In this document: one piece after another, positions 1 through 43,156 of the stretch | Layout of the letters: each line of letters begins with the position of its first letter | Numbering within the stretch: the stretch's first letter is position 1 | Source of the DNA: a virus | Taxonomy: Duplodnaviria > Heunggongvirae > Uroviricota > Caudoviricetes | IMG/VR virus record: IMGVR_UViG_2802429223_000002 | Strand: one strand, 5' to 3' | DNA length: 43,156 nt | Position numbers and translations under genes: made by a program | Notes under the pieces: model-generated | What the model was told of the DNA's origin: nothing | Seen by the model: the letters and a program-made list of their open reading frames with translations, nothing else | Database searches by the model: none

Positions 1-762
1 TCACTGACGTGTTCTTGCCTCAACTACTTTCTGGTATATAGCGATAGCTTCATCAACCAAAGCTAATGGATAGCAAGAATTTATATTCAATCCGGAGGGG
101 CACTTAATTCTTTCTGCTCCACGTTCACTACGCAATTTTTCACACCATTGCCAAAGTTCCTCAACTGAATAGGTATCCAAACCTAACTCCATCAATCGTT
201 GAGGAACACTTCTGAACTGAGACAAATCTCTTAAACTTTCTAACGAGTTAACTTTTAGTTCAACTTGGTTTACTCTACTTTCTAACTCTTCACGTTTTTC
301 TATTTCCATTACCAATGCTTGAACCGTCTGCTGCAGACTGTTAGCAAAAGCACTCAGTTCTGAACGTTCTTGTTTAGGTGGCGGAGGATATACACCAAAT
401 TCACGAATAGACGGAAGGACCTGATGAAAAAGCCAGCGTTGGAATTTTTTCCCCGCAGCAGTAGTATCCTGAGCAAGTACTCTATATAGACCTGGTTCAG
501 TAAGAAATACCTCAGAGATAGTTTCACCATCCACGACAAGAGAAACATTCCTAAACTCATCTGGATCTAAAGTTTTTATTACCGCTCTTATTACAGTGAG
601 CAAGCTTTGAGAAGTCTTTCCATCCAGTTTTCTGTTCTCAGCAGAAAGCGTTCTTAGCACATCTGAAAGTGAAACAAAAATCTGCCCTTTTTCATTCATG
701 CTACGGATATAATTTTCTCCACACTCTCCTTCGTAGCATAATTGTAACAAATTCTTTTGCAC
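1..762 (-). CDS. BRO-N domain protein (phage antirepressor-like) with C-terminal coiled-coil region
   Basis: 253-aa ORF; N-terminal part fits the Bro-N signature as I recall it (GQIFVSLSDV ... PGLYRVLAQ ... FQRWLFHQVLPSIREFGVY); AT-rich; stop codon is window positions 1-3. Confidence 0.6.
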   Translation of the reverse strand: MQKNLLQLCYEGECGENYIRSMNEKGQIFVSLSDVLRTLSAENRKLDGKTSQSLLTVIRAVIKTLDPDEFRNVSLVVDGETISEVFLTEPGLYRVLAQDTTAAGKKFQRWLFHQVLPSIREFGVYPPPPKQERSELSAFANSLQQTVQALVMEIEKREELESRVNQVELKVNSLESLRDLSQFRSVPQRLMELGLDTYSVEELWQWCEKLRSERGAERIKCPSGLNINSCYPLALVDEAIAIYQKVVEARTRQ

Positions 763-1040
763 GCCATCCCCTCCTTTTTTTATGGATTATACATCCTATA
801 AACATGTTGTCACCGAAAGGGAAAAGCATAAACCCAATTTATGTTCCACAAGATGTTCAAAAATCAAACAACCATATAGCTGAGGAGCACAAAAGAGCAA
901 AAGTTTACCAACCCCATATATCCATACAGCACATAAAATTGACACTACATGTGGTATTTTTTAAGTTACGCCTTGCACCATTTCATGATTTTATGTAGAT
1001 TGTCATCACACGCTGAGATTAAAAAATTCTACAATTTTTG

Positions 1041-1069
1041 TTGATCTTGAGTTTGGTTTTTAGTATAAG
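1041..1069 (+). promoter_or_regulatory. candidate sigma70 promoter for the HTH gene (TTGATC, 17-nt spacer, TATAAG)
   Basis: -35-like TTGATC at 1041-1046 and -10-like TATAAG at 1064-1069, about 25 nt upstream of the SD/ATG at 1084-1098. Confidence 0.35.
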
Positions 1070-1095
1070 TGAGCATGGATTGTAGGAGGCGCAAC

Positions 1096-1446
1096 ATGGT
1101 AACTAGCTTTGGTAAGACTCTCAGAAAAATGAGAATAGACCGGGGTATGGTGCTCAAAAATATGGCTGATCTGTTAGGCGTTAGTTCGGCTTACTTATCC
1201 GCCATTGAATTAGGCAAAAGAGCTATACCGGACTCATTAGTAAATACGATTGCAACAACTTTTGAGCTTAGCGGACAAGACATCATCAATCTCAAGAAAC
1301 AGGCAGAGATTTCTCAACCGTCCATTAAGGTTGATATGTCGGATGCAAATGAGCAGAACAAAGAACTAATGCTTGTTTTTGCTCGTAAATTTAAGGACCT
1401 GAGTCCAGAGCAACTCGATAAGCTTAATAAAATGTTAAAGGACTGA
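1096..1446 (+). CDS. XRE-family helix-turn-helix transcriptional regulator
   Basis: HTH_XRE signature (LRKMRIDRGMVLKNMADLLGVSSAYLSAIELGKR); ATG 1096 chosen because AGGAGG lies 6 nt upstream (ORF track starts at GTG 1069); stop is 3 nt before the next gene. Confidence 0.8.
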   Translation: MVTSFGKTLRKMRIDRGMVLKNMADLLGVSSAYLSAIELGKRAIPDSLVNTIATTFELSGQDIINLKKQAEISQPSIKVDMSDANEQNKELMLVFARKFKDLSPEQLDKLNKMLKD

Positions 1447-1449
1447 ATA

Positions 1450-1983
1450 ATGATTGCGAAACGAGAACTTGGCCATCGCGTTTCACCTCTCAGCACCAGC
1501 ATGATTAAATCATACGCTCATCGTCTGAGAGACGTTCTTCAGATATCAAATCACACATATCTGAGACTGGATGTATTACTAGAAGGTCTTATGGCCTCAG
1601 AAAGCATTGAGCTAGAAATTGTTGAAGATCATGAACTGCCCAAACGCTATGCAGTGACTTATCCAGATAAGAACAAAATTGTTTTACAGCGATCTGTTTA
1701 CGATGCAGTGTGCAATGGTGAGAACCATGCGAGATTCACTGTTGCGCATGAACTTGGTCATTTAGTCATGCATCGCAATCAAAGTATCTATGCACGTAAT
1801 AAGACTAGTGGAGGGCATAAAATCTATGAAGACAGCGAATGGCAAGCAGATGTTTTTGCAAGCCACTTCTTAATTGACTCAAGACTAGTTTTGCCCACAA
1901 TGACTGTTGAAGATATAAGCAAAACATTTGGTGTCAGTCAACAAGCGGCTGAAACCTGGATGAGAAAAAATGCAAAAAGATAA
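1450..1983 (+). CDS. ImmA/IrrE-family zinc metallopeptidase
   Basis: HEXXH motif in FTVAHELGHLVMH plus downstream EWQADVFASHFL, typical of ImmA/IrrE peptidases; tightly coupled to the preceding HTH gene. Confidence 0.8.
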   Translation: MIAKRELGHRVSPLSTSMIKSYAHRLRDVLQISNHTYLRLDVLLEGLMASESIELEIVEDHELPKRYAVTYPDKNKIVLQRSVYDAVCNGENHARFTVAHELGHLVMHRNQSIYARNKTSGGHKIYEDSEWQADVFASHFLIDSRLVLPTMTVEDISKTFGVSQQAAETWMRKNAKR

Positions 1984-1989
1984 CGAAAA

Positions 1990-2014
1990 AGCCAGCGAAC
2001 CGCTGTCGCTGGCT
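1990..2014. terminator. hairpin downstream of the HTH-peptidase operon
   Basis: 9-bp perfect stem AGCCAGCGA / TCGCTGGCT with 7-nt loop; A-run on 5' side, weak T-tract on 3' side. Confidence 0.4.
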
Positions 2015-2108
2015 TCTCCTATCGTAAGCAAATACGAAAAACTTGGCGGTTGTGAGTATACGCTTACCTTAGGTTTTGTCAACAGCGAAACTTTACAGGT
2101 AACACGAT

Positions 2109-2252
2109 ATGACCATTGAAAAAGCTGTATCTGAGGAATACATCACAATTTACCGTCCTTTTATTACGGTCAAAGGTAAACGGATCTTTGCTCGTCAAAA
2201 AGGCTTGGCAGCCTTTCCTATCAAAATTCCTGCCTCTAAGTATCGAGGATAA
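2109..2252 (+). CDS. possible small ORF (47 aa, basic C-terminus)
   Basis: ATG 2109 to TAA 2250-2252, MTIEKAVSEEYITIYRPFITVKGKRIFARQKGLAAFPIKIPASKYRG; weak RBS; not in ORF track (under 60 aa); may be a gene remnant. Confidence 0.2.
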   Translation: MTIEKAVSEEYITIYRPFITVKGKRIFARQKGLAAFPIKIPASKYRG

Positions 2253-2454
2253 TCTTTGCTAATCTTAGGCCCTTTTCTAGGGCCTTTTATTACACTTCTG
2301 TTACGCGCACCACAGATAGAGTTTCAGCTAAAACTTTTGTTCATACCTAGGAGTCTGCTGACGAGTGGTTTGTTCACTAATAAACACGTAAAAACGGTAA
2401 CGGCTGGACATCATTCAATATTCGCACTATTGGAAGTTCACCAGCCAGCCACAG

Positions 2455-2500
2455 CACGTTCTTGCATACAACGTGCCTGCGGTTTTTGAGACCGGTCCGA
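2455..2500 (+). terminator. terminator-like hairpin plus T5, degenerate copy of the element at 3469-3512
   Basis: GCACGT...ACGTGC stem extended by CAG/CTG, then GGTTTTT; about 80 percent identical to the hairpin after the GIY-YIG gene. Confidence 0.35.
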
Positions 2501-2577
2501 TCATCAAACGAAACATAAAATTAGCTCACACTATGAGGAAAAGTATCTTTTTTTACTATGTAAATTCAAAGAATTAG

Positions 2578-3447
<870 letters not shown>

Positions 3448-3468
3448 GTCTTTAAGTGATAAGCATAA

Positions 3469-3512
3469 ACCGCAGCACGTCATGCATACGTCGTGTCTGC
3501 GGTTTTTCTTTT
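3469..3512. terminator. bidirectional rho-independent terminator between convergent GIY-YIG gene and tfa
   Basis: CCGCAG...CTGCGG stem with extended pairing, followed by TTTTTCTTTTTT on plus strand and an A/T run on the other side. Confidence 0.6.
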
Positions 3513-3516
3513 TTGC

Positions 3517-4101
3517 TTACACGGTGTCTGGTTCTTCTGGCCACTCAATATCAGGTGCAGTTGATGTATCAACACGGTTCAGCAACACCCGATACTTCTT
3601 CCAGGCTTCCAGCAACGAGGTTTCTTCCTCCGTTGCAATTTCCAGATCTGCAGCATCCTGAAGCGGCGCAATATGCTCACTGGCTACCTGCATCAGGTTG
3701 TTTTTTGTTTCTTCCGCCTCCCGGATCCGGAACAGTTTTTCTGCTTCCGTATCCTTCACCCAGGCTGTGCCGTTCCACTTCTGAAACTCCCCTTCCGGCG
3801 ATAACCAGGTAACATTTTCCGGTAACGGACCGAGTTCAGAAATAAATAACGCGTCGCCGGAAGCCACGTCATAAACCGTTTTACCCCGATGATCTTCAAC
3901 GAGATGCCACGATGACTCATCACTGTTGAAAACAGCCACGAAGCCAGCCGGAATATCTGGCGGTGCAATATCGGTACTGTTTGCAGGCAGACCTGTATGA
4001 GGTGGAATATATGCGTCACCTTCACCAATAAATTCATTAGTTCCGGCCAGCAGATTATAAATTTTTATGGTCCGTGGTTGTTCACTCATTCTGAATGCCA
4101 T
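3517..4101 (-). CDS. tfa: tail fiber assembly protein Tfa
   Basis: 194 aa, near-identical along its length to lambda Tfa as I recall it ([44 protein letters not shown]...). Confidence 0.95.
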
Positions 4102-7061
4102 TATGCAAGCCTCACAATGTAGTTAAATGCGATGTTTTTGACGGTGTTTTCCGCGTTACCAGCAGCGTTAACGGTGATGGTGTGTCCATGTGAGCCAATC
4201 GCAACAGAGTGCGTATGAGCACCAATACCGACAGTATGCGCGTGTGCACCTGCAGATGCTGCTGTGCCGGACAGTGAGTGGCTATGATTACCATCTGTAC
4301 TGGTATTAGCTAACCACCCCGTAGACATACCTACTGAGCCTTGTACCCCCCAGGTATTTTGACCTGAGCTTGTATAACCATATTGATAAGTATCTTTAAA
4401 AACACTGGGGTTAAATCGACGGCCATCTCTATGGCTGTGATTACCAGCTGCATTCGTGCTGCCACTTAAACTATGGGTATGCGCCCCGGTGTTATTCGTG
4501 GATTTAGTGCCGTAATCAAACGACGATGTGGTTTTCGTACCCAAATCCGTACTGGATGCGCTGGCGCTGTGGGTGTGCGATTTAATGCCGTCCTGTTCCT
4601 GAGACAATACGGCACGACCACTGGCGGGTTTGCCCTTAATCGTCCAGCCACGCATATCAGGGATCACGCCTGACGGATAAGCGGCTGCAAGTTTCGGGTA
4701 TGCAGATTTGTCAAAAGTCTGCCCCTGCATCAGGGCATAGCCAGACGGAACGGTATCTGATGGCCACGGGATTGGTGCGCCAGGCGGATAAAACTGCTCT
4801 GATGGCGTATAGAGTGAATAAACTGTACCGTCCGTTAACCCTTCCGGCTTATTAGCAGAATATGCTGGTGACGTATGAATCGTCACGCTGGCATTACTGG
4901 TATAATCCCATTGAATATTTACACCAGTCGCATAATTTCCGATTGCAACGTAAATATCGTAAGTATCACCAGATGTATTGACCCAGGCAAAATTTGTAAA
5001 CCCTGTCGATGTGCGCTGCCATAAAGCACCAGTAATCCCCTTCGGATTACCATTACCTGCACGTAAAACAAGTTCAGATATACCTGCCTGTTGAGGTGAC
5101 CCCACGTTAAATCCAGCGCCACCAATCAACGTAATTGAAACAACAGAACTCGCCTGTGGCATGGTTACCGTTGCTAATTTGAACCAACCAGCACCACCGC
5201 TGAATGACATTGTTGTTGAGTTAAGCGTACCAATATCTTTCGGCGTCAGTGTTATATCCGCTGAAAGCGCCTTACCATTCACCTTACGGGCAGAAGGTAC
5301 CCGACCATTCGCATTGTCATTAGCTGCTTTCACTGCTTTCGGTGTCGCAGCAAGCGTTTCAGATGTGCTGTTGGTTGCACTACTGAGCTGGACAATTCCT
5401 TTTTGTGCTGTCGTAGCGTCCTGTGCGGTGTATTTCCCGTTAGCCAGGTCATACGCGGCCTTAACGGCTTTTGGCGTTGCCGCCTGTGACTCGGAAGTGC
5501 TGTTAGTCGCACTGCTGAGCTGAACTATCCCTTTCTGTGCTGTCGTTGCATCCTGTGCGGTGTATTTCCCGTTAGCCAGGTCATACGCGGCCTTAACGGC
5601 TTTTGGCGTTGCCGCCTGTGACTCGGAAGTGCTGTTGGTCGCACTGCTGAGCTGTACTATCCCCTTTTTCGTCGTGCTCGCATCCTCAAGCGCCACGGCG
5701 GATGCAATATCCTCTGCCCGTTTTGCTGCTGTCTCGGCGCGCGTTGCCGCGGATTCCGCCGTACTTTTGCTCTGTGCTGCCGCTGCCGCACTGCCAGCAG
5801 CCTCTGTCGCCTTCGTGGATGCCGTCGTGGCGCTGCCCCTCGCTGCTGACGCCTGTCTGGTCGCCTCATCTTTTGAAGCAGACGCAGATGATGCCGATGA
5901 CGCCGCCGAACTGGCGGACGATGCGGCAGCCGTTTTTGAGGATTCTGCGCTGGTTTCCGACGCTTTCGCGTTCGTTTCGGATGTCTTCGCTGCGGAAGCA
6001 GACCTCGCTGCTGCGCTGGCCTGTTCAGTGGCTTCGCCAGCCTTCGTTGTGGCTGTTGAAGCGGATGATGCGGCGCTTTCTGCCGATTTTCCGGCGGCGG
6101 TGGCACTGACTGCTGCCTCCTCTGCCTTAATGGACGCCTCACGGGCCGATGATGCAGCTGCTGTCTCAGAGTCTGCCGCAGCTGAGGCGCTCTGTTCCGC
6201 TGCCGTTTCAGAAGACCTGGCATTCGTCTCGGACGTTTTTGCCGCCTTCACGGAATTTCCTGCCGCCGTTGCCGAGGAGGCTGCACTGCTGGCGCTTGTG
6301 GAGGCGTTCGTTTCTGATGATTTTGCCGCCTCTTTGGAGGCCGCCGCATCTCTGGCTGAAGTGGCGGCTTCTGACGCTTTCGTCGTCGCAGTGGATGCAG
6401 AAGTGGCTGCTGATTTTTGTGACGCTGCAGCATTCGTTTCTGACGTTTTCGCCGCACCGGCACTGGTGGCCGCCGCGCTTTTTGAGGACTCTGCAGCGGC
6501 AGCACTTTTTGATGCTTCAGTGGCCTTTGTTGATGCCGTTCCTGCGCTGGAAGACGCCTCCTGAGCCGAAGTCGCGGCCTGTCCGGCTGACGTGCTGGCT
6601 GCACGCGCTGAGCCTGCAGCATCAGTCGCATGGGTTGCCGCCTCACGGGCAGATGTGCCGGCATCACTGGCTGACTTCTTCGCGGCTGCCGTGTTCTGTG
6701 CCACCGCGGACGCGTTACGCGTCACCTCTTCCACCATCAGTTCAAAACGGCGCAGAGCCTCCGGACGGGCATCATCCTCCGTCATGGCACCGAGAAAATC
6801 ATTCAGCGTACCGGGTCGGGAATCTTCATACACGGTGATGGTCCCGGCATGTGACGGCGGGAATCCTTCCACCAACAGAATAACGCTGTACTGACCGTAC
6901 TCAACGTCCATGCTGTAACGCCCGGCTTCATCCGGATTTTCTGAGGCCAGCGTGTTCACCACCACCGTGGTGCTGTTACGTTTTGCTTTCAGCTGGATTG
7001 TGCAGTTCTGTACCGGTTTTCCTGTGCCGTCTTTCAGTACACCTGAAATCTTTACTGCCAT
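4101..7061 (-). CDS. stf: side tail fiber protein Stf with expanded internal repeats
   Basis: N-terminus [32 protein letters not shown] matches lambda Stf; long Ala/Ser-rich region; ATG 7059-7061 preferred over GTG 7067. Confidence 0.9.
5275..5670. repeat. three tandem ~132-bp repeats inside stf (two near-perfect, one degenerate)
   Basis: DNA repeat visible by eye; encodes [44 protein letters not shown] three times. Confidence 0.85.
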
Positions 7062-7072
7062 ATTCACCCCAC

Positions 7073-7098
7073 AAAAAAGCCCGCCTGAACCGGCGGGC
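7073..7098 (-). terminator. rho-independent terminator downstream of lom, just upstream of stf
   Basis: 7-bp GC stem GCCCGCC / GGCGGGC, 6-nt loop, followed on minus strand by TTTTTT. Confidence 0.5.
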
Positions 7099-7125
7099 TG
7101 TCATAACACTGTGTTACCTGGCTAA

Positions 7126-7725
7126 TCAGAACTTATAACCGACACCCACGATGAAACCGTCAGTGCGCCAGTCGCCACTGCCGGAGCCTTCATAAGCAAT
7201 ATCAATGGCCACGGATTCGGTCGGGTTAAACTGCACGCCAGCTCCCCACGCCAGAGACGTGTTGCTGTGGCGACCGTCATCACTTCCGGTCAGCACGTCG
7301 TGCGTTTTCCCCTTGTTGTCAGTTACGCGGAGATAATCCCCGGAGAAAGTCGACACACGGCTGTAAGCCACACCCGCCATCGCATACGCGCTGAACCATT
7401 CATTCACGCGCACAGACGGCCCCGCCATTACGCTGAACCAGCGGTTACGAACGGAATCTTCATGCCAGCGGGTATCGCTGTAACGGGTCAGCTGGCGATT
7501 CTTGTCTCCTGCATAGCTGAAAGACGTCACCATCCCCAGTGTGTCCGTAAACTCATAACGGTATTTCACGTTAATCCCGTTCAGATCATCACTGCCGGGA
7601 ACGTTCGTCCGGGCATGAAGATACCCCGCGCTCAGCGTGGACTGATGTTCAGACGCCCATACAGGCGCACCGGATACGGCCAGACAAATGGCTGCGGACA
7701 AAATTGCTGCACAAACTTTACGCAT
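7126..7725 (-). CDS. lom: Lom outer-membrane protein (Ail/Lom family)
   Basis: 199 aa with signal peptide (MRKVCAAILSAAICLAVSGAPVWA) and beta-barrel-like sequence ending GYKF; position between J and stf as in lambda. Confidence 0.9.
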   Translation of the reverse strand: MRKVCAAILSAAICLAVSGAPVWASEHQSTLSAGYLHARTNVPGSDDLNGINVKYRYEFTDTLGMVTSFSYAGDKNRQLTRYSDTRWHEDSVRNRWFSVMAGPSVRVNEWFSAYAMAGVAYSRVSTFSGDYLRVTDNKGKTHDVLTGSDDGRHSNTSLAWGAGVQFNPTESVAIDIAYEGSGSGDWRTDGFIVGVGYKF

Positions 7726-7749
7726 AATTACCTCTCGCTTTTCTGCAAT

Positions 7750-7773
7750 AAAAAAGGCGTCATTCCTGACGCC
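7750..7773 (-). terminator. rho-independent terminator downstream of J (tJ-like)
   Basis: GGCGTCA / TGACGCC 7-bp stem, 4-nt loop, followed on minus strand by TTTTTTATT. Confidence 0.6.
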
Positions 7774-7795
7774 CTTTATTGGGGTTATAAATATT

Positions 7796-10700
7796 TCAAC
7801 GAATACTGATGCCGGAAGCAGCTTTTTTGGTCACAATCACCGTACAGTCGGTGATATTGCCTGCCCCCTGATTGCCTTTCTGGAAAATCTTAAACTCCAG
7901 AGTGACGCTACCACCACCACTAGGCATATCAATAACTGCACTGTAACTACCGGGAATGGCCCCTTTAGTTTCTCTGGATGCGATTAATACGCCGTTTTTG
8001 CGAACTTCAAAACCATAACCCGTGTATCGCGTGCCTCCTGGGTTATTTCCGCTCCCCGGATCGTCATACGCTATACCGTTAAAAATAATGGGCGGAATAA
8101 TAATCTGGCGGTCAAAGTTATGATCATCGCTGATGGTGACTGTAACCGTACCGTTTGGTGTTTCCGTGTTACCCCACGTACCGACTTTTTTCGGGAAGGC
8201 TTTTGATACAGCTTTAACGAAATCCCCTCTGACCTGGGTCGCCTCCAGCATGCCCTTAATCGTACAGTTCTGGTTAATCGTGACATTGTTGAGCGTTCCT
8301 GAGTTCGCATTCACACTGCCACTGATATCCGCATTTTTCGCCGTCAGTCGCCCGTCTGGTGTCAGGGAAAATGCCGGAGGATTACCGCCGCTGGTAATGG
8401 TGGGAGCCGTCAGATATTTCAGGAACACTTCATTCATGAATATCTGATCGCCCTGACCAACAAACATCGGTTTTGTGTTGCCATTCGCAGGATTAACCAT
8501 CGCAATCCTGTCCGCCGCCAGCAGCACCTGACTCTGCATGCCGTCAGGGGTATTCTCAATACCGGCACCGATACCCGCAATATAAAGGCGTCCGTCCTGC
8601 ATCTGCTGCAGCTTCACTGCCCACATGCTGTTCAGGTTATTATTTGTATCAACCTGAACCTTCTGTATCTGCTGGATCGCTGCACTCTGGTCTTCCAGTT
8701 TCTTATTGACGGTCTGTGTTATTTCATTGCTGACATCCGTTATGGACGTCCTGATTTCAGTCAGGTCAGGCGCAAGCTGACCGTTATCAATCTGCGTCCA
8801 CAGCTCCTGAGCCAGATGGGTTTTCCCTATCTCGCCTTTGAAAAAATCCAGATAGCCTGATGCATCATCACTCGGCTGACCGACAGCCTCCACGAATGCC
8901 GATTTGCCAACGGTGTTCACACTGCGAACGTAAAAATAATAATCATGGCCCGGTTTGATATTGATACTGGCGGCTATCCAGTACAGCGCCGTACCAAGAT
9001 AACGCGCGCTGGTTTCAACCTGCCTGATATCCGCAATCCGTTTTTCCGAGAACCAGAACTCAAACTGTACCGTCGGATCATAAACCGCAAGATGCGGTGT
9101 GGCGGTTATCTGAAAATAGCCCGGCGTCAGCTCAATCCGCGACGGTGCTGCCGGTGCGGCAATCCGGAATGATACCGACGCCGGATCACCCTGCTGCCCC
9201 CAGGCATTTACCGCCCTGACTGTCAGCCTGTAGTTCCCCAGCGCCAGCTGCCTGAAGCGGTATGTGGTTTCCGTCGTCCGGGCCGTGCTGACCAGCCGCT
9301 CACTGCCGTCATCCGCTGTTACGGTCAGACGGAGCAGGAAGCTCACGCCCTTCACCACCTTCGGCGTGTCCCAGCGGGCCAGTACCTGATACTCCCCGCT
9401 GTCTGCAGTGACTTCGGCGGTCAGATGCTGCACTGCTGGCGGCGTGACACCATTCACCGTGCCGCTCTGGTCACCGTCAAAGTGCGCCCCGTTATCCACG
9501 ATGGCCTCTTTCTCCGGCACATGCTGCACGGCAGTGATGGCATACGTGCCGTCGTCGTTCTCACGGATACTCACGCAGCGGAACAGGCGCTGGCGCAGCG
9601 TCGGCAGCTTAAGCCCCCACACGCTGTATTCAGCAACACCGTCAGGAACCCGGCTCACTTTTACCTTCACGCCGTCGGTGACGGACTGGACCTCCACGCT
9701 GACCGGATTGCCACTTCCGTCAACCAGGCTTATCAGCGTGGTACCGGAGGATAGCAGCGTGATTTCACGGTCGAGCGTCAGCGTCCGGGTCTGGCTGTTC
9801 ACCGCCAGCACGCGCCCGCCGATGCTGATACCGGCATAGTCATCATCGCAGATTTCAATGACATCGCCCGGTACATGGCGAAGCCCTTCAGCACCCACGC
9901 TGAAGTCCACGGTCTGCGTCTCCAGCAGCTCCGTTTTAATCAGCCACAGCCCGGCGCGGTGTGCCTGCCCCCGACTGGTACAACCAAAGGCATCCATCTT
10001 CGTGACATTACGACCGTAACGGGCAATGGCCTGCGTATCTTCAACAAGCTCTGTCGCCGTCTCCCAGCCGTTGTTCGGGTCAATCCAGTTCACCTCAACG
10101 GCATTATGGCGGTCCTTCAGGGCGCTGAAGCTGTAGCGGAACGGCGCGCCATCATCCGGCATCACCACATTACTGCGGTTATAGGTCCACACCTTATCCG
10201 ATGACCGGTCCTGCACAAACGTCAGCGTCTGCCCGTTCCATACCGGCATACAGCGCATCGCCGAGCAGAAATCACTGAGCACATCCCACGCCTTGCGCTG
10301 TGTGGTCAGGTATGCATTACAGGTGATGCGCGGCTCCGTGCCGCCAAAGCCGTCCGGTACTGACTGGTCGCAGTACTGGCCGATGACATACAGCGCCCAT
10401 TTGTCCACATCCGCCGCACCAAGACGTTTCCCCATGCCGTAGCGTGGATGGGTCAGCATATCCCACAGACACCAGGCCATGTTGTTGCTGTATGCCGGTT
10501 TAAACGTTCCGTCCCAGATACCGCTGTATTGCCGCGTCTGCGGGTTATAGTTCGACGGCACCTGCAGAATGCGCCCGCGAAGATGATAATTACGGCTCAC
10601 CTGCTGACTGCCGAACTGCTCCGAGTCCACCTGCACGCCGACCAGTGCCGTGTTCGGGTAGCACTGTTTCACATCGATAATTTCGGTGTATGACGACCAG

Positions 10701-11293
10701 AGCGTTTTGTTCTGCAGCTGGTCTGTGGTGCTGTCCGGCGTCATCCTGCACATCCGGATATTAAACGGGCGCGGCGGCAGGTTATCCACCACCACTGAGG
10801 CCAGATACTGCGACGTGGTTTTGCCCTTAATGGTGATGTCTTTTTCTGTCACCCAGCCACCATTACGCTGTATCTGAACCAGCAGGCGGACTTCCGACGG
10901 ATTCCTGTCCCCCTTTGAGGTGGTTTCCACCAGTGCCTGCACACCGAAGGTAAAGCGCAGACGGTCGATATTTGCAGACGTGATGGTCCGGGTGATCGGC
11001 GTGTCATATTTCACTTCCGTACCCAGCACCGTCTCGGAGCCGGAGGATTCAAATCCCTCCGGCGGAGTCTGCTCCTGCTCACCTGCCCGGAACACCACCG
11101 TGACACCGGAGATGTTGGTATTCCCCTCAGTGTCCAGCACCGGCGTACTGTTCAGCAGCACGCTTTTTAATCCATCCACCGGACCTTCAATCGGCCCTTC
11201 ACTGATGGCATCAATCACACTCAGCAACTGCGTGGATTTCAGGTTGTCCTTCGCTTCGCGCGGGGTATGCCCCTTACTGCTGCCTTTACCCAT
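7796..11293 (-). CDS. J: tail tip / host specificity protein J
   Basis: 1165 aa; N-terminal several hundred residues match lambda J as recalled ([44 protein letters not shown]...). Confidence 0.95.
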
Positions 11294-11353
11294 TCGTCAT
11301 GCTCCATAAACGACAAAACCGCCCGGAGGCGGTTTCACATAAAACATTTTGCA

Positions 11354-12001
11354 TCAGCGACCAATCACCACAACCTGACCACCGTCCCCTTCGTCTGCCG
11401 TGCTGATCTCCTGAGAAACCACCCGCGACCCCACACGCATTTCACCGTACAGAACAGGCAAAACATTGCCCTGAGCAACCATGTTATCCAGTGAGGAAAA
11501 ATAGGTGTTCTGTTTGCCGTTATCTGTACTGGCTGCCGTGGACGTCCTGGCTTTCGGTGCCAGCATCTGCGCCACACCGCCCAGGATCATACTGGCCCCT
11601 GCCGCATACATGCCCGATACAGCCGCGGCACCCAGCCAGCCCACAGGGTTCCACCATGCCACCGCAATCAACGCCGCTCCCAGCACCACCTGAAATACAC
11701 CGCCACTTTTAGCTCCCGCCAGACGCGGCACGATATGGATCACGGCACCATTTGCCAGCGGCTCATTAAGACGGGCAGATAATTCGGTTTCACCTGCATC
11801 ACGCCCGGCAATGCGCACCTGATACCAGCCGTCATTCAGTTTCTGACGAAACGCCGGGAGCTGTGTGGCCAGCGCCCGGATGGCTTCGGCCCCCGTTTTC
11901 ACACGAAGGTCGATGCGGCGGCCAAATCGTTGCAAATCCCCGTAAAGGCAGATGCGTGCCATGCCCGGTGACGCCAGAGGGAGTGTGTGCGTCGCTGCCA
12001 T
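11354..12001 (-). CDS. I: tail assembly protein I
   Basis: 215 aa, hydrophobic Gly/Ala-rich C-terminal half; position and sequence consistent with lambda gpI; overlaps K 3' end. Confidence 0.85.
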   Translation of the reverse strand: MAATHTLPLASPGMARICLYGDLQRFGRRIDLRVKTGAEAIRALATQLPAFRQKLNDGWYQVRIAGRDAGETELSARLNEPLANGAVIHIVPRLAGAKSGGVFQVVLGAALIAVAWWNPVGWLGAAAVSGMYAAGASMILGGVAQMLAPKARTSTAASTDNGKQNTYFSSLDNMVAQGNVLPVLYGEMRVGSRVVSQEISTADEGDGGQVVVIGR

Positions 12002-12642
12002 TTGTCGGTATACCTCTCTCGTTTGCTCAGTTGTTCAGGAATATGGTGCAGCAGCTCGCCGTCACCACAGTAAATGGCGGCATGATTCGGCACCGATGAA
12101 CCAAAACAGCACAGCAGCACATCGCCCGGCTGCGCCGCTGACAACGGCACCTGATACAGCCCTGTGGCCTCCAGATTATCCAGATAGAGATTCTGACCGT
12201 GACGCCACCAGTCATCCCCGCGATGAAAATCCGGCATCTCAATCCCCGCCAGATGATAAGCATCCCGGAACAGCGTGTAACAGTCCGTCACCCCGTGCTC
12301 AAAGCGCCGCCCGGTAAGATGCGGCACACTGCGGAATTTATGAATCTCACCCCGGCAGACCAGCCACCAAGGCAAATCGCTCTGCACCTGCAGCCGCCTG
12401 TCAGCCTCACTCAGCCAGGGCAGACCACCGGGGTGGCTGTGGACCAGCGCCACAATCTCACCCTGCATCTCTGCCCGCAGCCAGTCCTCCGGCGACATCC
12501 GGAAATACGCCTCCGGCTCACCGGAGATATTCACGCTGGGAAAATATCTTTCCCCCTCCGGCGTTCTCACCACGAAGCCGCACGATTCCGCTGGCGCACA
12601 TCGCCGGGCGTGCGCCAGAATCGCTGATTCTGTCTGTGTCAT
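11899..12642 (-). CDS. K: tail assembly protein K (NlpC/P60 and JAB-like domains)
   Basis: From internal ATG (MTQTESAILAHARRCAPAESCGFVV...) the protein matches lambda K as recalled; ORF-track start 12717 is upstream of the true start. Confidence 0.9.
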   Translation of the reverse strand: MTQTESAILAHARRCAPAESCGFVVRTPEGERYFPSVNISGEPEAYFRMSPEDWLRAEMQGEIVALVHSHPGGLPWLSEADRRLQVQSDLPWWLVCRGEIHKFRSVPHLTGRRFEHGVTDCYTLFRDAYHLAGIEMPDFHRGDDWWRHGQNLYLDNLEATGLYQVPLSAAQPGDVLLCCFGSSVPNHAAIYCGDGELLHHIPEQLSKRERYTDKWQRRTHSLWRHRAWHASAFTGICNDLAAASTFV

Positions 12643-12646
12643 GGGA

Positions 12647-13345
12647 TTACTGCGAAAGTTTGTTAATGGAAAGGAAGCCGCCAAAGTTGCCGACGTTATT
12701 GCGAAACTTACAACCACTCAGGCATTTGCTGCATTTATCCTTCGTGATATCGGACGTCGGCTGGTCATATTCATCAGCGACAGCCGGACCGCTATAACCG
12801 CACTCATCACCGCGATAGGTCCAGGTGCAGGTGTTGGCCAGCATGATGCGCCCCGGAAAAACAGCACCATCCGTTTCCGTCGGTGTGGAGAGCACAAAGG
12901 AGGCACTGACCGCACTCAGTTCGCTACACTGCTCGATGCGCCAGCGGCTGATCACCTCCTGCTCCGGATCGGCGTCGCTGTTTCCGTTGACGAAGTTCAC
13001 CGCATCCAGAAAACGGGCGTAAACCTTACGCCTGACCACCGTTCCGCCGACCAGACTCTGCAGGTCTTCCGCCATCCCGGTGACCATGCCGTGCAGGTTA
13101 GAGACCGTCAGTGTCGGACGGGCAGCACTGCCCTTACCGTTCAGTTCAAATCCCGTCCCCTGAATGGGGTATGCCTGATACTGCCGCCCCTGCCAGGTGA
13201 CCGGCTCACCTTTTTCGTTCTGCTCATTACAGAAAAAATAACGTTCACCACCGACCTCTGTCAGATCGATTTCCCAGAGCACCACCTGGGCTGACTGAGT
13301 AAGGCGTGTCGTCTCATGATGTGTTTCCTGTGGAATATCCTGCAT
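12647..13345 (-). CDS. L: minor tail protein L
   Basis: 232 aa, same length and sequence family as lambda L (MQDIPQETHHETTRLTQSAQVVLWEIDLTEVGGERYFFCNE...). Confidence 0.95.
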   Translation of the reverse strand: MQDIPQETHHETTRLTQSAQVVLWEIDLTEVGGERYFFCNEQNEKGEPVTWQGRQYQAYPIQGTGFELNGKGSAARPTLTVSNLHGMVTGMAEDLQSLVGGTVVRRKVYARFLDAVNFVNGNSDADPEQEVISRWRIEQCSELSAVSASFVLSTPTETDGAVFPGRIMLANTCTWTYRGDECGYSGPAVADEYDQPTSDITKDKCSKCLSGCKFRNNVGNFGGFLSINKLSQ

Positions 13346-13354
13346 CAGGGCCTC

Positions 13355-13684
13355 CTATGCCACGACCTGTTCAAAATCTGCCGTTATGGTTACCCACAGC
13401 GCCCCCACGCTTGCCGACCATTTACGACAAACCACCCTGATCGGCTTCCAGTCATAAGGTGGCGTCCACTGAAATGCGCGGACGCCACCGTGCCGTTCCA
13501 GAAAGGCTTTCAAAGATGGGTGTTCACATTTACGAACACGTATCGTCACGCTGTAAGTCGACAACTGGTTATTCAGTCCCGCCGCACGACGCTGTTCATA
13601 ACCATCGCCCAGCTTCACTGTCACCACTTTCGGCTCTGATACCACATTCATATCCGGGCGCACTTTCCAGTGAAACGTCTCCAT
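13355..13684 (-). CDS. M: minor tail protein M
   Basis: 109 aa, lambda M-like (METFHWKVRPDMNVVSEPKVVTVKLGDGYEQRRAAGLN...). Confidence 0.95.
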   Translation of the reverse strand: METFHWKVRPDMNVVSEPKVVTVKLGDGYEQRRAAGLNNQLSTYSVTIRVRKCEHPSLKAFLERHGGVRAFQWTPPYDWKPIRVVCRKWSASVGALWVTITADFEQVVA

Positions 13685-16600
13685 TACCGATATGCTCCAC
13701 TTAACCGACCACCATCACGGGCCTGCTGTTGCATAAAGTCCGCTGCCGCTTTTTTCCCGAGGTCATAAACCACCTTCAGGGCAGCCGGACCTATCTGCCC
13801 GTTCGTGCCATCGTTATTGATCTCGATGTTGTACTGCGGGGCAAACATCGCCATACCTGAACCACCAATATCCGCCACAACCCCCAGCTTACCGTCAGCA
13901 CCACGACGCAGAGGCAGAATGGCTTCAGGCCCAGCTTCCCCCATCACACCTGCACCTTTTGCAAAAGCAAAAAACGTCGGACGGTTAACCACCGTGCCAC
14001 TGTAGCGACTCAAATCAGCAGACTGATAAACACCACCATCAGCATTGGGCGTCACACTGGCAGTTGCTGCACTCCCCCAGCCAAACGCCGAACCAATCCC
14101 CTTAACTGCCTGCATCATGGACATCTGAGCCATGATTTTTGCCAGATCAGAAAGGAGCGAGGCGGTAAAAGATTTGAAGTTCAGTTTTCCGGTGGTACAG
14201 AATGTTGCCAGTGCATTACCTGCACTATTAAATGCCGCTGTAAGCATCTGCTCCGCAGTGCCTGCCGCATTATCCGCATCTGCCGTGAAATTCTGAAACG
14301 CCCGCATGGCACCGTTTTTCCAGTTACCCTGAGCAATTTCAAGCTGTTGCCAGTAACGGCGATTCTCATTCAGTTGCCTGTTCAGGCTCTCCGTCAGCGC
14401 CTGCTCGGCCTTTCTGTAGTCATCCGTGTTATATGTCCCTTTCTGCTCACTATCCCGCCTCAACTGCTCCAGCTGTTGCTGGTATTTCTGGCGAAGGCTC
14501 AGTTGTACCTGATATCGCTGCCGCTGCTGATCACCCATACCCACCGTGGCGATATCCAGGTCATGTTGCTGACGCTGAGCGCGCTCTTCTTCAGCCAGTT
14601 GACTGGTCAGCTGAATTGTTTTTTTCTTCAGATCGTTGAGTGCCGTCTGTTTCTGAAGCTCCTGCTGTTTTACATCCAGCAGCGTCAGTGCCTGAATCAG
14701 TTCATCTTTACGGGCCAGCACACTCTTTTCATCTGCCGTCAGTTTTTTCCCGTCCAGGTCGCTGATGCGCTGCTGCAGAGCCAGAAGCTGTTTATGCGCT
14801 TCTGTCATCCTGTCAGTGGCAATGCCTGCTGACTGTCTGGCAGCAGCAATCTGCCCTTCCACCTGTGCCTGTTGCTGGCTGTACTGCAGCAATAACCGGG
14901 TGGCCTCATCATTACGGGTTTCGCGTGTTTTTTTCTTACCGGATGCCAGGGCTTTCTCGTAACGTTCATTTTCACGTTGTATCGCCGCATCCCTGACAGC
15001 CTGATCGGCGTACTGCATGGCATTAATACGCGCAATTTCACGCTGATGTCGTGCTGCTTCCGTTTCATTCATCCGGTTCAGTGCAGCATTTTCAGCATTA
15101 CGGCGTTTCTGTTGCTCCTGATAATTCCGCTCTGCCTGCTCTTTTGCATCCTGCAAATCCTTCTGGCGTTTTTTCTCCTGAAGCTCGTTAAGACGCTGCT
15201 GATCGTACTCAACCTGAGAAGATGATGCCGTCCAGGGGAGTCTTTTCGCCCGCGACACTTTCTCCTGTAAAGCGGAAATCTGTTCATCCAGCGAGTCTTC
15301 ACGACCAATATTCATGGCCGCATCCCAGAAACGACTCCATAAATCAGACAGATACTTCAGCGTACTGCCCAGCGCATTGAGGTTATTATCAATATCCGCA
15401 GTACGCCGACCGGTTTCCTCTGCCAGTGCAGACATGGCTATCCGTGCCGCATCACTGGACCGCCCCTGTTCCCCAAGGACGCGTATCTGTTCAAGCTGAG
15501 TGGCAGTAAGAAAATGCAGCTCATTGTCCAGAGCCTTCGCGGCATTTACAGGATCATCCTTCAGCCGCTTAAACTGATTTATGGTATCGCTGACCGACTG
15601 GCCAACCGATCGCTCCATCTGTGCGGCAGCTCTCGCCACCATACCGATATCGTTTCCACGAAATGCACCACTCCCCACCACCTGAGCCAGCGCACCGGCT
15701 GCAGCATGTTGCGTAATACCATTCCCGGAAATAGCACGACTGAGCGTCCACAGCTGCCCGGCAGTGACTCCGGCATAATGCCCCGTCAGCGACAACTGGC
15801 GGTTAAATTCTTCCCCCTCCTTCTGACCATCATACCAGGCTTTACCCAGACCATAGACGGCCGCGGCAATACCGCCAATAACCCCGCCCAGCATCATGCC
15901 TTTCGGTGACATCAGTGTGTCTATCCATCCGGCACGGTTAGCCAGCGTTATCCCGGATCCCCTCAGCGCACCTAAATTGCCGCGAGCCAGTTCACCTATC
16001 AGAACGCCTATCTCCTGGCGGGCCGCTGCACTTTTCAGACCCAGCGAATGCGTGGCTTTTCCTGCCTGCTCCATTTTGCGGATATACACTTCTGCAGCAC
16101 TGCTTACCCCCAGCTGGGTAGCCTTAGCACGAAGCAACTCAGAAGAAGAAAGATTCTGGCGGGTTGCCTGCTCTTTAAGCTGACGGATAAACGCCACTTT
16201 CTGTCGGGTAGCCTCTGCCTCAGCCTGCGTAAGAACACGGGTTTTCGCCGTAACCTCAGAAATCAGCGCCAGATAATCCTGCTGACCAATCCCGCCACTG
16301 TTTCTGGCCTGTCGGATCTGCTGCTGAATACGCTGTAATTCCTGCAGCCCCGCACTGGCCTGTTTCACACTGTCAATCTGACGATAAAACGCAGCAGCCG
16401 CTTTATCCTGAGCCTCCGCCAGAGCCATGGCCTGCGCCTGTTCCTCGCGCATTTTCTGGCTCAGTGCCTCCATACGCTGGCGGGTTTGCTCCACCTCGCG
16501 GGCCATGCGTTCATGAGCCTGTGCGCTCTTCTCCACCGTCTGCGCATGGACGGATGCGGCTGTTGCAGCCGAAGAAGCCGCCTGCATTGTCTGCCGGGCG

Positions 16601-16758
16601 GCCTGAGTCTGACGCTCCATAAAACGCTGCATACGGGCAGAAGACCGTTCTGCATCGCTGGCTGCACCATTCAGAAGGTTTTTGATACGGGGAATTTCAT
16701 TTTTAAACTCTGCCGCATCAATCCCCAAATCAATGACCAGGTTGGCTATCTGGTCCAT
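13684..16758 (-). CDS. H: tail tape measure protein
   Basis: About 1024 aa, coiled-coil rich; C-terminal NNDGTNGQIGPAALKVVYD...DGGRLSGAYR resembles lambda H C-terminus; ATG 16758 with GGAGG SD preferred over TTG 16788. Confidence 0.9.
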   Translation of the reverse strand: MDQIANLVIDLGIDAAEFKNEIPRIKNLLNGAASDAERSSARMQRFMERQTQAARQTMQAASSAATAASVHAQTVEKSAQAHERMAREVEQTRQRMEALSQKMREEQAQAMALAEAQDKAAAAFYRQIDSVKQASAGLQELQRIQQQIRQARNSGGIGQQDYLALISEVTAKTRVLTQAEAEATRQKVAFIRQLKEQATRQNLSSSELLRAKATQLGVSSAAEVYIRKMEQAGKATHSLGLKSAAARQEIGVLIGELARGNLGALRGSGITLANRAGWIDTLMSPKGMMLGGVIGGIAAAVYGLGKAWYDGQKEGEEFNRQLSLTGHYAGVTAGQLWTLSRAISGNGITQHAAAGALAQVVGSGAFRGNDIGMVARAAAQMERSVGQSVSDTINQFKRLKDDPVNAAKALDNELHFLTATQLEQIRVLGEQGRSSDAARIAMSALAEETGRRTADIDNNLNALGSTLKYLSDLWSRFWDAAMNIGREDSLDEQISALQEKVSRAKRLPWTASSSQVEYDQQRLNELQEKKRQKDLQDAKEQAERNYQEQQKRRNAENAALNRMNETEAARHQREIARINAMQYADQAVRDAAIQRENERYEKALASGKKKTRETRNDEATRLLLQYSQQQAQVEGQIAAARQSAGIATDRMTEAHKQLLALQQRISDLDGKKLTADEKSVLARKDELIQALTLLDVKQQELQKQTALNDLKKKTIQLTSQLAEEERAQRQQHDLDIATVGMGDQQRQRYQVQLSLRQKYQQQLEQLRRDSEQKGTYNTDDYRKAEQALTESLNRQLNENRRYWQQLEIAQGNWKNGAMRAFQNFTADADNAAGTAEQMLTAAFNSAGNALATFCTTGKLNFKSFTASLLSDLAKIMAQMSMMQAVKGIGSAFGWGSAATASVTPNADGGVYQSADLSRYSGTVVNRPTFFAFAKGAGVMGEAGPEAILPLRRGADGKLGVVADIGGSGMAMFAPQYNIEINNDGTNGQIGPAALKVVYDLGKKAAADFMQQQARDGGRLSGAYR

Positions 16759-17090
16759 AACGCACACCTCCGGAAATACCTTCCCCAAGATGCATCAGTT
16801 CTTCGTCCGTTCGCTCCGGTATCCCGTTCTCTTCCGGTAAAAGGCTGAAATCAGCCACCTCAGCATCACTGCTACCGGACACCATTCTCACGATCAATGC
16901 CTTCAGCGAGGCAAACTGCGCATCCATCCACACATCACTGAAGCTCTGCATCCGGAAATAATCGCCCCACTCACCAAGCTCAGTGGCCGACATTTCCGAC
17001 AGCATCCGCCGCCAGTCTGCCCGCCGGAACTCCCGGGCAAGCCGCATGACAAACTGCATTTCCCGCGTCAGGACTTTTCCGGCGTCAGCA
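16730..17090 (-). CDS. T: T segment of the G-T tail assembly chaperone, reached by programmed -1 frameshift from G
   Basis: ORF in the -1 frame relative to G, open only from about 17090 and overlapping the G 3' end; arrangement equals lambda G/G-T; frameshift site not canonical (CCGGAAAAG near 17072-17080). Confidence 0.6.
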
Positions 17091-17457
17091 CCTCATGCTC
17101 CAAATCCCCGGCATTCTCAATGGCTCCCATACCGCTCAGCGACAGAACCATCTCCGCCCCCGCTCCCAGGGCATCATACGACCATGTTGTAATAACGGAT
17201 GCGCAAAGCGTCTCAACATCCTGAGACTGTTCCGCATTCCACAGTGAGCGGGAAACCAGCCAGGCATTGATATCCATCCCCATCCGCAGAAAAGCAATCT
17301 GTCGTTCAGCCTCCGGCAGTTCTCCCTCTTCGGCATCAAACTTTGCCGTTCGCTGCTGAACAAACGCCAGATATTCAATTCTCTGCAGCCCGGACAGCTC
17401 ACTGAGCACCACGGACTGCTTTTCATAATTAAACGTGCCCTGTTTCAGAAACATCAT
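17068..17457 (-). CDS. G: tail assembly chaperone G
   Basis: MMFLKQGTFNYEKQSVVLSELSGLQRIEYLAF resembles lambda G (MFLKTESFEHNGVTVTLSELSALQRIEHLA); start moved to internal ATG with GGTGGAG SD. Confidence 0.8.
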   Translation of the reverse strand: MMFLKQGTFNYEKQSVVLSELSGLQRIEYLAFVQQRTAKFDAEEGELPEAERQIAFLRMGMDINAWLVSRSLWNAEQSQDVETLCASVITTWSYDALGAGAEMVLSLSGMGAIENAGDLEHEVLTPEKS

Positions 17458-17470
17458 GTTCTCCACCTGC

Positions 17471-17494
17471 AAAAAAGCCCCGGATAACCGGGGC
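17471..17494 (-). terminator. rho-independent terminator between V and G
   Basis: GCCCCGG / CCGGGGC 7-bp stem with ATAA loop, followed on minus strand by TTTTTT (plus-strand A-run 17471-17476). Confidence 0.55.
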
Positions 17495-17514
17495 AAATGA
17501 TGAGTATCGTCCTG

Positions 17515-18258
17515 TTAACCTGCGGCGCTGACAGCCACCGCAGCCACTGCCACAAAATCGCCGTCAGAAGTCATGCCCACAATGCTGACACTGCCCTGCT
17601 TCACGCCTTTCACCGTGGCCACAAGCCCGTTCAGGGTCACCGTGGCAGTCTGTGGATCTGTCGAATGCACACTGATCGCTTTGTCACTGGCTCCGTCAGG
17701 TTTTACTGTAAAGGTCAGCGTGGTGGTTGCTCCCACTTTTATACTGGCAGATGCCGGTGATACTGTCAGCCCGGTAACGCTCACGGTTTCAGTGCCTTCC
17801 TCTGCCAGATACGGACGCCCCACACCGCTGATTTTCACTGTGCGGGTCATCACGTCTTTTGAGGCAATGGTTTTACCCAGTGAGCTCAGCCAGCCACGGA
17901 AAACATCAACAGTGCCGTTGGGATATTTGATACGAAACGCGCAGACTTCACCGGAGTCGAACAACTGAACCAGTTTTTTCTGCCCGCTGTCACCCGGACG
18001 CCAGGCCAGCGTCGCCGAAGTATCACCGACGGATTTCTGCCCCTGGGTTGTCGTTTTCCAGTCTGCATCTTCATCATCGAGATAAGTGTCATCTTCTGCA
18101 TCAGCGGTCATTTCGCCAGGCTGCAGATCCTTCACCATCGCAAGACGCAGCCAGTCAGTGTCCGATAAAGGGTTCGCAAACGCATCGCCCTTGCCGGTGT
18201 ACATCCAGAACGTCGTTCCCGCACCTTTCGTTTTTGCCAGTGGATTTGGTGTGGTCAT
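17515..18258 (-). CDS. V: major tail protein V
   Basis: From MTTPNPLAKTKGAGTTFWMYTGKGDAFANPLSD the protein parallels lambda V including YLDDEDADW and the C-terminal Ig-like region; strong SD AAGGAGGTGG before ATG 18258. Confidence 0.9.
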   Translation of the reverse strand: MTTPNPLAKTKGAGTTFWMYTGKGDAFANPLSDTDWLRLAMVKDLQPGEMTADAEDDTYLDDEDADWKTTTQGQKSVGDTSATLAWRPGDSGQKKLVQLFDSGEVCAFRIKYPNGTVDVFRGWLSSLGKTIASKDVMTRTVKISGVGRPYLAEEGTETVSVTGLTVSPASASIKVGATTTLTFTVKPDGASDKAISVHSTDPQTATVTLNGLVATVKGVKQGSVSIVGMTSDGDFVAVAAVAVSAAG

Positions 18259-18268
18259 TGCCACCTCC

Positions 18269-18670
18269 TTAATTCGTGTACGTGATCTGGTACGTGATTT
18301 CCGCCATCGCCCAGGTGGCCATCTCATTATCACGTTGATAGTTAAAACCGAGTGGGATCAGGGTGTCGATGAGTCCGGAAAGTGCCGGTACATCATTCAG
18401 GGCCGGGAAAATGGTGCTCTCCATCCACATATCCAGCTCTGAATCCGGTGCCTGTGCCCGGATGAAGACGGCAATATGCAGAACAGCCTGCCAGTCATCT
18501 TCATCCGTCATTTTTCCGGTGTACTGAGCATCACTCAGCCACACCGCCACGGCAGGCAGTTCCTGCGCATCAATAAATGCCGGAAGCCCGTCAAAAAATG
18601 TGGCGCTGTCTCCACACTGTTCCCGAAGGCGTGCCAGTACGGCCTGGCGGATTTGTGTATGTCGGTTCAT
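18269..18670 (-). CDS. U: tail terminator protein U
   Basis: Matches lambda U as recalled (ATFFDG...PAVAVWLSDAQYTG...PDSELDMWMES...ITYQITY); start ATG 18670 overlaps Z stop (ATGA). Confidence 0.85.
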   Translation of the reverse strand: MNRHTQIRQAVLARLREQCGDSATFFDGLPAFIDAQELPAVAVWLSDAQYTGKMTDEDDWQAVLHIAVFIRAQAPDSELDMWMESTIFPALNDVPALSGLIDTLIPLGFNYQRDNEMATWAMAEITYQITYTN

Positions 18671-19245
18671 CGGGTCAGCCATAACCTCAGTTGTTGTTTC
18701 AGTGCATACCCCAGCTGTTTCGGCATTTCCGCAGCAATGATGCGATCGCGGGCATCTTCAAATGCCTGTGTCAGCGGTCCGGACAGCGGGATTTTCACCA
18801 CATCAATGGGGTAACGATTTTTGCCATCAATACGCCGCATCACATGCCAGCGACCATTCGCCAGTTGCTGAATAAACGCATCCCGGAAAAGATATTTACC
18901 CACCTTCAGCACGCTGCCACGGTACTGCAGTTTTCCACCACGCCGGGCCAGTCTGACCCGGGCTGTCCCCAGCTTAATGGCGGGCAGATTGCCCCGGTTA
19001 ACGCGGATCCTGGCCGTCATTTTTCCTGACGGACTGGCTTTAAACACCCGGACACGCTGACGTACCAGTTTCAGGGGGATCCCTTTCACCTGGTTATCTC
19101 CCGCAACGGTATTCCCGGCAACCTGCCGGGTGGCAACCGAGACCGCTTTCTGTGCCACACGGTTTATCGCCCATGCGCTGGCCTGTGGCACCATACGGGT
19201 ATCAAGGCTGTTCAGATTGCGGATGGCATTCTCAAGCCCCTTCAT
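18667..19245 (-). CDS. Z: tail completion protein Z
   Basis: 192 aa, same size and position as lambda Z. Confidence 0.85.
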   Translation of the reverse strand: MKGLENAIRNLNSLDTRMVPQASAWAINRVAQKAVSVATRQVAGNTVAGDNQVKGIPLKLVRQRVRVFKASPSGKMTARIRVNRGNLPAIKLGTARVRLARRGGKLQYRGSVLKVGKYLFRDAFIQQLANGRWHVMRRIDGKNRYPIDVVKIPLSGPLTQAFEDARDRIIAAEMPKQLGYALKQQLRLWLTR

Positions 19246-19256
19246 CCCACACCTCT

Positions 19257-19532
19257 TTACTCAATAAAGATCATTGGCTTACCGTTAAAGCGTTCATGCC
19301 GTGTGACCGTCCATTGTTGTCCGTCATAAACAACGCGATCCCCGCGCCGTGGGCGGTATCCCGAAGAAAACACCACCAGAGAGACCGCAGGTCCGGACAG
19401 AGCATTCAGCTCTGCCAGTGTTTCTCCCGGGATCACGGTCATATCGACATCATTAATCGAGGCTGTCTTTCCCATCTTTCTGACCGTGATAGCATCCATA
19501 CGCGCTGCCAGCCGGGAAAAGGGATCAGACAT
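19257..19532 (-). CDS. head-tail joining protein (FII-like)
   Basis: 91 aa; position between head genes and Z; weak resemblance to lambda FII (RRGD motif). Confidence 0.5.
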   Translation of the reverse strand: MSDPFSRLAARMDAITVRKMGKTASINDVDMTVIPGETLAELNALSGPAVSLVVFSSGYRPRRGDRVVYDGQQWTVTRHERFNGKPMIFIE

Positions 19533-19848
19533 TGAGTTTTACCGGCACTTCTTCTGCACTGGTTCCGGCATCTGCCCAGACAACCCCGACCAGCGGATCA
19601 GAGCCGCTGTTAGTCAGCTGAACTTTTCCGGACTTCAGATAAACCTTCTTACCCGTTTTCATGTCATCCGTTTTCAGCTTAGGCAGCATAAACACACCTT
19701 CGGTCATACCGTCGCCTGTTTCACCTTGTGGAATATCGGTCAGCGCCACCGCAAAAACATCACCCACCTGCACCAGATCTCCGCTGCTGATGGCTGCACT
19801 GGCAACAATCGCCACCGTTTTTCCTTCTTCTACAAAATTCTTTGCCAT
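19525..19848 (-). CDS. small head protein, possibly DUF2190-type decoration/cement protein
   Basis: About 107 aa from ATG 19848 with GGAGA SD; Gly/Val-rich; sits directly downstream of the capsid gene. Confidence 0.4.
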   Translation of the reverse strand: MAKNFVEEGKTVAIVASAAISSGDLVQVGDVFAVALTDIPQGETGDGMTEGVFMLPKLKTDDMKTGKKVYLKSGKVQLTNSGSDPLVGVVWADAGTSAEEVPVKLNV

Positions 19849-19934
19849 AACTGTCTCCACACAGCCCCGTTCAGGGGCTGATTTCAGGTACAAAAAAAGC
19901 CCTTACGGGCCATCAGAGTTGTTGTCTGCGATGT

Positions 19935-21893
19935 TTACGCCGTACATTTCACCAGACCGCGGTGATCAACTGGCGCGACACCAGCGTCAATACGCACTTT
20001 CGTTGTCACGCCATCCACACTGAAGCCCTCCATCTGATCAATATATGGCGTATCCACACCGTTGAGATAAGCCACTTCAATCGTATCGGAGCCTTTTGAC
20101 GCAGCCAGGTAGAAGGTGGTCTGGCTGTTATCATCAAGACGAGGCTCTGCAATAACGGTCGCAAAATCTTTCACCGGGTTAATAATACCGGCGTTAATGT
20201 CAGCCCCCTTGACACTTGAGGAGCGAATGACCTGGTTAGCAACAGACTCCATCGCCGTCGGTACCAGTACGAACGCAGGACGAATATTCAGATGACGCTC
20301 CCCCTCTTTCTGAACACGCATCAACTGGCGGGCTTTATCCAGCGATGCCACGTCCATTGCAGCGTCCTCCAGTACGTTTGCATGTTTCGCTTTATCGAAC
20401 AGACTTACATTATCTGTGGAGATTTTCGGGTTAGACGTCAGAATGGCATAAACCAGATCGGCAATAGTGGATTTCGCCGCACGGCCCAGCTTCATCGGGA
20501 CATCGGTCAGCATATTCAGATCATCATTGATAATGGCCTGACGGGTGATACTGAACAGCTCGCCATAGGTCGCCAGTGCAATAGTGGCCTGTTTATCTCC
20601 GGTGGTGACGTATTTATATTCCGCCCCTTCACGCACCTGACGCAGAGCACTGAAGCCCCCCATACCCACGCGATGGGCAATTTTAAAATCAGACAACTGA
20701 CCTTTCCGCGTCCACTGTTCATAGGTTTCAGGGGCATCCTCCCAGCCCTGCAGAATGGCTTTGTTCGCAACATCCAGCAGAATATTACCGAAGTCAGACG
20801 TACTGTGTGTGAACGCCGCACCGACCATCTGCATCGGGTTATAACCGGAAACCCCAATACCCCGTTCAGTCAGTGACATACGGGCATATTCACGCAGGGT
20901 CATCCCGTTGTAGACATTATCACGTTCGGTTTTTTCAAATCCGGCACGCGCCATCAGCGCCTGGCGGATCCCGTCCCCCACAAAATTACCGTTACCGGCA
21001 TAAATATGAGCCGGGGTATTTTTATTGGATGGCGTGGACTCGCGCCCCATCTCGTTCAACAGCTTTTCGCGGGCCTGCTCCAGCGAACATTCAGGATCGG
21101 CAAGACACTGAGCCTGCAGCATCTGATAACGCCCGCCAAACATGGCAAACAGATCATTAATACCGTTTACACGCGCTTTTTGCTCTGCCAGTACCTGCGC
21201 ACGGATACTGTTTTCATCCACCACGGGTGCTGCTGCCTGCACTGGCGTCCGGGAGGCTGCAGGTTCATTATCCTGTACGCGTGGAGCACTGTTGCGTGGC
21301 GGAGTAATCATGTTTCGAATGGATTCCGGCATCTTTTTAAATTCCTCTGTACGTTTTGACTGAATACATGCCATTGCCTTAACGGCTGGCGTCACCTGAT
21401 CAGCAAATCCATGTGCCAGACATTCGGCACCGGACATCCAGGTCTCATCCGCCAGCATGGCAGCAATTTCATCGGTGGTTTTCCCGGTTTTCTGTGCATA
21501 AGCGGGTAACAGAACCGCCTCAACCTTATCGAGCAGGTCGGCATAGGTGCGCATGTCCTCCGCATCACCGCCCGTAAAGCCAAATGGTTTATGAATCATC
21601 ATGAAGGTGTTTTCCGGCATAATGACCGGTTTTCCCACCATCGCAATGACCGACGCCATTGACGCCGCCACACCGTCGACATAAACGGTAATGGACGCAC
21701 CATGTGTTTTCAGCGCATTAAAAATGGCGATGCCTTCAAAGACATCGCCACCCGGTGAATTGATATGGAGATTAATGTGGGTGATATCGCCCAGTGCATT
21801 CAGATCACTGATAAACTGCTTCGCTGTAACACCCCAGAAACCAATCTCGTCATAAATATAAATATCCGCGTCACTCTGGTGACCAGCCTGCAT
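19935..21893 (-). CDS. fused prohead protease (ClpP-like) - scaffold - HK97-fold major capsid protein
   Basis: Single ORF; N-terminal ClpP/S14-like block (IYIYDEIGFWG...INSPGGDVFEG...ASMASVIAMVG) and C-terminal capsid-like region; start set at ATG 21893 just after portal stop (ORF track extends to 22154). Confidence 0.8.
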   Translation of the reverse strand: MQAGHQSDADIYIYDEIGFWGVTAKQFISDLNALGDITHINLHINSPGGDVFEGIAIFNALKTHGASITVYVDGVAASMASVIAMVGKPVIMPENTFMMIHKPFGFTGGDAEDMRTYADLLDKVEAVLLPAYAQKTGKTTDEIAAMLADETWMSGAECLAHGFADQVTPAVKAMACIQSKRTEEFKKMPESIRNMITPPRNSAPRVQDNEPAASRTPVQAAAPVVDENSIRAQVLAEQKARVNGINDLFAMFGGRYQMLQAQCLADPECSLEQAREKLLNEMGRESTPSNKNTPAHIYAGNGNFVGDGIRQALMARAGFEKTERDNVYNGMTLREYARMSLTERGIGVSGYNPMQMVGAAFTHSTSDFGNILLDVANKAILQGWEDAPETYEQWTRKGQLSDFKIAHRVGMGGFSALRQVREGAEYKYVTTGDKQATIALATYGELFSITRQAIINDDLNMLTDVPMKLGRAAKSTIADLVYAILTSNPKISTDNVSLFDKAKHANVLEDAAMDVASLDKARQLMRVQKEGERHLNIRPAFVLVPTAMESVANQVIRSSSVKGADINAGIINPVKDFATVIAEPRLDDNSQTTFYLAASKGSDTIEVAYLNGVDTPYIDQMEGFSVDGVTTKVRIDAGVAPVDHRGLVKCTA

Positions 21894-21906
21894 CCTGAAC
21901 CAGGAA

Positions 21907-23415
21907 TTATTCTTCGGACTGGTCGTCGGTGTGCTGCGGCTCCTGTCGTTTCGTTGCGGCACTGCTGCCTCCTTTATCACTGGCCGGATCGGTATCAAAT
22001 ACCAGATCCAGCTTGCGGTTTTCATCAATTTCGGCCTTGCGCCGACGTTTGACATCATCCGGATTACGACCACCTGCACGTACCCAGTCTGATTCTGTCG
22101 CCGCTCCACCACGAATCTGGATTTTCCAGGCCTCAGCCTCCTTAACAGGGTCAATCCACGGCATCACCGGTCCGGAATACACCGCGGTATACAGTGAAGA
22201 ACGGTCAAGATCGCGGGGTAGCCTGATAACACCGGATGCCACAGCCTGTTTCAGCCAGGCACGGTACATCGGGCGGGTGACGGCACCAATAAACCAGTCC
22301 TGCAGGATCAGGTAGCCATCAGTGGATTCAACCAGCTCCTGACGCTGGGCGCTGTAAGTGCCGTTATAGTTGCGCGCTGTACTGGAAAAACTCAGACGAC
22401 TGCCAGCCGCCACTGCACGCAACTGACCATTACGAAAAGTTTCAAGATTAGGATTGGGGCGATCCGACTTCACCATTCCGATTTCTTCGCCGGGTTTCAG
22501 ATCGTCGTAAATAATGCCTGGCTGAATGGTAAGCTCGCGTTCCTTATCCTTGCTGCCATTACCATCCGGTTCATAGCTCTGCCCGTCGCCTTTGCGGATG
22601 TACATCCCCAGAGCAGCGGCGATCCTTGCTGCAGTCAGCTCATAATCTTCATAATCTTTCAGGGCACTGAGGCGGATCAGCACACCGGACAACAAAGACG
22701 TCCCGCGCATCTGGTGCAGACGGCGAACAAATTTAAGATGCAGCATTCGCTCTGCATCCACTTCTTTGGTTTCCATCTGCCGTCCGGATACGGGACGGCT
22801 TTTATACACCAGATATTTTTCGGGACGCCCCCAGTCATCAACAAACACGCCCTGATTCAGCCTGTTGGTCTCATCACTGGTCATGGGAATAAAGTCTGGC
22901 TCGAGCGCCTCCAGCCAGAAATGAACACCGGCAGAAGGCGTCAGGCTGTTTATGCGCCCGGAAACCATCTGGGCAAACACCTCACCATCGCGCAGCCAGG
23001 TACGCAGCATCAGACGTTCCAGCATCGGACGGGTAAACTGCCCGGTGACTTCCGGGCTGACAGACCATTCACTCCATCGGGTGCGAATCTCCGCTGCCAG
23101 ATCACGGGCAATGGCCCCATTGCGTAATACCGGATGTGGCTCGACAATAATCCCGTTTTTCCCCACCACCCGTTCTTCCAGCTTGTCAAATACACCAATA
23201 ACCAGATCGTGGTTGTTATCAAGGTAACGGGCCTGCTCACGTAACGACACGGCCCCGTACTGGCTTAGCTGGTCGGCAGTTCGGTTCTCCCGTCGGGCTT
23301 TGTGTGTCCGCGTCGTTTTTACGGCTTCATAAGCCTGGATCACCGCACGGGAACGCAGCCTTGCCGCTTTCCATCCAGGTGAAAAAACGCCAATCACATC
23401 ATCAAGAATTGCCAT
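21907..23415 (-). CDS. portal protein
   Basis: About 502 aa from MAILDDVIGVFSPGW; position between W and protease as in lambda; start ATG overlaps W stop (ATGA). Confidence 0.85.
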   Translation of the reverse strand: MAILDDVIGVFSPGWKAARLRSRAVIQAYEAVKTTRTHKARRENRTADQLSQYGAVSLREQARYLDNNHDLVIGVFDKLEERVVGKNGIIVEPHPVLRNGAIARDLAAEIRTRWSEWSVSPEVTGQFTRPMLERLMLRTWLRDGEVFAQMVSGRINSLTPSAGVHFWLEALEPDFIPMTSDETNRLNQGVFVDDWGRPEKYLVYKSRPVSGRQMETKEVDAERMLHLKFVRRLHQMRGTSLLSGVLIRLSALKDYEDYELTAARIAAALGMYIRKGDGQSYEPDGNGSKDKERELTIQPGIIYDDLKPGEEIGMVKSDRPNPNLETFRNGQLRAVAAGSRLSFSSTARNYNGTYSAQRQELVESTDGYLILQDWFIGAVTRPMYRAWLKQAVASGVIRLPRDLDRSSLYTAVYSGPVMPWIDPVKEAEAWKIQIRGGAATESDWVRAGGRNPDDVKRRRKAEIDENRKLDLVFDTDPASDKGGSSAATKRQEPQHTDDQSEE

Positions 23416-23633
23416 CAGAACCTCGCCAGCCGGTACCCGGGATGCCCCCGTCGTCGTGTAATCAGAGCCGCAAGGCGGCGCTCCCACTCCTGCCGTCCCT
23501 GCCGGATCTCAGATAAGTTTTCCATGGTCATCTGCTGACCATTAAAGGTGACGGATTTTCCGTCCAGCACCGCCATTTCAGCTTCCATATAACGCTGAAT
23601 CATGGCTTCGATATCATTCTGGTTCATAACCAT
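23415..23633 (-). CDS. W: head-tail joining protein W (gpW family)
   Basis: 72 aa; C-terminal ...RRRGHPGYRLARF resembles lambda W C-terminus; canonical position between terminase large subunit and portal. Confidence 0.7.
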   Translation of the reverse strand: MVMNQNDIEAMIQRYMEAEMAVLDGKSVTFNGQQMTMENLSEIRQGRQEWERRLAALITRRRGHPGYRLARF

Positions 23634-25726
23634 CCTCCGGAAGTCAGCCAGGGGTTAACATCGTCAGTTACTGTTTTCTTCCGTTTTTGTTTTTTAACAG
23701 GCGTGGATACCGGTTCCGGTGAGGATGACGGTTCGGTACTGTCCTGGACACACTCCAGCCAGGTTTCCCGGCTCGCCCACTCCGGTGCATCCGGCCAGCG
23801 GATCTTTTCGTATCCATGCAGAATGACCAGAGCCTCGGCATACACCATCAGGTCAAAAGCTTCGTTGGCACCGCGACCCGGCTTACTCCATTTCCCGTCA
23901 CTGCTCCGCTCTTCATACGTCAGTTCGTCGTAAAACCAGCTCCCCAGCCAGTCAGGGAAATGCACATAGCCGGGACCTGGCGAGTCACGCCATAACGCGT
24001 TATTCACCCGGTCTTTCAGTGCATCCGTCTGAAGAAGCCAGAGCGGCACATCACCTGCGGCCTGCGCCCGTCGGCCCGTTCGTCCGGTGTTATCAGGGAA
24101 TGTACGGGTGATCAGTTTTGCGCGCCGGATGCTGTCGCCCTTAAACAGGTAAATACGTTTACCAAGGCCATCACGACGGCAACGACGCCAGAATTTATAG
24201 GCATTATCAGTGACCCCGTCTTCACCGCCGGAGTCCACCGCCATTGCCATCAGTCGCATTTGTTGAGAAGGATCGGAGGCCAGCGGCCAGCTTTTATGAA
24301 AAACATCCGTCAGCAGGACATCCCAGTCTTCCGGATAGCTGGCCGGATCAATTCGCTGGCTCTCCCCGTCGCTGTCACCGCGCAATGACTGCGTGATGTT
24401 GTAACGATCAATAATCCAGCGTTCGCCACGGCTGCCATAGCCCGTTACCTGAACCACAAAACGGCGATGACGTCCCGCCTGCACATCCACTGTCGCCACA
24501 AGGAAATTAACGCCATCCGGCACACTGCGGGAAGGAACTGGCTCTGCCCGCTGCTCAAGCAGTTCACTTTTTCGTTGCTCCATGCTGGCGCGGGGAAGAT
24601 AAGGTAATCCCCAGTCGGTATTGATAACCGTCTTGAGTGTTTCTTCACTTCCGGTTGTCTCGTATTCCTGTTCTGCAGTAAGCAGTTTGTAAACGAGTTG
24701 CGAGAGTGTCTGGTAAGCAGCTGCCGGACCCTCCATCCAGAATGACGCAATACGTGAGCGTCGGGGATCACCATAACGACTGCCATCCGCATTGATGGAT
24801 TCACCATCCCGCAACCAGACCCCACGTCCGTTCAGCTCACGTTTGTGTTCAGGCATAATCCGTCCTGAACAGGAAGGACACTGAATATAAGCCGCCTCAC
24901 TTGCCAGCACGGGATCGGCAATATCACGGAAACCAGCAACCACATCGCCGCAGGGCTGAAAATACTCACCACAGTGTGGACAGGGCCAGTACCAGCGACG
25001 GCGATCACCACGGTTATAGAGCGACAGGATCCCCGTGGTTGGTGGAGCCTCATGCGGTGAAGTCCGTCGCCATTTCACATCCTTCACATCCCTGCCGGGG
25101 GAACTCTCCACCAACGTCATACCGCTGGACATAAATGTGGTGGTACGTTTTGAGGCAAGAGAGAAGGCATCCCCCTCGCCATCAATATCTTCCGGAAAAC
25201 GGTCATAATCCGTCAGCGCGACGCATTTATAATCTGATGAGGACATGATATTGACTGACGGCCAGCCGATTTTCAGGTAGTTGCCAGCAAGGAATGTTCT
25301 GTCATAAACGTTGTTGTCATTTTTGTTCGGACTCAGGCGACTGACCACTTCCGGGCTGACGCGAAACGTTCTGGCGAGTCGTTTTTTGGAGTGTTCGCGG
25401 GCTTTTTCCTCCGTCATCTGAATAATCAGCATATCAGCAGGATCGCAAATCACGTTGTAAATCACCCAACCGTCAATCAGGCCGATAGTCTTGCCGGTTC
25501 GTGCCGGGCCAACAAATATCACTGCGTCGTATTCACGCGAGGCCAGGCAGTTCATCGGCTCAATAACATACGGTGCCACCAGCGGATCCCACGGGACTGA
25601 GTTCCCGGCCCCCATGGGCACCCGCATATACTGAGCAACGGCATCAGCAACCCGCATTCGTCTCGGTGCGCGAAGGATATAACCTGAATCGGTTCGTGCT
25701 GCCTTTGCGGTTTCCTGATTCAGCAT
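23624..25726 (-). CDS. terminase large subunit (GpA family)
   Basis: 700 aa; Walker A-like GPARTGKT; size and position as lambda A. Confidence 0.9.
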   Translation of the reverse strand: MLNQETAKAARTDSGYILRAPRRMRVADAVAQYMRVPMGAGNSVPWDPLVAPYVIEPMNCLASREYDAVIFVGPARTGKTIGLIDGWVIYNVICDPADMLIIQMTEEKAREHSKKRLARTFRVSPEVVSRLSPNKNDNNVYDRTFLAGNYLKIGWPSVNIMSSSDYKCVALTDYDRFPEDIDGEGDAFSLASKRTTTFMSSGMTLVESSPGRDVKDVKWRRTSPHEAPPTTGILSLYNRGDRRRWYWPCPHCGEYFQPCGDVVAGFRDIADPVLASEAAYIQCPSCSGRIMPEHKRELNGRGVWLRDGESINADGSRYGDPRRSRIASFWMEGPAAAYQTLSQLVYKLLTAEQEYETTGSEETLKTVINTDWGLPYLPRASMEQRKSELLEQRAEPVPSRSVPDGVNFLVATVDVQAGRHRRFVVQVTGYGSRGERWIIDRYNITQSLRGDSDGESQRIDPASYPEDWDVLLTDVFHKSWPLASDPSQQMRLMAMAVDSGGEDGVTDNAYKFWRRCRRDGLGKRIYLFKGDSIRRAKLITRTFPDNTGRTGRRAQAAGDVPLWLLQTDALKDRVNNALWRDSPGPGYVHFPDWLGSWFYDELTYEERSSDGKWSKPGRGANEAFDLMVYAEALVILHGYEKIRWPDAPEWASRETWLECVQDSTEPSSSPEPVSTPVKKQKRKKTVTDDVNPWLTSGGWL

Positions 25727-26220
25727 TACTCCTCCTGCTGTAATTCCTCCTCATCATCCGCACCTGCTTCAGTCACCCGCAGGGCTATCTGATCGCGCAG
25801 ATCATCAATAATGGACTGAACACGGCTCACAGCGGCAGGCTGCAGACCGCAGTCACGTTCAAGAATATCCGGTAATGTCTCCAGCACCTGCACGACCGCT
25901 TTTGCCCAGATGGCAAACTCCCGTCTGACATCACTGGCCGGAATGAGTTGTGCCGTTTCCTGTTCGAACTTAAGACGCTCACGTTCAGACTGATACCAGG
26001 CTTTGCGCTCATGCGCGTCCATTTCGCCTTCTGCAACCGGCGGTGGTAATGCCAGAAATGCCGACACAATATCAACCACCCGATAAAGCTTGAGGTTGCT
26101 TTCATGCCCCCCTGCAACGGGTAGATTTTGCAGCCTTGCCGCAGCAGTCTGGCGATGTACACCTGACAGTGCCGCCAGTTGACTGATATTAAGCGTCAGA
26201 TTTTTTAACTCTCGATCCAT
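25726..26220 (-). CDS. terminase small subunit (Nu1-like)
   Basis: 164 aa, N-terminal HTH-like region and acidic C-terminus; immediately upstream of and overlapping the large subunit start. Confidence 0.75.
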   Translation of the reverse strand: MDRELKNLTLNISQLAALSGVHRQTAAARLQNLPVAGGHESNLKLYRVVDIVSAFLALPPPVAEGEMDAHERKAWYQSERERLKFEQETAQLIPASDVRREFAIWAKAVVQVLETLPDILERDCGLQPAAVSRVQSIIDDLRDQIALRVTEAGADDEEELQQEE

Positions 26221-26384
26221 ACCCGCTCCAGAATGTTTTAAACATGCATCTTGCGAACAACTTTAGGCAAACGGTGTTAGTGATGAACAAAAAACAATCA
26301 AAATCGACACTACAAAAATAAAACCACTGTAATATCAATCTATTACAGTAGTGGTGATGACGAATGAAATTTCAAAAACTAGCC

Positions 26385-26415
26385 TTTTTCCGCGACGCTC
26401 CCGCCCCGTGAGAGC
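26385..26415 (-). other. putative cos site (cosN-like)
   Basis: Minus-strand reading GGGGCGGGAGCGTCGCGGAAAAAG resembles lambda cosN GGGCGGCGACCTCGCGGGTTTTCG; located about 180 nt upstream of the small terminase start, as in lambda. Confidence 0.4.
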
Positions 26416-26554
26416 TCAGGTCATCAGAAGGACCCACATTAAAGGCAGAATATTCACTCTGATATTACGCATTGTTTTGCTTTTGTAGATTCGCAATTTA
26501 CGGTAAAAATACTTTTGCTATTTCTTCGTACCATAAATGCACAGGAGTATCTTC

Positions 26555-26875
26555 ATGTCCATAAAGGTATTCAGAAGTGACCTTCAGACTGAGAGTGAAT
26601 CAGACTATCGTAATTGGCTTGGCGATAATCCAGACGGATATGTTGTCAATGCATTGAAGCGAACCAGAGGTAAAGGTAATAAATCTGACGAACGCTTTAC
26701 CAGAATCCATAGAGCATCTTGCAAAACGATTAATCCCTTGAAACGCAAGATCGATAAAACAGGATTCACAACTGGAGATTATCAAAAAATATGCTCAACC
26801 AACTTCCTCAATGTTGAAAATGAAGCAAAGAAAATGACAGGTCTGACAAGCATCATCAAATGTCGATGCATCTAA
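26555..26875 (+). CDS. hypothetical protein (AT-rich moron candidate)
   Basis: 106 aa from ATG 26555 with AGGAG SD; opposite strand to the late genes; no family recognised. Confidence 0.5.
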   Translation: MSIKVFRSDLQTESESDYRNWLGDNPDGYVVNALKRTRGKGNKSDERFTRIHRASCKTINPLKRKIDKTGFTTGDYQKICSTNFLNVENEAKKMTGLTSIIKCRCI

Positions 26876-27092
26876 AGCGTCATGTAATTAACATGTTCAC
26901 AACACTCTCCGGGTGACCGCTAATGCTGTTGTCAGCCAAAAACTCTACGTTTCGATTATGCCAATTTTGCACCGCCCGATGCCGATAAATGCGAAAATCC
27001 GGCGACTATGTAGCGTAATCAAATCAACGAGATACCACTTTCATGAAATAATTATCATCTGTCAGTTCAATATCAATGTTGAGAGAGAATAA

Positions 27093-27245
27093 ATGAGAGG
27101 AATGCCAAGAGGAAGTCGAGGACAGAGGGCTGTCCAATCAACTGCAAGAAGAGCAAGACGATCAAATGCCAGCCATTCTGACCAATTAGGATGCCTGGCA
27201 CTAATCATCGTTGGCCTGATATTTATCTATTTCATGGCTAATTAG
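27093..27245 (+). CDS. possible small membrane protein (50 aa, Arg-rich N-terminus, C-terminal TM helix)
   Basis: MRGMPRGSRGQRAVQSTARRARRSNASHSDQLGCLALIIVGLIFIYFMAN; many rare AGA/AGG/CGA codons; below ORF-track size cutoff. Confidence 0.25.
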   Translation: MRGMPRGSRGQRAVQSTARRARRSNASHSDQLGCLALIIVGLIFIYFMAN

Positions 27246-27255
27246 CAAAGATTGC

Positions 27256-27699
27256 TCATCTTACACACTGCGTGCGAATGTATTGCTGCAAGCCTCGGAT
27301 CATTTTATCACTGGTTTCAATCCGCTTTCTAAGGGTGAAATAATCCCGTTGAGCGGTGTCAGTAAGTCTGGGGCTGGTGCCATCATCCACGCCGGAGGCG
27401 GCGGTGATTTTATGCATGTCTGGACAGACAGCTTTGACGCGCAGCCACTTACGCCCAGCAGAAACATCAGCACGAAGACTTTCGATAGTCGCGTTAGCAT
27501 CAGCAAGCTCCTTTGTGTATCTGGCGTCGAGTTCTGCTACATCACGTTGACGCTTCTGCATATCAGCGATAGTGGATGCGGCTTTGTCGCGTTGCTCTTT
27601 GTAGGCGATGGCGTTATCACGGTAATGATTAACAGCCCATAACAGGCAGACGATGATGCAGATAATCAGAGCGGAGATAATCGCGGTTACTCTGCTCAT
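27256..27699 (-). CDS. Rz: i-spanin Rz
   Basis: [34 protein letters not shown]... matches lambda Rz as recalled; start ATG 27699 abuts endolysin stop. Confidence 0.9.
27300..27506 (-). CDS. Rz1: o-spanin Rz1 (lipoprotein, embedded in Rz in another frame)
   Basis: Lipobox LLGVSGC followed by the proline-rich [24 protein letters not shown], as in lambda Rz1. Confidence 0.8.
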
Positions 27700-28193
27700 T
27701 GCTGCCCCCACAAACAGACTTCACGCTCAATCTCACGACGAGTCATCAGTCCTTTCCATTGCTTACCTCCAGCGTATGTCCAGCGACGTAGCTGATCACA
27801 TGCGCCTTTGATATCGCCATGGTTTATTTTGCGAAGAAGCGTCGATGTTCTGAAATTGCCAGCACCCACGTTGTAGACGAACGAGTAAAGAGCGCCGCGC
27901 GTTGTTTCCGGTATATCGACTTTGATGTACGGGTTAATTTGTCTGGCGACCGTGGCAAGGTCTTTATTCAGGAGGGCTTTGCATTCTGCTTCGGTATACG
28001 TTTTACCGAGCATGATGTCTTTTCCGGTGTGTCCGTGGCATACAGTCCATACACCAACAATATCTTTGTATGGTATGTAGCTGACACCTTCCAGACCATC
28101 GTTACCACTTGGGCCAGTGATTAACACTGATGCTATAGCAATTGCTCCGCCACCAATAGCAGCAGCAACTGCTTTTCGTAATGATGGAGGCAT
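27696..28193 (-). CDS. R: SAR endolysin (phage 21 R-type lysozyme)
   Basis: N-terminal signal-anchor-release segment [20 protein letters not shown] followed by lysozyme domain; matches phage 21 R as recalled. Confidence 0.9.
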
Positions 28194-28408
28194 TATTCAC
28201 CTCTCGCAGCCTTGCGCTTATCTTCTTTAATCTTGAAATAAAGGTTTGTCAGATACGTCAGCAAGCCAAATACCAGACTACCCAGCACACCTATTGCCGC
28301 CCACTGTGAGGGCGTGACTTTATCGAGCAACTGTAAAAACCAGTACCCGGCACTACCTGCTGAGGTGCCATAGGCGACACCCGTTGTTAACTTATCCATG
28401 GATTTCAT
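28193..28408 (-). CDS. S: pinholin S (phage 21 S-type) with dual-start motif
   Basis: [71 protein letters not shown]; two in-frame Met (M1, M4); GAGGTGGAG SD. Confidence 0.9.
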
Positions 28409-28446
28409 AACTCCACCTCGCAGATGCGGGTGCAAATTGAGAGAAT

Positions 28447-28478
28447 AAAAAATCCCCGACAATTCCAGATGTCAGCGG
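28447..28478 (-). terminator. possible tR'-like hairpin and U-tract just upstream of S
   Basis: Minus-strand CTGACA...TGTCGG imperfect stem followed by GGATTTTTTATT. Confidence 0.3.
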
Positions 28479-28675
28479 CCTTAAATATAAAAACAGGCAA
28501 ATGCCGAGGTCCGCTAATCGTTGCCACTATGAGCGCTGCGACGCCATTTCATCCAGCCAAGCTATCAGATACGGAAGCCGTGCTGCCGCTTTTACGGCAT
28601 TGTATTCACTATACTTATCTATTCTGATATCGTTAAATCAACAGAAATAACCAATATCAGAAGGAACGCATTAAT

Positions 28676-29224
28676 ATGGCGAACAATCTTTTTTATACAC
28701 TTGACAGGCAGCGCACACTGAAGTCAGGCATGAAAATTGAATTAGCAGAACCGTACTGCCCAATCGTTCCACTTCAGGCTCATACGAGCTCATTGTTTTC
28801 CGACGGTGTATCCCGGCATGCAAATAATCTTTTTTTCAACTACCACATAAACCTCGTCAGCTCAGACGAACGATTTGGAGCAATAATAGAAATACTACTG
28901 GAAGAACGAAGGAAATCACACTTCCCTGAAAAACCATCGCGCTTCCAATCAATTTTTGCATGTGAGTCTGTAAAAGAAACCGCCTGGTTCAGAGGCTTTT
29001 CAAAATCCCCACTTGACACCCCAATATTTCAAGTCAGCTCATCGTCGAACTATCATAGAGGTGATATGAATTTGTTAAATCTGAACTGCTCCCCAGTAGA
29101 AGTATCTCAGAGGCTGGATCTTTACTGGAAGGGTGAAACAACACAGATTTACGAAGGGTATCAACCATTCTGGGAAGTGCTCATTCCATTGCCAGTTATT
29201 ATTGGTGAAAGAATTATCGAATAA
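28676..29224 (+). CDS. hypothetical protein (Q-S island gene 1)
   Basis: 182 aa, AGGAA SD before ATG; AT-rich; antisense to the late transcript; no family recognised. Confidence 0.55.
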   Translation: MANNLFYTLDRQRTLKSGMKIELAEPYCPIVPLQAHTSSLFSDGVSRHANNLFFNYHINLVSSDERFGAIIEILLEERRKSHFPEKPSRFQSIFACESVKETAWFRGFSKSPLDTPIFQVSSSSNYHRGDMNLLNLNCSPVEVSQRLDLYWKGETTQIYEGYQPFWEVLIPLPVIIGERIIE

Positions 29225-29519
29225 TGGCTCTGACACCAGAATCATTTCCATAGCCGAACTGACGCTGACAGATTTTTAATTCGCTTATGGCTTTCTCCAT
29301 TGCTAATAGCGCGTCTTCAGTACGGTAGCAATCAACCTCAAGAACAAACGTTTTGAGATTGCTACTATCATTCCCGGCGAAAAGCGCATAGCTGGGTTGA
29401 CCAGTCTGATTCATCCCCCCCCCCTCAAACGACGAAACCCGCTCGACGGCGGGTTTAAGCCACGTGACAAAGTAACCACTCTTAACACGATACAATAGTT
29501 TTTGCGTACGCGTTAGCAT
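29214..29519 (-). CDS. hypothetical protein containing a G10 homopolymer tract (Q-S island gene 2)
   Basis: 101 aa ORF; the run of 10 C on the plus strand (29415-29424) encodes E-G-G-G; reading frame depends on tract length. Confidence 0.4.
   Translation of the reverse strand: MLTRTQKLLYRVKSGYFVTWLKPAVERVSSFEGGGMNQTGQPSYALFAGNDSSNLKTFVLEVDCYRTEDALLAMEKAISELKICQRQFGYGNDSGVRAIIR
29415..29424. repeat. C10/G10 homopolymer tract
   Basis: Ten consecutive C at 29415-29424 inside ORF 29214-29519. Confidence 0.95.
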
Positions 29520-29567
29520 TTTTGTTAAAGTATAAAAATGTAATTAAACCAGTATGTCATCACTACA

Positions 29568-30452
29568 ATGAAATGCATCCGAAAACATCCAGCAATAGCT
29601 TATACAGTAATTATTTTAGTTTTTGCCTTAATATACAATTTCACTTGGAGCGTCAATCCAGATTCTTTCATTAAAAACAACGTTCTCAACTCTACACCTG
29701 TATATGATGCCGTTAATTTAGCATATGCGAACAATGAGGTAAAAAAAGAAGCTCCTGTCAGTGTTTCGAGGGAAGTATTTGCAGAGCAAATTTTAACACT
29801 TACAAATCAATTCAATAAGATAATAATTGAAAACTTAGAACTTGAAAAAACATTATCTCAGCAGCAAGAAAAATTAAAACAAATTAGTGAAAGACAATCA
29901 ATAAAGTGGGGCGAAAACACCAAAAAATACATAGCAGACAGTTTGAAAGATTTACACAAAACGCTTATCACTAAAAATAGTGAACGTACTGCCATAGCAT
30001 CTTTAAAAAACAAAACAAATGAAAGTCAGATTAACATTATGCTGGCCGACAAAGATGAAGAAATAGCCAAAATAAACCTTGAAATAGCGTATAAAGAGAA
30101 TGATGCTAATGTCTATATCTTATCTCATGTCGGCGACTTTAACGATCCAATAATCGTTAATGAGCTTGACGCAATCAATAAAGAAATTGAGAAAACAAGA
30201 ACAAAAATAATAAACAATAAAAAGAAAATAATGGAGATAAGGAGTAAATCTCAATCTATGCTGGAGAAACTCAAAAAAGATGACCTTAACTTTTGGGATT
30301 TCTTATTTTATAGCATAGGAATATCTACAACGACCACCTTTGGTGATTTGTTAGCAAATTCAAGACTTATCAGACTGATAGTTTGCGTGCAACTTTTACT
30401 ATCAATTATAGTTTTAGCTAACGTAACTCAAAGATTTTTATCAAAAAAATAA
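29568..30452 (+). CDS. membrane protein: N-terminal TM helix, long coiled-coil, C-terminal pore-loop-like motif (Q-S island gene 3)
   Basis: 294 aa; TM segment AIAYTVIILVFALIYNFTW; Lys/Glu-rich heptad region; C-terminus FLFYSIGISTTTTFGDL then hydrophobic helix RLIVCVQLLLSIIVLANV; very AT-rich. Confidence 0.55.
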   Translation: MKCIRKHPAIAYTVIILVFALIYNFTWSVNPDSFIKNNVLNSTPVYDAVNLAYANNEVKKEAPVSVSREVFAEQILTLTNQFNKIIIENLELEKTLSQQQEKLKQISERQSIKWGENTKKYIADSLKDLHKTLITKNSERTAIASLKNKTNESQINIMLADKDEEIAKINLEIAYKENDANVYILSHVGDFNDPIIVNELDAINKEIEKTRTKIINNKKKIMEIRSKSQSMLEKLKKDDLNFWDFLFYSIGISTTTTFGDLLANSRLIRLIVCVQLLLSIIVLANVTQRFLSKK

Positions 30453-30460
30453 AAAACAAA

Positions 30461-30478
30461 GCCCTCAAAAATGAGGGC
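30461..30478. terminator. bidirectional terminator between island gene 3 and Q
   Basis: GCCCTCA / TGAGGGC 7-bp stem with AAAA loop, flanked by an A-run upstream and TAATTT downstream. Confidence 0.6.
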
Positions 30479-30489
30479 TAATTTAAACC

Positions 30490-30834
30490 TTAAGATAAGA
30501 ACGATAAAATCCCGTCCAAAAATCCTAGTGCAGTTTGCAATTCCTTTCTAATCGTGCCATCTGAACACCTTCTCTTCTTGGCAATAGTGCGTAATGAGAT
30601 ACCAATAACAAAGTGGGCAATTAGTAGCTCATATTCTTCTGGCTTATATTTACGCAACCTCGCCACACATCCATCAATCATAAGACCTTCATCATCATCA
30701 CACTGCATCCGGGACTTTTTGCCATGAGGTAAAAGCCCCTTGAAGCCTGCTGCTATCGGCTGCCAATCCACACTACTGTTATCTGCTGCAGCCCATGCTC
30801 CCCAGCGGTCCAAAACTTCATACATGTCACGCAT
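30490..30834 (-). CDS. late-gene antiterminator Q (QuuD / phage 82-type family)
   Basis: [35 protein letters not shown]...[20 protein letters not shown] resembles E. coli QuuD as recalled ([35 protein letters not shown]...); lies upstream of the lysis cassette. Confidence 0.85.
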   Translation of the reverse strand: [114 protein letters not shown]

Positions 30835-30851
30835 CAACTTTCTCCACAAAA

Positions 30852-31847
30852 TCAGGCCAGCACGCCAATTGCCAGCGCACGATCGATAAAACGAAATATC
30901 AACTCCAGCTGGGAGCCATACTTCTCTTCAAATGCCACGGTATCCGCATGCAGCTCGTCGTGATGCTTTCTGCACAAAGGCAACACAAAGAGGTCATGTG
31001 CTTTTGTACCCATTCCACCCTGACCGTGGCCTATCAGGTGGTGGGGATCATCAGCAGGCTTTCCACAACATGCACACGGCTGAGTCTTAACCCAGCGCGT
31101 GTACTTTTCATTAACCCAACGGCGACGTTTGGGGCGTAACATAAAAGACTCCGGCGACTCCGGATCCACTTCCAGCGACAGCACATTTTTCGCTTTATCC
31201 TGGATGATGCTGGTGGCAGGAACCGAAGGAACAAGGTCACTTTCCCGGGTGACAGACGGCACAACAGGCTTCGGTAATCTCAGTGCCTTACGGGCTGCAC
31301 TTTCCGGTAAGGCATCCGCCAGATCATTACGAATCAGCCACCAGCACAGTTCCGGCATTGTCACAACGTGACTATCATCAAAACCGAGAGCCCGACGCAC
31401 AACAGACAACACCCAGCGGGCACAGTTATCCGTTGCCATTGATTCCAGCCGTTCCGTGAACTGATCGCGCAGTTGGTTATCGCAGTGCCAGCACAGACGG
31501 ATTGCGCCAGGCGCGTGTCGCATTGTGGTCATGTTCTCGCTGTGCCAGTTGGAATGAGGCCACTGGCAGCCTTTTTCACGAAGTAACCAGCTTTCAAGAC
31601 ATTCCACGCCACCAGCACGACGGATCACTGCCTCATTGCGGAACACGGCCCGAACGGCAGGATCATCCGCAAGCGGTTGTGACGCCGCGGGAACGGCACC
31701 ACTGGCGAAAGATGAATAATGCTCCGGCTCAGGCTCCAGCAGGACACGCCCCTGCATAAACAGGGGCATCAGCTCTGAACCGGGCCTGAACAATACGATC
31801 CCCATACGCGGGGCAATTTCAGGGGTCAGTAGTGCTCTCACGGTCAC
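30852..31847 (-). CDS. DUF968-like phage protein with C-terminal HNH-like zinc-ribbon motif
   Basis: 331 aa; C-terminal CACCGKPADDPHHLIGHGQGGMGTKAHDLFVLPLCRKHHDELH; position between nin-region genes and Q. Confidence 0.55.
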   Translation of the reverse strand: MTVRALLTPEIAPRMGIVLFRPGSELMPLFMQGRVLLEPEPEHYSSFASGAVPAASQPLADDPAVRAVFRNEAVIRRAGGVECLESWLLREKGCQWPHSNWHSENMTTMRHAPGAIRLCWHCDNQLRDQFTERLESMATDNCARWVLSVVRRALGFDDSHVVTMPELCWWLIRNDLADALPESAARKALRLPKPVVPSVTRESDLVPSVPATSIIQDKAKNVLSLEVDPESPESFMLRPKRRRWVNEKYTRWVKTQPCACCGKPADDPHHLIGHGQGGMGTKAHDLFVLPLCRKHHDELHADTVAFEEKYGSQLELIFRFIDRALAIGVLA

Positions 31848-31848
31848 C

Positions 31849-32658
31849 TCAATGAACGGTATCGAGCAGCTTTAACAGCTCAGGGAATCGGGATTCGAAG
31901 AAATGCGGCTGCGTCTCGCGCGGATTTGCGGGAGTGGTGATGTTTTTGCCGAACATGCAGCCTTTCGCCGTCAGCGACCAGAATTTTTTAATGTTGTTAA
32001 TTGCGGTACGGCTGTATCGTTCGCGTTGTTCAACGATCCCCAGCTTCACCATCTGGTGATATGCCTGATTAGCCGTCAGGCGGATACCATACTGCTTCAG
32101 CAGTGCACTCAGCGACAGCGTGGGACGACTTGAGCCATCGTGTGCATCAGCAGGAGCATCAATGGCATAGCGCGGTGCCAGATTCGGTAAGCCAACAGCC
32201 TCCTGGAGTTTCTGACAGGCCCCAAGCACAGATGAGTTAGACAGGTTTAACTCCCGACGCATAAAGTCCAGCAGAATCACACCAGCCTGCATCTTGTCAG
32301 CAGCCTGTCCGGATAATTTTTCCGGTGCGCTGGTTACCATATCGAAAGTACGGATCACCTTCAGATGGAATGACGGGCTGATCCACATTGCATAGGCATA
32401 CACCAGTTCCTTGCAGACATACGTTCCCCGTTCATTTCCCCCATGAATCACACTCACCGGGTCAACACCCAAATTCTGGGTGTTGGTCAATTCATGAACA
32501 AGCTCAACAGTTTGTTGGCTGGAAAGAAACTTTCCTGGCTCCTTGGTTCTGGCATTTGCACCAGATGCTACTGCTGCGCGATGCAGATCGTTCAGGCTGT
32601 AACGCCCATAAGCATCACGACGAACTTCAATACCATCAATGACCATCAGATTATTCAT
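31849..32658 (-). CDS. KilA-N domain protein
   Basis: N-terminal MVIDGIEVRRDAYGRYSLNDLHRAAV ... fits KilA-N; ATG 32658 preceded by AAGAGGAG SD. Confidence 0.7.
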   Translation of the reverse strand: MNNLMVIDGIEVRRDAYGRYSLNDLHRAAVASGANARTKEPGKFLSSQQTVELVHELTNTQNLGVDPVSVIHGGNERGTYVCKELVYAYAMWISPSFHLKVIRTFDMVTSAPEKLSGQAADKMQAGVILLDFMRRELNLSNSSVLGACQKLQEAVGLPNLAPRYAIDAPADAHDGSSRPTLSLSALLKQYGIRLTANQAYHQMVKLGIVEQRERYSRTAINNIKKFWSLTAKGCMFGKNITTPANPRETQPHFFESRFPELLKLLDTVH

Positions 32659-32677
32659 ACTTCGTTTCTCCTCTTGA

Positions 32678-33067
32678 TCAGGCGGCTGCACCCGCCGTTT
32701 TCTCGTACTTACTGATAGTGATCTCGACCTTCCCTTCCGGGATAACCGGTCCCCACTCCACCAGCATTCTTTTCACCTGACTGTCGTCTTCCCACACCCC
32801 CGCGTGGGTCAGGGCGTCAAACAGCGCCTTGTTATAGTTGTCCAGATCGCGGATCCGGTTATCCGGAGGAAACAACACGATCTCCACTGAAGCAGGTGCC
32901 GACGTTGGTTTTGGCAGACGACGTAACTGTTCAACTATTGCTGCGCACGCCGCGCTCTGAAATTTTCGTCCCGCCGCGCTTATCAGGCTCTTACCTGCAA
33001 ACGCCCCTTTGTTGGGGTGTCGCCAGTACGTGTTCACGCTGGGCGGAAAAGGCAGGATCAGCTTCAT
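32678..33067 (-). CDS. rusA: RusA-family Holliday junction resolvase
   Basis: 129 aa; PPSVNTYWRH...RDLDNYNKALFDALTHAGVWEDDSQV resembles E. coli RusA motifs. Confidence 0.85.
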   Translation of the reverse strand: MKLILPFPPSVNTYWRHPNKGAFAGKSLISAAGRKFQSAACAAIVEQLRRLPKPTSAPASVEIVLFPPDNRIRDLDNYNKALFDALTHAGVWEDDSQVKRMLVEWGPVIPEGKVEITISKYEKTAGAAA

Positions 33068-33390
33068 ACTTTCAGGCCCCTCTCATGTAACCAGTGGGTT
33101 GCACGCAGCCTTGCGTTTTCCTCACCGGCAAGCAGTGCGCGGATAATCCCGACCGCCTCGCTGTCGTCGTCCTTCACCGCGGTATGAAGCGTTATCCCCC
33201 GGGCCACGCCACGCTTTATCGTGATGACGCCTTTTTTCTCCAGTGCGCGAAGATGCTCTACCGCTGCATTCACTGAACGGTATCCCAGCATGGTTGCCAC
33301 CTCCTGATTGGTTGGCGGAAAGCCACGCTCTTTCTGGTAAGAAATCAGCATATCCAGCACCTGCTGCTGGCATTGAGTTAACGTCGTCAT
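33064..33390 (-). CDS. small winged-helix DNA-binding protein (LexA N-terminal-domain-like), no peptidase domain
   Basis: QQQVLDMLISYQKERGFPPTNQEVATMLGYRSVNAAVEHLRALEKKGVI resembles the LexA DNA-binding domain; TAATG overlap with upstream gene. Confidence 0.5.
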   Translation of the reverse strand: MTTLTQCQQQVLDMLISYQKERGFPPTNQEVATMLGYRSVNAAVEHLRALEKKGVITIKRGVARGITLHTAVKDDDSEAVGIIRALLAGEENARLRATHWLHERGLKV

Positions 33391-33884
33391 TACGCCCCCA
33401 CGTAATTCCCTGACAGATACCACTCATCACTCGATACAGCGCGCTTGCTGCTTTTCCGTAAACACTGCTCACGACGCGCCAGAAAATTGTTTCGTTCTGG
33501 CTGGGAGTGGCTTTCACGGAATGCCGCCATCCACACGGTTGCAGCACGACGGTATAAGCCCCTGGACTCCAGTTCTTCAGCCTGGCGGGTCAGGCACAAA
33601 ATCACCCGTGGATCGTTAGTGCCGACATAGAAATTGCGCACAGGTCTGGTTTCACGAACTGGTTGTGGTTCCGACTCCTGCGCTCTCTCAGTCAGGCGCG
33701 GGAAATGTCTGCGTGTATCTCCTTCACAACGGTGAGCCACACGCCCACTCTGACGTAACTTGCTTGCTGACTGCAGAACGCGCTGCCGTGAGTAACCTGC
33801 AAAAGCATCCGCAATGTCTCCGGAAGTACACCCCGGATGGGCTTCAATGAATTTCTGAACGTCATTCAAAAGACTCATGATCAC
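33390..33884 (-). CDS. hypothetical phage protein, possible PerC/ANR-like regulator motif in C-terminal half
   Basis: 164 aa; EELESRGLYRRAATVWMAAF resembles the PerC-family core as I recall it; low certainty. Confidence 0.35.
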   Translation of the reverse strand: MIMSLLNDVQKFIEAHPGCTSGDIADAFAGYSRQRVLQSASKLRQSGRVAHRCEGDTRRHFPRLTERAQESEPQPVRETRPVRNFYVGTNDPRVILCLTRQAEELESRGLYRRAATVWMAAFRESHSQPERNNFLARREQCLRKSSKRAVSSDEWYLSGNYVGA

Positions 33885-34822
33885 CCCCTGAATCCTGCCG
33901 GGATCTGGCTGTAGTCCACGTTGTCGTAACTGGATTTGAAGTACGGGTCTTCGCGTTTTTCGGTGTACGTGCTGACGGACGGCGATAAGCGCAGGGAAAG
34001 CTCATCCCATTTTTCCCGCAACTTCGACGGGCTGAGCACGTTACGGCACCAGAACGGATCGCGGCTGACGCGGCTGTACATCTCGCAGATTTGTTTGTGA
34101 GTACGACCATCCTGCACACACATCAGGCGAATTTCGTTTGCCCAGGCTGTCCAGTTCGGTTCTTTGGGACGAACCACCTCGCCGTCACATTCGGCAGCCT
34201 GCTCGTACAGGGCGATGATTTTTTTCCAGAGCCACTGTGCGCAGGTCAAATCATCCTGCGTTCCCCACTGGCGCTTTTTAGGGCTGAATACAACCGCATC
34301 AGGATGGCGAGTTAAAAAATCCTGTTCATCCGTCTGCGTGTCCGGTTGCGAAGCGTCCGGACGAGAAGGTTTTTTATCTGACGGATCATGTTTTGATTTT
34401 ACTGACGGATCCCCGCCAGATTCTGACGGGTGAAAACCCGCTTTTTTGCCAGATTTCGACGCATCAAATTTTGACGGGTCAGATTTTGATGCGTCAGATT
34501 TTGACGGGTCAGAATCTGACAGTTGAGAAAATGCCGCTGCCTGAAGCTTCGCAACGTTAAGCTGATAAACATTCGACGCATTGCGGTTACCCTGGCGACG
34601 CGCCTTACGCGTTAACCAGCCTTCTGCTTCCAGCCGTGCGATAGCCGTTCTGACGGTACTCATCCCCGCGCCAATCTGACGGGCAATGGTTTCAATTGAT
34701 GGCCAGCACACACCTTCGTCATTACTGAAATCAGCCAGGCGGGCCATAATTGCCACGCTGGATAATTTCATGCCTGACGCAGCGCAACCATCCCATACAT
34801 AGCCGGTTAATTTAGTGCTCAT
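33881..34822 (-). CDS. replication initiator (lambda O-like) with origin iterons inside the coding region
   Basis: N-terminal winged-helix region; central low-complexity DPSKSDASKSDPSKFDASKS encoded by direct DNA repeats; location after cro/cII. Confidence 0.6.
   Translation of the reverse strand: MSTKLTGYVWDGCAASGMKLSSVAIMARLADFSNDEGVCWPSIETIARQIGAGMSTVRTAIARLEAEGWLTRKARRQGNRNASNVYQLNVAKLQAAAFSQLSDSDPSKSDASKSDPSKFDASKSGKKAGFHPSESGGDPSVKSKHDPSDKKPSRPDASQPDTQTDEQDFLTRHPDAVVFSPKKRQWGTQDDLTCAQWLWKKIIALYEQAAECDGEVVRPKEPNWTAWANEIRLMCVQDGRTHKQICEMYSRVSRDPFWCRNVLSPSKLREKWDELSLRLSPSVSTYTEKREDPYFKSSYDNVDYSQIPAGFRG
34390..34527. repeat. origin iterons (at least 5-6 copies of about 15-17 bp, consensus AGATTTTGACGGGTCAG)
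   Basis: Direct repeats gattttgacgggtcag / gattttgatgcgtcag / gattttgacgggtcag / gaatctgacag and upstream variants. Confidence 0.7.
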
Positions 34823-34831
34823 GACCGACCT

Positions 34832-35170
34832 CTATTTCCCTGAATTTACGACGAAACTGTTCGAGCGGGCTGAAGCACTCATGCTCATAGCCTTCACGGA
34901 GGTAGATAACCCGTTGTGTTTCCGGCTCCCAACGAATGACTCTGACGGGCACTCCGTAGTGATCTTTGAACCAGCGGTTAACTTGTCGCAAAGGACTGTC
35001 TCCTTCTGCCGGTTGAAATCACCCACAGCCCACTCTGCAAAGCTGTGGGTTACAATTTCCCTGTCACCTGGTACATTTACTGCATAGCAATACTCCACCT
35101 TCGCTTTTCCACCTGGTACAGGAAGTGCAATCAGTTGCGAGCGACGGTAGTGTGTTGTTAAACTGTTCAT
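34832..35170 (-). CDS. hypothetical protein
   Basis: 112 aa; ATG overlaps upstream gene stop (ATGA), GGAG SD; preferred over the antisense ORF 34815-35087. Confidence 0.45.
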
Positions 35171-35757
35171 GCGTTAGTTTCTCCACAACCAGAAGCAATC
35201 GACGCCACGACGCCCGGAGCTGCACACTCGCGGGCGTCATTACTTTCTGAAATGCAAAAAATTTTGTAGACAAGTGCTGCATGCTCCTGCAGTTTCGAAA
35301 TTGAGAGATACAGCTCGTCGTTAATTGCTGTCTTCTCATGCGGTTCCACCACACCGTCTTCGATTGCCGAACGAATCTGTTTGGAATAACTGCCAATCTG
35401 TTCAATGACTTCCAGCAGGCGCTGGTTAATATCGGCGTTATCCACATCCTCGACGTCAGGAAGAGACACAAAGACGCCATTTGCAGACTGCGCCACAGCG
35501 TCAGCAATGAAGTGAGTGCCACCAGCACGTTGTAAAATCATCGCCCATCCCAGCGGGAAAATTTGATCGCCATCGGCACGAAGGCGGTTAAATAATGCGT
35601 TCTCTGTTACATCCAGCCAGTCAGCTGCTTCAGCGTAACCCCCCGGCAACGCTGCGATAGTTTTTCTGACAGCTTTCACGTACCACTTAGGCTGTTTTTC
35701 TACTTTCCAGTGATGCTTACCCACGGCTATCTCCTTAAAACTGTGGTTACTTTTCAT
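35167..35757 (-). CDS. phage early regulatory protein, possibly CII-like (CP76-type)
   Basis: About 196 aa from ATG 35757; position directly downstream of the cro-like gene; family assignment uncertain. Confidence 0.35.
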
Positions 35758-35995
35758 CTGATGAATCTTTAATCTTTTGAAAAATATCTGGACGTAATTT
35801 TTCTTTTGATATGCCAGTGGTCTTTTCAATGAATATCGAGAGCTTTGCAGGGGGACGCTTTTCTCTGTTCAACCAGTTCCAGACATGTTGTTGCTTTACT
35901 AAATGACCGCTGCTGGCTGTGAGCTTCCGAGCCAATTCTGATTGACCACCAGCCAGAGCGATTGCCTCCGATAAGGCTAATTGCTCAGGTGTCAT
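35747..35995 (-). CDS. Cro-like HTH regulator
   Basis: 82 aa with HTH (SEAIALAGGQSELARKLTASSGHLVKQQHVWNW); divergent from cI across an operator-rich 135-bp spacer; AGGAG SD. Confidence 0.6.
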   Translation of the reverse strand: MTPEQLALSEAIALAGGQSELARKLTASSGHLVKQQHVWNWLNREKRPPAKLSIFIEKTTGISKEKLRPDIFQKIKDSSDEK

Positions 35996-36130
35996 AGCTT
36001 TCTCCTTTTTAGGTAGTTAAGTTGTTACAAGTTGCAAGAATACAACATTAACAACTTTTATCACAACTTTTAGGTGTTGGAAAGCTAAAACATAAAGTTG
36101 TAACCTCATCAAAAAAGAGAGGGATATGTT
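35996..36130. promoter_or_regulatory. OR-like operator/promoter region between cro-like and cI-like genes
   Basis: Repeated half-sites AAGTTGT (36019, 36030, 36104) and ACAACTT (36052, 36065); 9-bp palindrome TTGTTACAA at 36022-36030; tandem ACAACTTTTA at 36051 and 36064. Confidence 0.6.
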
Positions 36131-36817
36131 GTGAAAACACTGGCAGAACGATTAAAGATAGGTAGAGAGAAAGCTGGCATGAGCCAAGCTCAACTAGCTG
36201 AAAAAATTGGACTTTCACAACAATCTGTAGCCAAAATAGAGAATGGCGAAACTCTACAACCGCGCAAAATTAAAGAAATTGCAAAAGTTTTAGGTGTATC
36301 ACAAAAGTGGTTACAACTTGGTATTGAAGACAACGCATCCATACCTGATCTTGTTGTAAAAGAAGCAGAAAGCACCGCATTAGACCCCGATATTTTCGTA
36401 AACATTCCTGTTTTAGATGTCGAGTTATCGGCAGGTAACGGATGTCTGGCTGAAATAGTTGAATCAGCTATTGACTGGTTTCCGTTAAGAAGAGCAGATT
36501 TGAGAAAATCTGGCGTATGTGCATCTAATGCCAAGATCGTAAAAATATGGGGGAACAGTTTATTACCAGTTCTCAATAATGGAGATCTTGTTGCCGTTGA
36601 TATTTCTCAAACCGTTCCTATTCGTGATGGCGATCTTTATGCCGTACGAGATGGTGTATTGCTAAGGGTTAAAATACTTATCAACTTACCTGACGGTGGC
36701 TTGATTCTTAGAAGCTTCAACAAAGATGAGTACCCAGATGAAATACTCACCTTTGAAGATAGACGAGCCAGAATTCATGTTATAGGTAGGGTATTCTGGT
36801 CATCGCGAACTTGGTAA
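36131..36817 (+). CDS. CI-like prophage repressor (HTH_XRE N-terminus, S24 LexA-like peptidase C-terminus)
   Basis: GTG start with AGAGAGGG SD; HTH (MSQAQLAEKIGLSQQSVAKIENGE) and C-terminal S24-like autocleavage domain. Confidence 0.85.
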   Translation: MKTLAERLKIGREKAGMSQAQLAEKIGLSQQSVAKIENGETLQPRKIKEIAKVLGVSQKWLQLGIEDNASIPDLVVKEAESTALDPDIFVNIPVLDVELSAGNGCLAEIVESAIDWFPLRRADLRKSGVCASNAKIVKIWGNSLLPVLNNGDLVAVDISQTVPIRDGDLYAVRDGVLLRVKILINLPDGGLILRSFNKDEYPDEILTFEDRRARIHVIGRVFWSSRTW

Positions 36818-37690
36818 TGCATCGAAAAGCATTTCTTCAGAAATAATTTTAAGTTTTGCACCATTATCATCCCTATAAGATATAGCTTTTTCGATCTTCC
36901 TTCCGTGACTTGAGAATTTCCAATCACGGGAGGAAAGCGTCCCAATTACTAAAAAATCCAACTTTTGAGTAATTCCACTACTGATGTTCCCACCAGCATT
37001 TTTAATCAAATTTTCAACTACGGCTCTCTTTCCTGCAACAAAAGTGCCTGTAAGACAATAGGTTTTACCCTCTAACTCTATCGAAGCCCCTACATCAATA
37101 GGCAGCCTGGTCGCCAAACCATCCACCACCCCACTTTCCAAGTCACATCCTGTGAAGTCTACTAATGCCTTATGTAGAGTTAAACTCTCATCTTCAGTAA
37201 TAACCCCATCTTTAAGAATTTCCTTTACAAGTGCATAAAGTTTTTTTCCTGGGTAGTTGTTCTTCAAAGCTCCATTTTGCTCAAGCCACCAATTAAGATA
37301 TCTTATTTCTTCTTGAGTTAAGTTCCGATCAGCAATTAATCCTTTACATAGTCCATTAAGTAAATGGACATCTACATCCTTGGAGTAAAAATCAATTTCA
37401 GGGATATCAAGAATTTCCCTCTGTATTTGGAGAAGGCTATTTTTAAGGTCATCACGTTCTTCTGATGTGATTATTCCATCCGCAAGAATATCCGACACCC
37501 GTGCTGATAGACTTTTTATAACTCCATTATTGATAATCTGCTTTGCTTCAAGTACCCATGTATCTAAGTAAAGAACCTCCTCTTCACGGACAACTCCATC
37601 TGCAATGATTCCATCAATGATGCTAATCAAGTTAGCAAATAACTTGTCCCGGTTCTGTGTGTAATTAAAAGCGTAAAGCGCGTCTTCCAT
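36800..37690 (-). CDS. tandem-repeat protein with C-terminal BRCT-like domain (rex-slot cargo gene)
   Basis: 296 aa from ATG 37690 (AGGAGG SD); four ~40-aa repeats (IADGVVREEEVLYL / LADGIITSEERDDL / IADRNLTQEEIRYL / LKDGVITEDESLTL) then GKTYCLTGTFVAGKRAVVENLIKNAGGNISSGITQKLDFLVIG, which resembles NAD-ligase BRCT domains; AT-rich. Confidence 0.6.
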   Translation of the reverse strand: MEDALYAFNYTQNRDKLFANLISIIDGIIADGVVREEEVLYLDTWVLEAKQIINNGVIKSLSARVSDILADGIITSEERDDLKNSLLQIQREILDIPEIDFYSKDVDVHLLNGLCKGLIADRNLTQEEIRYLNWWLEQNGALKNNYPGKKLYALVKEILKDGVITEDESLTLHKALVDFTGCDLESGVVDGLATRLPIDVGASIELEGKTYCLTGTFVAGKRAVVENLIKNAGGNISSGITQKLDFLVIGTLSSRDWKFSSHGRKIEKAISYRDDNGAKLKIISEEMLFDALPSSR

Positions 37691-37744
37691 ACAACCTCCT
37701 TTTTTTGATAATCCTTGCACTCCTTGGCTACTCGTTCAAACCAC

Positions 37745-37800
37745 ATAAAGTTGTTGACAACATTCAAAACCACAACTAAATTACAACTTAAAGGTGTTAA
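37745..37800 (+). promoter_or_regulatory. OL/pL-like operator-promoter: -35 TTGACA inside 11-bp palindrome TGTTGACAACA, -10 TAAATT
   Basis: Palindrome 37752-37762; -35 37754-37759; 17-nt spacer; -10 37777-37782; operator half-sites AAGTTGT / ACAACTT shared with the OR region. Confidence 0.55.
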
Positions 37801-37898
37801 AACAACGAACAGGCAGGACGCCCACGAAGTAGCCGCCTAGGGCATATGAAGTCCAGGATGATTCGTTAGCAACAAAAAAGCGCCCTACAGGACGCTTA

Positions 37899-37910
37899 GC
37901 TCTTTAACAA
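37899..37910 (+). promoter_or_regulatory. boxA-like antitermination element (GCTCTTTAACAA)
   Basis: 12-nt match to the rrn-type boxA core, about 110 nt downstream of the pL-like promoter and 45 nt upstream of the first early-left gene. Confidence 0.45.
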
Positions 37911-37955
37911 TCTGGTCCCCATCAACAAGTAACTGATAACTTGAGGAGGTGTGAA

Positions 37956-38162
37956 ATGCACAAAACAGAACCAAAAATCGTCGCACCCGGATACACAAAT
38001 GAGGAAATTTACGAGTGGATGGCAAAGAAGCTGGCAGCTATAAACCAGCTTCGTGAAGTGCTGTCTTATCGACAGGAAACAATAGACTCCTTAAAAAAAC
38101 TGGATCAGGAAATCACGGTTTTATCACAGGATGTTACTTTAGATATTGTGCAGACAAATTAG
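37956..38162 (+). CDS. hypothetical small protein, first gene of early-left operon
   Basis: 68 aa from ATG 37956 with GAGGAGG SD 5 nt upstream; not Arg-rich, so not recognisably N-like. Confidence 0.5.
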   Translation: MHKTEPKIVAPGYTNEEIYEWMAKKLAAINQLREVLSYRQETIDSLKKLDQEITVLSQDVTLDIVQTN

Positions 38163-38568
38163 GATCCCATTCATTTTCGTCAAAATCATCAAAGTGATGA
38201 ATTTGTGATCTCCAGTCTCGATAATCTAAAAATTTCTGGGCGGTTACGCTTATTTTATCAAGCGTGAGTTCATCCTGAATTGAAAGAAGAAGTTCATCAA
38301 ATTTCATCTCATTAATCTGTTTTGGCATCCAGTGATGCTTCATCAGAATAAGGTGAACCAGAGCTTTTTTCCCATTCAACTGATTATAGGGAGTGCCGAA
38401 TTTCTTCCGGTGCTCATGTAAGACAAGGTCCAGAAGAGTAAGTAATGTTGCCCTTGATTCAACTTTGCTTATTTCGACTGATGACACTACCCCACTGATT
38501 TCAATGCCCCGATACTTTCCAACATTTTCACAGTGGGATTTGTACAGCGTATAGATATTACCGGACAT
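38134..38568 (-). CDS. hypothetical protein, antisense to the early-left operon (moron candidate)
   Basis: 144 aa, AAGGA SD before ATG 38568; AT-rich; own upstream region carries tandem direct repeats. Confidence 0.5.
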   Translation of the reverse strand: MSGNIYTLYKSHCENVGKYRGIEISGVVSSVEISKVESRATLLTLLDLVLHEHRKKFGTPYNQLNGKKALVHLILMKHHWMPKQINEMKFDELLLSIQDELTLDKISVTAQKFLDYRDWRSQIHHFDDFDENEWDPNLSAQYLK

Positions 38569-38584
38569 TTCTTTTCCTTTTGCG

Positions 38585-38635
38585 TTGTTGGGGATAACCA
38601 GATTAACCGAATCCTTGTTGTTGGGGAATAACCAG
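38585..38635. repeat. two direct repeats TTGTTGGGGA(A)TAACCAG, 33 bp apart
   Basis: Copies at 38585-38601 and 38618-38635, 20-70 nt upstream of the minus-strand gene start at 38568. Confidence 0.8.
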
Positions 38636-38854
38636 GTCCACCTCGCCTGATGTGGCTAAAAGCAGGCACATAACAGCTAAGTATTTTCAACCAGAGAGAA
38701 TTCTTAGCGTTGTGGTGAATGCGGCTCAGCGCACGCGGGTTAAGGTTGAGGCTGACAGTCGACCTTCTGTGGATACCCACCCGTCTGGTGTGCAACCTTC
38801 GCCAGGCACCGGGAGGCACCCGGCACCACAACTTTATGCTGTGTGTAGTCCTGG

Positions 38855-38899
38855 CGGTACCAGTTTGTACCCTTGCTTCCGGCTGGTACCGTCCTTTTT
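38855..38899 (+). terminator. terminator-like hairpin and T5 in early-left operon
   Basis: 9-bp stem CGGTACCAG / CTGGTACCG with 19-nt loop followed by TCCTTTTTA. Confidence 0.45.
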
Positions 38900-39020
38900 A
38901 CAAAACAGAGAAGAGCATCACCGGACGACGGGCTCATAACCCAATCCATCCGGGCGGCTACCACCGCAGGTGTTCTTCTCTGTTTTGTGGAGAAACTAAC
39001 CGCCCCTACGGGGGCATTTA
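38900..39020 (+). other. hairpin-dense non-coding stretch (15-bp perfect inverted repeat plus GC tetraloop hairpin); candidate structured RNA or regulatory site
   Basis: ACAAAACAGAGAAGA (38900-38914) pairs perfectly with TCTTCTCTGTTTTGT (38974-38988); GCCCC-TACG-GGGGC hairpin at 39002-39015; overlapping ORFs lack RBS. Confidence 0.4.
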
Positions 39021-39111
39021 TGGAAATGTAATTGACTCAATAATCGCCGGACGGTGAGGGCTTCCTTTTACCCGAATTCAGCGCGGTGCAGCGCATATAC
39101 GTGGAGAACAA

Positions 39112-39649
39112 AATGTCATTTATTAAAACTTTTTCCGGGAAGCATTTTTATTATGACAGGATAAATAAAGACGACATCGTTATTAACGATATCGCGGTTT
39201 CCCTTTCAAATATCTGTCGCTTTGCAGGACATCTTTCACACTTCTACAGTGTCGCCCAACATGCGGTGCTTTGCAGCCAGCTGGTGCCGCAGGAATTTGC
39301 TTTTGAAGCTTTAATGCATGATGCAACAGAAGCATATTGCCAGGACATCCCCGCACCACTGAAACGACTTCTTCCTGACTATAAACGGATGGAAGAAAAA
39401 ATAGACGCCGTAATCCGTGAGAAATACGGGTTACCTCCTGTTATGAGCACGCCAGTGAAATATGCCGATCTCATTATGCTGGCAACCGAACGCCGCGATC
39501 TCGGGCTTGATGATGGCTCTTTCTGGCCTGTACTGGAAGGTATCCCGGAAACAGAGATGTTCAAAGTGATTCCACAGGCACCGGGCCATGCCTACGGGAT
39601 GTTTATGGAACGTTTTAACGAGTTATCGGAGTTACGCAAATGCGCATGA
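39112..39649 (+). CDS. HD-domain phosphohydrolase
   Basis: H...HD metal-binding pattern (HLSHFYSVAQHAVLCSQLV ... ALMHDATEAY); ATG 39112 with GGAGA SD. Confidence 0.7.
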
Positions 39650-40005
39650 ATGTTTTCGAAATGGAAGGGTTTCTTCGTGGGAGATGTGTACCGCGAGATC
39701 TGAAAGTGAATGAAACAGATGCTGAATACCTGGTGCGTAAATTCGATGCGCTTGAAGCTAAATGTGCAGCACAGGAAAACAAAGTAATACCAGTGTCAAC
39801 TGAACTGCCACCAGCAAATGAAAGTGTTTTGTTATTCGATGCTAACGGAGAAGGCTGGCTAATTGGCTGGCGTTCTCTCTGGTACACCTGGGGACAAAAA
39901 GAAACCGGAGAATGGCAGTGGACATTTCAGGTCGGGGACCTTGAAAACGTCAATATCACTCACTGGGCAGTAATGCCAAAAGCACCGGAGGCTGGAGCAA
40001 AATGA
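39640..40005 (+). CDS. DUF551-like phage protein
   Basis: C-terminal Trp-rich segment (GWLIGWRSLWYTWGQKETGEWQW...ITHWAVMP) typical of DUF551 as recalled. Confidence 0.55.
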   Translation: MRMNVFEMEGFLRGRCVPRDLKVNETDAEYLVRKFDALEAKCAAQENKVIPVSTELPPANESVLLFDANGEGWLIGWRSLWYTWGQKETGEWQWTFQVGDLENVNITHWAVMPKAPEAGAK

Positions 40006-40307
40006 CCACTTTTACCGACAAAGAACTGATTAAAGAAATTAAAGAGCGTATCAGCAGTCTTGACGTGCGAGACGATATTGAGCGCCGTGCTTATGAAATC
40101 GCACTCCTATCTCTGGAAGTAGAACCAGATGAACGCGAAGCTTATGAATTATTCATGGAAAAGCGTTTCGGTGACTTAGTAGATCGTCGGAGAGCAAAAA
40201 ACGGCGATAACGAATACATGGCATGGGATATGACTCTCGGTTGGATCGTCTGGCAGCAACGAGCTGGTATCCATTTTTCAACAATGTCACAACAAGAGGT
40301 GAAATAA
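40002..40307 (+). CDS. hypothetical protein
   Basis: 101 aa; overlapping start/stop with flanking genes in the same operon. Confidence 0.5.
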   Translation: MTTFTDKELIKEIKERISSLDVRDDIERRAYEIALLSLEVEPDEREAYELFMEKRFGDLVDRRRAKNGDNEYMAWDMTLGWIVWQQRAGIHFSTMSQQEVK

Positions 40308-40657
40308 TGGAGCCATACAGCCTCACACTCGATGAGGCCTGTCATTTTCTCAAGATATCCAGACCGACTGCCATTAACTGGATACGCACAGGGCGTCTTC
40401 AGGCAACACGCAAAGATCCCACTAAGAATAAATCTCCTTACCTCACTACACGACAAGCCTGCATTGCGGCTCTTCAGTCTCCGCTGCATACTGTCCAGGT
40501 GAGCGCGGGTGATGGCATAACAGAGGAAAGAAAATGTCACTCTTCCGCAGAGGTGAAATATGGTACGCCAGTTTCACATTGCCGAACGGTAAAAGATTTA
40601 AACAGTCTCTTGGAACAAAGGACAAAAGGCAGGCGACAGAACTCCATGACAAGCTAA
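40307..40657 (+). CDS. xis: excisionase-like HTH protein (AlpA/Xis family)
   Basis: N-terminal [26 protein letters not shown]; TAATG overlap with upstream gene; ORF runs 124 nt into the int reading frame. Confidence 0.55.
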
Positions 40658-41697
40658 AGGCTGAAGCATGGCGGGTCAGCAAACTTGGTGAAATACCTGA
40701 TATAACATTCGAGGAAGCGTGTGTCAGGTGGCTTGAAGAGAAAGCACATAAAAAATCACTGGACGATGACAAAAGCCGGATCGGATTCTGGCTTCAACAT
40801 TTCGCAGGAATGCAACTAAGAGACATTACTGAATCAAAAATTTATTCAGCAATGCAGAAAATGACGAACCGGCGTCATGAGGAAAACTGGAAACTCAGGG
40901 CAGAAGCATGCAGAAAAAAAGGGAAACCTGTTCCAGAATACACGCCAAAACCAGCGTCCGTTGCAACGAAGGCTACGCATCTTTCATTTATAAAGGCCCT
41001 ACTAAGAGCCGCAGAGCGTGAATGGAAAATGCTGGATAAGGCACCAATTATTAAAGTGCCTCAACCAAAGAATAAACGGATCCGCTGGCTGGAGCCCCAT
41101 GAAGCACAAAGGCTGATTGATGAATGTCCGGAGCCATTAAAGTCTGTTGTTGAATTTGCACTGGCAACAGGCTTAAGACGCTCGAACATCATCAACCTTG
41201 AATGGCAACAAATAGATATGCAGCGCCGGGTGGCATGGATAAACCCGGAAGAGAGTAAATCAAACCGCGCAATTGGCGTTGCGCTGAATGATACTGCATG
41301 TCGCGTATTGAAAAAACAAATCGGGAATCATCACCGTTGGGTATTTGTGTACAAGGAAAGCTGTACCAAACCAGACGGAACGAAAGCGCCAACAGTAAGG
41401 AAGATGCGGTATGACGCAAACACAGCCTGGAAAGCGGCGCTGAGACGGGCTGGTATTGATGATTTCAGATTTCACGACTTGAGACACACCTGGGCAAGTT
41501 GGCTGGTTCAAGCCGGAGTCCCGTTGTCAGTGTTACAGGAAATGGGAGGCTGGGAGTCTATCGAAATGGTTCGTCGATATGCTCACCTTGCACCTAATCA
41601 CCTTACCGAACACGCACGGCAAATAGACTCGATCCTGAACCCATCGGTCCCAAATTTGTCCCAGTCAAAAAATAAGGAAGGTACTAATGATGTGTAA
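40534..41697 (+). CDS. int: tyrosine integrase (P4-type, tRNA-targeting)
   Basis: [15 protein letters not shown]-terminus typical of P4-like integrases; C-terminal catalytic region [15 protein letters not shown]...VRRYAHL; ends 15 nt from the tRNA 3' end. Confidence 0.9.
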
Positions 41698-41711
41698 CTT
41701 ATTGATTTAAA

Positions 41712-41787
41712 TGGTGCCGATAATAGGAGTCGAACCTACGACCTTCGCATTACGAATGCGCTGCTCTACCAACTGAGCTATATCGGC
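41712..41787 (-). tRNA. thrW: tRNA-Thr (anticodon CGU)
   Basis: Reverse complement reads GCCGATATAGCTCAGTTGGTAGAGCAGCGCATTCGTAATGCGAAGGTCGTAGGTTCGACTCCTATTATCGGCACCA: cloverleaf with CGT anticodon and 3' CCA; matches E. coli thrW as recalled. Confidence 0.95.
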
Positions 41788-41902
41788 CCTGAAAAGGACA
41801 TGTTCACGAACGTGAATCACGGTGGACAAGGTTAAAACTAACCGGGCGATGCGTCAATGGCCTTGTGAATCAAATGGCTACTTTTGCATCACCCGGTTTT
41901 AT

Positions 41903-43156
41903 TTACGCACGAACGGTGTAATCACCAATACCGATCCACTTGTAGGTGGTCAGCGCTTCCAGCCCCATTGGTCCGCGTGCGTGGAGTTTTTGCGTGCTTA
42001 CCGCCACTTCTGCGCCAAGACCAAACTGGCCGCCGTCGGTGAAACGTGTAGACGCGTTAACGTAAACAGCAGAGGAGTCCACTTCATTGACAAAACGCTG
42101 GGCATTGCGCATATCACGCGTCAGGATCGCATCGGAGTGTTGCGTCCCGTGTTCACGAATATGGGCGATGGCGTCGTCAAGATCGCTGACGATTTTGACG
42201 TTCAAATCTAACGACAGGAATTCATCGTCATACTCTTCCGCCTTAACAGCCACCACTTTCGCAGATCCTGCCTGCAACTGCGCCAGTGCCGCAGCATCGG
42301 CGTGTAACGTCACGCCGCTTTCCGCCATTTGCTTGCTTAACGCAGGCAGGAAGTTATCAGCGATGTTTTTATTCACCAGCAACGTTTCTACCGTATTGCA
42401 GGTACTCGGACGCTGGGTTTTCGCGTTGACGATCACTTTCAGGGCTGCAGAAATGTCAGCACTTTCATCAACGTAAATATGGCAGACGCCAATGCCGCCA
42501 GTGATCACCGGAATTGTCGACTGCTCGCGGCACAGCTTATGCAAACCAGCACCACCACGCGGGATCAGCATGTCGATGTATTTATCCATGCGCAGCATTT
42601 CACTCACCAGCGCGCGATCCGGATTATCAATCGCCTGCACTGCGCCTGCCGGTAAACCGCAGGATTTCAGGGCGTCCTGAATCACCGCTACCGTTGCAGC
42701 GTTAGTGCGACAGGTTTCTTTGCCGCCGCGCAGGATCACCGCGTTACCGGTTTTCAGACACAGCGAAGCGACATCAACTGTCACGTTCGGACGCGCTTCA
42801 TAAATTACACCTATAACACCCAGCGGCACGCGGCGACGCTCCAGACGCAGGCCGCTGTCCAGCACACCTCCATCAATCACCTGCCCTACCGGATCGGCAA
42901 GATTACACACCTGCCGCACATCGTCGGCAATGCCTTTCAGGCGCGCGGGCGTTAACGCCAGACGGTCAAGCATCGCTTCGCTAAGGCCATTGGCACGCGC
43001 GTCAGCAACATCCTGGGCGTTAGCATCGAGGATGCTTTCGCTCTGTGCTTCCAGCTCATCAGCGATCTTTTCCAGCACGCGATTTTTTTCGCGGCTGGAG
43101 AGTTGCGCTAATTTATACGAGGCTTGCTTCGCAGCAATGCCCATTTGTTCCAGCAT
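41903..43156 (-). CDS. proA: gamma-glutamyl phosphate reductase
   Basis: 417 aa, full length; starts [40 protein letters not shown], matching E. coli ProA as recalled; host gene flanking the prophage. Confidence 0.95.

Follow-up and report, generated by a model that had tools for sequence, protein, structure and literature searches.

A repressor-protease gene pair in a lambdoid prophage is accompanied by a conserved small basic protein gene and predicted antisense RNA signals

Organization of the locus

The window analysed here is a stretch of 43,156 nucleotides from a Caudoviricetes record (IMG/VR IMGVR_UViG_2802429223_000002). Its prophage has its own CI (HTH_3 plus Peptidase_S24) and Cro at 35.7-36.8 kb, and, as this lambdoid prophage thus possesses its own CI(S24)/Cro switch, the cassette described below is accessory. 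Positions 1-2290 form a self-contained accessory cassette (moron) at the tail-fibre/attachment-site end of the prophage. The features of the cassette and its right border are as follows.

1-762, minus strand: antirepressor-like BRO-N domain gene, 253 aa (Pfam Bro-N, E=2.4e-7)
786-813, minus strand: promoter-like site for the BRO-N gene, GTGACA-16-TATAAT, 11/12 consensus match
973-1001, plus strand: candidate upstream promoter P2, TTGCAC-17-TAGATT
1027-1045, no strand assigned: imperfect palindrome TTCTACAAtttTTGTTGAT, overlapping the -35 element of P1
1041-1069, plus strand: predicted promoter P1, TTGATC-17-TATAAG
1096-1446, plus strand: XRE-family HTH gene, 116 aa, with the ATG at 1096 and the stop codon ending at 1446
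1450-1983, plus strand: ImmA/IrrE (M78) zinc metallopeptidase gene, 177 aa, starting 3 nt past the HTH stop codon
1985-2019, minus strand: hairpin plus T-run, a predicted intrinsic terminator with a 14-pair stem, directly after the peptidase stop codon
1982-2048, minus strand: predicted antisense small RNA of ~65 nt, its ends placed from the promoter and terminator
2055-2082, minus strand: predicted antisense promoter TTGACA-16-TATACT, facing the hairpin, 11/12 consensus match
2109-2252, plus strand: ORF of a basic protein of only 47 aa (MTIEKAVSEEYITIYRPFITVKGKRIFARQKGLAAFPIKIPASKYRG), third of the conserved proteins in the cassette
2267-2285, plus strand: predicted intrinsic terminator closing the cassette
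2297-2487, plus strand: 3' remnant of a dinI-like gene and downstream DNA, the right border of the cassette
2674-3447 (RefSeq start), plus strand: GIY-YIG gene, the PD-T4-3/CMoRE type IV restriction enzyme

The BRO-N, HTH, peptidase and GIY-YIG genes are found under the same names in the RefSeq annotation of 100%-identical E. coli genomes.

The XRE-family regulator and the ImmA/IrrE peptidase

A preliminary description of this DNA had reported, within 1041-1983, an HTH gene (116 aa) and a peptidase gene (177 aa) with a 3-nt gap between them, and these features hold, as do the strong Shine-Dalgarno sequence (GGAGG at 1084-1088, 5' of the HTH gene) and the promoter TTGATC-17-TATAAG, whose two blocks at 1041-1046 and 1064-1069 are both conserved in seven related loci. 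This promoter was not listed by the consensus scan because TATAAG lacks the final T. The HTH protein is matched in Pfam by HTH_19 (E=2.9e-9), with HTH_31 and HTH_3 also over their cut-offs, and a nine-member alignment reveals an N-terminal HTH, a conserved SQP(S/T)(I/L)KVD linker and a helical C-terminal region.

The HEXXH motif (AHELGHLVMH) and the ImmA/IrrE identity noted earlier for the second protein were confirmed by Pfam Peptidase_M78 (PF06114; E=2.8e-11, scoring 43.7 bits where the cut-off is 22), and the residues H100, E101, H104 and E130, corresponding to the HExxH zinc site and the downstream Glu ligand, are invariant in 38 homologues. In PADLOC the best match of the HTH protein is capH (1.2e-10) and that of the peptidase is capP (5e-15, profile positions 31-146 of 242), while the AlphaFold2 model of the peptidase (pLDDT 91) gave CapP, IrrE and PprI as the best Foldseek matches. 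Judged by these closest relatives, the earlier proposal that an XRE repressor and an ImmA/IrrE protease form a cleavage-based switch appears to be right in its logic.

In CapP, a GAF domain forms the C-terminus and ssDNA is sensed in a groove between domains (PMC13228613). The 177-aa peptidase has no such domain, in contrast to CapP and IrrE, its model stopping after an HTH-like linker and its PDB profile match to CapP (7t5t) covering residues 81-181 of 291 only; the size of the protein therefore fits ImmA rather than CapP, and the ssDNA-sensing mechanism of CapP is not simply transferable.

Upstream of P1, the alignment of seven loci, including loci without BRO-N, contains TTGCA(T/C) and TAGA(A/T)T-type blocks with a spacing of 16-17 nt, from which P2 was read as a candidate promoter; the consensus scan did not list it. 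The palindrome at 1027-1045 is the only match to its pattern in the window, and perfect palindromes occupy the same place in the Providencia (TCTACAAATTTTGTAGA) and Serratia (TTCAACAaaaagTGTTGAA) loci, so that this element is proposed as a putative HTH operator for autoregulation. LexA control of the cassette was rejected, since no LexA box lies nearby: within 4 kb the full consensus had no matches, and CTGT-N8-ACAG with one mismatch had none below position 4259.

A conserved small protein gene downstream of the pair

The module had been described as the pair only, and although the HTH and peptidase genes stand, the downstream 47-aa ORF and the antisense RNA signals had been overlooked. Homologues of this ORF were found in 88 loci, located 126-300 nt 3' of the peptidase gene on the same strand and at no other position in the six-frame translation of all related loci, while in ~20 of the 105 family loci no small ORF was found by the search used. 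Codon differences comprise 142 synonymous and 40 non-synonymous changes, and the ORF is under purifying selection. The reverse search, starting from three small-protein clusters, recovered the arrangement of HTH, M78 and small ORF every time.

The family comprises at least 527 database clusters of 35-55 residues, none of them named, and searches of Pfam, PHROG, NCBIfam and PADLOC gave no family match; the small gene was missed by many of the gene calls examined and by every family database searched. The K/R-rich sequence contains no hydrophobic helix, and its AlphaFold2 model displays four short strands with a core pLDDT of ~90, for which no structural match was found. The protein may be a toxin or defence effector. 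Another ORF of 49 aa at 1970-2119, annotated in RefSeq, was taken as non-coding, as the conserved stretch consists of hairpin DNA only and the protein is not conserved in L099.

Antisense signals in the spacer

The spacer between the peptidase gene and the small ORF is conserved to a greater extent than the flanking coding DNA, being identical to the Salmonella copy at 111 of 112 positions, against 72 of 90 for the core of the adjacent ORF. The hairpin directly after the peptidase gene has a fold z-score of -3.75, its stem being kept in seven loci even with a different sequence in the Providencia copy, and the opposing promoter TTGACA-16-TATACT is identical in the E. coli, Salmonella, LLS, L099 and Serratia loci. 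Both signals are strand-biased among 71 non-redundant spacers, where the counts overstate independence as the related loci share phylogeny: terminator-like hairpins were present on the minus strand in 55/71 and in the sense direction in 9/71, compared with 22/64 antisense in control spacers, and promoter-like sites, called as consensus matches that fail in GC-rich hosts, in 53/71 antisense and 9/71 sense, compared with 20/64 antisense in control spacers. An independent tool also located the minus-strand terminator in a Burkholderia phage.

The spacer thus probably encodes a cis-antisense RNA, with predicted lengths of ~40-115 nt across related loci. Rfam searches of 600-2800 gave a chance-level match only and no family for the antisense RNA. 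An operator shared by the HTH upstream region and the spacer was rejected, as the mean of 0.97 shared 9-mers, compared with 0.56 for unrelated spacers, consisted nearly entirely of AT-rich words; with no operator-like words common to both regions, expression of the small ORF must come from read-through past the hairpin. Pairing in cis of 2021-2026 with the start region of the small ORF appeared in the fold of the window and was dropped, being not conserved in LLS or Salmonella.

Distribution among phages and integrative elements

Using a family-specific HMM, a cognate HTH gene of ~118 aa was found immediately 5' of the peptidase gene in nearly all of ~100 related loci, which are mostly viral contigs, and the pairing is well above chance. 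A scan of genome contigs recovered no enteric copy, and most of its matches were distant relatives. Comparison of the gene neighbourhoods of homologous pairs identified the small ORF and the spacer signals as the conserved companions, with BRO-N restricted to the enteric clade and PD-T4-3 distributed independently. Across the ~100 loci, the HTH-peptidase pair, the small basic protein gene and the antisense promoter and terminator in the spacer are all conserved.

The cassettes of E. coli reside in different prophage types at different att sites, and those of the Serratia and Providencia lambdoid prophages are opposite in orientation to their neighbours. Other settings include a Mu-like prophage, a position beside int in P2-like Burkholderia phages and element borders in Clostridia. 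Among the neighbours of 80 surveyed loci, the only recurrent third genes were integrases, which occurred within 4 kb in ~18 loci and never downstream of the pair on the same strand.

Relation to known systems

A close organizational parallel is ImmR/ImmA of Bacillus subtilis ICEBs1 and phage phi105, an operon on an integrative element in which the gene after that of the XRE repressor likewise encodes a short M78 protease (~170 aa) with no GAF domain, and where the expected logic, repressor cleavage on a damage or signalling cue, would be the same. The pair described here is not the master switch of its element, because the prophage has its own CI/Cro; it also differs from ImmR/ImmA in having no integrase gene downstream in the operon and in bearing the small protein gene and the antisense RNA signals 3' of the protease, and sequence similarity is at the Pfam-family level only.

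CapH/CapP, from CBASS and other defence operons, shares the adjacent HTH and M78 genes among defence genes and supplies the best profile and structure matches, including PDB 7t5t. The three-domain architecture with GAF is not found in the present peptidase, which ends past the HTH-like linker, and instead of a dedicated adjacent immune operon there is a PD-T4-3 gene that is distributed independently. DdrO/IrrE (PprI) of Deinococcus is comparable in the protease fold (Foldseek TM ~0.58 over the peptidase and linker) and in having as substrate an XRE protein that dimerises through its C-terminal region; IrrE differs in that it contains a GAF domain, controls a regulon from the chromosome rather than from a mobile cassette, and has no small downstream gene.

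Exactly the same gene classes constitute the Xre-COG2856 and Bro-Xre modules of Makarova, Wolf and Koonin (2009), who predicted that Xre-COG2856 pairs regulate an unknown third component (PMC2701414). The conserved two-gene operon with patchy mobile distribution is also seen here, in ~100 loci and in 34/5426 E. coli genomes. Different from the RelE or PIN toxins that were named in that paper as third components, usually with a fused Xre-peptidase, the present cassette has a new basic protein of 35-55 aa and a predicted antisense RNA. The cassette is accordingly of the known Xre-COG2856 kind, and the small protein family and antisense signals are its new part.

Type I toxin-antitoxin systems such as hok/sok, zor/orz and tisB/istR, frequent in prophages, combine a small ORF with a short cis-antisense RNA that has its own strong promoter and terminator, a layout that the strand-biased signals would predict for the cassette. 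Their toxins are hydrophobic and membrane-active, whereas the small protein is strongly basic, predicted to be all-beta and without a membrane helix; furthermore, the predicted RNA lies upstream of the ORF rather than over its ribosome-binding site, and the ORF forms part of an operon with a repressor and a protease gene.

A proposed protease-gated switch

The preferred model is a protease-gated, RNA-locked switch that releases a small protein, a reading whose chances of being right or wrong we consider about equal. The gene identities, the intact catalytic residues, the strict co-inheritance of the three proteins, purifying selection on the small gene, the strand-biased signals, the accessory status and the independence of PD-T4-3 are shown by the analysis; binding of DNA by the HTH protein, its cleavage, the type of signal, the antisense RNA together with its role, and the function of the small protein are what we infer beyond these.

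In this model the core of the operon would run from the HTH repressor through the short ImmA-type zinc protease and the spacer to the 47-aa basic beta-protein. A dimer of the HTH protein would occupy the palindrome over the -35 element of P1, keeping the operon low and autoregulated. A signal, probably DNA damage, RecA or infection by analogy with ImmA, IrrE and CapP, would switch on the protease, which would then cut the HTH protein in or past its conserved linker, and transcription of the operon would rise. A constitutive antisense RNA from the spacer may act as a second lock, through transcriptional interference and/or pairing with the read-through transcript, and it is proposed that the small protein would therefore appear only on transcription bursts. 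The output would be the small protein, most likely a growth-arresting or anti-phage effector, and the cassette could be regarded as a hybrid of ImmR/ImmA logic and type I toxin-antitoxin layout. The basic, beta-rich character of the small protein, which is unlike the hydrophobic classical type I toxins and has no structural match, counts against the model, as do the need for read-through past the hairpin, the ~20 family loci in which the search found no small ORF and the missing GAF domain of the peptidase.

More tentatively, and with the balance tilting against it, the cassette can be proposed as a widespread and so far undescribed four-part unit of temperate phages and integrative elements, in which basic beta-proteins of 35-55 residues, a new family with at least 527 clusters, would be gated jointly by a cleavable repressor and a cis-antisense RNA; set free upon infection or DNA damage, these proteins would represent a new kind of toxin or anti-phage effector. 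Pairs of HTH and ImmA/IrrE genes rank with the most frequent gene pairs of mobile elements that lack an explanation, and their routine reading can mislead, as the nuclease here is an independent passenger and the conserved partner a tiny gene. Should the switch have the small protein as its output, the Xre-COG2856 systems of three parts that were predicted in 2009 would gain a concrete, testable third component, and prophage-encoded defence or addiction a new effector family, with ~100 phage and element loci marked as comparable cases.

Alternative explanations and neighbouring genes

The BRO-N gene is indeed divergent from the pair, lying on the minus strand as described earlier, and it is central to an unlikely but not far-fetched alternative, in which the locus would be a secondary immunity region comparable with immI of P22 or the antirepressor modules of Gifsy: BRO-N would be repressed by the HTH protein, whose cleavage would free the antirepressor to inactivate CI-type repressors and induce this or co-resident prophages. 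The protein matches PHROG antirepressor families (anti-repressor Ant, 4e-17), and the divergent gene co-evolves with the pair in E. coli, Salmonella and phage LLS, its product having 78% aa identity to LLS gp30, encoded at the same position, against 80-84% for the pair. The Salmonella loci likewise carry this gene of 253 aa, and both hexamers of its promoter-like site are conserved in LLS. The site by tail-fibre genes and dinI also resembles known antirepressor loci, such as P22 immI and those reported by Lemire et al. 2011. Moreover, Bro-Xre regulatory pairs were proposed by Makarova et al. (PMC2701414).

Most family members nevertheless have no BRO-N gene, which was present in 4 of the 80 loci whose neighbours were surveyed and absent beside more distant pairs, and the conserved upstream blocks remain in loci without it. 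The BRO-N promoter lies ~215 bp from the palindrome, and no copy of the latter was found at this promoter in the search of the 43-kb window or in the upstream alignment. In addition, the prophage CI has an S24 self-cleavage domain, so an antirepressor would not be needed. Control of BRO-N by the pair, as the preliminary description suggested, is possible and went unsupported by these comparisons; judged by co-inheritance, BRO-N belongs to the cassette in the enteric clade only.

A plain two-gene Xre-COG2856 toxin-antitoxin or abortive infection system, with a toxic peptidase, the HTH protein as antitoxin and repressor, and the small ORF and RNA as incidental, is distinctly unlikely. The Xre-COG2856 class was predicted to be toxin-antitoxin-like (PMC2701414), the Xre-peptidase fusion PD-lambda-2B is toxic alone within a validated defence system (PMC9519451), and the pair is mobile and patchily distributed. 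However, purifying selection on the ORF and its presence at a constant distance in 88 loci speak against an incidental role, the PADLOC PD-lambda-2 models gave no match, and the characterised stand-alone relatives ImmA, IrrE and CapP target their partner repressor and are not toxins.

The terminator closing the cassette has an equivalent hairpin in the LLS and Salmonella copies. Beyond it, the region 2297-2487 matches the dinI regions of many lambdoid phages, the remnant itself being recognized by a tblastn match to DinI-like residues 51-82 with a disrupted frame, and homology to a PD-T4-3-free genome stops at 2487. The GIY-YIG gene had been correctly placed downstream of the pair, and its product was identified as PD-T4-3 by a PADLOC match (E=2.4e-140) spanning 255/256 positions and by Pfam LEM-3_GIY-YIG (2.2e-14), the GIY-YIG domain being N-terminal. 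PD-T4-3/CMoRE acts as a single gene (PMC12923530, PMC9519451) and is a type IV enzyme that cuts hmC DNA only (PMC12923530).

It is highly improbable that the pair is a damage-responsive regulator of PD-T4-3 in the style of CapH/CapP, raising the nuclease on infection or DNA damage. The best PADLOC matches, capH and capP, would agree with this role, 31 of the 34 pair-bearing E. coli genomes have PD-T4-3 directly downstream, and a weak LEM-3 GIY-YIG gene lies 1.4 kb 3' of the cassette at one Firmicute locus. CapH/CapP operons, however, have a divergent layout, whereas the pair and PD-T4-3 are co-directional. CapH/CapP-like pairs occur beside diverse defence systems (bioRxiv 10.1101/2022.04.27.489752), and host repression of PD-T4-3 was speculated in a native-host study (bioRxiv 10.1101/2024.12.20.629700), although tight repression of an hmC-only type IV enzyme is not obviously needed (PMC12923530). 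PD-T4-3 is present in 838 of 5426 E. coli genomes, compared with 34 for the pair, and its upstream region of ~200 bp is retained in genomes without the pair; E. coli MS1657, Salmonella and phage LLS, in turn, have the cassette and lack PD-T4-3. At the present locus the plus-strand terminator and the dinI remnant intervene, and the pattern search of the 43-kb window found no operator palindrome upstream of PD-T4-3. The suggested control of the GIY-YIG gene by the pair was therefore not borne out, and PD-T4-3 (~2477-3450) is an independent neighbouring cassette outside the module.

That the pair is a lysogeny switch borrowed from, or left as a relic of, another phage lineage, whose master repressor and protease would be kept for immunity against that lineage, is very improbable too: in ICEBs1 and phi105 the master switch is a pair of the ImmR/ImmA type and integrases lie near some of the loci, but the integrase is never placed as in immR-immA-int, at least four phage types have a separate repressor/Cro region or hold the cassette reversed among late or nin genes, and the cassette has its own terminator.

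The HTH-peptidase pair and its prophage

A complete lambdoid E. coli prophage makes up the window, and over the queried stretch 700-3500 it is 100% identical in NS-NP030 and other E. coli strains. Four genes at the tail-fibre end of the prophage were confirmed as set out in the preliminary description, with all Pfam scores above the curated thresholds and RefSeq names in agreement:

1-762, minus strand, BRO-N gene, 253 aa
1096-1446, plus strand, XRE HTH protein, 116 aa
1450-1983, plus strand, M78 peptidase with AHELGH, 177 aa
2674-3447, plus strand, GIY-YIG gene

The HTH gene has a GGAGG seven bases 5' of its ATG, and the peptidase gene starts 3 nt past the HTH stop codon. The likeness to the ImmR/ImmA and CapH/CapP switches proposed earlier stood only in part. 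The peptidase is alike in size and architecture to ImmA of ICEBs1, while profile and structure searches placed it nearest to CapP and IrrE/PprI. The match ends at an HTH-like linker, and the window's peptidase lacks the GAF domain from which the ssDNA-binding groove of CapP is formed (PMC13228613). Judged by gene content, the pair is not the master lysogeny switch here, since the prophage encodes Cro and a CI of its own, the latter bearing an S24 self-cleavage domain, nor is it in the Serratia, Providencia and Mu-like hosts. Residues 108-124, the loop from the HExxH helix to the third zinc ligand, form the only low-confidence part of the peptidase model (pLDDT ~55); this loop lies at the position of the autoinhibitory cysteine-switch loop of CapP, holds no cysteine and features a well-conserved His just N-terminal to YEDSEWQAD.

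Distribution of the pair

Phage LLS, in which the genes adjoin attP, shares BRO-N, HTH and peptidase at 78%, 84% and 80% amino-acid identity, and the trio also lies at the end of P2-like prophages in Salmonella. More distant homologues retain the pair and have no BRO-N. They come from Edwardsiella, a Mu-like prophage of Rheinheimera, an island in Marinimicrobium, a Synergistaceae contig, and lambdoid prophages of Serratia and Providencia, where the pair is placed in reverse orientation amid nin, Q and lysis genes. The IMG/VR scan uncovered 312 relatives, and with one HMM per protein a family-specific ~118-aa HTH gene was located immediately 5' of the ~175-aa peptidase gene in ~100 loci, which were picked by similarity to the peptidase, are mutually related and bear crude gene calls (longest ORFs). 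Within 4 kb only integrases were recurrent (~18 of 80 loci), with BRO-N in 4 of 80. Antirepressor control by BRO-N, as in P22 immI, would suit LLS and the Salmonella prophages and is unlikely for a pair so often found without this partner. Isolated phages with the peptidase family were limited to LLS, four Burkholderia, four Ralstonia and one other E. coli phage.

A small basic protein downstream of the peptidase

The pair is followed by a spacer and a further ORF, together termed the cassette, and very distant loci have recognisable homologues of the ORF 3' of their peptidase genes:

2109-2252, plus strand, small ORF, 47 aa

An iterated HMM search over all stop-to-stop fragments of every fetched locus gave 88 matches, all on the peptidase strand and 126-300 nt past the peptidase stop codon, and no homologues elsewhere in those loci. 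The family (35-55 aa, strongly basic) has a core of approximately (Y/W)IFR..IT.K.G.(R/K)IYA.DYGKKAF.I.V, and over 30 core codons the five enteric copies differ by 142 synonymous versus 40 non-synonymous codon differences. The small ORF is evidently a real gene. Its product matched nothing in Pfam, PHROGs, NCBIfam or PADLOC, and a profile search of a 5.8-billion-protein collection returned 527 clusters, none named and one with a single precomputed Pfam tag (PF19238). Contigs of three clusters each showed HTH, M78, a ~170-220-nt gap and the small ORF, including a Phenylobacterium locus in which both larger genes were previously uncalled; a Burkholderia P2-like phage carries int, HTH, peptidase and a 43-aa family member in the same order. 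A plain two-gene toxin-antitoxin system is improbable beside so regular a third gene. The AlphaFold2 model of the small protein is a four-strand mini-fold (core pLDDT ~90), for which structure comparison gave no informative neighbour.

Regulatory signals around the pair

Alignment of seven upstream regions, some from loci without BRO-N, revealed three elements conserved in 7/7 loci:

973-1001, plus strand, candidate upstream promoter
1027-1045, palindrome between and over the two promoters
1041-1069, plus strand, promoter TTGATC-17-TATAAG

The last, noted in the preliminary description, is present with both blocks kept in all seven loci, and was passed over by a consensus scanner because its last -10 base is G. 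The palindrome is imperfect in the window, whereas Providencia and Serratia have perfect versions; it fits a candidate operator for HTH autoregulation. Neither the BRO-N promoter (786-813) nor the region upstream of the GIY-YIG gene yielded a copy, and no LexA box was found near the pair.

Pattern matching identified two signals on the opposite strand of the spacer:

2082-2055, minus strand, promoter TTGACA-16-TATACT
2019-1985, minus strand, 14-pair hairpin with minus-strand T-run (terminator)

They predict an RNA of ~65 nt with a fold energy z-score of -3.75, for which Rfam holds no family. Between E. coli and Salmonella copies the spacer is identical at 111/112 positions, versus just 72/90 in the adjoining ORF core. 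In 71 non-redundant cassette spacers, pattern-matched terminator-like hairpins were antisense in 55 and sense in 9, compared with 22 in each direction among 64 control spacers (gaps between other co-directional genes of the same loci); for sigma-70-like promoters the counts were 53 and 9 versus 20 and 12. The promoter precedes the terminator in 36 loci, with predicted RNAs of 38-114 nt (median ~76). Providencia preserves the terminator stem with a different sequence, and the Burkholderia phage has a minus-strand terminator directly 3' of the peptidase gene. These sequence-level signals predict that the spacer encodes a candidate antisense RNA. A RefSeq 49-aa hypothetical protein (1970-2119, plus strand) was rejected and is probably not a gene, as its conserved part is only the terminator hairpin DNA.

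Proposed mechanism

The architecture itself is demonstrated. In the mechanism that we propose, the HTH protein would repress the operon at the palindrome until an activating cue leads the peptidase to cleave it; transcription would then rise, pass the hairpin and reach the small ORF, with the antisense RNA setting the threshold and the small basic protein as output. As a whole, this scheme stands an even chance of being right. The most economical guess for the small protein is a toxin or defence effector, given the layout with an antisense RNA, the mobile location at element ends and the position beside int in the P2-like phage, which we take to resemble a P2 defence hot spot reportedly described by Rousset et al. 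2022. Borrowed immunity is a very improbable alternative to the proposed scheme.

The gene classes are already known: Xre-COG2856 and Bro-Xre pairs were proposed to control an unidentified third component (Makarova et al. 2009, PMC2701414), and the validated system PD-lambda-2 includes an Xre-peptidase fusion (PMC9519451). No description of the small-protein family or the predicted antisense element was found in the literature.

The GIY-YIG neighbour

The GIY-YIG gene is a full-length PADLOC match (E=2.4e-140) to PD-T4-3, discovered as a single-gene anti-T-even system (PMC9519451) and later characterised, under the name CMoRE, as a type IV endonuclease with specificity for DNA containing hmC or glucosyl-hmC (PMC12923530). 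Its regulation by the adjacent pair, suggested in the preliminary description, is highly unlikely. PD-T4-3 occurs in 838 of 5426 complete E. coli genomes versus 34 of 5426 for the pair, and the ~200 bp upstream of it (window ~2477-2670) are retained in genomes without the pair. An intrinsic terminator (2267-2285, plus strand) and the 3' remnant of a dinI-like gene separate the two. In strain MS1657, whose homology to the window stops at 2487, the cassette is joined straight to tail-fibre genes without PD-T4-3, which is likewise missing beside the module in Salmonella prophages and LLS. PD-T4-3 is a known defence gene and, by its distribution, independent of the pair. The sole other GIY-YIG neighbour among ~100 loci, a weak LEM-3-like protein ~1.4 kb downstream of the cassette on one Firmicute contig (L182, 5562-6233), is probably a coincidence.

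Cassette borders and other prophage genes

Two copies of the dinI-like 3' part and downstream DNA bracket the cassette (window 2297-2487 and, in fetched loci, L001 19013-19110 / L188 3568-3772), which suggests that it entered or moves via recombination at prophage dinI loci; the left copy in MS1657 is an intact dinI-like gene. In several Clostridia genomes (L178-L180, 2960-4129) the HTH-peptidase-small ORF cassette lies directly 3' of host guaA, followed by an integrase-bearing element in two genomes and Toprim/DUF6017 conjugative-element genes in another, and these differing elements at one site suggest an integration hot spot that the cassette marks or in which it persists.

Just beyond window position 1, L001 (NZ_AP024126.1, 16798-18784) encodes a type IV retron with an Ec48 family reverse transcriptase and a 2TM effector (PADLOC RT_IV 2.4e-163, 2TM_IV 1.9e-82). 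The cassette, with BRO-N ~0.5 kb away, lies on one side of the retron and host paoD on the other. By comparative gene order the retron is an insertion separate from the cassette, because other E. coli genomes carry an AAA ATPase, or ssrA directly, at this site.

The product of a 306-aa ORF (36800-37720, minus strand) has a BRCT domain at its C-terminus (Pfam 1.5e-6) and weakly matches PADLOC candidate PDC-S48 (2.5e-7). This ORF lies directly 3' of cI and converges on it from the opposite strand with an 18-nt overlap; the same region of lambda carries rexAB. Two plus-strand ORFs, a DUF2441 protein (28676-29224) and a protein whose C-terminus resembles an ion channel (29568-30452), run against the surrounding minus-strand phage genes and are possible further morons. 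The 988-aa tail-fibre gene (4101-7067, minus strand) features a long Ala/Ser/Thr-rich low-complexity region and a ~45-aa segment in three near-identical tandem copies.

Follow-up and report, generated by a model that had tools for sequence, protein, structure and literature searches.

How gene G and the T reading frame behind it could give a joined product is the question raised by this locus, since the stretch in which the two frames overlap carries a heptamer other than the slip site of phage lambda. In the window, meaning the whole 43,156-nucleotide stretch of viral DNA that was analysed, a lambda-type G/G-T programmed -1 ribosomal frameshift at the heptamer G GAA AAG very probably joins G and T, as judged from sequence comparison. 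We infer that the shift happens, how often it would do so, and what share of it would fall to re-pairing in the P site as opposed to a pure slip of the lysine tRNA.

Genomic context of the G and T genes

The window belongs to the mEp460/cdtI/Ayreon group of lambdoid phages (97.5-99.8% identity). Of 5426 complete E. coli genomes searched, 1848 (about a third) carry its G/T region, mostly within a prophage in the chromosome, and the host is E. coli. The G/T tail assembly genes lie on the minus strand, and all three frames were translated. Gene order is V-G-T-H, of the lambda type, with G and the T frame located between the genes for the major tail protein and the tape measure protein (Table 1). 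Homologues of gene G begin MFLK, and the gene starts at ATG 17454; an alternative in-frame ATG at 17457 would give a protein of 129 aa. The T frame spans 16730..17092, and the segment predicted to be read after the shift begins at codon GTC (17074-17072) and stops at TGA 16732-16730.

Gene H begins at ATG 16758 and shares its first 29 nt with the end of T; an SD sequence, GGAGGTGT, lies 5 nt upstream of this ATG (-13.1 kcal/mol). At this T/H junction GGA GGT GTG CGT TAT GGA specifies G-G-V-R-Y-G, a conserved motif at the C terminus of T, and the same stretch doubles as the SD sequence of gene H and its ATG, the latter lying within TAT GGA. A strong intrinsic terminator was found between V and G; the Ayreon record marks this feature as a terminator and the N15 record as a putative one, and it presumably keeps the expression of G, T and H below that of V. 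Elsewhere in the window, a single long ORF combines a ClpP-type prohead protease domain (PF00574, residues 94-254, 3e-36) with a domain of the major capsid protein (PF25209, residues 440-735, 1.1e-54) in one fused product; translation probably begins downstream of the TTG given as its start.

Table 1. Features of the G/T region and its surroundings in the window
Feature	Coordinates	Strand	Remarks
Gene V, upstream neighbour, encoding the major tail tube protein (Big_2 domain at its C terminus)	17515..18258	-	PF16461 (1.5e-66), PF02368
Intrinsic terminator between V and G	17477..17494	-	GCCCCGG-TTAT-CCGGGGC then TTTTTT; 7 G-C pairs
Gene G, tail assembly chaperone, 128 aa	17068..17454	-	PF06894 Phage_TAC_2 (E=1.8e-39); RefSeq name 'phage tail assembly chaperone G'
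G/T overlap window, inside which the shift must fall	17068..17095	-	Bounded by TGA 17095-17093 of the -1 frame and TGA 17070-17068 of G
SD-like GAGGTG, candidate upstream stimulator	17089..17094	-	Ends 8 nt upstream of the heptamer
Putative shift heptamer G GAA AAG	17074..17080	-	0 frame ccG GAA AAG; -1 frame GGA AAA G
T segment as read after the predicted shift, 114 codons	16730..17074	-	PF06223 Phage_tail_T (E=3.8e-15)
In-frame ATG, stand-alone T start in RefSeq	17057..17059	-	
T/H junction	16750..16775	-	
Gene H, tape measure protein, downstream neighbour	13684..16758	-	PF06791, PF09718, PF24622
Protease-capsid ORF	19935..22154	-	

A single candidate slip site in the G/T overlap

The tail of G reads GAG GTG CTG ACG CCG GAA AAG TCC TGA in its own frame (17094..17068). 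The -1 frame is shut by the first TGA of the overlap and is open thereafter until the T stop. The overlap thus measures 28 nt including both stops, of which about 25 nt are open in the T frame. This agrees with the preliminary description, in which T was said to be open, in the -1 frame, only over the last ~30 nt of G, and a G-T fusion to need a -1 shift within a string of ~27 nt.

Each codon of the overlap was checked against its -1 partner. The sole perfect re-pairing was AAG to AAA, and GAA to GGA re-pairs at positions 1 and 3 with a central G.U (G opposite U35). Since the remaining codons fail to re-pair (GTG to GGT, CTG to GCT, ACG to GAC, CCG to GCC and TCC to GTC), G GAA AAG (17080..17074) is the sole candidate site in the overlap, and the earlier view of it as the only slippery-like sequence there holds under a codon-by-codon check. 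Direct reading of the lambda junction also confirmed that the site is not G GGA AAG, from which it is one base apart and whose alignment column it occupies. The heptamer departs from the X_XXY_YYZ pattern at bases 1-3, which are G-G-A and not identical, and agrees with it at bases 4-6 (A_AAG, AAG to AAA); A_AAG stands in the 0-frame register, as in IS1222-type sites.

A shift at this site would give a G-T fusion of 127 + 114 = 241 aa with the junction ...VLTPEK|VLTREMQF.... This predicted product aligns column for column with the curated G-T products of phi80 and LLS and with lambda G-T.

Evidence on an independent start for T

The T frame contains an ATG at 17059, from which T could be made as a separate 109-aa protein, for example by termination and reinitiation after the G stop, and no frameshift would be needed. 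This ATG lies 8 nt past the G stop, and short gaps between a stop and a start can support coupled reinitiation; RefSeq and several GenBank records give T as a stand-alone CDS. However, the anti-SD match at ATG 17059 is -3.4 kcal/mol, compared with -7.0 for G, -13.1 for H and -13.8 for V at the true starts nearby, and its position is occupied by CTG or CTT in Gifsy-1, Gifsy-2, Fels-1, N15, phi80 and lambda, where it corresponds to the Leu of a conserved E-L-x-F motif. The separate-protein reading is also at odds with the sequence upstream of the ATG, where the T frame is open and the heptamer is conserved in every lineage listed, and with the behaviour of lambda T, which acts only as part of G-T (PMC5009743). 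With its near-absent SD and its replacement by CTG/CTT in relatives, ATG 17059 is not a credible start and is probably just an internal Met codon; synthesis of T as a protein of its own is considered very unlikely.

Conservation of the heptamer in relatives

The heptamer was invariant in 90 of 90 close relatives compared, and changes elsewhere in their overlaps were limited to GTG to GCG upstream and TCC to TCA downstream. In an alignment-based scan of viral contigs the best 80 loci were all 95-100% identical, so that it is informative for invariance only; a scan of genome contigs with a single protein returned only 7 near-identical loci. Two G-T loci from genome contigs (L007 and L012), 94-99% identical to the E. 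coli prophage studied here, belong to metagenome-assembled genomes that bear the names 'Bacillota bacterium' and 'Proteobacteria bacterium', which suggests binning contamination or mislabelled bins.

In the more distant Gifsy-1, Gifsy-2 and Fels-1 (68-70% DNA identity) the amino acids of the G tail differ, yet CCG GAA AAG (T/C)CC TGA is kept. The retention of G GAA AAG both in the 90 close relatives and in these phages with differing neighbouring codons indicates that it is not there by chance. GGAAAAG was also found at the homologous position in N15, phi80, LLS, HK225 and mEp213, which a tblastn search against annotated phages showed to carry GCG or GTG GAA AAG in the homologous column. The 100% conservation of the heptamer among lineages chosen by the heptamer is circular and was not counted as evidence.

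Slip sites across the G/T family

A survey whose choice of loci was independent of the slip site was made by scanning viral contigs with a DNA motif of the T domain located ~60 nt downstream. A clean junction was present in 115 of the 120 matches listed, which are mostly enterobacterial prophages, so that the proportions given here are indicative only. Clustered by G identity, the 115 junctions fall into 25 lineages at 80% and 13 at 60%. Every one of the 115 requires a -1 shift and carries NNNAAAG in register, at 6 or 18 nt ahead of the last base of the G stop.

Among the matches listed, GGAAAAG was present in 57 of 115 contigs (18/25 lineages at 80%, 10/13 at 60%), the lambda heptamer GGGAAAG in 47 (3/25 and 1/13) and AAAAAAG in 8 (2/25 and 2/13), while CGCAAAG, AGAAAAG and AGGAAAG were found in one contig each, each forming one lineage at either threshold. 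These figures point to GGAAAAG as the commonest slip site of the G/T family and to the lambda heptamer as a minority form, at least among the matches listed. Other variants occur in related phages: Vibrio phages carry C CCA AAA, and CP-1639 and Stx1 phages A AAA AAG. In three viral contigs (L180, L214 and L181) the junction reads A GAA AAG, C GCA AAG and A GGA AAG, respectively; A_AAG is kept and P-site re-pairing is lost, and these could be either working lysine-only slip sites or decaying prophages.

The sole element invariant over all 115 junctions listed is A_AAG. Of the Lys codons elsewhere in the surveyed genes only 36% are AAG, so its presence at the slip site of all 25 lineages listed is far beyond the expectation from codon usage (chance roughly 6e-12, ignoring phylogeny). 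A second regularity concerns heptamer position 1. Among the matches listed, 19 lineage entries have GAA as the P codon, and 18 of them carry G at this position, although it is the third base of a CCG or GCG codon and fourfold degenerate.

The runs known to support productive transcriptional slippage are far longer than the four A at this junction, which is a poor candidate for that process. A second way of doing without ribosomal frameshifting would be a junction that has decayed and lost its function in a defective prophage, as might be supposed from the mostly prophage occurrence of the G/T region in E. coli chromosomes. But the heptamer is conserved over 18 lineages among the matches listed, and an identical junction is present in the isolated plaque-forming phages mEp460, Ayreon, phi458 and cdtI. 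Decay and transcriptional slippage are together regarded as extremely improbable.

Proposed slippage mechanism

In the proposed frameshift, most ribosomes on G would read ...CCG GAA AAG TCC and stop at TGA, giving the 128-aa chaperone gpG, and a small fraction would slip back one base with GAA in the P site and AAG in the A site. The single tRNA-Lys of E. coli (anticodon mnm5s2UUU) would re-pair perfectly from AAG to AAA, and tRNA-Glu (mnm5s2UUC) would exchange GAA for GGA, keeping Watson-Crick pairs at positions 1 and 3 and forming a G.U in the middle. Translation would then resume at GTC CTG ACG... and yield the 241-aa fusion, whose G part, by analogy with lambda, may bind the tape measure protein and whose T part may recruit the tail tube protein.

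In E. coli one tRNA-Lys reads both AAA and AAG (PMC5009743), and A_AAG is the most shift-prone tetramer (PMC4066793). Re-pairing of tRNA-Glu from GAA to GGA through G.U has been discussed for phage chaperone frameshifts, and the 'twofour' motif class of PRFect fits GGAAAA (PMC10885494). Near-cognate tandem slippage of the Glu and Lys tRNAs is the mechanism that we favour, with modest confidence.

The shift could instead be a slip of the single tRNA-Lys on A_AAG, with GAA and the preceding G playing no role in re-pairing, as in an NNA_AAG site of the IS1222 kind. The invariance of A_AAG alone over the 115 junctions listed would be expected in that case, as would the three lineages with P codons that do not re-pair (C_GCA_AAG, A_GGA_AAG and A_GAA_AAG). 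Non-canonical P codons before A_AAG are used naturally, as in the G_CGA_AAG of IS1222 (PMC5009743), and Peng et al. (2019) count GAA to GGA as a second-position mismatch (PMC6924986). However, a lysine-only slip does not account for the preference for G at position 1 in GAA-P-codon lineages, a degenerate third base, nor for the fact that the common family variants G_GGA, A_AAA, C_CCA and G_GAA all permit P-site re-pairing at least at positions 1 and 3. The tetramer on its own is, moreover, close to background unless a strong stimulator is present: Sharma et al. (2014) obtained about 0.15% for A_AAG without a stimulator, against a background of 0.11%, and 5.6% with a strong pseudoknot (PMC4066793), and no strong stimulator was found here. 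We consider the lysine-only slip rather unlikely. The G at position 1 in 18 of the 19 entries, kept despite degeneracy, argues that re-pairing to GGA in the P site matters, and P-site re-pairing in the tandem mechanism probably contributes to the shift.

Candidate stimulators

Downstream structure was no better than in shuffled sequence (z = -0.22 for an 87-nt fold and z = -1.40 for a 161-nt fold), and RNAalifold on nine divergent GGAAAAG phages gave a covariation term of +0.41, with no support for structure. Neither folding nor RNAalifold revealed a stable stem-loop of the dnaX or IS911 type 5-9 nt downstream of the heptamer. A scan of 16600-17600 against Rfam (E<=1) gave no credible match, the one spurious hit scoring 14.6 bits against a gathering score of 80. 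The longer fold included a pairing between CGCCGGAA and UUCCGGCG, which was rejected as a stimulator; because the slip site would itself be sequestered in this pairing and Fels-1 and N15 disrupt it, it was attributed to the protein motifs P-E and E-F-R-R.

Upstream of the heptamer, the SD-like GAGGTG is a candidate lead and possibly stimulates the shift. Its anti-SD duplex is -9.2 kcal/mol, a strength that is reached at 2-5% of late-operon positions. SD-like elements were enriched near GGAAAAG across lineages that are not independent of one another (Mann-Whitney p=0.0026), and this enrichment was position-dependent and confined to a short-tail subgroup, in which the G stop is one codon past the heptamer. 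One relative (L218) has AGGAGGTG at the position of the element. Besides the dependence among lineages, three observations weaken the lead: the tail of G is rich in purines, the element is reduced to GAGGCG in 23 of 90 close relatives, and the N15 group lacks it.

Tentatively, and as a conjecture that we think will more probably fail than hold, the SD-like element of the short-tail subgroup (GAGGTG here, AGGAGGTG in L218) might lift G GAA AAG to a few percent, as in dnaX and IS911, and the G:G-T ratio of this very common prophage family might depend on host tRNA 2-thiolation even more strongly than that of lambda. Such stronger dependence is possible because the slipping tRNAs, Glu and Lys, both carry mnm5s2U34. 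For lambda, a host tRNA 2-thiolation axis has reportedly been described by Maynard et al. in 2012.

Slippage efficiency

The G-T system requires a shift of just a few percent. Working with reconstituted E. coli translation, Peng et al. (2019) set AUG GAA AAG, on which 'only one tRNA can slip', as a control against G GGA AAG; unlike the latter, it gave mainly the 0-frame product (PMC6924986). Together with the near-background values of Sharma et al. (2014) for A_AAG, this lends indirect support to the lower efficiency suggested in the preliminary description, and a lower intrinsic efficiency of G GAA AAG than of the lambda site is plausible. A literature search for a published frameshift efficiency of GGAAAAG in a phage context found none, the only full-text match being Peng et al. 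(2019), and a search for a published G-T fusion measurement in the mEp460/cdtI/Ayreon phage group likewise found none.

Annotation of T in phage and prophage records

T is called as an independent ORF in the RefSeq E. coli locus examined (start ATG 17059) and in the Ayreon and HK225 records, with an even shorter ORF in Ayreon than in RefSeq; the ribosomal-slippage join used for phi80 and LLS is absent from these three. Given the presence of the G/T region in 1848 of the 5426 complete genomes, the stand-alone T is probably a widespread annotation error in E. coli prophage records.

The main practical value of the site lies in annotation, where T would be better given as the C-terminal portion of a G-T product made by frameshifting; tools restricted to X_XXY_YYZ would miss G GAA AAG. 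The finding leaves the understanding of tail assembly unchanged. The slip site that nature uses most often in the G/T family, among the matches listed, is the heptamer that biochemists have used as a poorly slippery control, and the family is therefore a good natural system for studying the contributions of near-cognate P-site pairing (central G.U) and of context.

Comparison with known frameshift systems

Several phage records already annotate counterparts of this site. In N15 the heptamer is marked as a 'slippery sequence for -1 translational frameshift', the phi80 record gives GGAAAAG as a -1 slippery sequence together with a joined gpG-T CDS, the LLS record has a 'minus-one programmed translational frameshift site GGAAAAG' and a joined CDS, and the Gifsy records mention production 'by translational frameshifting'. 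The preliminary description had presented the site as non-canonical. This is correct in so far as the heptamer lies off the X_XXY_YYZ pattern, but the site is not unusual, since it is annotated in N15, phi80 and LLS and is the commonest heptamer in the family sample (among the matches listed). The G GAA AAG shift site in the window is a real but ordinary feature of an already known type.

The closest annotated systems are N15 genes 14/15, phi80 gpG/gpG-T and LLS genes 11/12, which share with this phage the G (PF06894) and T (PF06223) domains, the V-G-T-H order, the -1 direction and GGAAAAG in the same column. Their T domains are ~41-43% identical to T here. They differ in the G stop, which is five codons past the heptamer in them and one codon past it here, in the codon before the heptamer (GCG or GTG, in contrast to CCG here) and in lacking the nearby upstream SD-like element that this phage has. 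Gifsy-1, Gifsy-2 and Fels-1 are the closest diverged relatives and have the same short tail with the CCG GAA AAG (T/C)CC TGA ending, but no ATG at the RefSeq T-start position of this phage, and their upstream SD-like elements are weaker or differently placed.

The G/G-T frameshift of phage lambda at G GGA AAG was reportedly described by Levin, Hendrix and Casjens in 1993. It has homologous proteins, position and shift direction, the same Lys-tRNA slip from AAG to AAA and, as here, Gly-Lys in the -1 frame. The two differ in the P site, where tRNA-Gly (GGA) re-pairs cognately in lambda, whereas tRNA-Glu (GAA) here needs the central G.U. The lambda shift takes place at about 4% (PMC3296357), with a gpG:gpGT ratio of about 30:1 (PMC5009743).

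The slip sites of IS1222 (G_CGA_AAG) and B. subtilis cdd (A_CGA_AAG) belong to unrelated genes but are, like the site here, outside X_XXY_YYZ, with perfect re-pairing only of the A-site Lys codon and reliance on the shift-prone single tRNA-Lys (PMC5009743, PMC4066793). In IS1222 the P site holds an inosine-wobble tRNA-Arg (PMC5009743), whereas tRNA-Glu at the present site would retain two Watson-Crick pairs and a G.U, so that G GAA AAG is closer to a true tandem site than are the sites of the IS1222 type.

Follow-up and report, generated by a model that had tools for sequence, protein, structure and literature searches.

The window, by which we mean the whole stretch of viral DNA analysed here (43,156 nucleotides; Caudoviricetes; IMG/VR record IMGVR_UViG_2802429223_000002), is from a lambda-like E. 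coli prophage and carries a small gene between its cohesive-end site and its lysis cassette. We refer to this gene as gene X and to its product as protein X (Table 1). In the ORF list, the + strand reading frame is open from 26537 to 26875, and the Shine-Dalgarno sequence was read from the DNA. The alignment of homologous loci showed GGAG at the same place in most of them. The start of every homologue aligned with ATG 26555, which is also the RefSeq/PGAP start for the identical gene of E. coli NT1F10 (WP_000025003.1). A preliminary description of this DNA had reported a 106-aa ORF with a good Shine-Dalgarno sequence, on the strand opposite to all late genes and in the Rz-to-cos interval. These points held: AGGAG precedes the ATG by 7 nt and PGAP calls the same CDS, terL, terS, Rz, lysozyme and holin are all on the - strand with gene X on the +, and gene X starts 149 bp inside cosN with Rz on its other side.

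Table 1. Features at the gene X locus and in the neighbouring late region (positions in the window)
Feature	Position	Strand	Description
terL	23624..25726	-	Flank
terS	25726..26220	-	Terminase small subunit, DUF1441 / phrog_141 (Pfam, PHROGs)
cosN	26395..26406		Cohesive-end site, 149 bp before the start of gene X; marks the right chromosome end in the virion
Variable cargo module	26436..27316	+	Gene X and 50-aa ORF; runs into the 3' end of Rz
Weak candidate promoter	26497..26524	+	TTTACG-16-TATTTC, TG before TATTTC; seen by eye only
Shine-Dalgarno sequence of gene X	26543..26547	+	AGGAG, 7 nt before ATG 26555
Gene X	26555..26875	+	106 aa, 12.2 kDa, pI 9.7; stand-alone copy of an unnamed His/Cys domain
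50-aa ORF	27093..27245	+	Very basic N-terminus, C-terminal hydrophobic helix (MRGMPRGSRGQRAVQSTARRARRSNASHSDQLGCLALIIVGLIFIYFMAN)
Rz	27256..27711	-	Spanin ('lysis protein'), last lysis-cassette gene; embedded Rz1-like ORF (ORF list)
Lysozyme	27696..28193	-	Lysis cassette
Holin	28193..28462	-	Lysis cassette
DUF2441 protein	28676..29224	+	DUF2441 / phrog_5663; in the Q-to-holin interval
294-aa protein	29568..30452	+	C-terminal Ion_trans_2-like pore region; DNA of about 30% GC

The reverse complement of cosN is GGGCGGGAGCGT, which resembles the cohesive end of lambda, GGGCGGCGACCT. The phage records cdtI, Tritos and mEp460_4F5 start at about 26406-26410 of the window, and similarity to phage phi458 and to the nohD-type prophage of E. 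coli NT1F10 (locus L001) starts or stops between 26390 and 26435. On the lysis side, the window Rz matches Rz genes of other prophages, and its homologue in L001 is annotated 'lysis protein'. Between cosN and the start of terS, the - strand holds a terminator-like inverted repeat with a 12-bp stem followed by a T-run (26323-26352), which may instead be part of cosB or a protein-binding site. When 26100-27400 was scanned against Rfam, STnc410 alone was returned; this candidate RNA scored 18.8 bits against a gathering score of 50 and was rejected.

We also measured base composition. GC was 0.386 in gene X and 0.395 in the cargo module, against 0.489 in the lysis genes, 0.543 in terS/terL and 0.502 in the whole window, in agreement with the lower GC than its neighbours noted at first. 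When 26411-27255 was shuffled with dinucleotides preserved, an ATG-initiated ORF of at least 106 aa appeared in 3.9% of the shuffles. Length alone is weak evidence for gene X (P ~0.04), and the case for it rests on conservation.

The cargo module

We compared the window with phi458. The results showed 99.3% identity over terL/terS/cos, ending at 26435 and resuming at 27317 at 85%. In place of the approximately 880 bp between these points (26436-27316), phi458 has 684 unrelated bp with Orf23 and Orf24, both on the late strand. Among 5426 complete E. coli genomes, the segment 26411-27255 was at least 95% identical in 54, and the flanks of the module were found in 4863 versus 54 with gene X. Only 14 of the E. 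coli carriers, KMi025, H1 and 21EVA among them, have the DUF1441-terS arrangement; in others, NT1F10 for example, the small terminase is of the nohD type and the breakpoint falls at cos. In 50,697 GenBank phage records, tblastn with gene X matched one Klebsiella phage only, and blastn with 26876-27316 found no match. Gene X is cargo: phage backbones that are otherwise identical differ in whether they carry it.

Lambda carries bor in its Rz-to-cos interval, and the preliminary description drew the analogy. Gene X resembles lambda bor and other junction morons in occupying this slot antisense to the late operon, in its small size and deviating composition, and in being present or absent between similar phages. 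However, Bor is an outer-membrane lipoprotein, whereas protein X is basic and cytoplasmic-looking with a His/Cys set; its N-terminus (MSIKVFRSDLQTESE) is hydrophilic and has neither a signal peptide nor a Cys lipobox. Homology to Bor was rejected, as Pfam found no family for protein X at E ≤ 1. The analogy applies to position, and not to protein family or to a lipoprotein signal.

The module contains a second ORF, of 50 aa. Among module variants, six of its seven variable nucleotides fall at codon position 3, and dN/dS is approximately 0.07-0.15. The PGAP annotation does not include this ORF, and tblastn with it found no match in the GenBank phage records; there is one match of 53% in an IMG/VR locus (L083, 878-747). 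Judged by this pattern of substitution and the predicted helix, the ORF is probably a real small membrane-protein gene and a second small cargo gene. An operon with gene X is unlikely, because the ORF is found with gene X in the E. coli clade alone, and the sole distant homologue of the ORF is at a distance of about 3 kb and on the opposite strand.

Further antisense cargo was seen on the + strand at 28676-30452, between the antiterminator Q gene (30490-30849, -) and holin. It comprises the DUF2441 protein and the 294-aa protein. In Stx phages, this Q-to-holin interval is the slot of stx.

Conservation of gene X, its slot and its promoter

Homologues of gene X with 58-69% identity were found in Klebsiella, Raoultella, Leclercia, Citrobacter, Cedecea and Pseudescherichia. 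Against the Klebsiella, Raoultella and Salmonella homologues, dN/dS was 0.06-0.16; the sole pair unsaturated at synonymous sites, Klebsiella-Raoultella, gave dN 0.094 and dS 0.607, a ratio of 0.155. The CDS is intact and annotated in 54 of 54 E. coli carriers among the 5426 complete genomes. At least 1000 E. coli, Shigella and E. albertii contigs encode an identical protein, in every case named 'hypothetical protein', and a literature search for WP_000025003 found no mention of it. Gene X is a genuine gene, and purifying selection acts on it.

It is conceivable that gene X is a chance or decaying ORF, functionless in this prophage: its length is only marginally unusual, the window has no consensus promoter, many carriers are defective prophages, and one allele differs by four non-synonymous substitutions and a single synonymous one. 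The strong purifying selection across genera, the intact CDS in every E. coli carrier genome, the key residues invariant across phyla and the confident fold prediction described below all argue against this explanation, and we consider it exceedingly improbable.

Many of the E. coli carriers are heavily decayed prophages. In L001 (NT1F10, 3629345-3642189), portal, terminase, lysozyme and bet are pseudogenes, and gene X and the adjacent Rz are intact. Some copies of gene X may be decaying in defective prophages of this kind. Among the E. coli alleles from IMG/VR loci L036-L040, L038 and L039 carry R47C, and L040 carries G23S, A33T, R53S and I66N with one synonymous change only; R47 and R53 are otherwise conserved. 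These changes could reflect local relaxation or diversification, and are too few to tell which.

We then located the homologues within their phages. In Klebsiella phage ST846-OXA48phi9.2, the homologue is flanked by the lysis region and the small terminase gene, both of them on the opposite strand. The same antisense lysis-to-terS slot is occupied in a Salmonella Abortusequi prophage with an HNH + P27-terS + terL packaging module, in Raoultella and Klebsiella prophages with Terminase_2, and in Leclercia prophages. In IMG/VR, a gene X relative was found on 66 viral contigs, and the upstream packaging gene was recognisable in 50. The results showed that this gene is on the opposite strand in all 50 and on the same strand in none. 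It was Terminase_2 in 29 contigs, NohD-like in 12, DUF1441 in 7, and HNH+P27 and terL in one each, and gene X relatives lie beside at least four types of packaging module. The downstream neighbours recognised in these contigs are always opposite-strand lysis genes. These results show that the slot and the antisense orientation of gene X are conserved. The preliminary description had named the lack of a transcript and of conservation in related prophages as arguments against its own reading; on conservation, homologues were found in the same slot. Lambdoid prophages are known to carry lysogenic-conversion and defence cargo at the lysis-to-terminase junction, where gene X, which has never been given a name, recurs in Escherichia, Shigella, Klebsiella, Raoultella, Leclercia, Citrobacter and Salmonella.

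The same lysis-to-terS interval of Raoultella and Klebsiella prophages also holds a gene of the Tad2-like (anti-Thoeris) family on the late strand. It lies at 6769-7044 of L006, with equivalents in L007-L011, about 450 bp from the gene X homologue.

The alignment further showed that approximately 70 bp upstream of gene X are conserved with the gene, whatever the terS type. A promoter scan of this region found TTGTCA-16-TATAGT in L005, TTGCCA-16-TATAGT in L043 and TTGCCA-16-CATATT in L084, each ending 30 nt before the ATG. These elements match the consensus at 9-10 of 12 positions, with an identical offset in three terS settings. L006 has TGtTATAAT at the corresponding place, and GC-rich hairpins lie 3' of the stop codon of the homologue in L006 and L084. 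In the window, a consensus scan of 26200-27300 found no + strand sigma-70 promoter, and a scan downstream of 26875 found no intrinsic terminator. The region upstream of gene X in the window aligns partially with the promoter element of the relatives and has extra bases in the spacer; the weak candidate listed in Table 1 lies in this region. As far as sequence can tell, the promoter and hairpin layout of the relatives is classic moron anatomy, and the window allele is the exception.

Taken across these loci, the slot, orientation and promoter of the phage copies of gene X are strictly maintained beside packaging modules that are unrelated to each other, which is a new finding. The comparative part of the moron reading offered at first is borne out by the presence or absence relative to phi458, the rarity among E. 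coli genomes (54 of 5426), the deviating GC, the antisense slot and the promoter of the relatives. By analogy, antisense placement in a late region favours expression in the lysogen.

Such a fixed position could also point to a role within the phage itself, with gene X acting in packaging, as a factor associated with terS or cos, or as a regulator of the late-operon junction. Gene X always lies beside terS, often 46-51 bp from the terS start, across several packaging types, its promoter overlaps the terS start codon in Terminase_2 phages, and in one prophage it stands beside the packaging HNH. However, the upstream element accompanies gene X also in L084-L089, in which terS is at a distance of about 366 bp, gene X is antisense to the late genes, and homologues on small plasmids, in chromosomal singletons and in fusions have no terminase nearby. 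A packaging role is unlikely, since phi458 and mEp460, the nearest relatives with this terS, terL and cos, lack gene X. We rate an internal role of any of these kinds as very unlikely.

Protein X and the family of its domain

Protein X is strongly basic (pI 9.66, net charge about +8.6). Searches against Pfam, NCBIfam and PADLOC (PADLOC-DB v2) found no family at E ≤ 1, and the best PHROGs match was phrog_3622 at E = 0.32. We predicted its structure with AF2, which gave a confident model (pLDDT 87.9, pTM 0.81). A structure search, which had been proposed as a check, found no match to this model in PDB or BFVD, and no DNA-binding fold was recognised in it. Neither the sequence nor the predicted fold showed similarity to the readers SRA, PUA/EVE/ASCH/YTH, DUF3427, NEco or winged helix.

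To describe residue conservation, we aligned 76 members of the family with a mean identity of 26%. The residues W21, G28, H52, K78 and C103 are invariant, and F6, Y18, V30, N32, C56, T72, Y76, C80 and C105 are at least 90% conserved. The resulting pattern, H-x3-C ... C ... C-x(1,2)-C, suggests a structural zinc site; we propose zinc binding because of the conserved His/Cys set (H52, C56, C80, C103 and C105).

A profile built from 23 close homologues matched 244 cluster representatives at E ≤ 1e-3 in a collection of 1.84 billion proteins, and a broader profile of the family matched 488 clusters. The members come from Enterobacterales, Chloroflexota, Planctomycetota, Actinomycetota and Acidobacteriota; named genomes (GTDB) include Citrobacter, Cedecea, Brenneria, Anaerolineales, Planctomycetaceae, Micromonospora, Binatia and Pyrinomonadaceae. 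In the majority of members, the domain stands alone in a protein of about 95-110 aa. Gene X had first been described as an orphan, which proved incorrect: it belongs to a large unnamed family spanning several phyla, whose domain is also part of larger proteins. The accompanying remark that no family was recognised is accurate for Pfam, NCBIfam and PADLOC, and not for the profile, with its 244 matching representatives. The proposed homology search likewise gave a wide family by profile and no named one. The existence of this family is new: Pfam has no entry for it, and neither PDB nor BFVD contains a match to the model.

We scanned 50 longer members of the family against Pfam. The results showed 25 HNH-type matches (HNH 15, HNH_2 8, HNH_5 2), which may overlap and so represent up to 25 members. 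Other partners were NOV_C, of the PD-(D/E)xK type, in two members, and a protein kinase, a YgjP-like peptidase, HTH_3 and DUF6998 in one each. Fourteen of the 50 fusions match mREase_IV, a McrA-like model of PADLOC. This model has 277 positions, which agrees with the length of E. coli McrA. The X domain is usually N-terminal in the fusions. In one fusion, it is followed by a sub-threshold DUF3427-like region and then by HNH. In the kinase fusion (P0139), a PD-T4-6-like kinase (PADLOC) precedes a C-terminal X domain. This recurrent joining of the X domain to effector domains, McrA-like HNH among them, is also new. In a metagenomic protein of 340 aa (P0031), the X domain is present as three tandem copies behind an N-terminal transmembrane helix.

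The nearest nuclease fusion to protein X is a cassette-array protein of Vibrio alginolyticus (WP_242014617.1), which has an X-like N-terminus and an mREase_IV HNH (E = 4e-25). It is 40% identical to protein X over 90 aa (E = 1.4e-12), and no X-nuclease fusion was found in Enterobacteriaceae. Protein X has no HNH according to Pfam, NCBIfam and PADLOC. When the Vibrio fusion was searched against the window with tblastn, its N-terminal part alone matched (26606-26860), and there was no HNH remnant near gene X. A decayed X-HNH fusion in the window was rejected on this result.

We also inspected the neighbours of stand-alone members. One has an N6/N4 methyltransferase gene beside it at a prophage end, one has NotI and a methyltransferase, and one has HTH_3 upstream and YefM/YoeB with HSDR_N downstream. 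Homologues with 48% identity are carried on 4.5-kb Col156/MOBQ plasmids of Salmonella and E. coli, directly downstream of mobA. Several stand-alone members are singletons between housekeeping genes, without defence neighbours, and one close homologue overlaps a downstream ABM-like gene (sub-threshold). No conserved partner gene was found; the neighbours of stand-alone homologues differ in every context examined.

These partners and neighbours bear on whether the domain acts on nucleic acid at all. The X domain may be a regulatory or protein-binding module instead of a DNA reader, given the DUF3427-like region in one fusion. In its full form, this explanation holds that protein X is a zinc-stabilised protein-binding or regulatory module without a nucleic-acid role, a sensor or adaptor acting on a host or phage protein, with lysogenic conversion as the outcome. 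The mixed partners are consistent with it: a kinase, a YgjP-like peptidase, a possible AAA ATPase that scored under the curated cut-off, a transmembrane helix that anchors three tandem repeats, and HTH. So are the sub-threshold DUF3427-like region between X and HNH, the singletons between housekeeping genes, and the close homologue that overlaps the ABM-like gene. However, nuclease partners dominate (NOV_C and, in the 50 fusions, 25 HNH-type matches), methyltransferase or restriction genes repeatedly adjoin stand-alone members, and protein X is strongly basic. We regard this explanation as doubtful.

Possible roles in phage-host conflict

The architecture of the fusions can be compared with that of Type IV restriction enzymes. 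These are modular, modification-dependent enzymes, with examples in EcoKMcrA, SRA-HNH, EVE-HNH (VcaM4I) and DUF3427/PUA-HNH (PMC6182155, PMC4333417, PMC7897488, PMC6765204). A literature search on the architectures of Type IV enzymes found known reader domains only. Many members of the X family share the plan of an N-terminal non-catalytic part and a C-terminal McrA-like HNH, whereas protein X corresponds to the non-catalytic part and lacks the nuclease domain. A second parallel is found in single-domain EVE proteins, which are stand-alone readers of modified bases (PMC7641849). The X domain is likewise found both fused to nucleases and, more often, as a stand-alone protein of about 100 aa scattered over genomes and mobile elements; unlike EVE-like readers, it has an unrelated fold with a conserved His/Cys set. 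PD-T4-6 Ser/Thr-kinase defence offers a weaker comparison: P0139 is the single example of the family with a kinase, and protein X has none.

We put forward, as a plausible but tentative general model, that gene X acts in conflict between phages, hosts and mobile elements through recognition of DNA. Gene X is a self-contained moron at the lysis-to-cos/terS junction, and would be transcribed against the late operon. Its product is a stand-alone copy of the non-catalytic end of McrA-type HNH nucleases, PD-(D/E)xK nucleases and a PD-T4-6-like kinase. Most likely, it would attach to DNA or to some DNA feature, for instance a modification, and make no cut. Supplied from a resident prophage or plasmid, protein X would then interfere with incoming or competing DNA, or with the restriction of DNA, and gene X would be a single-gene player in phage-host or phage-phage conflict. 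The nucleic-acid binding, the lysogen expression and the conflict role with its direction are inferred.

Several findings agree with this model, namely the nuclease fusions, the methyltransferase and restriction neighbours, the basic pI and the conserved His/Cys set. Against it stand the lack of a consensus promoter or terminator and the diverged upstream region in the window allele, the allele changes R47C and R53S, the singletons without defence neighbours, the model structure without a DNA-binding fold, and the absence of a PADLOC model.

A more specific form of the model, which we think rather unlikely to be right in all its parts, assigns a function to the whole family. The X family would be an undescribed and widespread zinc-binding reader of DNA, with a fold that resembles no solved structure and possibly specific for a modification, that provides the specificity of Type IV-like HNH and PD-(D/E)xK nucleases, and captured copies without a nuclease would serve as shields or decoys. 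Phages and small plasmids of Enterobacteriaceae would hold such nuclease-less copies, the phage ones in a fixed slot on the terminase side. These copies could exclude foreign DNA without cleavage, or block nucleases that use the same reader.

The direction of the conflict could also be reversed. Protein X would then be a counter-defence decoy, made on entry from its own promoter before antisense late transcription sets in, that competes with or poisons host nucleases or kinases using the same domain. The right end of the lambda chromosome is held in the tail and injected first, and gene X lies 149 bp from this end in cos phages. The domain is the non-catalytic part of restriction-like HNH nucleases, homologues are cargo on mobilisable Col156 plasmids, and a Tad2-like anti-defence gene stands beside the slot in Raoultella prophages. 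Both the presence of homologues on small mobilisable plasmids and, in cos phages, the location of gene X at the end injected first are compatible with a counter-defence role. The argument from injection order applies to cos phages only, and fails for many headful (Terminase_2) phages that carry gene X. In addition, Enterobacteriaceae yielded no X-nuclease fusion, and the known anti-restriction genes of lambdoid phages lie in early operons, whereas an antisense position in the late region is more typical of lysogen expression. On balance, we consider a decoy made on entry rather unlikely.

If the X domain reads a feature of DNA, it would be a new specificity module for modification-dependent restriction, and gene X would offer a one-gene system for the effect of a nuclease-less reader on exclusion or anti-restriction. 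Should gene X have no measurable effect, it would simply add to the conserved prophage genes without an assigned function.

One further arrangement was seen in a Chloroflexi MAG (L015, 5001-5848). The stand-alone homologue there lies beside an AAA_15/NurA pair and a PIN/UPF0175 toxin-antitoxin pair. A protein of 180 aa, encoded 5 bp 3' of the homologue, has a sub-threshold match to an OGG-like DNA glycosylase. The two genes could represent a two-gene form, in which the X domain is combined with a DNA-acting effector in trans.

Follow-up and report, generated by a model that had tools for sequence, protein, structure and literature searches.

Two independently exchanged cargo modules flank the late promoter between Q and the lysis genes of an Escherichia coli lambdoid prophage

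In the window (the whole stretch of DNA that was analysed, 43,156 nucleotides) the interval between the antiterminator gene Q and the lysis genes of an E. coli lambdoid prophage carries three genes, called here ORF1, ORF2 and ORF3, together with the late control elements of the phage itself. The features are arranged as follows.

28193-28408, minus strand: S21-type holin/antiholin with a dual start (MKSM), first lysis gene (Pfam Phage_holin_2_1, E = 3.8e-35; start taken from the sequence)
28676-29224, plus strand: ORF1, 182 aa, DUF2441 (PF10386), BC2332-like ADP-ribosyltransferase fold (HMM match and shared fold)
29214-29414, minus strand: ORF2, 66 aa, opens the late transcript and is the constant partner of ORF1 (phrog_10826, homologs, codon pattern)
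29415-29424, minus strand: G10 tract, Shine-Dalgarno-like GAGGGG, directly before the ATG of ORF2 (window and 11 related loci)
29435-29516, minus strand: late control block of about 85 bp, aligning with the annotated pR'-qut-terminator of phage 933W
29516-29511, minus strand, in the block: -35-like CTAACG of pR'
29492-29487, minus strand, in the block: -10 of pR', TATCGT (alignment to 933W)
29473-29466, minus strand, in the block: qut-like ACTTTGTC (alignment to 933W)
29456-29435, minus strand, in the block: hairpin, candidate tR' (alignment to the 933W terminator)
29502-29531, plus strand: candidate promoter of the slot-1 cargo, with -35 TTGCGT at 29502-29507 (conserved, inside the block) and TG-extended -10 TAAAGT at 29526-29531
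29568-30452, plus strand: ORF3, 294-aa K+-channel-like inner-membrane protein in slot 1 (Pfam Ion_trans_2, AF2 model, alignments)
30460-30479, minus strand: intrinsic terminator right after the Q stop codon (8-bp stem, dG -14.5 kcal/mol, z = -3.5)
30490-30849, minus strand: antiterminator Q of the 82/DLP12/H-19B type, PF06530 (Pfam Phage_antitermQ, E = 2.6e-45; phrog_79)

Conserved homologs were found for each of ORF1, ORF2 and ORF3, thus all three are real genes. An earlier note on this DNA had described them as one very AT-rich island. The lengths and strands it gave for ORF1 and for ORF3, a membrane protein with two TM helices, were confirmed, and its idea of foreign accessory cargo in the Q-to-lysis interval is supported. 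The minus-strand gene, which it had taken as 101 aa, is really 66 aa long from the ATG at 29414: phrog_10826 spans only aa 36-101 of the 101-aa frame, homologs are called at 65-71 aa, the first 35 codons of the longer frame overlie the conserved non-coding promoter/hairpin block, and substitutions in ORF2 fall far more often in third than in first codon positions, and more often in first than in second (e.g. 20/10/40). The low GC content is real, but strongly AT-rich DNA is confined to ORF3 (0.31, against 0.40-0.42 across ORF1/ORF2 and 0.48-0.58 in the flanks), and this difference between the two parts fits separate origins. An Rfam scan of 27-32 kb (E <= 1) gave no credible match, a RyhB-like one being only the Q terminator.

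The late control block was aligned with 933W, where the annotated pR' is TTTACG-16-TATCAT; on this alignment another candidate for the -10, TATTGT, was dropped in favour of TATCGT. The -35 of pR' is poor in the window. The block was found in 355 phage records. Prophages with this Q type share it almost unchanged, whereas the sequences on either side of it are unrelated in the alignment. It stands immediately upstream of stx1AB in Stx1a phages (locus L028), and in 434B it precedes the holin of the DLP12-type region (L026); a Q-controlled promoter region has been cloned from the DLP12-type region (PMC7918800). At locus L001 the cargo runs into the 3' end of Q, so there is no space there for a promoter. 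A search of the literature for the verbatim sequence of the block gave no match. Judged by homology, position and co-occurrence with the Q type, the block is very probably the late control unit of lambdoid phages of the 82/DLP12/933W type. In the 933W-like Sp5 the mapped pR' transcript passes the homologous first hairpin and ends at a second terminator 258 nt from its start (PMC7547250). This read-through, together with the interrupted U-run of the hairpin at 29456-29435, suggests that the leader hairpin of the window may be leaky and ORF2 possibly constitutive; in the Sp5/933W type, however, pR' abuts Q, and the comparison gives the principle, not proof, for the window (PMC7547250).

The block divides the interval into two parts. 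Between Q and pR' there is slot 1, with ORF3 as its sole gene, and past the late leader hairpin, up to the holin, there is slot 2, with ORF2 and ORF1. When the Q-to-S interval was compared in related prophages, each module was present or absent independently of the other. ORF3 occurs without ORF1/ORF2 in E. coli prophages (L004-6), whereas ten sibling contigs (L046-55) have ORF2 and ORF1 but no ORF3, together with the same Q and block and a different 187-aa gene in slot 1; again without ORF3, the pair is also found where Q and the holin are of other types (L021-25, L045). Consequently, the three genes are not one island: two unrelated, independently swapping cargo modules flank the late promoter. 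They are best regarded as a pair of mutually independent accessory ('moron') cassettes, each in a cargo slot of its own, with the pR'-qut-hairpin of the phage itself (29516 to 29435, minus strand) lying between the neighbouring slots. Taken together with the mechanisms proposed below for the ORF3 pore and for ORF1/ORF2, this two-slot reading is given a probability of roughly 0.6. That the three genes entered between Q and S as a unit and function jointly, possibly as a defence system, is hardly credible: they are adjacent and all below the GC of the flanks, but all three combinations exist in nature, the GC content differs between the parts (0.31 vs 0.41), and the late promoter/terminator block lies between them, which already contradicts it. 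The position in which Stx phages carry stx, assigned by the earlier note to the whole group, is indeed that of ORF2/ORF1, and not that of ORF3, which is upstream of pR'.

Slot 1 is hypervariable. At least seven other cargos were recognized in related prophages (the nmpC porin, PDC-M53A/B and five unknown sets), so at least eight unrelated cargos are found in it to date, and the slot has a conserved candidate promoter element of its own. In the Stx1a phage locus three antisense genes occupy the slot of ORF3, and stx1AB follows the block. A TAnnnT hexamer (at least 4/6) is located 17-18 nt from the conserved TTGCGT in 7/7 distinct cargo sets, the chance expectation being about 0.16 per cassette; the cargos of slot 1 may thus share a promoter with a conserved -35. 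ORF3 is probably transcribed from it, and its transcript would end at the same hairpin that terminates Q. The earlier note had called this hairpin a bidirectional terminator. The hairpin at 30460-30479 is stable; nevertheless its U-run, UUUGUUUUUUAUU, stands 3' of the stem on the minus, Q-sense strand only, while on the ORF3 strand, where the hairpin forms the 3' end of ORF3, the stem is followed by AAUUUAAACC and there is no U-run. For Q it is therefore a canonical terminator, whereas for ORF3 it would be weak at best.

Two known cargos of slot 1 are instructive. The nmpC/lc porin moron (DLP12, PA-2, the 434B recombinant) lies in exactly the same slot, from a Q of the 82/DLP12 type to the pR' block, antisense to Q and as independent cargo; its product is an outer-membrane beta-barrel, in contrast to ORF3, which is an alpha-helical, P-loop channel-like inner-membrane protein unrelated in sequence. 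PDC-M53A/B, a PADLOC candidate, fills slot 1 in a sibling E. coli prophage and has the orientation of ORF3 (E = 1e-31 and 2e-54, PADLOC). It differs in having two genes (342 + 191 aa) without Pfam domains, unrelated to ORF3, and it is itself only a computational candidate.

In slot 2, ORF1 and ORF2 co-occur strictly, and in every locus they are convergent with a 3' overlap of 10-11 nt (11 nt in the window). The start of ORF2 is always 12-70 nt past a terminator hairpin. ORF2 shows no homology to the gene of 65-67 aa that sibling phages carry past the block. Phase variation at the G10 tract was considered and rejected: G10 is present in the window and in the 11 loci with this junction (L044, L046-L055) without variation in length. 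The earlier note had two genes antisense to the Q-dependent late transcript; only ORF1 is, since ORF3 is situated between Q and its promoter pR', outside the late transcript. Nor are DUF2441 genes always antisense: that of Klebsiella phage KP12 is co-directional with the holin. Slot 2 corresponds to the place of stx and other cargo past pR'/tR' in Stx phages, with ORF2/ORF1 (29414-28676) following the late leader hairpin and preceding the holin; however, stx is co-directional with late transcription, and here only ORF2 is, ORF1 being antisense.

No nameable protein family had been recognized by the earlier note; the profile searches assigned ORF1 to Pfam DUF2441, in the ADP-ribosyltransferase clan, and detected the Ion_trans_2 K+-channel pore domain in ORF3. 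The identity of ORF1 with BC2332 (PDB 2AUA; SCOP 'BC2332-like' ADP-ribosylation family) is only 21%, and for none of the DUF2441 proteins has an activity or a target been demonstrated. For BC2332 matches to DT-like templates have been reported (PMC3024214). ORF1 has many invariant polar residues (R11, R89, H127, Y150, E167 and others), among which an H-Y-E or R-S-E triad of the NAD+ pocket would have to be sought. A Foldseek comparison of ORF1 with viral models returned uncharacterised DUF2441-like proteins only, and consensus-level prediction found no promoter of its own for ORF1. The partner of ORF1 is a convergent 66-aa protein, unlike the macrodomain or Xre-type antitoxins met in comparison with DarT, the RES/ParT/MbcT toxins and AcrIF11.

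According to our proposal, ORF1 would be made in the lysogen from a promoter of its own and would use NAD+ to modify a target in the host or in a phage. Once the prophage turns lytic, Q-modified transcription running antisense across ORF1 would silence it, and the same late transcription would make ORF2, which might inhibit or modulate ORF1. Late transcription could in this manner switch ORF1 off. Lysogen-expressed exclusion genes that are neutralised in the phage's own lytic cycle are exemplified by P22 sieB/esc with the antisense sas RNA and by BstA/aba. These agree with our proposal in concept, though in none of the molecules, and serve as a tentative analogy.

ORF3 consists of TM1 (8-29), a helical bundle (68-237), a pore helix (242-253), the filter TTTTFGD (254-260) and TM2 (266-293), as seen in the AF2 model (pLDDT 83). 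Residues 239-290 match Ion_trans_2 (PF07885) with 24.6 bits, the gathering score being 22.5, and a PF07885 match is precomputed for most homologs. The order of a K+ channel is thereby retained (outer helix, pore helix, filter loop, inner helix), with about 210 residues inserted between M1 and the pore helix. This segment, mostly a three-helix bundle, belongs to the extracellular M1-P loop and should project into the periplasm; the bundle of about 170 aa is accordingly predicted to be periplasmic. The pore aligns ungapped and in register with those of KvLm, KcsA and BK, each match being weak on its own. The motifs PDSF and TTTTFGD are invariant in an alignment of 66 family sequences. The filter fails the T-[VI]-G-[YF]-G pattern, having TTTTFGD instead of TTVGYGD with Thr in place of the first Gly, hence conduction and K+ selectivity are not to be assumed. 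Foldseek against the PDB gave generic coiled coils only for ORF3, none at E <= 0.001.

The ORF3 family comprises 164 clusters (50% identity) at E <= 1e-30. Its homologs adjoin a PADLOC dGTPase gene (E = 1.5e-109) on three different backgrounds, and in one island GajA of Gabija (E = 1.8e-196) and PDC-S73 accompany the homolog and the dGTPase. Others are at the ends of decayed P2 prophages, one with a TIR gene. In Vibrio the homolog forms a two-gene operon, found beside an Mrr-STAND NTPase and in the cargo of a Tn7-CAST (Tn7-CRISPR) element; its 226-aa operon partner has no Pfam or PADLOC match. In all, 145 neighbours were screened with PADLOC as a batch, at no more than a semi-quantitative level, and the mad3 matches among them are probably ABC-type ATPases. 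The link of ORF3 to defence is thus one of guilt by association and is not universal, as in Serratia marcescens the homolog lies by itself in the chromosome among metabolic genes, flanked by an acetyltransferase gene and nrdDG. None of the three genes fits a known defence model: with the PADLOC-DB v2.0 (2023) models ORF1 and ORF2 had no match and ORF3 only a chance-level one (E = 0.072), and the NCBIfam models matched none of them. Nor was any of them assigned to an established phage function other than defence that is conserved in this place.

What these cargos do can be read in other ways, too. ORF3 might be a physiological ion channel, a fitness moron serving K+/cation homeostasis or the osmotic or pH adaptation of the lysogen with no part in phage conflict, as its pore domain, the solitary Serratia homolog and the lack of a defence-database model would suggest. 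We regard this as unlikely, since every member of the family has another residue in place of the Gly that K+ selectivity requires, the family is repeatedly met in mobile or defence contexts, and its distribution is patchy: none of 5,426 complete E. coli genomes has ORF3, and 185,579 species representatives gave only 5 loci, when a strict peptide pattern was used. Far less probable is a lysis-timing factor (a holin, antiholin or pinholin-like depolariser) of the phage lysis programme. A small inner-membrane protein near an S21-type holin cassette invites such a view, but ORF3 is encoded on the other strand and lies upstream of pR', its homologs occupy islands and chromosomal sites without lysis genes, and unrelated cargos replace it while the lysis cassette stays unchanged.

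As for ORF1 and ORF2, they might be an offensive or addiction module of the phage instead of a defence of the lysogen, with ORF1 either a takeover or counter-defence ADP-ribosyltransferase (like T4 Alt/Mod or AcrIF11) or a toxin whose antitoxin ORF2 stabilises the prophage. This deserves some weight, yet it is doubtful. For a takeover enzyme the antisense position of ORF1 relative to late transcription, seen in all enterobacterial prophages sampled, is the wrong arrangement; the convergent genes differ from the adjacent, co-transcribed genes of type II toxin-antitoxin systems; and ORF2 is placed for production mainly in the lytic phase.

Under the two-slot reading a role of these cargo genes in the lysogen or in defence is reasonable, and both modules are plausible but unproven candidates for uncharacterised anti-phage genes. 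ORF3 would be a lysogen-expressed, normally closed tetrameric cation pore, whose periplasmic bundle may sense the perturbation of the envelope by an incoming phage; its opening would dissipate the membrane potential and lead to superinfection exclusion or abortive infection. Oligomeric or tetrameric membrane pores that depolarise the cell upon infection are known as Hailong HalA, type III CRISPR Chp1 and lambda RexB, and HalA has been described with a K+-channel (IRK) domain (PMC13586616). Those effectors work with a cytoplasmic sensor or partner (the HalB nucleotidyltransferase, cOA/CARF and RexA, respectively), whereas ORF3 stands alone in E. coli, and neither the window nor L004-6 has a Hailong-type nucleotidyltransferase partner beside it. 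ORF3 further differs in the predicted periplasmic location of its additional domain and in its non-canonical filter, and it has no sequence match to these effectors beyond the generic pore. A stronger form of the idea is tentative, with the odds against it: ORF3 would be an unrecognised single-protein anti-phage system, in which a K+-channel-derived pore with a periplasmic helical-tower sensor detects the attack outside the cytoplasm and collapses the membrane potential, and in lambdoid prophages of the 82/DLP12 type the stretch from Q to pR' would serve specifically as a plug-in site for defence genes, with one built-in promoter common to its cargos.

Cargo slots of prophages are a productive source of new immune genes. 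Here two of them were mapped precisely against the late promoter in a prophage type that is very common in E. coli and whose control unit also drives the expression of Shiga toxin, and two uncharacterised families can be nominated for testing, namely the channel-like ORF3 family and the ADP-ribosyltransferase-fold ORF1 with its obligate small partner. Should ORF3 or ORF1 protect against phage, a new type of effector would be added; should they not, both modules would still be clean cases of modular moron exchange around pR'.

The window is a lambdoid prophage of E. coli, sharing 97-98% identity with E. coli genomes along its structural arm. At its right end a 387-aa integrase gene (40534-41787, plus strand) directly adjoins tRNA-Thr(CGT) on the minus strand, and this is likely the attachment site. 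The minus strand encodes the late operon.

Features of the late region (window positions, strand, feature); the pR', qut-like and hairpin elements are equivalents of the phage 933W annotation.
31847-30852, minus, DUF968/HNH gene
30849-30490, minus, Q (PF06530)
29568-30452, plus, ORF3, 294 aa
29502-29531, plus, candidate promoter of the Q-to-pR' slot: conserved TTGCGT at the block's left edge with a -10-like hexamer
29519-29214, minus, ORF first read as 101 aa, includes ORF2
29516-29511, minus, pR' -35-like CTAACG
29492-29487, minus, pR' -10 TATCGT
29473-29466, minus, qut-like ACTTTGTC
29456-29435, minus, hairpin of the block (933W terminator equivalent)
28676-29224, plus, ORF1, 182 aa
28408-28193, minus, S21-type holin
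28193-27696, minus, SAR-type lysozyme
27711-27256, minus, Rz

The earlier note had described a single three-gene island here, a description that had to be given up: ORF3 and the ORF2+ORF1 pair each occur without the other, and the pR'-qut-hairpin block divides the region. In E. coli contigs L004-6, a 99%-identical ORF3 stands by itself between Q and the block, and next come genes for a 67-aa protein, a methylase and a lambda-type holin. Ten sibling contigs (L046-55) match the window in Q, block, ORF2 and ORF1, but the place of ORF3 is taken by another antisense gene, of 187 aa. The anatomy and the modularity of the region were demonstrated. GC content is 0.31 in ORF3, 0.40-0.42 in the minus-strand ORF and ORF1, and 0.48-0.58 in the flanks. 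At the megablast level neither ORF3 nor ORF1/2 was found in any of 5,426 complete E. coli genomes, and against E. coli and phages only Q and a piece of about 85 bp (about 29425-29512) of the region were matched. The supposed bidirectional terminator next to Q is a stable hairpin (30460-30479; dG -14.5 kcal/mol, z = -3.5) with a U-run on the Q-sense strand only.

The block was almost invariant, with unrelated DNA on either side, in an alignment of the window and four sibling prophages (A1), and it is present in 355 phage records. The homologous stretch of 933W, a genome annotated by hand, carries annotations for pR' (TTTACG-16-TATCAT), for qut and for a rho-independent terminator, and it directly adjoins the end of Q; in the window ORF3 separates Q from the block. 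It lies between an antisense nmpC::IS5 porin and the holin in 434B (DLP12-type late region), after an antisense 308-aa gene in mEp460, and between three antisense genes and stx1AB, directly following, in Stx1a phages. At locus L001 there is no space for a promoter next to Q, because the antisense cargo overlaps the Q stop codon. The S-R-Rz operon of DLP12 is reportedly driven, under control of the Q-type antiterminator, from a regulatory region immediately ahead of essD (PMC7918800). Mapping of StxS, the pR' RNA of the 933W-like prophage Sp5, put its end 258 nt from its start (PMC7547250); by arithmetic on the 933W annotation this end corresponds to the second annotated terminator, therefore the first hairpin is read through in Sp5 (PMC7547250). 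The block hairpin of the window, with its interrupted U-run, is a candidate terminator. An 8-bp palindrome, GCGTACGC, lies within the pR' spacer. Some 40 nt ahead of the holin start stands a second hairpin resembling a terminator, with TTTTTT after it (28456-28475, minus strand), and a promoter-like TTAACG-17-TATAGT (28608-28636, minus strand) is directed at the holin; each of the two could influence expression of the lysis genes without involvement of the block.

At least eight cargos were recognized in slot 1, between Q and pR': ORF3, the nmpC porin, PDC-M53A/B (PADLOC E = 1e-31 and 2e-54) and five other sets without a Pfam or PADLOC match. A TAnnnT hexamer (at least 4/6) stands 17-18 nt from the conserved TTGCGT of the block in 7/7 sequence-distinct cargo junctions (window, L001, L002, L003, L027, L028, L046), the chance of such a hexamer being about 0.16 per cassette. 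This pattern in the sequence suggests that slot-1 cargos share a built-in promoter, divergent from and back-to-back with pR'; the expression patterns are inferred. A third patch of low GC (0.38-0.40), just downstream of Rz where bor is found in lambda, holds an antisense 112-aa ORF (26537-26875, plus strand) with zero matches in Pfam, PHROGs, PADLOC and NCBIfam, which may be another cargo slot.

Residues 239-290 of ORF3 match Pfam Ion_trans_2 above the gathering score. Its AF2 model (pLDDT 83) contains TM1 (8-29), a pore helix (242-253), TM2 (266-293) and three long helices (68-145, 152-186, 194-237), a bundle predicted to be periplasmic from potassium-channel topology and the positive-inside rule as read from the sequence. 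KvLm, KcsA and BK align with ORF3 ungapped and in register; their filter TTVGYGD faces TTTTFGD, in which the first filter glycine is lost. In a 66-sequence alignment P31, D32, S33, F34, N41 and P44 after TM1 are invariant, and so are D244, S249, G251, T254-T257, F258, G259 and D260 around the filter; W27 is nearly so. No similar solved structure was found for the whole protein, and its pore activity is putative. The family (E <= 1e-30) comprises 164 clusters at 50% identity, nearly all of about 300 aa.

The neighbourhoods of ORF3 homologs bear on a possible defence role. An Enterobacterales clade of 297 aa (P0022/P0024; L007-L012, L032-L035) always has a PADLOC dGTPase gene (E = 1.5e-109) as its convergent neighbour, and this on three distinct mobile backgrounds. 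One background adds GajA (E = 1.8e-196), PDC-S73 and ArdC. The ORF3 homolog and the dGTPase gene may form a functional pair or be co-mobilised neighbours. Decayed P2-like prophages carry other homologs at their end, and in one of them a TIR gene is present. Vibrio homologs (27% identity; L040-L043, 6331-7915) always follow an overlapping 226-aa gene without a Pfam or PADLOC match, and this operon (226 aa + 304 aa) occupies four unrelated backgrounds, including one beside an Mrr-STAND NTPase and the cargo of a type I-F Tn7-CRISPR transposon (Tn7-CAST). In Serratia the homolog is a lone chromosomal gene. PDC-S06 and reverse transcriptases also occur among 145 neighbours in a semi-quantitative batch PADLOC scan. 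A tentative reading, which we consider rather unlikely, sees in ORF3 an immunity protein of the channel type that acts alone and is truly new.

The supposed 101-aa gene was shortened: its upstream 35 codons are the promoter/hairpin block, and ORF2 was assigned to ATG 29414 (66 aa), because the convergent partners of ORF1 homologs have 65-71 aa. Such a partner, overlapping by 10-11 nt, always accompanies ORF1 homologs (down to 49% identity), and the pair is always just upstream of a holin (three holin families), also downstream of other types of Q. Purifying selection acts on ORF2 (substitutions by codon position e.g. 20/10/40), which starts 12-70 nt past a terminator hairpin in four backgrounds; phrog_10826, of unknown function, is its sole detectable family. 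A relation of ORF2 to the gene of 65-67 aa that follows the block in other loci was rejected, the two being unrelated. A G10 tract (29415-29424, minus strand), part of a Shine-Dalgarno-like GAGGGG, directly precedes the ORF2 start codon. No sign of phase variation was seen there, with exactly G10 in the window and 11 related loci with the junction; L021 has GAGGAGGGGGGA in its place. Locus L044 (4900-5300) carries a decayed block and ORF2 with single-base deletions, one in the hairpin, near a Bor-like gene in a stretch where few genes are called; it seems to be what remains of a degraded prophage. ORF1 belongs to DUF2441, no member of which is known to have an activity, and its enzymatic activity is putative. 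For the DUF2441 protein BC2332, matches to active-site templates of the diphtheria-toxin type have been reported (PMC3024214), and SCOP places 'BC2332-like' in the ADP-ribosylation superfamily (PMC3000352).

Stx-converting phages with the Q type of the window also carry unannotated antisense gene sets between Q and pR': 220+130+350 aa in the Stx1a phage Stx1_14040 (L028, 836-2943) and 343+179 aa in Stx2a_1447 (L003, 3629-5192), neither with a match in Pfam or PADLOC. Morons between Q and S are well known, as are defence effectors of the channel and ART types; new are the precise map of two slots around pR', the putative promoter element common to slot-1 cargos, and two uncharacterised candidate families. 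The sets in the two Stx phages represent uncharacterised cargo right upstream of the toxin promoter.

Follow-up and report, generated by a model that had tools for sequence, protein, structure and literature searches.

A run of ten C at positions 29415-29424, which reads as ten G on the minus strand, is best interpreted as a length-unstable poly-G tract that serves as the ribosome-binding site of a gene for a 66-aa protein, tuning its translation at most and not switching it ON or OFF. We assign this joint reading a probability of about 0.6, and much of the length variation may be nearly neutral. The run lies in the late region of a prophage that is contained in the window, i.e., the whole stretch of DNA that was analyzed (43,156 bp). 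The features in the immediate surroundings of the tract are the following.

29415..29424, minus strand: C10 homopolymer (G10 as read on the coding strand), immediately before the ATG of the 66-aa gene
29214..29414, minus strand: gene for the 66-aa protein, phrog_10826 (ATG 29414-29412, stop 29216-29214)
29214..29519, minus strand: mechanical 101-aa ORF (...SSFEGGGMNQ...), with its N-terminal 35 codons at 29415-29519
29425..29527, minus strand: conserved noncoding late-leader element, common to 190 E. coli prophages and 356 phage records
29435..29456, minus strand: intrinsic-terminator hairpin AAACCCGC-CGUCGA-GCGGGUUU, with a fold of -15.7 kcal/mol
29434-29425, minus strand: U-rich tail CGUCGUUUGA, directly after the terminator hairpin
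28676..29224, plus strand: gene for a DUF2441 protein of 182 aa (PF10386, E = 6e-6; phrog_5663, E = 2e-58)

The ten consecutive C described in the earlier note on this DNA are confirmed, and they form the sole homopolymer of at least nine bases in the window; elsewhere, C runs do not exceed six bases and G runs do not exceed five. A number of 0.07 C10/G10 runs per window is expected from dinucleotide-preserving shuffles (5 out of 100 contain one), and about 0.09 from a zero-order model. The run is uncommon, yet on frequency alone it is compatible with chance. We nonetheless count the tract as real because the same tract recurs in every related locus: the G run is uninterrupted in 32 out of 32 loci, on three haplotypes.

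The window corresponds to a lambdoid prophage whose late genes are encoded on the minus strand. Its landmarks outside the immediate surroundings of the tract are listed below.

30490..30849, minus strand: antiterminator Q of the phage-21 family (PF06530, E = 2.6e-45; phrog_79), 114 aa as called in related contigs
29568..30452, plus strand: 294-aa cargo with a C-terminal Ion_trans_2-like region, reverse-oriented between Q and the late leader
28193..28408, minus strand: phage-21-type holin (PF04971, E = 3.8e-35), 71 aa as called in relatives
40534-41697: integrase-sized ORF
41712-41787: tRNA-Thr(CGU), thrW, the prophage attachment site
41903-43156: proA, adjoining thrW

The integrase-sized ORF, the tRNA-Thr(CGU) gene and proA place the prophage at the thrW attachment site, which we take to be the integration site of SfII-type Shigella serotype-converting phages. 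The ProA product exactly matches Escherichia marmotae entries, and the prophage is accordingly read as one of this species. Along the minus strand, the order is Q, the reverse cargo, a noncoding element of about 100 bp, G10, the ATG at 29414, DUF2441, the holin and a lysozyme, with the holin being the next late gene downstream of the cassette formed by the 66-aa gene and DUF2441. A Q antiterminator gene is present upstream of the late leader, as in lambdoid Q-dependent late cassettes. The slot between Q and the late leader (29528-30489 in the window) contains reverse-oriented cargo that differs by lineage. In the compared loci, it spans 2656-4270 (L001), 2656-5025 (L002) and 782-1345 (L023), or starts at 587 (L047) and at 574 (L050, where the gene is cut at the locus end). 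Elsewhere, the slot comprises a 187-aa protein, two hypotheticals (SfII), a nucleoid-associated protein with a hypothetical, a 3.1-kb metallophosphoesterase or a porin (434, L024), and it looks like a moron or defense hotspot. The 294-aa, 187-aa, DUF2441 and 66-aa proteins yield no matches in PADLOC and none among the NCBIfam models, and a search with Rfam over 28300-30900 gives no credible match.

The leader in front of the tract is conserved far beyond the cassette. Complete E. coli genomes share with the region nothing but segment 29527-29413, which megablast finds there in 190 prophages; it is also present in SfII and Stx phages and is unannotated in every megablast match listed. With a more sensitive search, the element turns up in 356 phage records, among them 434 as well as numerous Stx1 and Stx2 phages. 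Among the matches listed in this search it is mostly unannotated, with a few records putting a hypothetical protein or a Q CDS over it. In phage 434, the element is flanked by a reverse-oriented porin and the S21-type holin, and the careful annotation of this phage leaves it unlabelled. Conservation of the terminator hairpin extends to SfII, E. coli prophages, Stx phages and 434, the 434 version having a T5...T6 tail, and the diverged homologues L037, L040 and L041 carry terminators of other sequence in the same place. In L042 and L046, the Q stop codon is immediately followed by a homologous element. Published Q cassettes consist of the Q gene, pR', a sigma-dependent pause element, a terminator and the late genes (10.1101/651190), a layout that the leader region matches in its Q gene, terminator and late genes. 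An intrinsic terminator before the first late gene, a feature of Q-dependent late cassettes, is present. A consensus scan of the window-type leader revealed no late promoter hexamers. The window leader is read as pR' and as Q-dependent because of its position and synteny, and the element is presumed to be a Q-dependent promoter-proximal region with its terminator. In L041, positions 1572-1683 comprise a near-consensus promoter (TTGACA-18-CATAAT) that overlaps the end of Q, then a terminator (1641-1661), a GGAGG Shine-Dalgarno (SD) sequence and then the homologue of the 66-aa gene, which is the first late ORF there; MptE-like and methyltransferase genes replace DUF2441 in this locus.

Downstream of the tract, the conserved coding sequence is that of the 66-aa protein. 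Residues 36-101 of the 101-aa ORF align to positions 1-66 of the phrog_10826 profile (68 positions; E = 9e-40), and the 66-aa protein gives a full-length match. Homologues at 85-92% identity count 66 aa and begin with MNQ, while full-length homologues mostly count 65-71 aa and begin at the ATG that abuts the tract. An exhaustive profile search delineates a small unannotated family with 15 representatives at E <= 0.001, of which the distant full-length ones (E <= 1e-13) range from 66 to 71 aa, their alignments starting at profile position 1 or 2. The pN/pS ratio of the 66-aa gene is 0.10-0.28 (six loci), with the differences concentrated at third codon positions. Judging from this pattern of conservation, the 66-aa gene is a real gene under purifying selection. 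Its AlphaFold2 model (pLDDT 71) shows a beta-beta-alpha-beta arrangement, for which Foldseek found no significant match in the PDB (best E = 0.11, TM < 0.5); a sequence search of the PDB returned a marginal poxvirus match only. Searching the phage collection with the 66-aa protein (tblastn) and 5,426 complete RefSeq E. coli genomes with the cassette (megablast) gave no match, and a scan of genome contigs for an exact 20-mer from the ORF start retrieved unrelated Acinetobacter loci only. The cassette proteins are labelled E. coli in many draft assemblies, and also E. marmotae, E. albertii and E. whittamii; cryptic-clade Escherichia may be the main carriers of the cassette. One 117-kb NCBI contig (P0012) encodes a 65-aa variant in which residues ~12-50 are read in another frame and both ends match the family. 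Its middle looks like the result of two compensating frameshifts; either the copy has decayed or its sequence contains errors.

What the run itself is can be read from the diverged homologues of the small gene. At the position of the tract, they carry an ordinary GGAGG or GAGG SD sequence at 4-5 nt from the ATG, and always 8-14 nt after the T-run of the terminator. The sites read as follows.

L037 (Serratia fonticola), SD site: GTGAGGcagctATG
L039, SD site: CTGGAGGgggtATG
L040, SD site: ATGGAGGcggtATG
L041, SD site: CTGGAGGtgtctATG
L042, SD site: CTGGAGGggctATG

In the Escherichia cassette lineage, the same stretch reads GA-G(n)-ATG. Because the diverged homologues carry a normal SD sequence here, the run is interpreted as the SD sequence (GAGG) plus the spacer of the 66-aa gene. 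E. coli and SfII phages without the small gene read CTGGGGCTGGGGAT at this place, which is also 10 nt long, but interrupted. Homologous genes that lack the tract thus exist among the diverged relatives, but the Escherichia cassette lineage keeps the run.

The earlier note also regarded the run as a site of slipped-strand mispairing, and this part of its proposal is supported, at least in that the run is length-unstable, as the length differs among relatives on flanks that are identical over 860 bp and within the window's own haplotype. Across related strains the tract is not uniform: G8, G9, G10 and G11 are read in DNA, as taken from public assemblies, in which homopolymer lengths can be wrong. 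Further lengths are deduced from protein calls only: ...FEGG-M points to G7, ...FEGGGG-M to G13, and GGGG-M at the start of a contig to at least 12 G. Among 14 loci that were sampled regardless of length (by look-up of the 66-aa product and by two-flank pattern scans), G8 occurs once, G9 seven times, G10 four times and G11 twice. The modal length therefore looks to be G9 and not the G10 of the window. With the tract masked, four out of five multi-member haplotypes that are identical over the 860-bp flank carry two or three lengths, a count limited to haplotypes that were not selected through a G10-only product. At least five length changes are set against zero substitutions on these flanks. 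The window's own background of about 2 kb, with the ion-channel cargo, comprises G8 (L052), G9 (L035) and G10 (L034), and length polymorphism is seen on three haplotypes. In E. coli, indels become exponentially more frequent as runs lengthen, and G:C runs stand out as outliers already at 8 bp (PMC8510543). The observed variation fits replication slippage, and the sequences support the tract as a length-hypermutable repeat.

Homopolymers are error-prone, and the spread from G7 to G13 could in principle consist of miscalls around one true length. The suspicion of a sequencing or assembly hotspot, likewise raised in the earlier note, is justified to the extent that an NCBI draft contig (P0018) starts inside the run, while another contig (P0020) starts four codons after the ATG. 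Non-modal lengths nevertheless recur in independent samples (G11 in four, G8 in two), and finished chromosomes carry different lengths: G10 in CP057559.1 and CP147739.1, G8 in CP057349.1, G9 in OZ040655.1 and G11 in OZ039590.1. Moreover, the 860-bp flank of the same assemblies contains no other indel. Assembly error as the source of the whole spread is unlikely on these grounds.

What a change in length would do to translation was explored with a rough, home-made and uncalibrated model that combines 16S pairing in register, a spacing penalty of the Salis type and the energy needed to unfold the ribosome footprint. It predicts a usable register at every length from G6 to G14, G9-G12 being best and G7-G8 being 4-8 kcal/mol worse. 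Effects of length on translation of the 66-aa gene would, according to this model, be graded (rheostat-like) at most. The following course of events can be proposed. The G run would have evolved from an ordinary GGAGG SD sequence. As the first ORF behind the late-leader terminator, the 66-aa gene would be represented in mRNA mainly when Q permits read-through. Slippage during replication would produce the G7-G13 alleles at a rate far above that of point substitutions. The 66-aa protein is the same in all of them; what would change is the distance of the GAGG core from the AUG, between 5 and 11 nt, and the extent to which the G residues can pair with the 16S tail or with the terminator stem through its CCCGCC arm.

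The 66-aa gene, which such tuning would affect, has a convergent partner. The 3' end of DUF2441 overlaps the 66-aa gene by 11 nt (4 nt in S. fonticola L037), and the convergent pair is kept in L037, L039, L040 and L042, i.e., in Serratia and other lambdoid backgrounds. In L027, DUF2441 is truncated to 52 aa. Pfam places DUF2441 in the ADP-ribosyltransferase (ART) clan (PMC7955679), and its only solved relative by sequence is the hypothetical protein 2aua (E = 8e-4). The two genes may constitute a toxin or defense pair; a role of the 66-aa protein as antidote or regulator of DUF2441 is speculation. Between the starts of DUF2441 and the holin, 267 bp (28409-28675) are devoid of a convincing ORF. 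This interval should hold the plus-strand promoter of DUF2441 and be crossed by minus-strand late transcription; a consensus promoter scan found no plus-strand promoter in it.

One possibility is that the run is an adaptive contingency locus, selected to vary the dose of the 66-aa protein as a possible regulator or antidote of the ART-fold DUF2441. The run sits in a translation signal, it is uninterrupted in all loci on three haplotypes, it precedes one member of a conserved convergent pair, and a poly-G tract in a 5'UTR has a precedent (PMC11898584). On the other hand, the diverged homologues manage with a plain SD sequence and no repeat, and the lineages that bear the tract are very closely related, such that its retention may reflect recent ancestry. 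Because all tract-bearing haplotypes are so close, the uninterrupted run is weak evidence for selection. In addition, no length is predicted to abolish initiation, neither protein of the pair matches defense-system models, and L041 carries the small gene without DUF2441. We consider a selected function of this kind unlikely, and its more specific form, in which a G7-G13 contingency locus sets the level of a 66-aa partner of an ADP-ribosyltransferase-fold DUF2441, less likely still. If it were true, sister lysogens would differ heritably and reversibly in the behavior of a putative toxin/defense pair on induction, and bet-hedging based on simple sequence repeats would occur in a genus in which it is regarded as essentially absent. 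To our knowledge, simple-sequence contingency loci are not an established regulatory strategy in Escherichia.

The run could also act at the level of RNA or transcription, either because a G:C-rich duplex just past the weak U-tract alters termination or because pairing between the G run and CCCGCC masks the ribosome-binding site. In the predicted minimum-energy folds of the read-through transcript, pairing of the G run with CCCGCC indeed replaces the terminator hairpin at G7 and longer, and the terminator tail of the window (UUUCGUCGUUU) is weaker than the T5-T6 tails of 434, L037, L040 and L041. Nonetheless, the leader folds are not significantly more stable than those of shuffles (z = -1.16 and -1.48), RNA polymerase reaches the run only past the decision point for termination, and the run is lineage-specific, so that there is no covariation to test. 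An action of this type is very unlikely. Two related candidates were rejected: an antiterminator role for the pairing of the G run with CCCGCC, as the run is transcribed after the termination point, and a G-quadruplex, as only one G run is present.

The earlier note had placed the tract inside the coding sequence of the 101-aa ORF, where the gain or loss of one base would truncate the protein or fuse it to another frame and thereby cause stochastic ON/OFF expression. The ORF does exist mechanically, but its conservation as a gene is confined to the 66 codons that follow the tract. Its first 35 codons are a frame artefact of the G10 allele. They are judged to be noncoding because they overlie the conserved leader and terminator without a conserved ATG; the ATG of the 101-aa ORF reads ACG or AAG in relatives. 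At G7, G10 and G13, an upstream frame starting with MLTRTQ... or MYRVKS... is open, at G8 and G11 one starting with MLRVV..., and at G9 and G12 a TGA directly precedes the run. Gene calls of 90, 91, 92, 93, 94, 101 and 102 aa arise because the tract length sets which of these spurious upstream frames is open. While the N-termini of the called 90-102-aa products do depend on tract length, the family profile and the full-length homologues begin after the tract, in the commonest allele (G9) a stop codon comes right before the run, the exact 66-aa product is far commoner than the 101-aa form (682 versus 31 index blocks), and the upstream part is a conserved noncoding leader with a terminator hairpin and no conserved start codon, which leaves a frameshift switch within the ORF largely refuted and the least credible of the explanations considered. 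A change of one base does not truncate or fuse the conserved protein, which starts at the ATG 3' of the tract, and the proposed ON/OFF expression is not borne out, the tract being the ribosome-binding region outside the coding sequence.

With the run read as the ribosome-binding site of the 66-aa gene, several consequences follow. If the alleles measurably change translation, the tract would be a clear natural example of a variable homopolymer that makes up SD sequence and spacer in Enterobacteriaceae, and it would offer a handle on a conserved phage pair, i.e., the 66-aa protein and the ART-clan DUF2441. If they are without effect, the tract would be a neutral mutational hotspot. The pair occupies the slot between Q and the lysis genes that holds stx in Shiga-toxin phages. 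Furthermore, the tract accounts for the inconsistent database calls (66, 90-94 and 101-102 aa) of one protein, and it is a place at which assemblies conflict or are broken.

Poly-G tracts in leaders are found in other bacteria. In Moraxella catarrhalis, G9 and G10 alleles of the poly(G) tract in the 5'UTR of uspA1 reportedly give graded expression. The prophage run shares with uspA1 the G9/G10 alleles in a transcribed leader, whereas the uspA1 effect is said to act at the mRNA level and its tract to lie about 30 nt from the start codon. In M. tuberculosis, indels in the poly-G tract of the espR 5'UTR alter leader folding and translation (PMC11898584). Here too, the poly-G is located in a leader and not in an ORF, the indels arise repeatedly and independently among isolates, and the proposed effect runs via leader folding and ribosome access. 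However, the espR tract is located 144 bp upstream of its gene and its effect was measured with reporters, whereas the prophage run abuts the AUG as SD sequence and spacer, its gene is a late-operon moron and its effect is predicted only. The in-ORF contingency loci of Neisseria and Haemophilus (PMC5084427, PMC2651432) are similar in having a G/C run of about 8-13 bases with steps of plus or minus one among isolates; they differ in that the prophage tract lies outside the conserved coding sequence, hence there is no frameshift switch. The surrounding architecture is that of the lambdoid Q late cassette (10.1101/651190), with a phage-21-family Q (PF06530), a conserved leader, an intrinsic terminator and lysis genes (S21-type holin, endolysin) after the terminator. 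In the prophage, by contrast, reverse-oriented cargo separates Q from the leader, no promoter or Q-binding element was found in the leader, and the cassette of the 66-aa gene and DUF2441 is inserted between terminator and holin. Within this architecture, the tract adds a new case to a known kind of element, the hypermutable homopolymer of a 5' leader.

Follow-up and report, generated by a model that had tools for sequence, protein, structure and literature searches.

One gene of the window (the whole stretch of 43,156 nucleotides that was analyzed) encodes a membrane protein that very probably belongs to the tetrameric cation-channel pore superfamily, the type of KcsA, Kir and NaK, in a split architecture. 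About 200 residues sit between the outer helix (TM1) and the pore helix, and most of them (~165 residues) belong to a coiled-coil hairpin in the predicted structure. Taken as a whole, the explanation that we put forward, a cation-channel pore with a periplasmic coiled coil that acts as a one-protein anti-phage sensor and effector, is in our estimate evenly poised between right and wrong. Table 1 gives the positions of the features discussed below.

Table 1. Features of the channel gene and its surroundings in the window
Feature	Position	Strand	Basis or content
Endolysin	27696-28193	-	Prophage gene near channel
Holin	28193-28462	-	Prophage gene near channel
Conserved unannotated element, ~115 bp, left anchor of slot	29413..29527	-	Megablast; hairpin with compensatory changes
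Mobile cassette with channel	29526..30505	+	blastn boundaries against prophage without channel
Channel gene, complete, 294 aa	29568..30452	+	TM1, periplasmic coiled-coil hairpin (predicted side), pore helix, filter, TM2
TM1 outer helix, residues 8-29	29589..29654	+	AF2 helix; hydropathy peak; Ion_trans_2 positions 3-21 once insert is removed
Post-TM1 motif W..PDSFI.N..LN..P, residues 27-44	29646..29699	+	Alignment; D32, F34 and N41 invariant
Antiparallel coiled-coil hairpin in TM1-pore loop	29769..30269	+	AF2 of channel and Vibrio relative
Pore helix, residues 242-253 (WDFLFYSIGIS)	30291..30326	+	Alignments; AF2
Filter T254-T-T-T-F-G-D260	30327..30347	+	Aligned to KcsA T74-T-V-G-Y-G-D80
TM2 inner helix, residues 266-293	30363..30446	+	Ion_trans_2 match; phmmer alignment; AF2; hydropathy and charge; followed by basic tail RFLSKK
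G+C-rich hairpin AGCCCTCA-loop-TGAGGGCT	30460..30479		Terminator scan; A-run on one side, T-run on the other
Antiterminator Q, convergent neighbor, right anchor of slot	30490..30849	-	Phage_antitermQ on homologous E. coli and Citrobacter genes

The channel gene and its prophage

The channel gene lies on the plus strand of a lambdoid prophage whose remaining genes, those for a DUF968 protein and a KilA-N protein among them, are mostly on the minus strand. Its G+C content is 0.31, against 0.50 for the whole window. An earlier, automated reading of the window (the initial annotation) concerned the last 60 codons of this reading frame, and the peptide that it quoted is exact. No convincing sigma-70 promoter or Shine-Dalgarno sequence was found upstream of the gene.

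The host gene proA beside the prophage shares only 91.8% identity with E. coli proA, and close variants of the channel protein are known from E. albertii and E. marmotae; we conclude that the host of the prophage is a non-coli Escherichia. An identical protein is on public record from 'Escherichia sp. MOD1-EC5427', where it is labelled 'ion channel'; the domain label is already in public annotation. The Q region of the prophage has ~94% DNA identity to the Q regions of mEp460 and of Stx2a-converting phages.

Evidence for a K-channel-type pore

The initial annotation had pointed out that the C-terminus of the protein resembles the pore helix and filter of K channels, and had proposed a search with the Ion_trans_2 profile. 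The resemblance is real: the profile matches, the similarity is conserved in relatives, and the corresponding fold is predicted. In the intact sequence, residues 239-290 cover positions 22-73 of the 79 in the profile (Pfam PF07885) with a score of 24.6 bits, above the curated gathering cut-off of 22.5 bits, and all 59 of the relatives that we aligned match the profile individually, the best with an E-value of 1.4e-9. Comparison with PDB sequences by phmmer gave weak matches, with E-values of 0.08 for KvLm (4h33) and about 2 for KcsA. These alignments contain no gaps; TTTTFGD falls on TTVGYGD, confirming the earlier observation that TFGD stands where KcsA has GYGD, and D260 and R269 pair with D80 and R89 of KcsA. 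A profile search of the PDB sequences with the whole family alignment was swamped by coiled-coil proteins, and KvLm was the sole channel found (E 0.095). NCBIfam contained no model matching the protein.

A word-index search returned 108 homologues, mostly of 280-330 aa and with identities from ~24% to 99%, in Enterobacterales, Vibrio, Shewanella, Psychrobacter, Comamonas and cyanobacterial MAGs. Many of these carry the NCBI names 'ion channel' or 'potassium channel family protein'. When 1.84 billion cluster representatives were searched exhaustively with an HMM, 171 clusters matched at E <= 1e-30 and 331 at E <= 1e-10, and almost all were full-length sequences of 280-330 aa. A skeptic might hold that the resemblance arose by chance, or that the reading frame is not a real gene, given that the single-sequence Pfam score is just 2 bits over the cut-off and that the sequence-only matches in the PDB have E-values of 0.08 or worse. 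The homologues, the unbroken series of Ion_trans_2 matches among the aligned relatives, and the clusters from the exhaustive search effectively refute this idea, to which we attach next to no weight. By analogy, we infer that the protein is a homotetramer.

A split TM1-P-TM2 unit

The initial annotation had also stated that a canonical TM1-P-TM2 unit is not present, and here its interpretation holds only in part: the K-channel pore stands, but the unit does exist, split by the insert, as both in-silico joining and an AF2 model indicate. When residues 1-33 were fused to residues 236-294, the match extended over Ion_trans_2 positions 3-73 and the score rose to 30.0 bits (E 5e-7). An Enterobacter relative with 28% identity, from which the insert was likewise removed, scored 29.5 bits over positions 2-75.

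The AF2 model of the protein, computed with the family alignment, has a pLDDT of 84.6. Its helices at residues 8-29, 68-145, 152-186 and 194-234 bear out the N-terminal TM helix and the ~200-residue coiled coil described earlier; the ascending helix (68-145) is 78 aa long, the two descending helices are separated by a kink at the conserved F191, and a short helix occupies residues 44-56. The pore loop that had been named as a check on the predicted structure is there, as a pore helix, a filter and TM2, and it is TM2 that had been described as a hydrophobic, inner-helix-like segment after the filter. A separate AF2 model of a Vibrio relative with 23% identity (pLDDT 89.5) shows the same elements, again with a helix at 68-145. 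Both models are of monomers. The predicted structure superposes on KirBac3.1 with 1.8 A over 82 residues. Because the region from pore helix to TM2 spans just 52 residues, superpositions of 81-87 residues must include TM1. In other words, the prediction contains every element of the superfamily fold: an outer helix, a re-entrant pore helix, a filter loop and an inner helix.

The selectivity filter

The heptad TTTTFGD is identical in 59 of the 59 aligned relatives, and STTTTFGD is identical in every full-length match of the word-index search. Relative to KcsA, V76 is replaced by T, G77 by T and Y78 by F. The K+-selective signature T-[VI]-G-[YF]-G-D does not match this filter, in which the first Gly is Thr. 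Among 182 parsed sequences of the wider family, the residue equivalent to G77 is T in 144, S in 14, G in 12, N in 6, A in 5 and P in 1. About 12 of the 182 (for example, P0167 and P0197) keep the canonical T-G-Y-G-D within the full-length-profile architecture, a minority whose sequences suggest that the family descends from a canonical channel.

In KcsA, the G77 position requires a left-handed backbone conformation, which L-residues disfavor, and such residues disrupt canonical filters. Because Thr replaces this first Gly, altered ion sites and poor K+ selectivity are expected. By analogy with NaK, we expect a poorly selective cation pore and not a strict K+ channel, and conduction may be poor or even absent. 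Judged by its filter sequence, the protein ought not to be classed among the K+-selective channels. The natural variants of the filter (T-G-Y-G-D, and N, S, A or P at the first Gly) would be useful for studies of selectivity. The supposedly indispensable first Gly is absent, yet the filter has been frozen by selection across hundreds of lineages.

The coiled-coil insert

Averaged over pairs of sequences, identity is 1.00 for the filter, 0.67 for the pore helix, 0.60 for the post-TM1 motif, 0.42 for TM2 and 0.21-0.25 for the coiled coil. The residues that are invariant in the alignment of 59 sequences are D32, F34, N41, D244, S249, G251, T254-T257, F258, G259, D260 and L276. Despite the barely conserved sequence between them, the PDSF motif and the pore motif are 216-226 aa apart in 57 of 58 sequences. 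The hydrophobic positions of the coiled coil recur every 3.5-3.6 residues. At 1.5 A per residue the 78-residue helix is ~11.7 nm long, and the hairpin as modelled measures roughly 11-12 nm. A constant length combined with free sequence is the pattern expected if the hairpin is a spacer or ruler, or if its surface is under diversifying pressure.

A net charge of +3 is present at the N-terminus, in the segment MKCIRKH before TM1, and again in the C-terminal tail. Known K channels all have the loop that joins TM1 to the pore helix on the extracellular side. Because K-channel topology and the positive-inside rule (with both basic termini cytoplasmic) put the hairpin in the periplasm, it is predicted to project into that compartment, and the four hairpins of a tetramer would stand there over the mouth of the pore.

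The conserved length and variable sequence of the hairpin, which fit a spacer or an arms-race interaction surface, can also be read another way. The pore module might be a tetramerizing anchor, with four hairpins that obstruct the phage ejection machinery or an envelope receptor, much like the classical superinfection-exclusion proteins P22 SieA and T4 Imm/Sp. A non-canonical filter without the first Gly agrees with such a structural role, as does the occurrence of the family in prophages and defense islands, and P22 SieA is a precedent for exclusion by an inner-membrane protein (PMC10883804). On the other hand, 100% identity of the filter heptad at 21-25% identity elsewhere is hard to explain without passage or binding, and the equivalents of the KcsA D80-R89 pair are kept. 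We regard a purely structural blocker as unlikely and the cation pore set out above as the better reading.

An exchangeable cassette beside Q

The prophage of E. coli H1827/12 (NZ_CP013031.1) shares with the window just positions 29413-29525 and Q from 30506 on. Between the same junctions, its slot (L034:3156-4770) holds two plus-strand genes that PADLOC assigns to PDC-M53A (2e-32) and PDC-M53B (3e-54). These junctions therefore give the approximate limits of the cassette that carries the channel, which is self-contained, low in G+C, roughly 1 kb long and on the strand opposite to the late genes. The G+C-rich hairpin between the convergent channel and Q genes is likely a two-way terminator, to judge from its sequence.

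Positions 29435-32000 of the window are collinear with channel-bearing prophages of E. coli (95.6%) and Citrobacter (86.7%), in which the channel also adjoins Q. To the left of 29435 the prophages differ, with a DUF2441 gene here, an N6/N4 methyltransferase in E. coli (L001) and HicAB in Citrobacter (L018). The position beside Q is kept by variants of 63-99% identity in E. coli, Citrobacter and IMG/VR prophages, including the IMG/VR variant at 63%, while the other neighbor varies. We considered a functional pairing of the channel with the DUF2441 gene or with a 101-aa reading frame and dropped it, because both are replaced by the methyltransferase or HicAB in the collinear prophages.

The element that anchors the slot on the left matches 190 complete E. 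coli genomes at 89%, where it carries no annotation. Read on the minus strand, it ends in the hairpin AAACCCGCC...GGCGGGTTT followed by a T-run, and the hairpin shows compensatory changes between prophages. From these sequence features, the element is probably a Q-dependent late promoter with a short terminated transcript. If it is read as a late promoter, the late transcript starts downstream of the channel gene and does not include it. Since the cassette is on the opposite strand, between Q and this late-promoter-like element, the channel could be expressed in the lysogen. A search of Rfam around the channel gene found nothing credible. In lambdoid prophages, the stretch from Q to the late promoter is marked by this gene as a place where cargo can be exchanged, close to the position of the toxin genes in Stx phages.

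Membrane depolarization triggers holins, and the channel gene sits between Q and the lysis cassette. Both facts would suit a protein that serves the phage's own cycle, whether as a depolarizing aid or timer of lysis (holin- or antiholin-like) or in exclusion of secondary adsorption during the lytic cycle. The arrangement of the genes argues against this: the channel gene runs on the strand opposite to that of Q and the late genes, is located ahead of the late-promoter-like element and not within the late transcript, and has its own terminator. Moreover, related prophages lack the channel or have PDC-M53 in its place, and islands and transposons also carry relatives. We consider a function in the phage's own cycle very improbable.

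Between the late-promoter-like element and the holin gene there is another variable slot; here it encodes a 182-aa protein (28676-29224, plus strand) that matches DUF2441 at 26.7 bits (cut-off 25). A run of ten G on the minus strand (29425-29434) directly precedes the ATG at 29414, and the otherwise identical IMG/VR prophage L042 has nine G there, which breaks the 101-aa reading frame (29214-29519 in the window, minus strand) in that prophage. The real gene is probably the 66-aa reading frame 29214-29414, with the G-run as its putative ribosome-binding site. The product of 29214-29414/29519 matched nothing in Pfam or PADLOC.

Other genes of the same prophage

At the other end of the prophage, positions 1069-3447 (plus strand) encode a CapH-like HTH protein (E 6e-11), a CapP-like M78 peptidase (E 5e-15) and a GIY-YIG protein, the last of which matches the validated defense gene PD-T4-3 (E 2.7e-140). 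By sequence, this trio looks like a regulated defense module in a low-GC (0.39-0.43) stretch. The low-GC immunity region includes a minus-strand gene (36803-37720) whose product of 306 aa has a BRCT domain at the C-terminus and matches PDC-S48 weakly (E 2.5e-7); the end of this gene overlaps convergently with the end of the gene for a cI-like repressor (36131-36817, plus strand). A further low-GC stretch (0.41; 26401-27200) lies between the small terminase and Rz genes and includes a reading frame of 112 aa (26537-26875, plus strand), for which no Pfam or PADLOC match was found.

Distribution and genomic contexts of the relatives

The invariant motif occurs in 5 of 185,579 species-representative genomes and in 8 of 2.9 million IMG/VR contigs. 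Megablast did not find the channel gene in 5,426 complete E. coli genomes, in which just the 115-bp flanking element was matched, and tblastn found no match to the channel in 50,697 phage records or 72,556 plasmids. The G+C content of the family genes is 0.30-0.34 in hosts of 0.44-0.52.

In an island context in Enterobacterales, the channel gene is accompanied by nSTAND3, ArdC, a convergent HD/HD_assoc dGTPase-like gene and an OLD/AAA_15 gene. The channel and the dGTPase-like gene are also found between the tail-fiber and tape-measure genes of a prophage. The channel and the convergent 408-aa HD/HD_assoc gene have the same spacing in the chromosomal island (L004:6001-8401) and in the prophage (L045:5995-8368), which suggests that they were mobilized together. 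In Enterobacter and Lelliottia the channel gene and ogr lie side by side where P2-like remnants end, and a TIR_2 gene is close by.

The Vibrio relatives, which are distant members of the family, form a pair with an upstream partner (L025-L028:6331-7011) whose stop overlaps the start of the channel gene by 11 nt. In the 226-aa partner an N-terminal TM helix is combined with a helical domain, and the protein matches no Pfam family. The two genes move together among four genomic sites, which include positions beside Mrr-nSTAND1, beside a group II intron, and downstream of TniQ-Csy2-Csy3-Csy4, the genes of a type I-F CRISPR-associated transposon. A member in Shewanella baltica lies 3 kb from a HalA-like gene (L029:10900-11847), in an island that also has PIN7, SRAP and UmuDC. 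In an Alteromonadaceae element with an integrase, PDC-S06 (E 3e-235) is immediately upstream of the family member. Marine contigs with a family member are full of transposases, one member adjoins a P4-alpha-type primase and a CdiA-CT RNase gene, and RecE/RecT lie beside a member in another prophage. The copy in a cyanobacterial MAG is between purD and a PIN toxin pair. Just one context appeared neutral, that of the Serratia copy, which lies between phn and nrdDG in what looks like plain chromosome. This survey was qualitative; in it, defense genes recur as neighbors, as do the variable slots of prophages, satellites and transposons as sites.

Fitness factors are often encoded by prophage morons, and the protein could be one of them: a K+ or cation channel that aids the lysogen in K+ homeostasis or under osmotic, acid or envelope stress, with no role between phages. 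Membership of the K-channel superfamily is in line with this, and so are the Serratia copy among metabolic genes and the cyanobacterial copy beside purD. However, a channel for general host physiology fits poorly with so sporadic a distribution among the species representatives, with a G+C content of about 0.30-0.34 whatever the host, with recurrence beside known or candidate defense genes and on transposons, satellites and prophages, and with a filter that is not of the K+-selective type. We judge such a role improbable, to about the same degree as the structural blocker.

A candidate role in anti-phage defense

Our best functional guess, which we favor by a small measure, is a role in anti-phage defense, by superinfection exclusion or abortive infection. 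We arrive at it, partly by analogy, because the distribution is sporadic, low in G+C and mobile, because the cassette is swapped with a defense candidate, and because defense neighbors occur repeatedly. No model of PADLOC-DB v2.0.0 matched the protein significantly; the sole hit, PDC-M68B, had an E-value of 0.072 over the coiled coil. In the searchable literature the split architecture, the Thr-rich filter and the defense-type context are undescribed; subscription journals and newer defense catalogues could hold more.

How such a protein might work can be proposed only tentatively. It is conceivable that the coiled coil is a periplasmic sensor that gates the pore via the invariant PDSF motif and the pore helix. 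The channel would stay closed at rest, and the coiled coil, variable in sequence and conserved in length, would sense an event that an incoming phage causes in the periplasm or the envelope. The signal would reach the pore through the PDSF motif and the pore helix; the opened pore would let cations flow, the membrane potential would drop, and entry or replication of the genome would be blocked. A more specific proposal, and a slightly more doubtful one, is that an antenna of fixed length (~12 nm) detects the ejection apparatus of the phage or envelope damage before the genome enters, upon which the pore depolarizes the membrane. We also considered an efflux-adaptor-like docking role for the hairpin and rejected it, as the match to EmrA was not significant (E 0.54).

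If the proposal is true, the family would be a new class of immune proteins that unite sensor and effector in a single chain. It would be the first case in which a large extracellular coiled coil gates a protein of the K-channel superfamily and, in principle, a stand-alone relative of the Hailong effector. Should the coiled coil prove to be the sensor, it would provide an example of how infection is sensed outside the cytoplasm. As a single gene of roughly 1 kb, the channel is a compact and directly testable candidate for envelope-level immunity. For channel biology, a K-channel pore that tolerates ~200 residues in its turret loop is a natural experiment.

Comparison with known systems

Among the minimal two-TM pores (KcsA, KirBac, Kir, NaK and the chlorella-virus Kcv), the channel differs by its ~200-residue insert between TM1 and the pore helix, by having no cytoplasmic regulatory domain, and by the location of its gene on mobile elements. 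NaK also departs from TVGYG, and the channel is, like NaK, unlikely to be K+-selective.

In K2P channels, a helical cap formed by the M1-P1 loop covers the outer mouth of the pore, and ions leave sideways. The insert of our channel is in the same loop, a likeness of position that is analogous only: it is approximately three to four times longer than the K2P cap, and no sequence relationship between the two was detected. K2P channels have two P-loops and four TM segments per chain, whereas the channel has one pore domain and two TM segments. Membership of the K2P family was rejected, given the single Ion_trans_2 stretch and the two TM segments. Because there is one pore domain, the NCBI name 'two pore domain potassium channel family protein', given to some members, is a misnomer.

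Kiwa, Zorya, SNIPE and Rip1 demonstrate that envelope sensing and one-protein sensor-effectors both exist (PMC13434031). Like Rip1, Kiwa KwaA, Zorya ZorAB, SNIPE, P22 SieA and lambda RexB, the channel is an inner-membrane protein encoded by prophages or islands; those defenses sense infection at the envelope, collapse membrane integrity, or both (PMC13434031, PMC10883804). No homology of the channel protein to Rip1, KwaA, ZorAB, SNIPE, SieA or RexB was found, and none of them combines a K-channel pore with a coiled coil in the periplasm.

A functional parallel is Hailong, whose HalA is a DNA-gated tetrameric pore of K-channel type and a depolarizing anti-phage effector (Tan et al. 2025 via PMC13434031) that requires its partner, the nucleotidyltransferase HalB (PMC13434031). 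The HalA-like gene of the Shewanella island encodes a TLGYGD filter and a contiguous TM1-P-TM2 unit, followed by pentapeptide repeats, which in HalA form a cytoplasmic crown. The channel, in contrast, has no pentapeptide domain, no HalB-like neighbor and no cytoplasmic domain, and its extra domain is predicted to be periplasmic. We rejected membership of the Hailong system, since the pentapeptide domain and HalB are missing and the three prophage contexts show Q with DUF2441, the methyltransferase or HicAB. As a precedent, however, HalA shows that a pore of the K-channel type is workable as an anti-phage effector.

What the first reader, a model, noticed from the sequence alone, without database searches (positions are those of the whole stretch)
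30442..30560. Where is the late promoter? A strong terminator sits only about 12 nt after the Q stop codon
Immediately downstream of Q (minus-strand direction) is a hairpin followed by a long U-run (GCCCTCATTTTTGAGGGC TTTGTTTTTTATTTTTTT). For Q-dependent late expression a pR'/qut site is needed upstream of a terminator. Candidate -35/-10 elements (for example TTGGAC ... TATCTT) lie inside the last 60 nt of Q, which would make a very short (about 40-50 nt) terminated leader. Alternatively pR' lies just upstream of S, where a weaker hairpin-U tract exists at 28447-28478. Either way, the island is placed between Q and S and the geometry of late control differs from lambda.
Basis: inference. Interest (0 to 1): 0.4.

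Follow-up and report, generated by a model that had tools for sequence, protein, structure and literature searches.

The report
Late promoter lies 1 kb downstream
The hairpin right after the phage Q gene is real, but it most likely just separates Q from a foreign gene on the other strand; the late promoter that Q most likely acts on, judged by comparison with related phages, sits 1 kb further on, a common and ordinary layout for this type of Q.

Summary
An 8-bp GC-rich hairpin (30479-30460, minus strand) with a 16-of-18 T run starts 10 nt after the Q stop codon and is the strongest terminator-like site in 3.6 kb.

The interpretation does not hold. Q belongs to the Q21/933W family (PF06530). 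Its late promoter is most likely at 29516-29480, 1010 nt downstream of the Q stop:
- -35 CTAACG
- an 18-nt spacer holding GCGTACGC plus an A-tract
- -10 TATCGT
- +1 at A29480
- a roughly 50-nt leader with hairpin 29456-29435

The start site is anchored by homology to Sakai Sp5. There, the published pR' transcript length (258 nt) and RNase E site (+173) fit only the homologous A.

In 42 promoter variants, A-11 and T-7 are invariant. In 106 loci, the Q allele maps one-to-one onto the dyad motif in the spacer.

Of 104 loci, 91 have 0.6-3 kb between Q and pR', mostly opposite-strand cargo. About a third have a hairpin plus T run just after Q.

The reported hairpin lies in the variable, AT-rich cargo cassette between convergent genes. 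It is best read as a junction terminator, not tR'. This is ordinary: a new member of a known kind.

The parts
30490..30834 (-). Antiterminator Q gene, Q21/933W family. The likely start is ATG 30834, because relatives begin MRD...; the mechanical ORF starts at TTG 30849.
   Evidence: Pfam PF06530 at E = 2.6e-45. PDB Q21 chains 6jnx/6p18 at E = 5e-4. PHROG 79. 48-56% identical to the 933W, DLP12-type and cdtI Q proteins.
30442..30479 (-). The finding: intrinsic-terminator-like hairpin (30479-30460) plus T run (30459-30442), lying between the convergent genes Q and cargo gene A. The T run overlaps the last codons of cargo gene A (SKK stop) on the other strand.
   Evidence: The stem folds equally well on the plus strand (-13.9 kcal/mol), but there the tail is only UAAUUUAAA. 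It lies inside the segment that differs between relatives.
29568..30452 (+). Cargo gene A, 294 aa, on the strand opposite to the late genes. Its C-terminal part resembles an ion-channel pore. The segment is AT-rich (GC 0.29-0.33 against 0.44-0.58 in the flanks).
   Evidence: ORF list. Pfam Ion_trans_2 at E = 2.4e-5. Composition. No PADLOC or PHROG match. Absent from 5426 complete E. coli genomes and from GTDB representatives. Present in 3 IMG/VR contigs.
29481..29530 (-). Predicted late promoter pR'. It comprises an A-rich upstream stretch (29530-29517), -35 CTAACG (29516-29511), the dyad GCGTACGC (29511-29504, at -31 to -24) with A-tract (29503-29499) as the putative Q-binding element, and -10 TATCGT (29492-29487).
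   Evidence: Homology to the segment after Q in Sakai Sp5/Min27 and before S in 1W, 434B, SfII, mEp460 and others. A-11 and T-7 are invariant and T-12 is present in 38 of 42 unique promoter variants. The Q allele and the motif map one-to-one in 106 loci.
29427..29480 (-). Predicted late leader. It comprises +1 at A29480, a -10-like TACTTT at +7 to +12 (29474-29469, candidate sigma-dependent pause element), hairpin AAACCCGC-CGTCGA-GCGGGTTT (29456-29435), and an interrupted U tract, UUUCGUCGUUU, ending at 29427.
   Evidence: The start site is anchored on Sakai Sp5: the 258-nt transcript and the +173 RNase E site of PMC7547250 fit only the homologous A. The hairpin folds at -12 kcal/mol. Some relatives keep +1 to +25 but carry unrelated hairpin-plus-U-tract sequences. 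Homology with L013 and several phages stops at 29435, at the hairpin.
29214..29424 (-). First late-strand ORF after the leader: 66 aa starting at ATG 29414, preceded by a G10 run (29424-29415). The 101-aa ORF listed from 29519 would begin upstream of the predicted start site, so its first 35 codons are probably not translated.
   Evidence: PHROG 10826 at E = 2.4e-40, full length. Sequence.
28676..29224 (+). Cargo gene B, 182 aa, DUF2441, on the opposite strand and inside the late transcription unit.
   Evidence: Pfam DUF2441. PHROG 5663 at E = 1.8e-58. No match in complete E. coli genomes.
28448..28475 (-). Weak hairpin plus U6 at the junction between cargo B and the lysis cassette. It may be a back-up terminator or may be chance.
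   Evidence: -10 kcal/mol, z = -1.05. Homology to S21-type lysis cassettes starts at 28447/28433.
28193..28408 (-). S21-type pinholin with a dual start (ATG 28408 and ATG 28399), the first gene of the lysis cassette.
   Evidence: Pfam Phage_holin_2_1 at E = 3.8e-35. 92-95% DNA identity to the holin-lysozyme regions of 434B, 1W and ev-series phages.

Best explanation
The window carries a lambdoid prophage whose Q antiterminator belongs to the Q21/933W family. Its cognate late promoter is neither next to Q nor next to S. It lies at 29516-29480 (minus strand), 1010 nt downstream of the Q stop.

How late control most likely works here (inferred by analogy with phage 21 and 933W/Sp5):
1. Sigma-70 RNA polymerase starts at A29480.
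2. It probably pauses on the -10-like TACTTT at +7 to +12.
3. Q bound to the dyad GCGTACGC/A-tract in the -35/spacer region loads onto the paused polymerase.
4. Without Q, the transcript ends at the leader hairpin (29456-29435), giving an RNA of about 50 nt.
5. With Q, polymerase reads through into a 66-aa ORF, runs antisense across cargo gene B, and reaches the S21-type lysis genes.

The hairpin of the finding belongs to a roughly 1-kb AT-rich cargo cassette inserted exactly between the Q stop and pR'. It sits between the convergent genes Q and cargo gene A. Its probable role is to end unmodified early-right transcripts after Q, so that they neither run antisense into the cargo gene nor leak into the late operon. 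It may also provide a weaker 3' end for the cargo mRNA.

Shown here: the homology, the conservation pattern, the covariation, and the survey of layouts. Inferred: promoter activity, pausing, Q binding, and termination efficiencies in this prophage.
For: 1. Family. Q matches PF06530 and PDB Q21.

2. Paradigm. In the annotated phage 21 record, the -35 starts 7 nt after the Q stop, the Q-binding element lies in the spacer, and the terminator ends about 50 nt after the start site.

3. Homology. Window 29530-29427 aligns with the segment just after Q in Sakai Sp5/Min27 and just before the late genes in 1W, 434B, SfII, SfIV, cdtI, mEp460, Stx2a_1447 and Stx1_14040. The flanks on both sides are unrelated.

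4. Experimental anchor. Sy et al. 2020 (PMC7547250) mapped the Sp5 pR' start 258 nt from the tR' 3' end and placed an RNase E cut after GU at +173. Both numbers fit only the A of GATAAG-A-GTGG, and both published coordinates shift by the same 142 nt between genome versions. The homologous base in the window is A29480.

5. Promoter signature. In 42 unique variants, -11 is A in 42 of 42, -7 is T in 42 of 42, and -12 is T in 38 of 42, while -10 to -8 vary freely.

6. Cognate pairing. In 106 loci, each Q allele class has its own dyad motif at about -31 to -21, with no exception. For the window's class, 27 loci with 13 different Q-to-pR' gap lengths all carry GCGTACGC. The exact motif occurs once in the window.

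7. Layout survey. Of 104 loci, 13 have the start site 10-51 nt after the Q stop and 91 have it 631-3048 nt after. In 82 of those 91, the ORFs in the gap lie mainly on the opposite strand. In 29 of 91 there is a hairpin plus T run within 90 nt after the Q stop, with many unrelated sequences. The plaque-forming phage mEp460 has the same geometry: a terminator 5 nt after Q and pR' 1.57 kb downstream.

8. Terminator role of the leader hairpin. Relatives keep +1 to +25 but substitute unrelated hairpin-plus-U-tract sequences.

9. Cassette membership of the post-Q hairpin. Homology with other window-type Q loci ends at 30530-30506 and resumes at 29516-29533. GC falls to 0.29-0.33 across this stretch.
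Against: - There are no transcript data for this prophage.
- By consensus alone, the proposed pR' scores only 7 of 12 with an 18-nt spacer.
- The leader U tract is interrupted (UUUCGUCGUUU) and fails the scan's terminator criterion.
- In Sakai Sp5 the homologous hairpin lies inside a transcript that was mapped to end at +258, so it may be leaky.
- The Q-binding element and the pause element are assigned by position and covariation only.
- The surveyed loci are not independent. Q and pR' are linked, and the DNA pattern used for the survey fixed positions -6 to +9.
Confidence: 0.82

Rival explanations
1. pR' lies inside the last 60 nt of Q (TTGGAC-16-TATCTT). The hairpin at 30479-30442 is tR', giving a terminated leader of about 40 nt that Q reads through.
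For: The hexamers exist with an acceptable 16-nt spacer. The Q21 family does use a very short leader in which the terminator hairpin starts a few nt after +1 (phage 21). In 933W/Sp5 the -35 overlaps the end of Q. By consensus score it ties with the homologous pR' at 7 of 12.
Against: - There is no dyad motif or A-tract between these hexamers, and the allele-specific motif occurs only at 29511-29500.
- The conserved leader AGTGGTTAC... is absent there.
- The 3' end of Q and the hairpin fall in the segment that is replaced by unrelated sequence in relatives with the same Q allele, whereas the 29530-29427 module is retained in all of them.
- A late transcript from there would have to run antisense through all of cargo gene A.
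Confidence: 0.05
2. pR' lies just upstream of S, and the weak hairpin plus U tract at 28475-28448 is its terminator.
For: A hairpin plus U6 exists there on the late strand. One promoter-like match (TTAACG-17-TATAGT, 28636-28608, minus strand) lies upstream of it.
Against: - The hairpin is no better than shuffled sequence (z = -1.05).
- There is no Q-family leader or dyad motif there.
- Promoter-like matches in the region are barely above chance (13 found, 8.5 expected).
- The site is the junction between cargo B and the S21 cassette, and homology to other phages starts only at 28447.
- Relatives with the same lysis cassette carry the conserved pR' module instead (1W and 434B).
Confidence: 0.03
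3. The module at 29530-29427 is a decayed remnant, and the prophage no longer has working Q-dependent late control. The post-Q hairpin is then just the end of the early operon.
For: The -35 is poor (CTAACG) and the spacer is 18 nt. The leader U tract carries a T-to-C change relative to the SfII type. Two cargo cassettes interrupt the region. One lies on the opposite strand inside the late unit.
Against: - The same -35, spacer and -10 occur in the plaque-forming phage mEp460 and in the phage SfII.
- A-11 and T-7 are intact.
- Q, S, R and Rz are open reading frames with full-length family matches.
- Three IMG/VR contigs carry the region at 96-99.7% identity.
Confidence: 0.08

Closest known systems
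Late-gene control region of phage 21 (pR', QBE, SDPE, terminator; Guo et al. 1991, as annotated in OL657228; Shi et al. 2019, PMC6606751; Yin et al. 2019 preprint, 10.1101/651190)
   Same: The Q family is the same (PF06530; PDB Q21 hit). The promoter has a presumed Q site in the -35/spacer region. The leader is about 50 nt and ends in a hairpin plus U tract.
   Different: There is no DNA homology to the phage 21 promoter. The phage 21 QBE is a direct repeat of TGAGCA at about -27 to -12, whereas the motif here is an 8-bp inverted repeat at -31 to -24 followed by an A-tract. In phage 21 the -35 starts 7 nt after the Q stop; here 1 kb of cargo intervenes.
pR' of the Stx phages 933W / Sakai Sp5 and its short transcript StxS (Sy et al. 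2020, PMC7547250)
   Same: The sequence is homologous from about -37 to the first hairpin. The start site is experimentally mapped at the homologous base. The Q proteins are 48% identical.
   Different: In Sp5 the promoter overlaps the Q stop codon, the dyad is TTTACGATCGTAAA, and the mapped 3' end is a second terminator at +258. In the window, cargo separates Q from pR', the dyad is GCGTACGC, and no strong second terminator is seen.
DLP12 prophage / phages 434B and 1W: quuD - nmpC (opposite strand) - S21-type lysis genes
   Same: The layout is the same: Q, then hairpins, then an opposite-strand cargo gene, then the conserved pR' leader about 130 nt before the holin.
   Different: The cargo differs (the porin nmpC), as do the Q allele (49% identity) and the dyad (TTTACGTACGTAAA). 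The window also has a second cargo cassette between the leader hairpin and S.
Phage morons (an autonomous cargo gene with its own promoter and terminator; Juhala et al. 2000, recalled from memory)
   Same: Cargo gene A is AT-rich, flanked by a terminator hairpin, differs between otherwise similar phages, and lies between two conserved phage modules.
   Different: Its own promoter was not identified here, and expression from the prophage is untested.

Membership tests
Q21/933W-family Q-dependent late control module (Q + pR' + QBE + SDPE + leader terminator) | Q protein of the PF06530 family | tested here: met
   Pfam E = 2.6e-45 over the full length. PDB Q21 at E = 5e-4. 48-56% identical to the 933W, DLP12-type and cdtI Q proteins.
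Q21/933W-family Q-dependent late control module (Q + pR' + QBE + SDPE + leader terminator) | Sigma-70 promoter positioned to start the late leader | tested here: met
   TATCGT ends 7 nt before the base homologous to the mapped Sp5 start. A-11 and T-7 are invariant in 42 variants. The -35 is weak (3 of 6) and promoter activity was not measured.
Q21/933W-family Q-dependent late control module (Q + pR' + QBE + SDPE + leader terminator) | Q-binding element within the promoter, specific for the cognate Q | tested here: inconclusive
   The dyad GCGTACGC plus A-tract at -31 to -19 covaries one-to-one with the Q allele in 106 loci. There are no binding data, and the symmetry differs from the phage 21 QBE.
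Q21/933W-family Q-dependent late control module (Q + pR' + QBE + SDPE + leader terminator) | A -10-like sigma-dependent pause element in the initial transcribed region | tested here: inconclusive
   TACTTT at +7 to +12 has the form TAnnnT. Sp5 has TACATT, but many relatives have TACTTC, which lacks the last T. Pausing cannot be tested here.
Q21/933W-family Q-dependent late control module (Q + pR' + QBE + SDPE + leader terminator) | Intrinsic terminator shortly downstream of the start site | tested here: inconclusive
   An 8-bp hairpin at -12 kcal/mol lies at +25 to +46. Relatives substitute unrelated hairpin-plus-U sequences at the same place. However, the window's U tract is interrupted and fails the scan criterion, and the Sp5 homologue is read through at least in part.
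Q21/933W-family Q-dependent late control module (Q + pR' + QBE + SDPE + leader terminator) | Q-dependent read-through into the late genes | not testable with these tools
   This needs reporter fusions or in vitro transcription with Q.
Intrinsic (Rho-independent) terminator: the finding's hairpin at 30479-30442 | GC-rich stem-loop followed at once by a U-rich tract, at the 3' end of a gene | tested here: met
   8 pairs with 5 G-C, a 4-nt loop, and 16 T in the next 18 nt. It starts 10 nt after the Q stop. z = -3.85.
tR' of the late operon: the finding's hairpin at 30479-30442 | Preceded by the cognate pR' with a Q-binding element and a pause element | tested here: not met
   There is no dyad motif, A-tract or conserved leader upstream of it. 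The module is found at 29530-29427 instead.
Moron / cargo cassette: 30505-29534 | A variable, compositionally distinct insert between conserved phage modules, with its own terminator | tested here: met
   Homology breakpoints lie at 30530-30506 and 29516-29533. GC is 0.29-0.33 against 0.44-0.58 in the flanks. At least 13 different gap lengths occur in loci with the same Q allele. Its own promoter was not identified.

The most novel reading that the evidence does not exclude
In the 933W/QuuD branch of the Q21 family, the Q-binding element may be an allele-specific inverted repeat (8-14 bp at about -31 to -21) followed by an A-tract, rather than the direct repeat seen in phage 21. The few base pairs between the Q stop codon and this element may be a preferred insertion point for 0.6-3 kb of opposite-strand cargo, so that Q and its cognate promoter are usually far apart. 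If so, Stx prophages reported as 'lacking pR'' or having an 'altered qut' when they carry window-type Q alleles (PMC10562709, PMC6266700) may simply have been missed, and their late promoters could be predicted from sequence.
Probability: 0.5. Interest if true: 0.5.

Novelty: new member of a known kind. Interest (0 to 1): 0.25.

Why it matters
For this window, the result settles where late transcription most likely starts. It also shows which of the inserted genes lie inside the Q-controlled unit (the 66-aa ORF, and cargo B in antisense) and which lie outside it (cargo A).

More generally, annotators looking for pR' directly after Q will miss it in most phages with this Q type. Published analyses of Stx prophages with related Q alleles have reported a missing pR' (PMC10562709, PMC6266700). 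The strict pairing of Q allele with a dyad motif gives a cheap, testable prediction of Q specificity. That matters for predicting Shiga-toxin and lysis-gene expression.

Tried and rejected
- Rfam scan of 28000-31000: only sub-threshold chance hits (RyhB 23 bits against a gathering score of 55).
- I first suspected a Q82-type Q and tried to match the phage 82 pR' features (pause at +25, GCC at +15 to +17). I dropped this once PDB and Pfam placed Q with Q21/933W.
- Exact-pattern scan for the post-Q hairpin in GTDB genomes found nothing. A protein-based scan for cargo gene A in GTDB also found nothing.
- Megablast of both cargo cassettes against complete E. coli genomes found nothing.
- PADLOC gave no defence-system match for the three cargo ORFs.
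- A perfect TATAAT at about 30397-30392 (minus strand, downstream of the hairpin) lacks any acceptable -35 and lies in AT-rich coding sequence. I treated it as chance.
- I looked for an N-like antiterminator in the early region by Pfam and found none. I therefore make no claim about how early transcripts pass the post-Q hairpin during lytic growth.
- Stem covariation in the leader hairpin is uninformative because the stem is nearly invariant. The informative signal is the non-homologous replacement in some relatives.
Full report
**1. What is at the coordinates**

Late genes in this window are on the minus strand.
- The ORF at 30849/30834-30490 is an antiterminator Q: Pfam PF06530 at E = 2.6e-45 and PHROG 79.
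- Ten nucleotides after its TAA stop (30492-30490) lies the hairpin AGCCCTCATTTTTGAGGGCT (30479-30460), followed by TTGTTTTTTATTTTTTT down to 30442.
- It is the best terminator-like site in 27600-31200. It folds at -14.5 kcal/mol against -4.9 +/- 2.5 for shuffles, z = -3.85 (one search gave z = -3.76).

**2. Which Q family**

The protein matches the solved Q of phage 21 (6jnx, 6p18; E = 5e-4). It is 48-56% identical to the Q proteins of 933W-type Min27, DLP12-type phage 1W, cdtI and SfIV, and about 25% identical to Q21. The Yin et al. preprint lists PF06530 for the Q21/933W family. It prints the same number for Q82, which looks like a typing error.

In the richly annotated phage 21 record OL657228:
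- the pR' -35 starts 7 nt after the Q stop;
- the Q-binding element lies in the spacer;
- the terminator ends about 50 nt after the start site.

So a very short terminated leader is normal for this family.

**3. A conserved module 1 kb downstream of Q**

Searching phage and E. coli collections with Q plus its downstream DNA returned two separate pieces. One was Q itself. The other was a stretch of about 100 bp at window 29530-29413.
- In Min27 and Sakai Sp5, that stretch lies directly after, and partly overlaps, the end of Q.
- In 1W, 434B, SfII, SfIV, cdtI, mEp460, Stx2a_1447, Stx1_14040 and E. coli 04-00955, it lies just upstream of the late genes (S, a methylase, or stx). It is separated from Q by one to three genes on the opposite strand.

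Alignment A1 and the extracted segments show similarity starting at about -37 and running to the hairpin. The flanks are unrelated. BLAST breakpoints against nine relatives put the ends of homology at 30530-30506 on the Q side and 29516-29533 on the promoter side. Further breakpoints fall at 29435 or 29413, and homology resumes at 28447/28433 near S.

**4. Anchoring the transcription start**

Sy et al. 2020 (PMC7547250) mapped the Sakai Sp5 pR' start by dRNA-seq and the tR' 3' end by Term-seq, 258 nt apart. They placed an RNase E cut within GU|AUU at +173.

In the Sakai sequence (L008), the A of GATAAG-A-GTGGTTAC is exactly 258 nt from the last U of the second terminator's U run. The U before the GU|AUU cut falls at +173 when counted from it. 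Both published coordinates (given for NC_002695.1) differ from NC_002695.2 by the same 142 nt.

That A lies 7 nt after the hexamer TATCAT, which sits 16 nt after TTTACG.

The homologous base in the window is A29480. Around it are:
- -35 CTAACG (29516-29511);
- an 18-nt spacer;
- -10 TATCGT (29492-29487).

**5. Conservation pattern of a real sigma-70 promoter**

Forty-two unique promoter variants also carry the leader hairpin. Among them, -11 is A in 42 of 42, -7 is T in 42 of 42, and -12 is T in 38 of 42. Positions -10 to -8 vary freely. Positions -53 to -38 are A-rich. Positions -6 to +9 were fixed by the search pattern and carry no information.

**6. Cognate pairing with Q**

I classed the Q gene upstream of each locus by tBLASTn and the -38 to -17 region by motif. 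Eight Q classes mapped onto eight dyad-symmetric motifs with no exception in 106 loci:

| Q class | Motif | Loci |
|---|---|---|
| Window type | GCGTACGC | 27 (13 different Q-to-pR' distances) |
| cdtI/SfIV type | GCGGnCCGC | 31 (14 distances) |
| DLP12/1W type | TACGTACGTA | 33 |
| 933W type | TACGATCGTA | 6 |
| Four rarer alleles | each its own palindrome | 9 in total |

Every motif is followed by an A-tract. The leader downstream is common to all classes.

Because the cargo between Q and the motif differs so often, the pairing has survived many recombination events. I read the motif as the Q-binding element. This is inference: there are no binding data, the loci are not independent, and the phage 21 element is a direct repeat, not an inverted one.

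The exact motif GCGTACGCAAAA occurs once in the 43-kb window, at 29511-29500.

**7. The leader**

From A29480 the predicted RNA is AGUGGUUACUUUGUCACGUGGCUUAAACCCGCCGUCGAGCGGGUUUCGUCGUUU.
- TACTTT at +7 to +12 is a -10-like candidate pause element.
- The hairpin at 29456-29435 folds at -12 kcal/mol.

Several relatives keep +1 to +25 but carry unrelated hairpin-plus-U-tract sequences at +35 to +60 (L025, L065, L077, L083, L135). This argues that a terminator is what selection maintains there.

Caveats:
- The window's U tract is interrupted (UUUCGUCGUUU) and fails the scan criterion.
- The homologous Sp5 hairpin lies inside a transcript mapped to +258.

Efficiency is therefore open. The only other late-strand hairpin plus U run before S is the weak one at 28475-28448 (z = -1.05). 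It sits exactly at the junction between cargo B and the lysis cassette.

**8. What the reported hairpin is**

It lies inside the variable, AT-rich segment (GC 0.29-0.33 against 0.44-0.58 in the flanks). This segment also carries cargo gene A (29568-30452, plus strand, 294 aa). That gene has a weak Ion_trans_2 match and no PADLOC or PHROG match.

The hairpin sits between convergent genes. Its T run overlaps the last codons of cargo gene A. The stem also folds on the plus strand (-13.9 kcal/mol), but the tail there is poor.

In the survey of 104 loci:
- 13 have the start site 10-51 nt after the Q stop;
- 91 have it 631-3048 nt after (the window: 1010);
- in 82 of those 91, the gap ORFs are mainly on the opposite strand;
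- 29 of 91 have a hairpin plus T run within 90 nt after the Q stop, with many unrelated sequences that often start 3-14 nt after the stop.

The plaque-forming phage mEp460 has AGGGGGAATTACCCCCCT-T7 5 nt after its Q stop, and its pR' lies 1.57 kb further on.

The hairpin is thus one instance of a recurrent junction terminator. Its likely role, which is inferred, is to stop unmodified early-right transcripts from running antisense into the cargo gene and on towards the late operon.

**9. Consequences for the 'island'**

There are two cassettes.
- Cassette 1 (about 30505-29534) contains the terminator and cargo gene A. It lies upstream of pR' and so outside the late transcript.
- Cassette 2 (29412-28448) follows the leader hairpin. 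It holds a 66-aa ORF on the late strand (ATG 29414; PHROG 10826 at E = 2.4e-40) and a DUF2441 gene on the opposite strand (PHROG 5663).

IMG/VR contig L013 has the same Q, hairpin, cargo A and pR', but homology stops at 29435. A different small ORF, a methylase and a lambda-type holin follow. This shows that the leader hairpin is a module boundary.

**10. Context and limits**

The host gene at the window's end is proA, at 92.4% identity to E. coli. The host is therefore probably an Escherichia species other than E. coli. Neither cargo cassette occurs in 5426 complete E. coli genomes.

Only the comparative evidence separates them. No experiment on this prophage exists.

**11. Verdict**

Both proposed promoter placements are unsupported. 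The late promoter is most likely at 29516-29480. The layout is the common one for this Q type. I rate this a new member of a known kind, of low interest in itself. It has a moderately interesting by-product: the allele-specific dyad motifs, and the insertion point between Q and pR'.

Noticed in passing
window 29511-29499; loci L001-L137: The Q allele class maps one-to-one onto a short inverted-repeat motif at about -31 to -21 of pR', followed by an A-tract: eight classes, 106 loci, no exception. Examples are GCGTACGC for the window's Q, GCGGnCCGC for cdtI/SfIV, TACGTACGTA for the DLP12 type and TACGATCGTA for the 933W type. The phage 21 Q-binding element is a direct repeat, so the binding geometry may differ in this branch.
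   Followed up: partly
window 30490-29517, and 91 of 104 surveyed loci: The few base pairs between the Q stop and the pR' -35 appear to be a preferred insertion point for 0.6-3 kb of mostly opposite-strand cargo. Examples are nmpC in the DLP12 type and various hypothetical genes in SfII, cdtI and Stx1/Stx2 phages. Only 13 of 104 loci keep the compact arrangement seen in phage 21 and 933W.
   Followed up: partly
L008 (Sakai Sp5) 670-705: In Sp5, a canonical hairpin plus U7 at +27 to +55, homologous to the window's leader hairpin, lies inside the 258-nt pR' transcript mapped by Sy et al. 2020. Either it is leaky without Q, or a product of about 55 nt escaped detection.
   Followed up: no
window 29479-29464; most leaders: A small 5' hairpin, GUGGU...GCCAC (+2 to +17), is predicted in most leaders of this family. 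In the window it includes two G-U pairs. Its role, if any, is unknown. It overlaps the candidate pause element.
   Followed up: no
window 29424-29415; L012 about 640-650: A G10 homopolymer run lies directly before ATG 29414 of the 66-aa late-strand ORF (PHROG 10826). The otherwise 99.7%-identical contig L012 has G9. The length change alters the spacing between the ribosome-binding site and the start codon.
   Followed up: no
window 29568-30452: Cargo gene A encodes a 294-aa protein with an N-terminal hydrophobic segment, a long charged middle part, and a C-terminal pore-like segment (GISTTTTFGD; Ion_trans_2 at E = 2.4e-5). It has no PADLOC or PHROG match. It is absent from complete E. coli genomes and GTDB representatives and was found in only three IMG/VR contigs. 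It could be a prophage-expressed membrane protein, but I have no evidence for its function.
   Followed up: partly
Literature: PMC10562709 section 3.3; PMC6266700 section 3.1: Two papers report Stx prophages that 'lacked the late promoter PR'' or had an 'altered qut site'. One of them carried a Q that is 47.6% identical to Q933 and had CDSs between Q and stx. That description fits the window-type arrangement, in which pR' is present but displaced and carries a different -35/dyad region.
   Followed up: no
window 40534-43156: The prophage ends with an integrase gene (40534-41697, plus strand) next to host proA. The proA gene is only 92.4% identical to that of every E. coli genome matched, which suggests a non-coli Escherichia host.
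   Followed up: partly
L002 (mEp460 record LR595868) 1560-2549: The DUF968/HNH gene upstream of Q (window homologue 30852-31847) is annotated in that record as 'Phage antitermination protein Q'. This looks like an annotation carried over from its neighbour.
   Followed up: no
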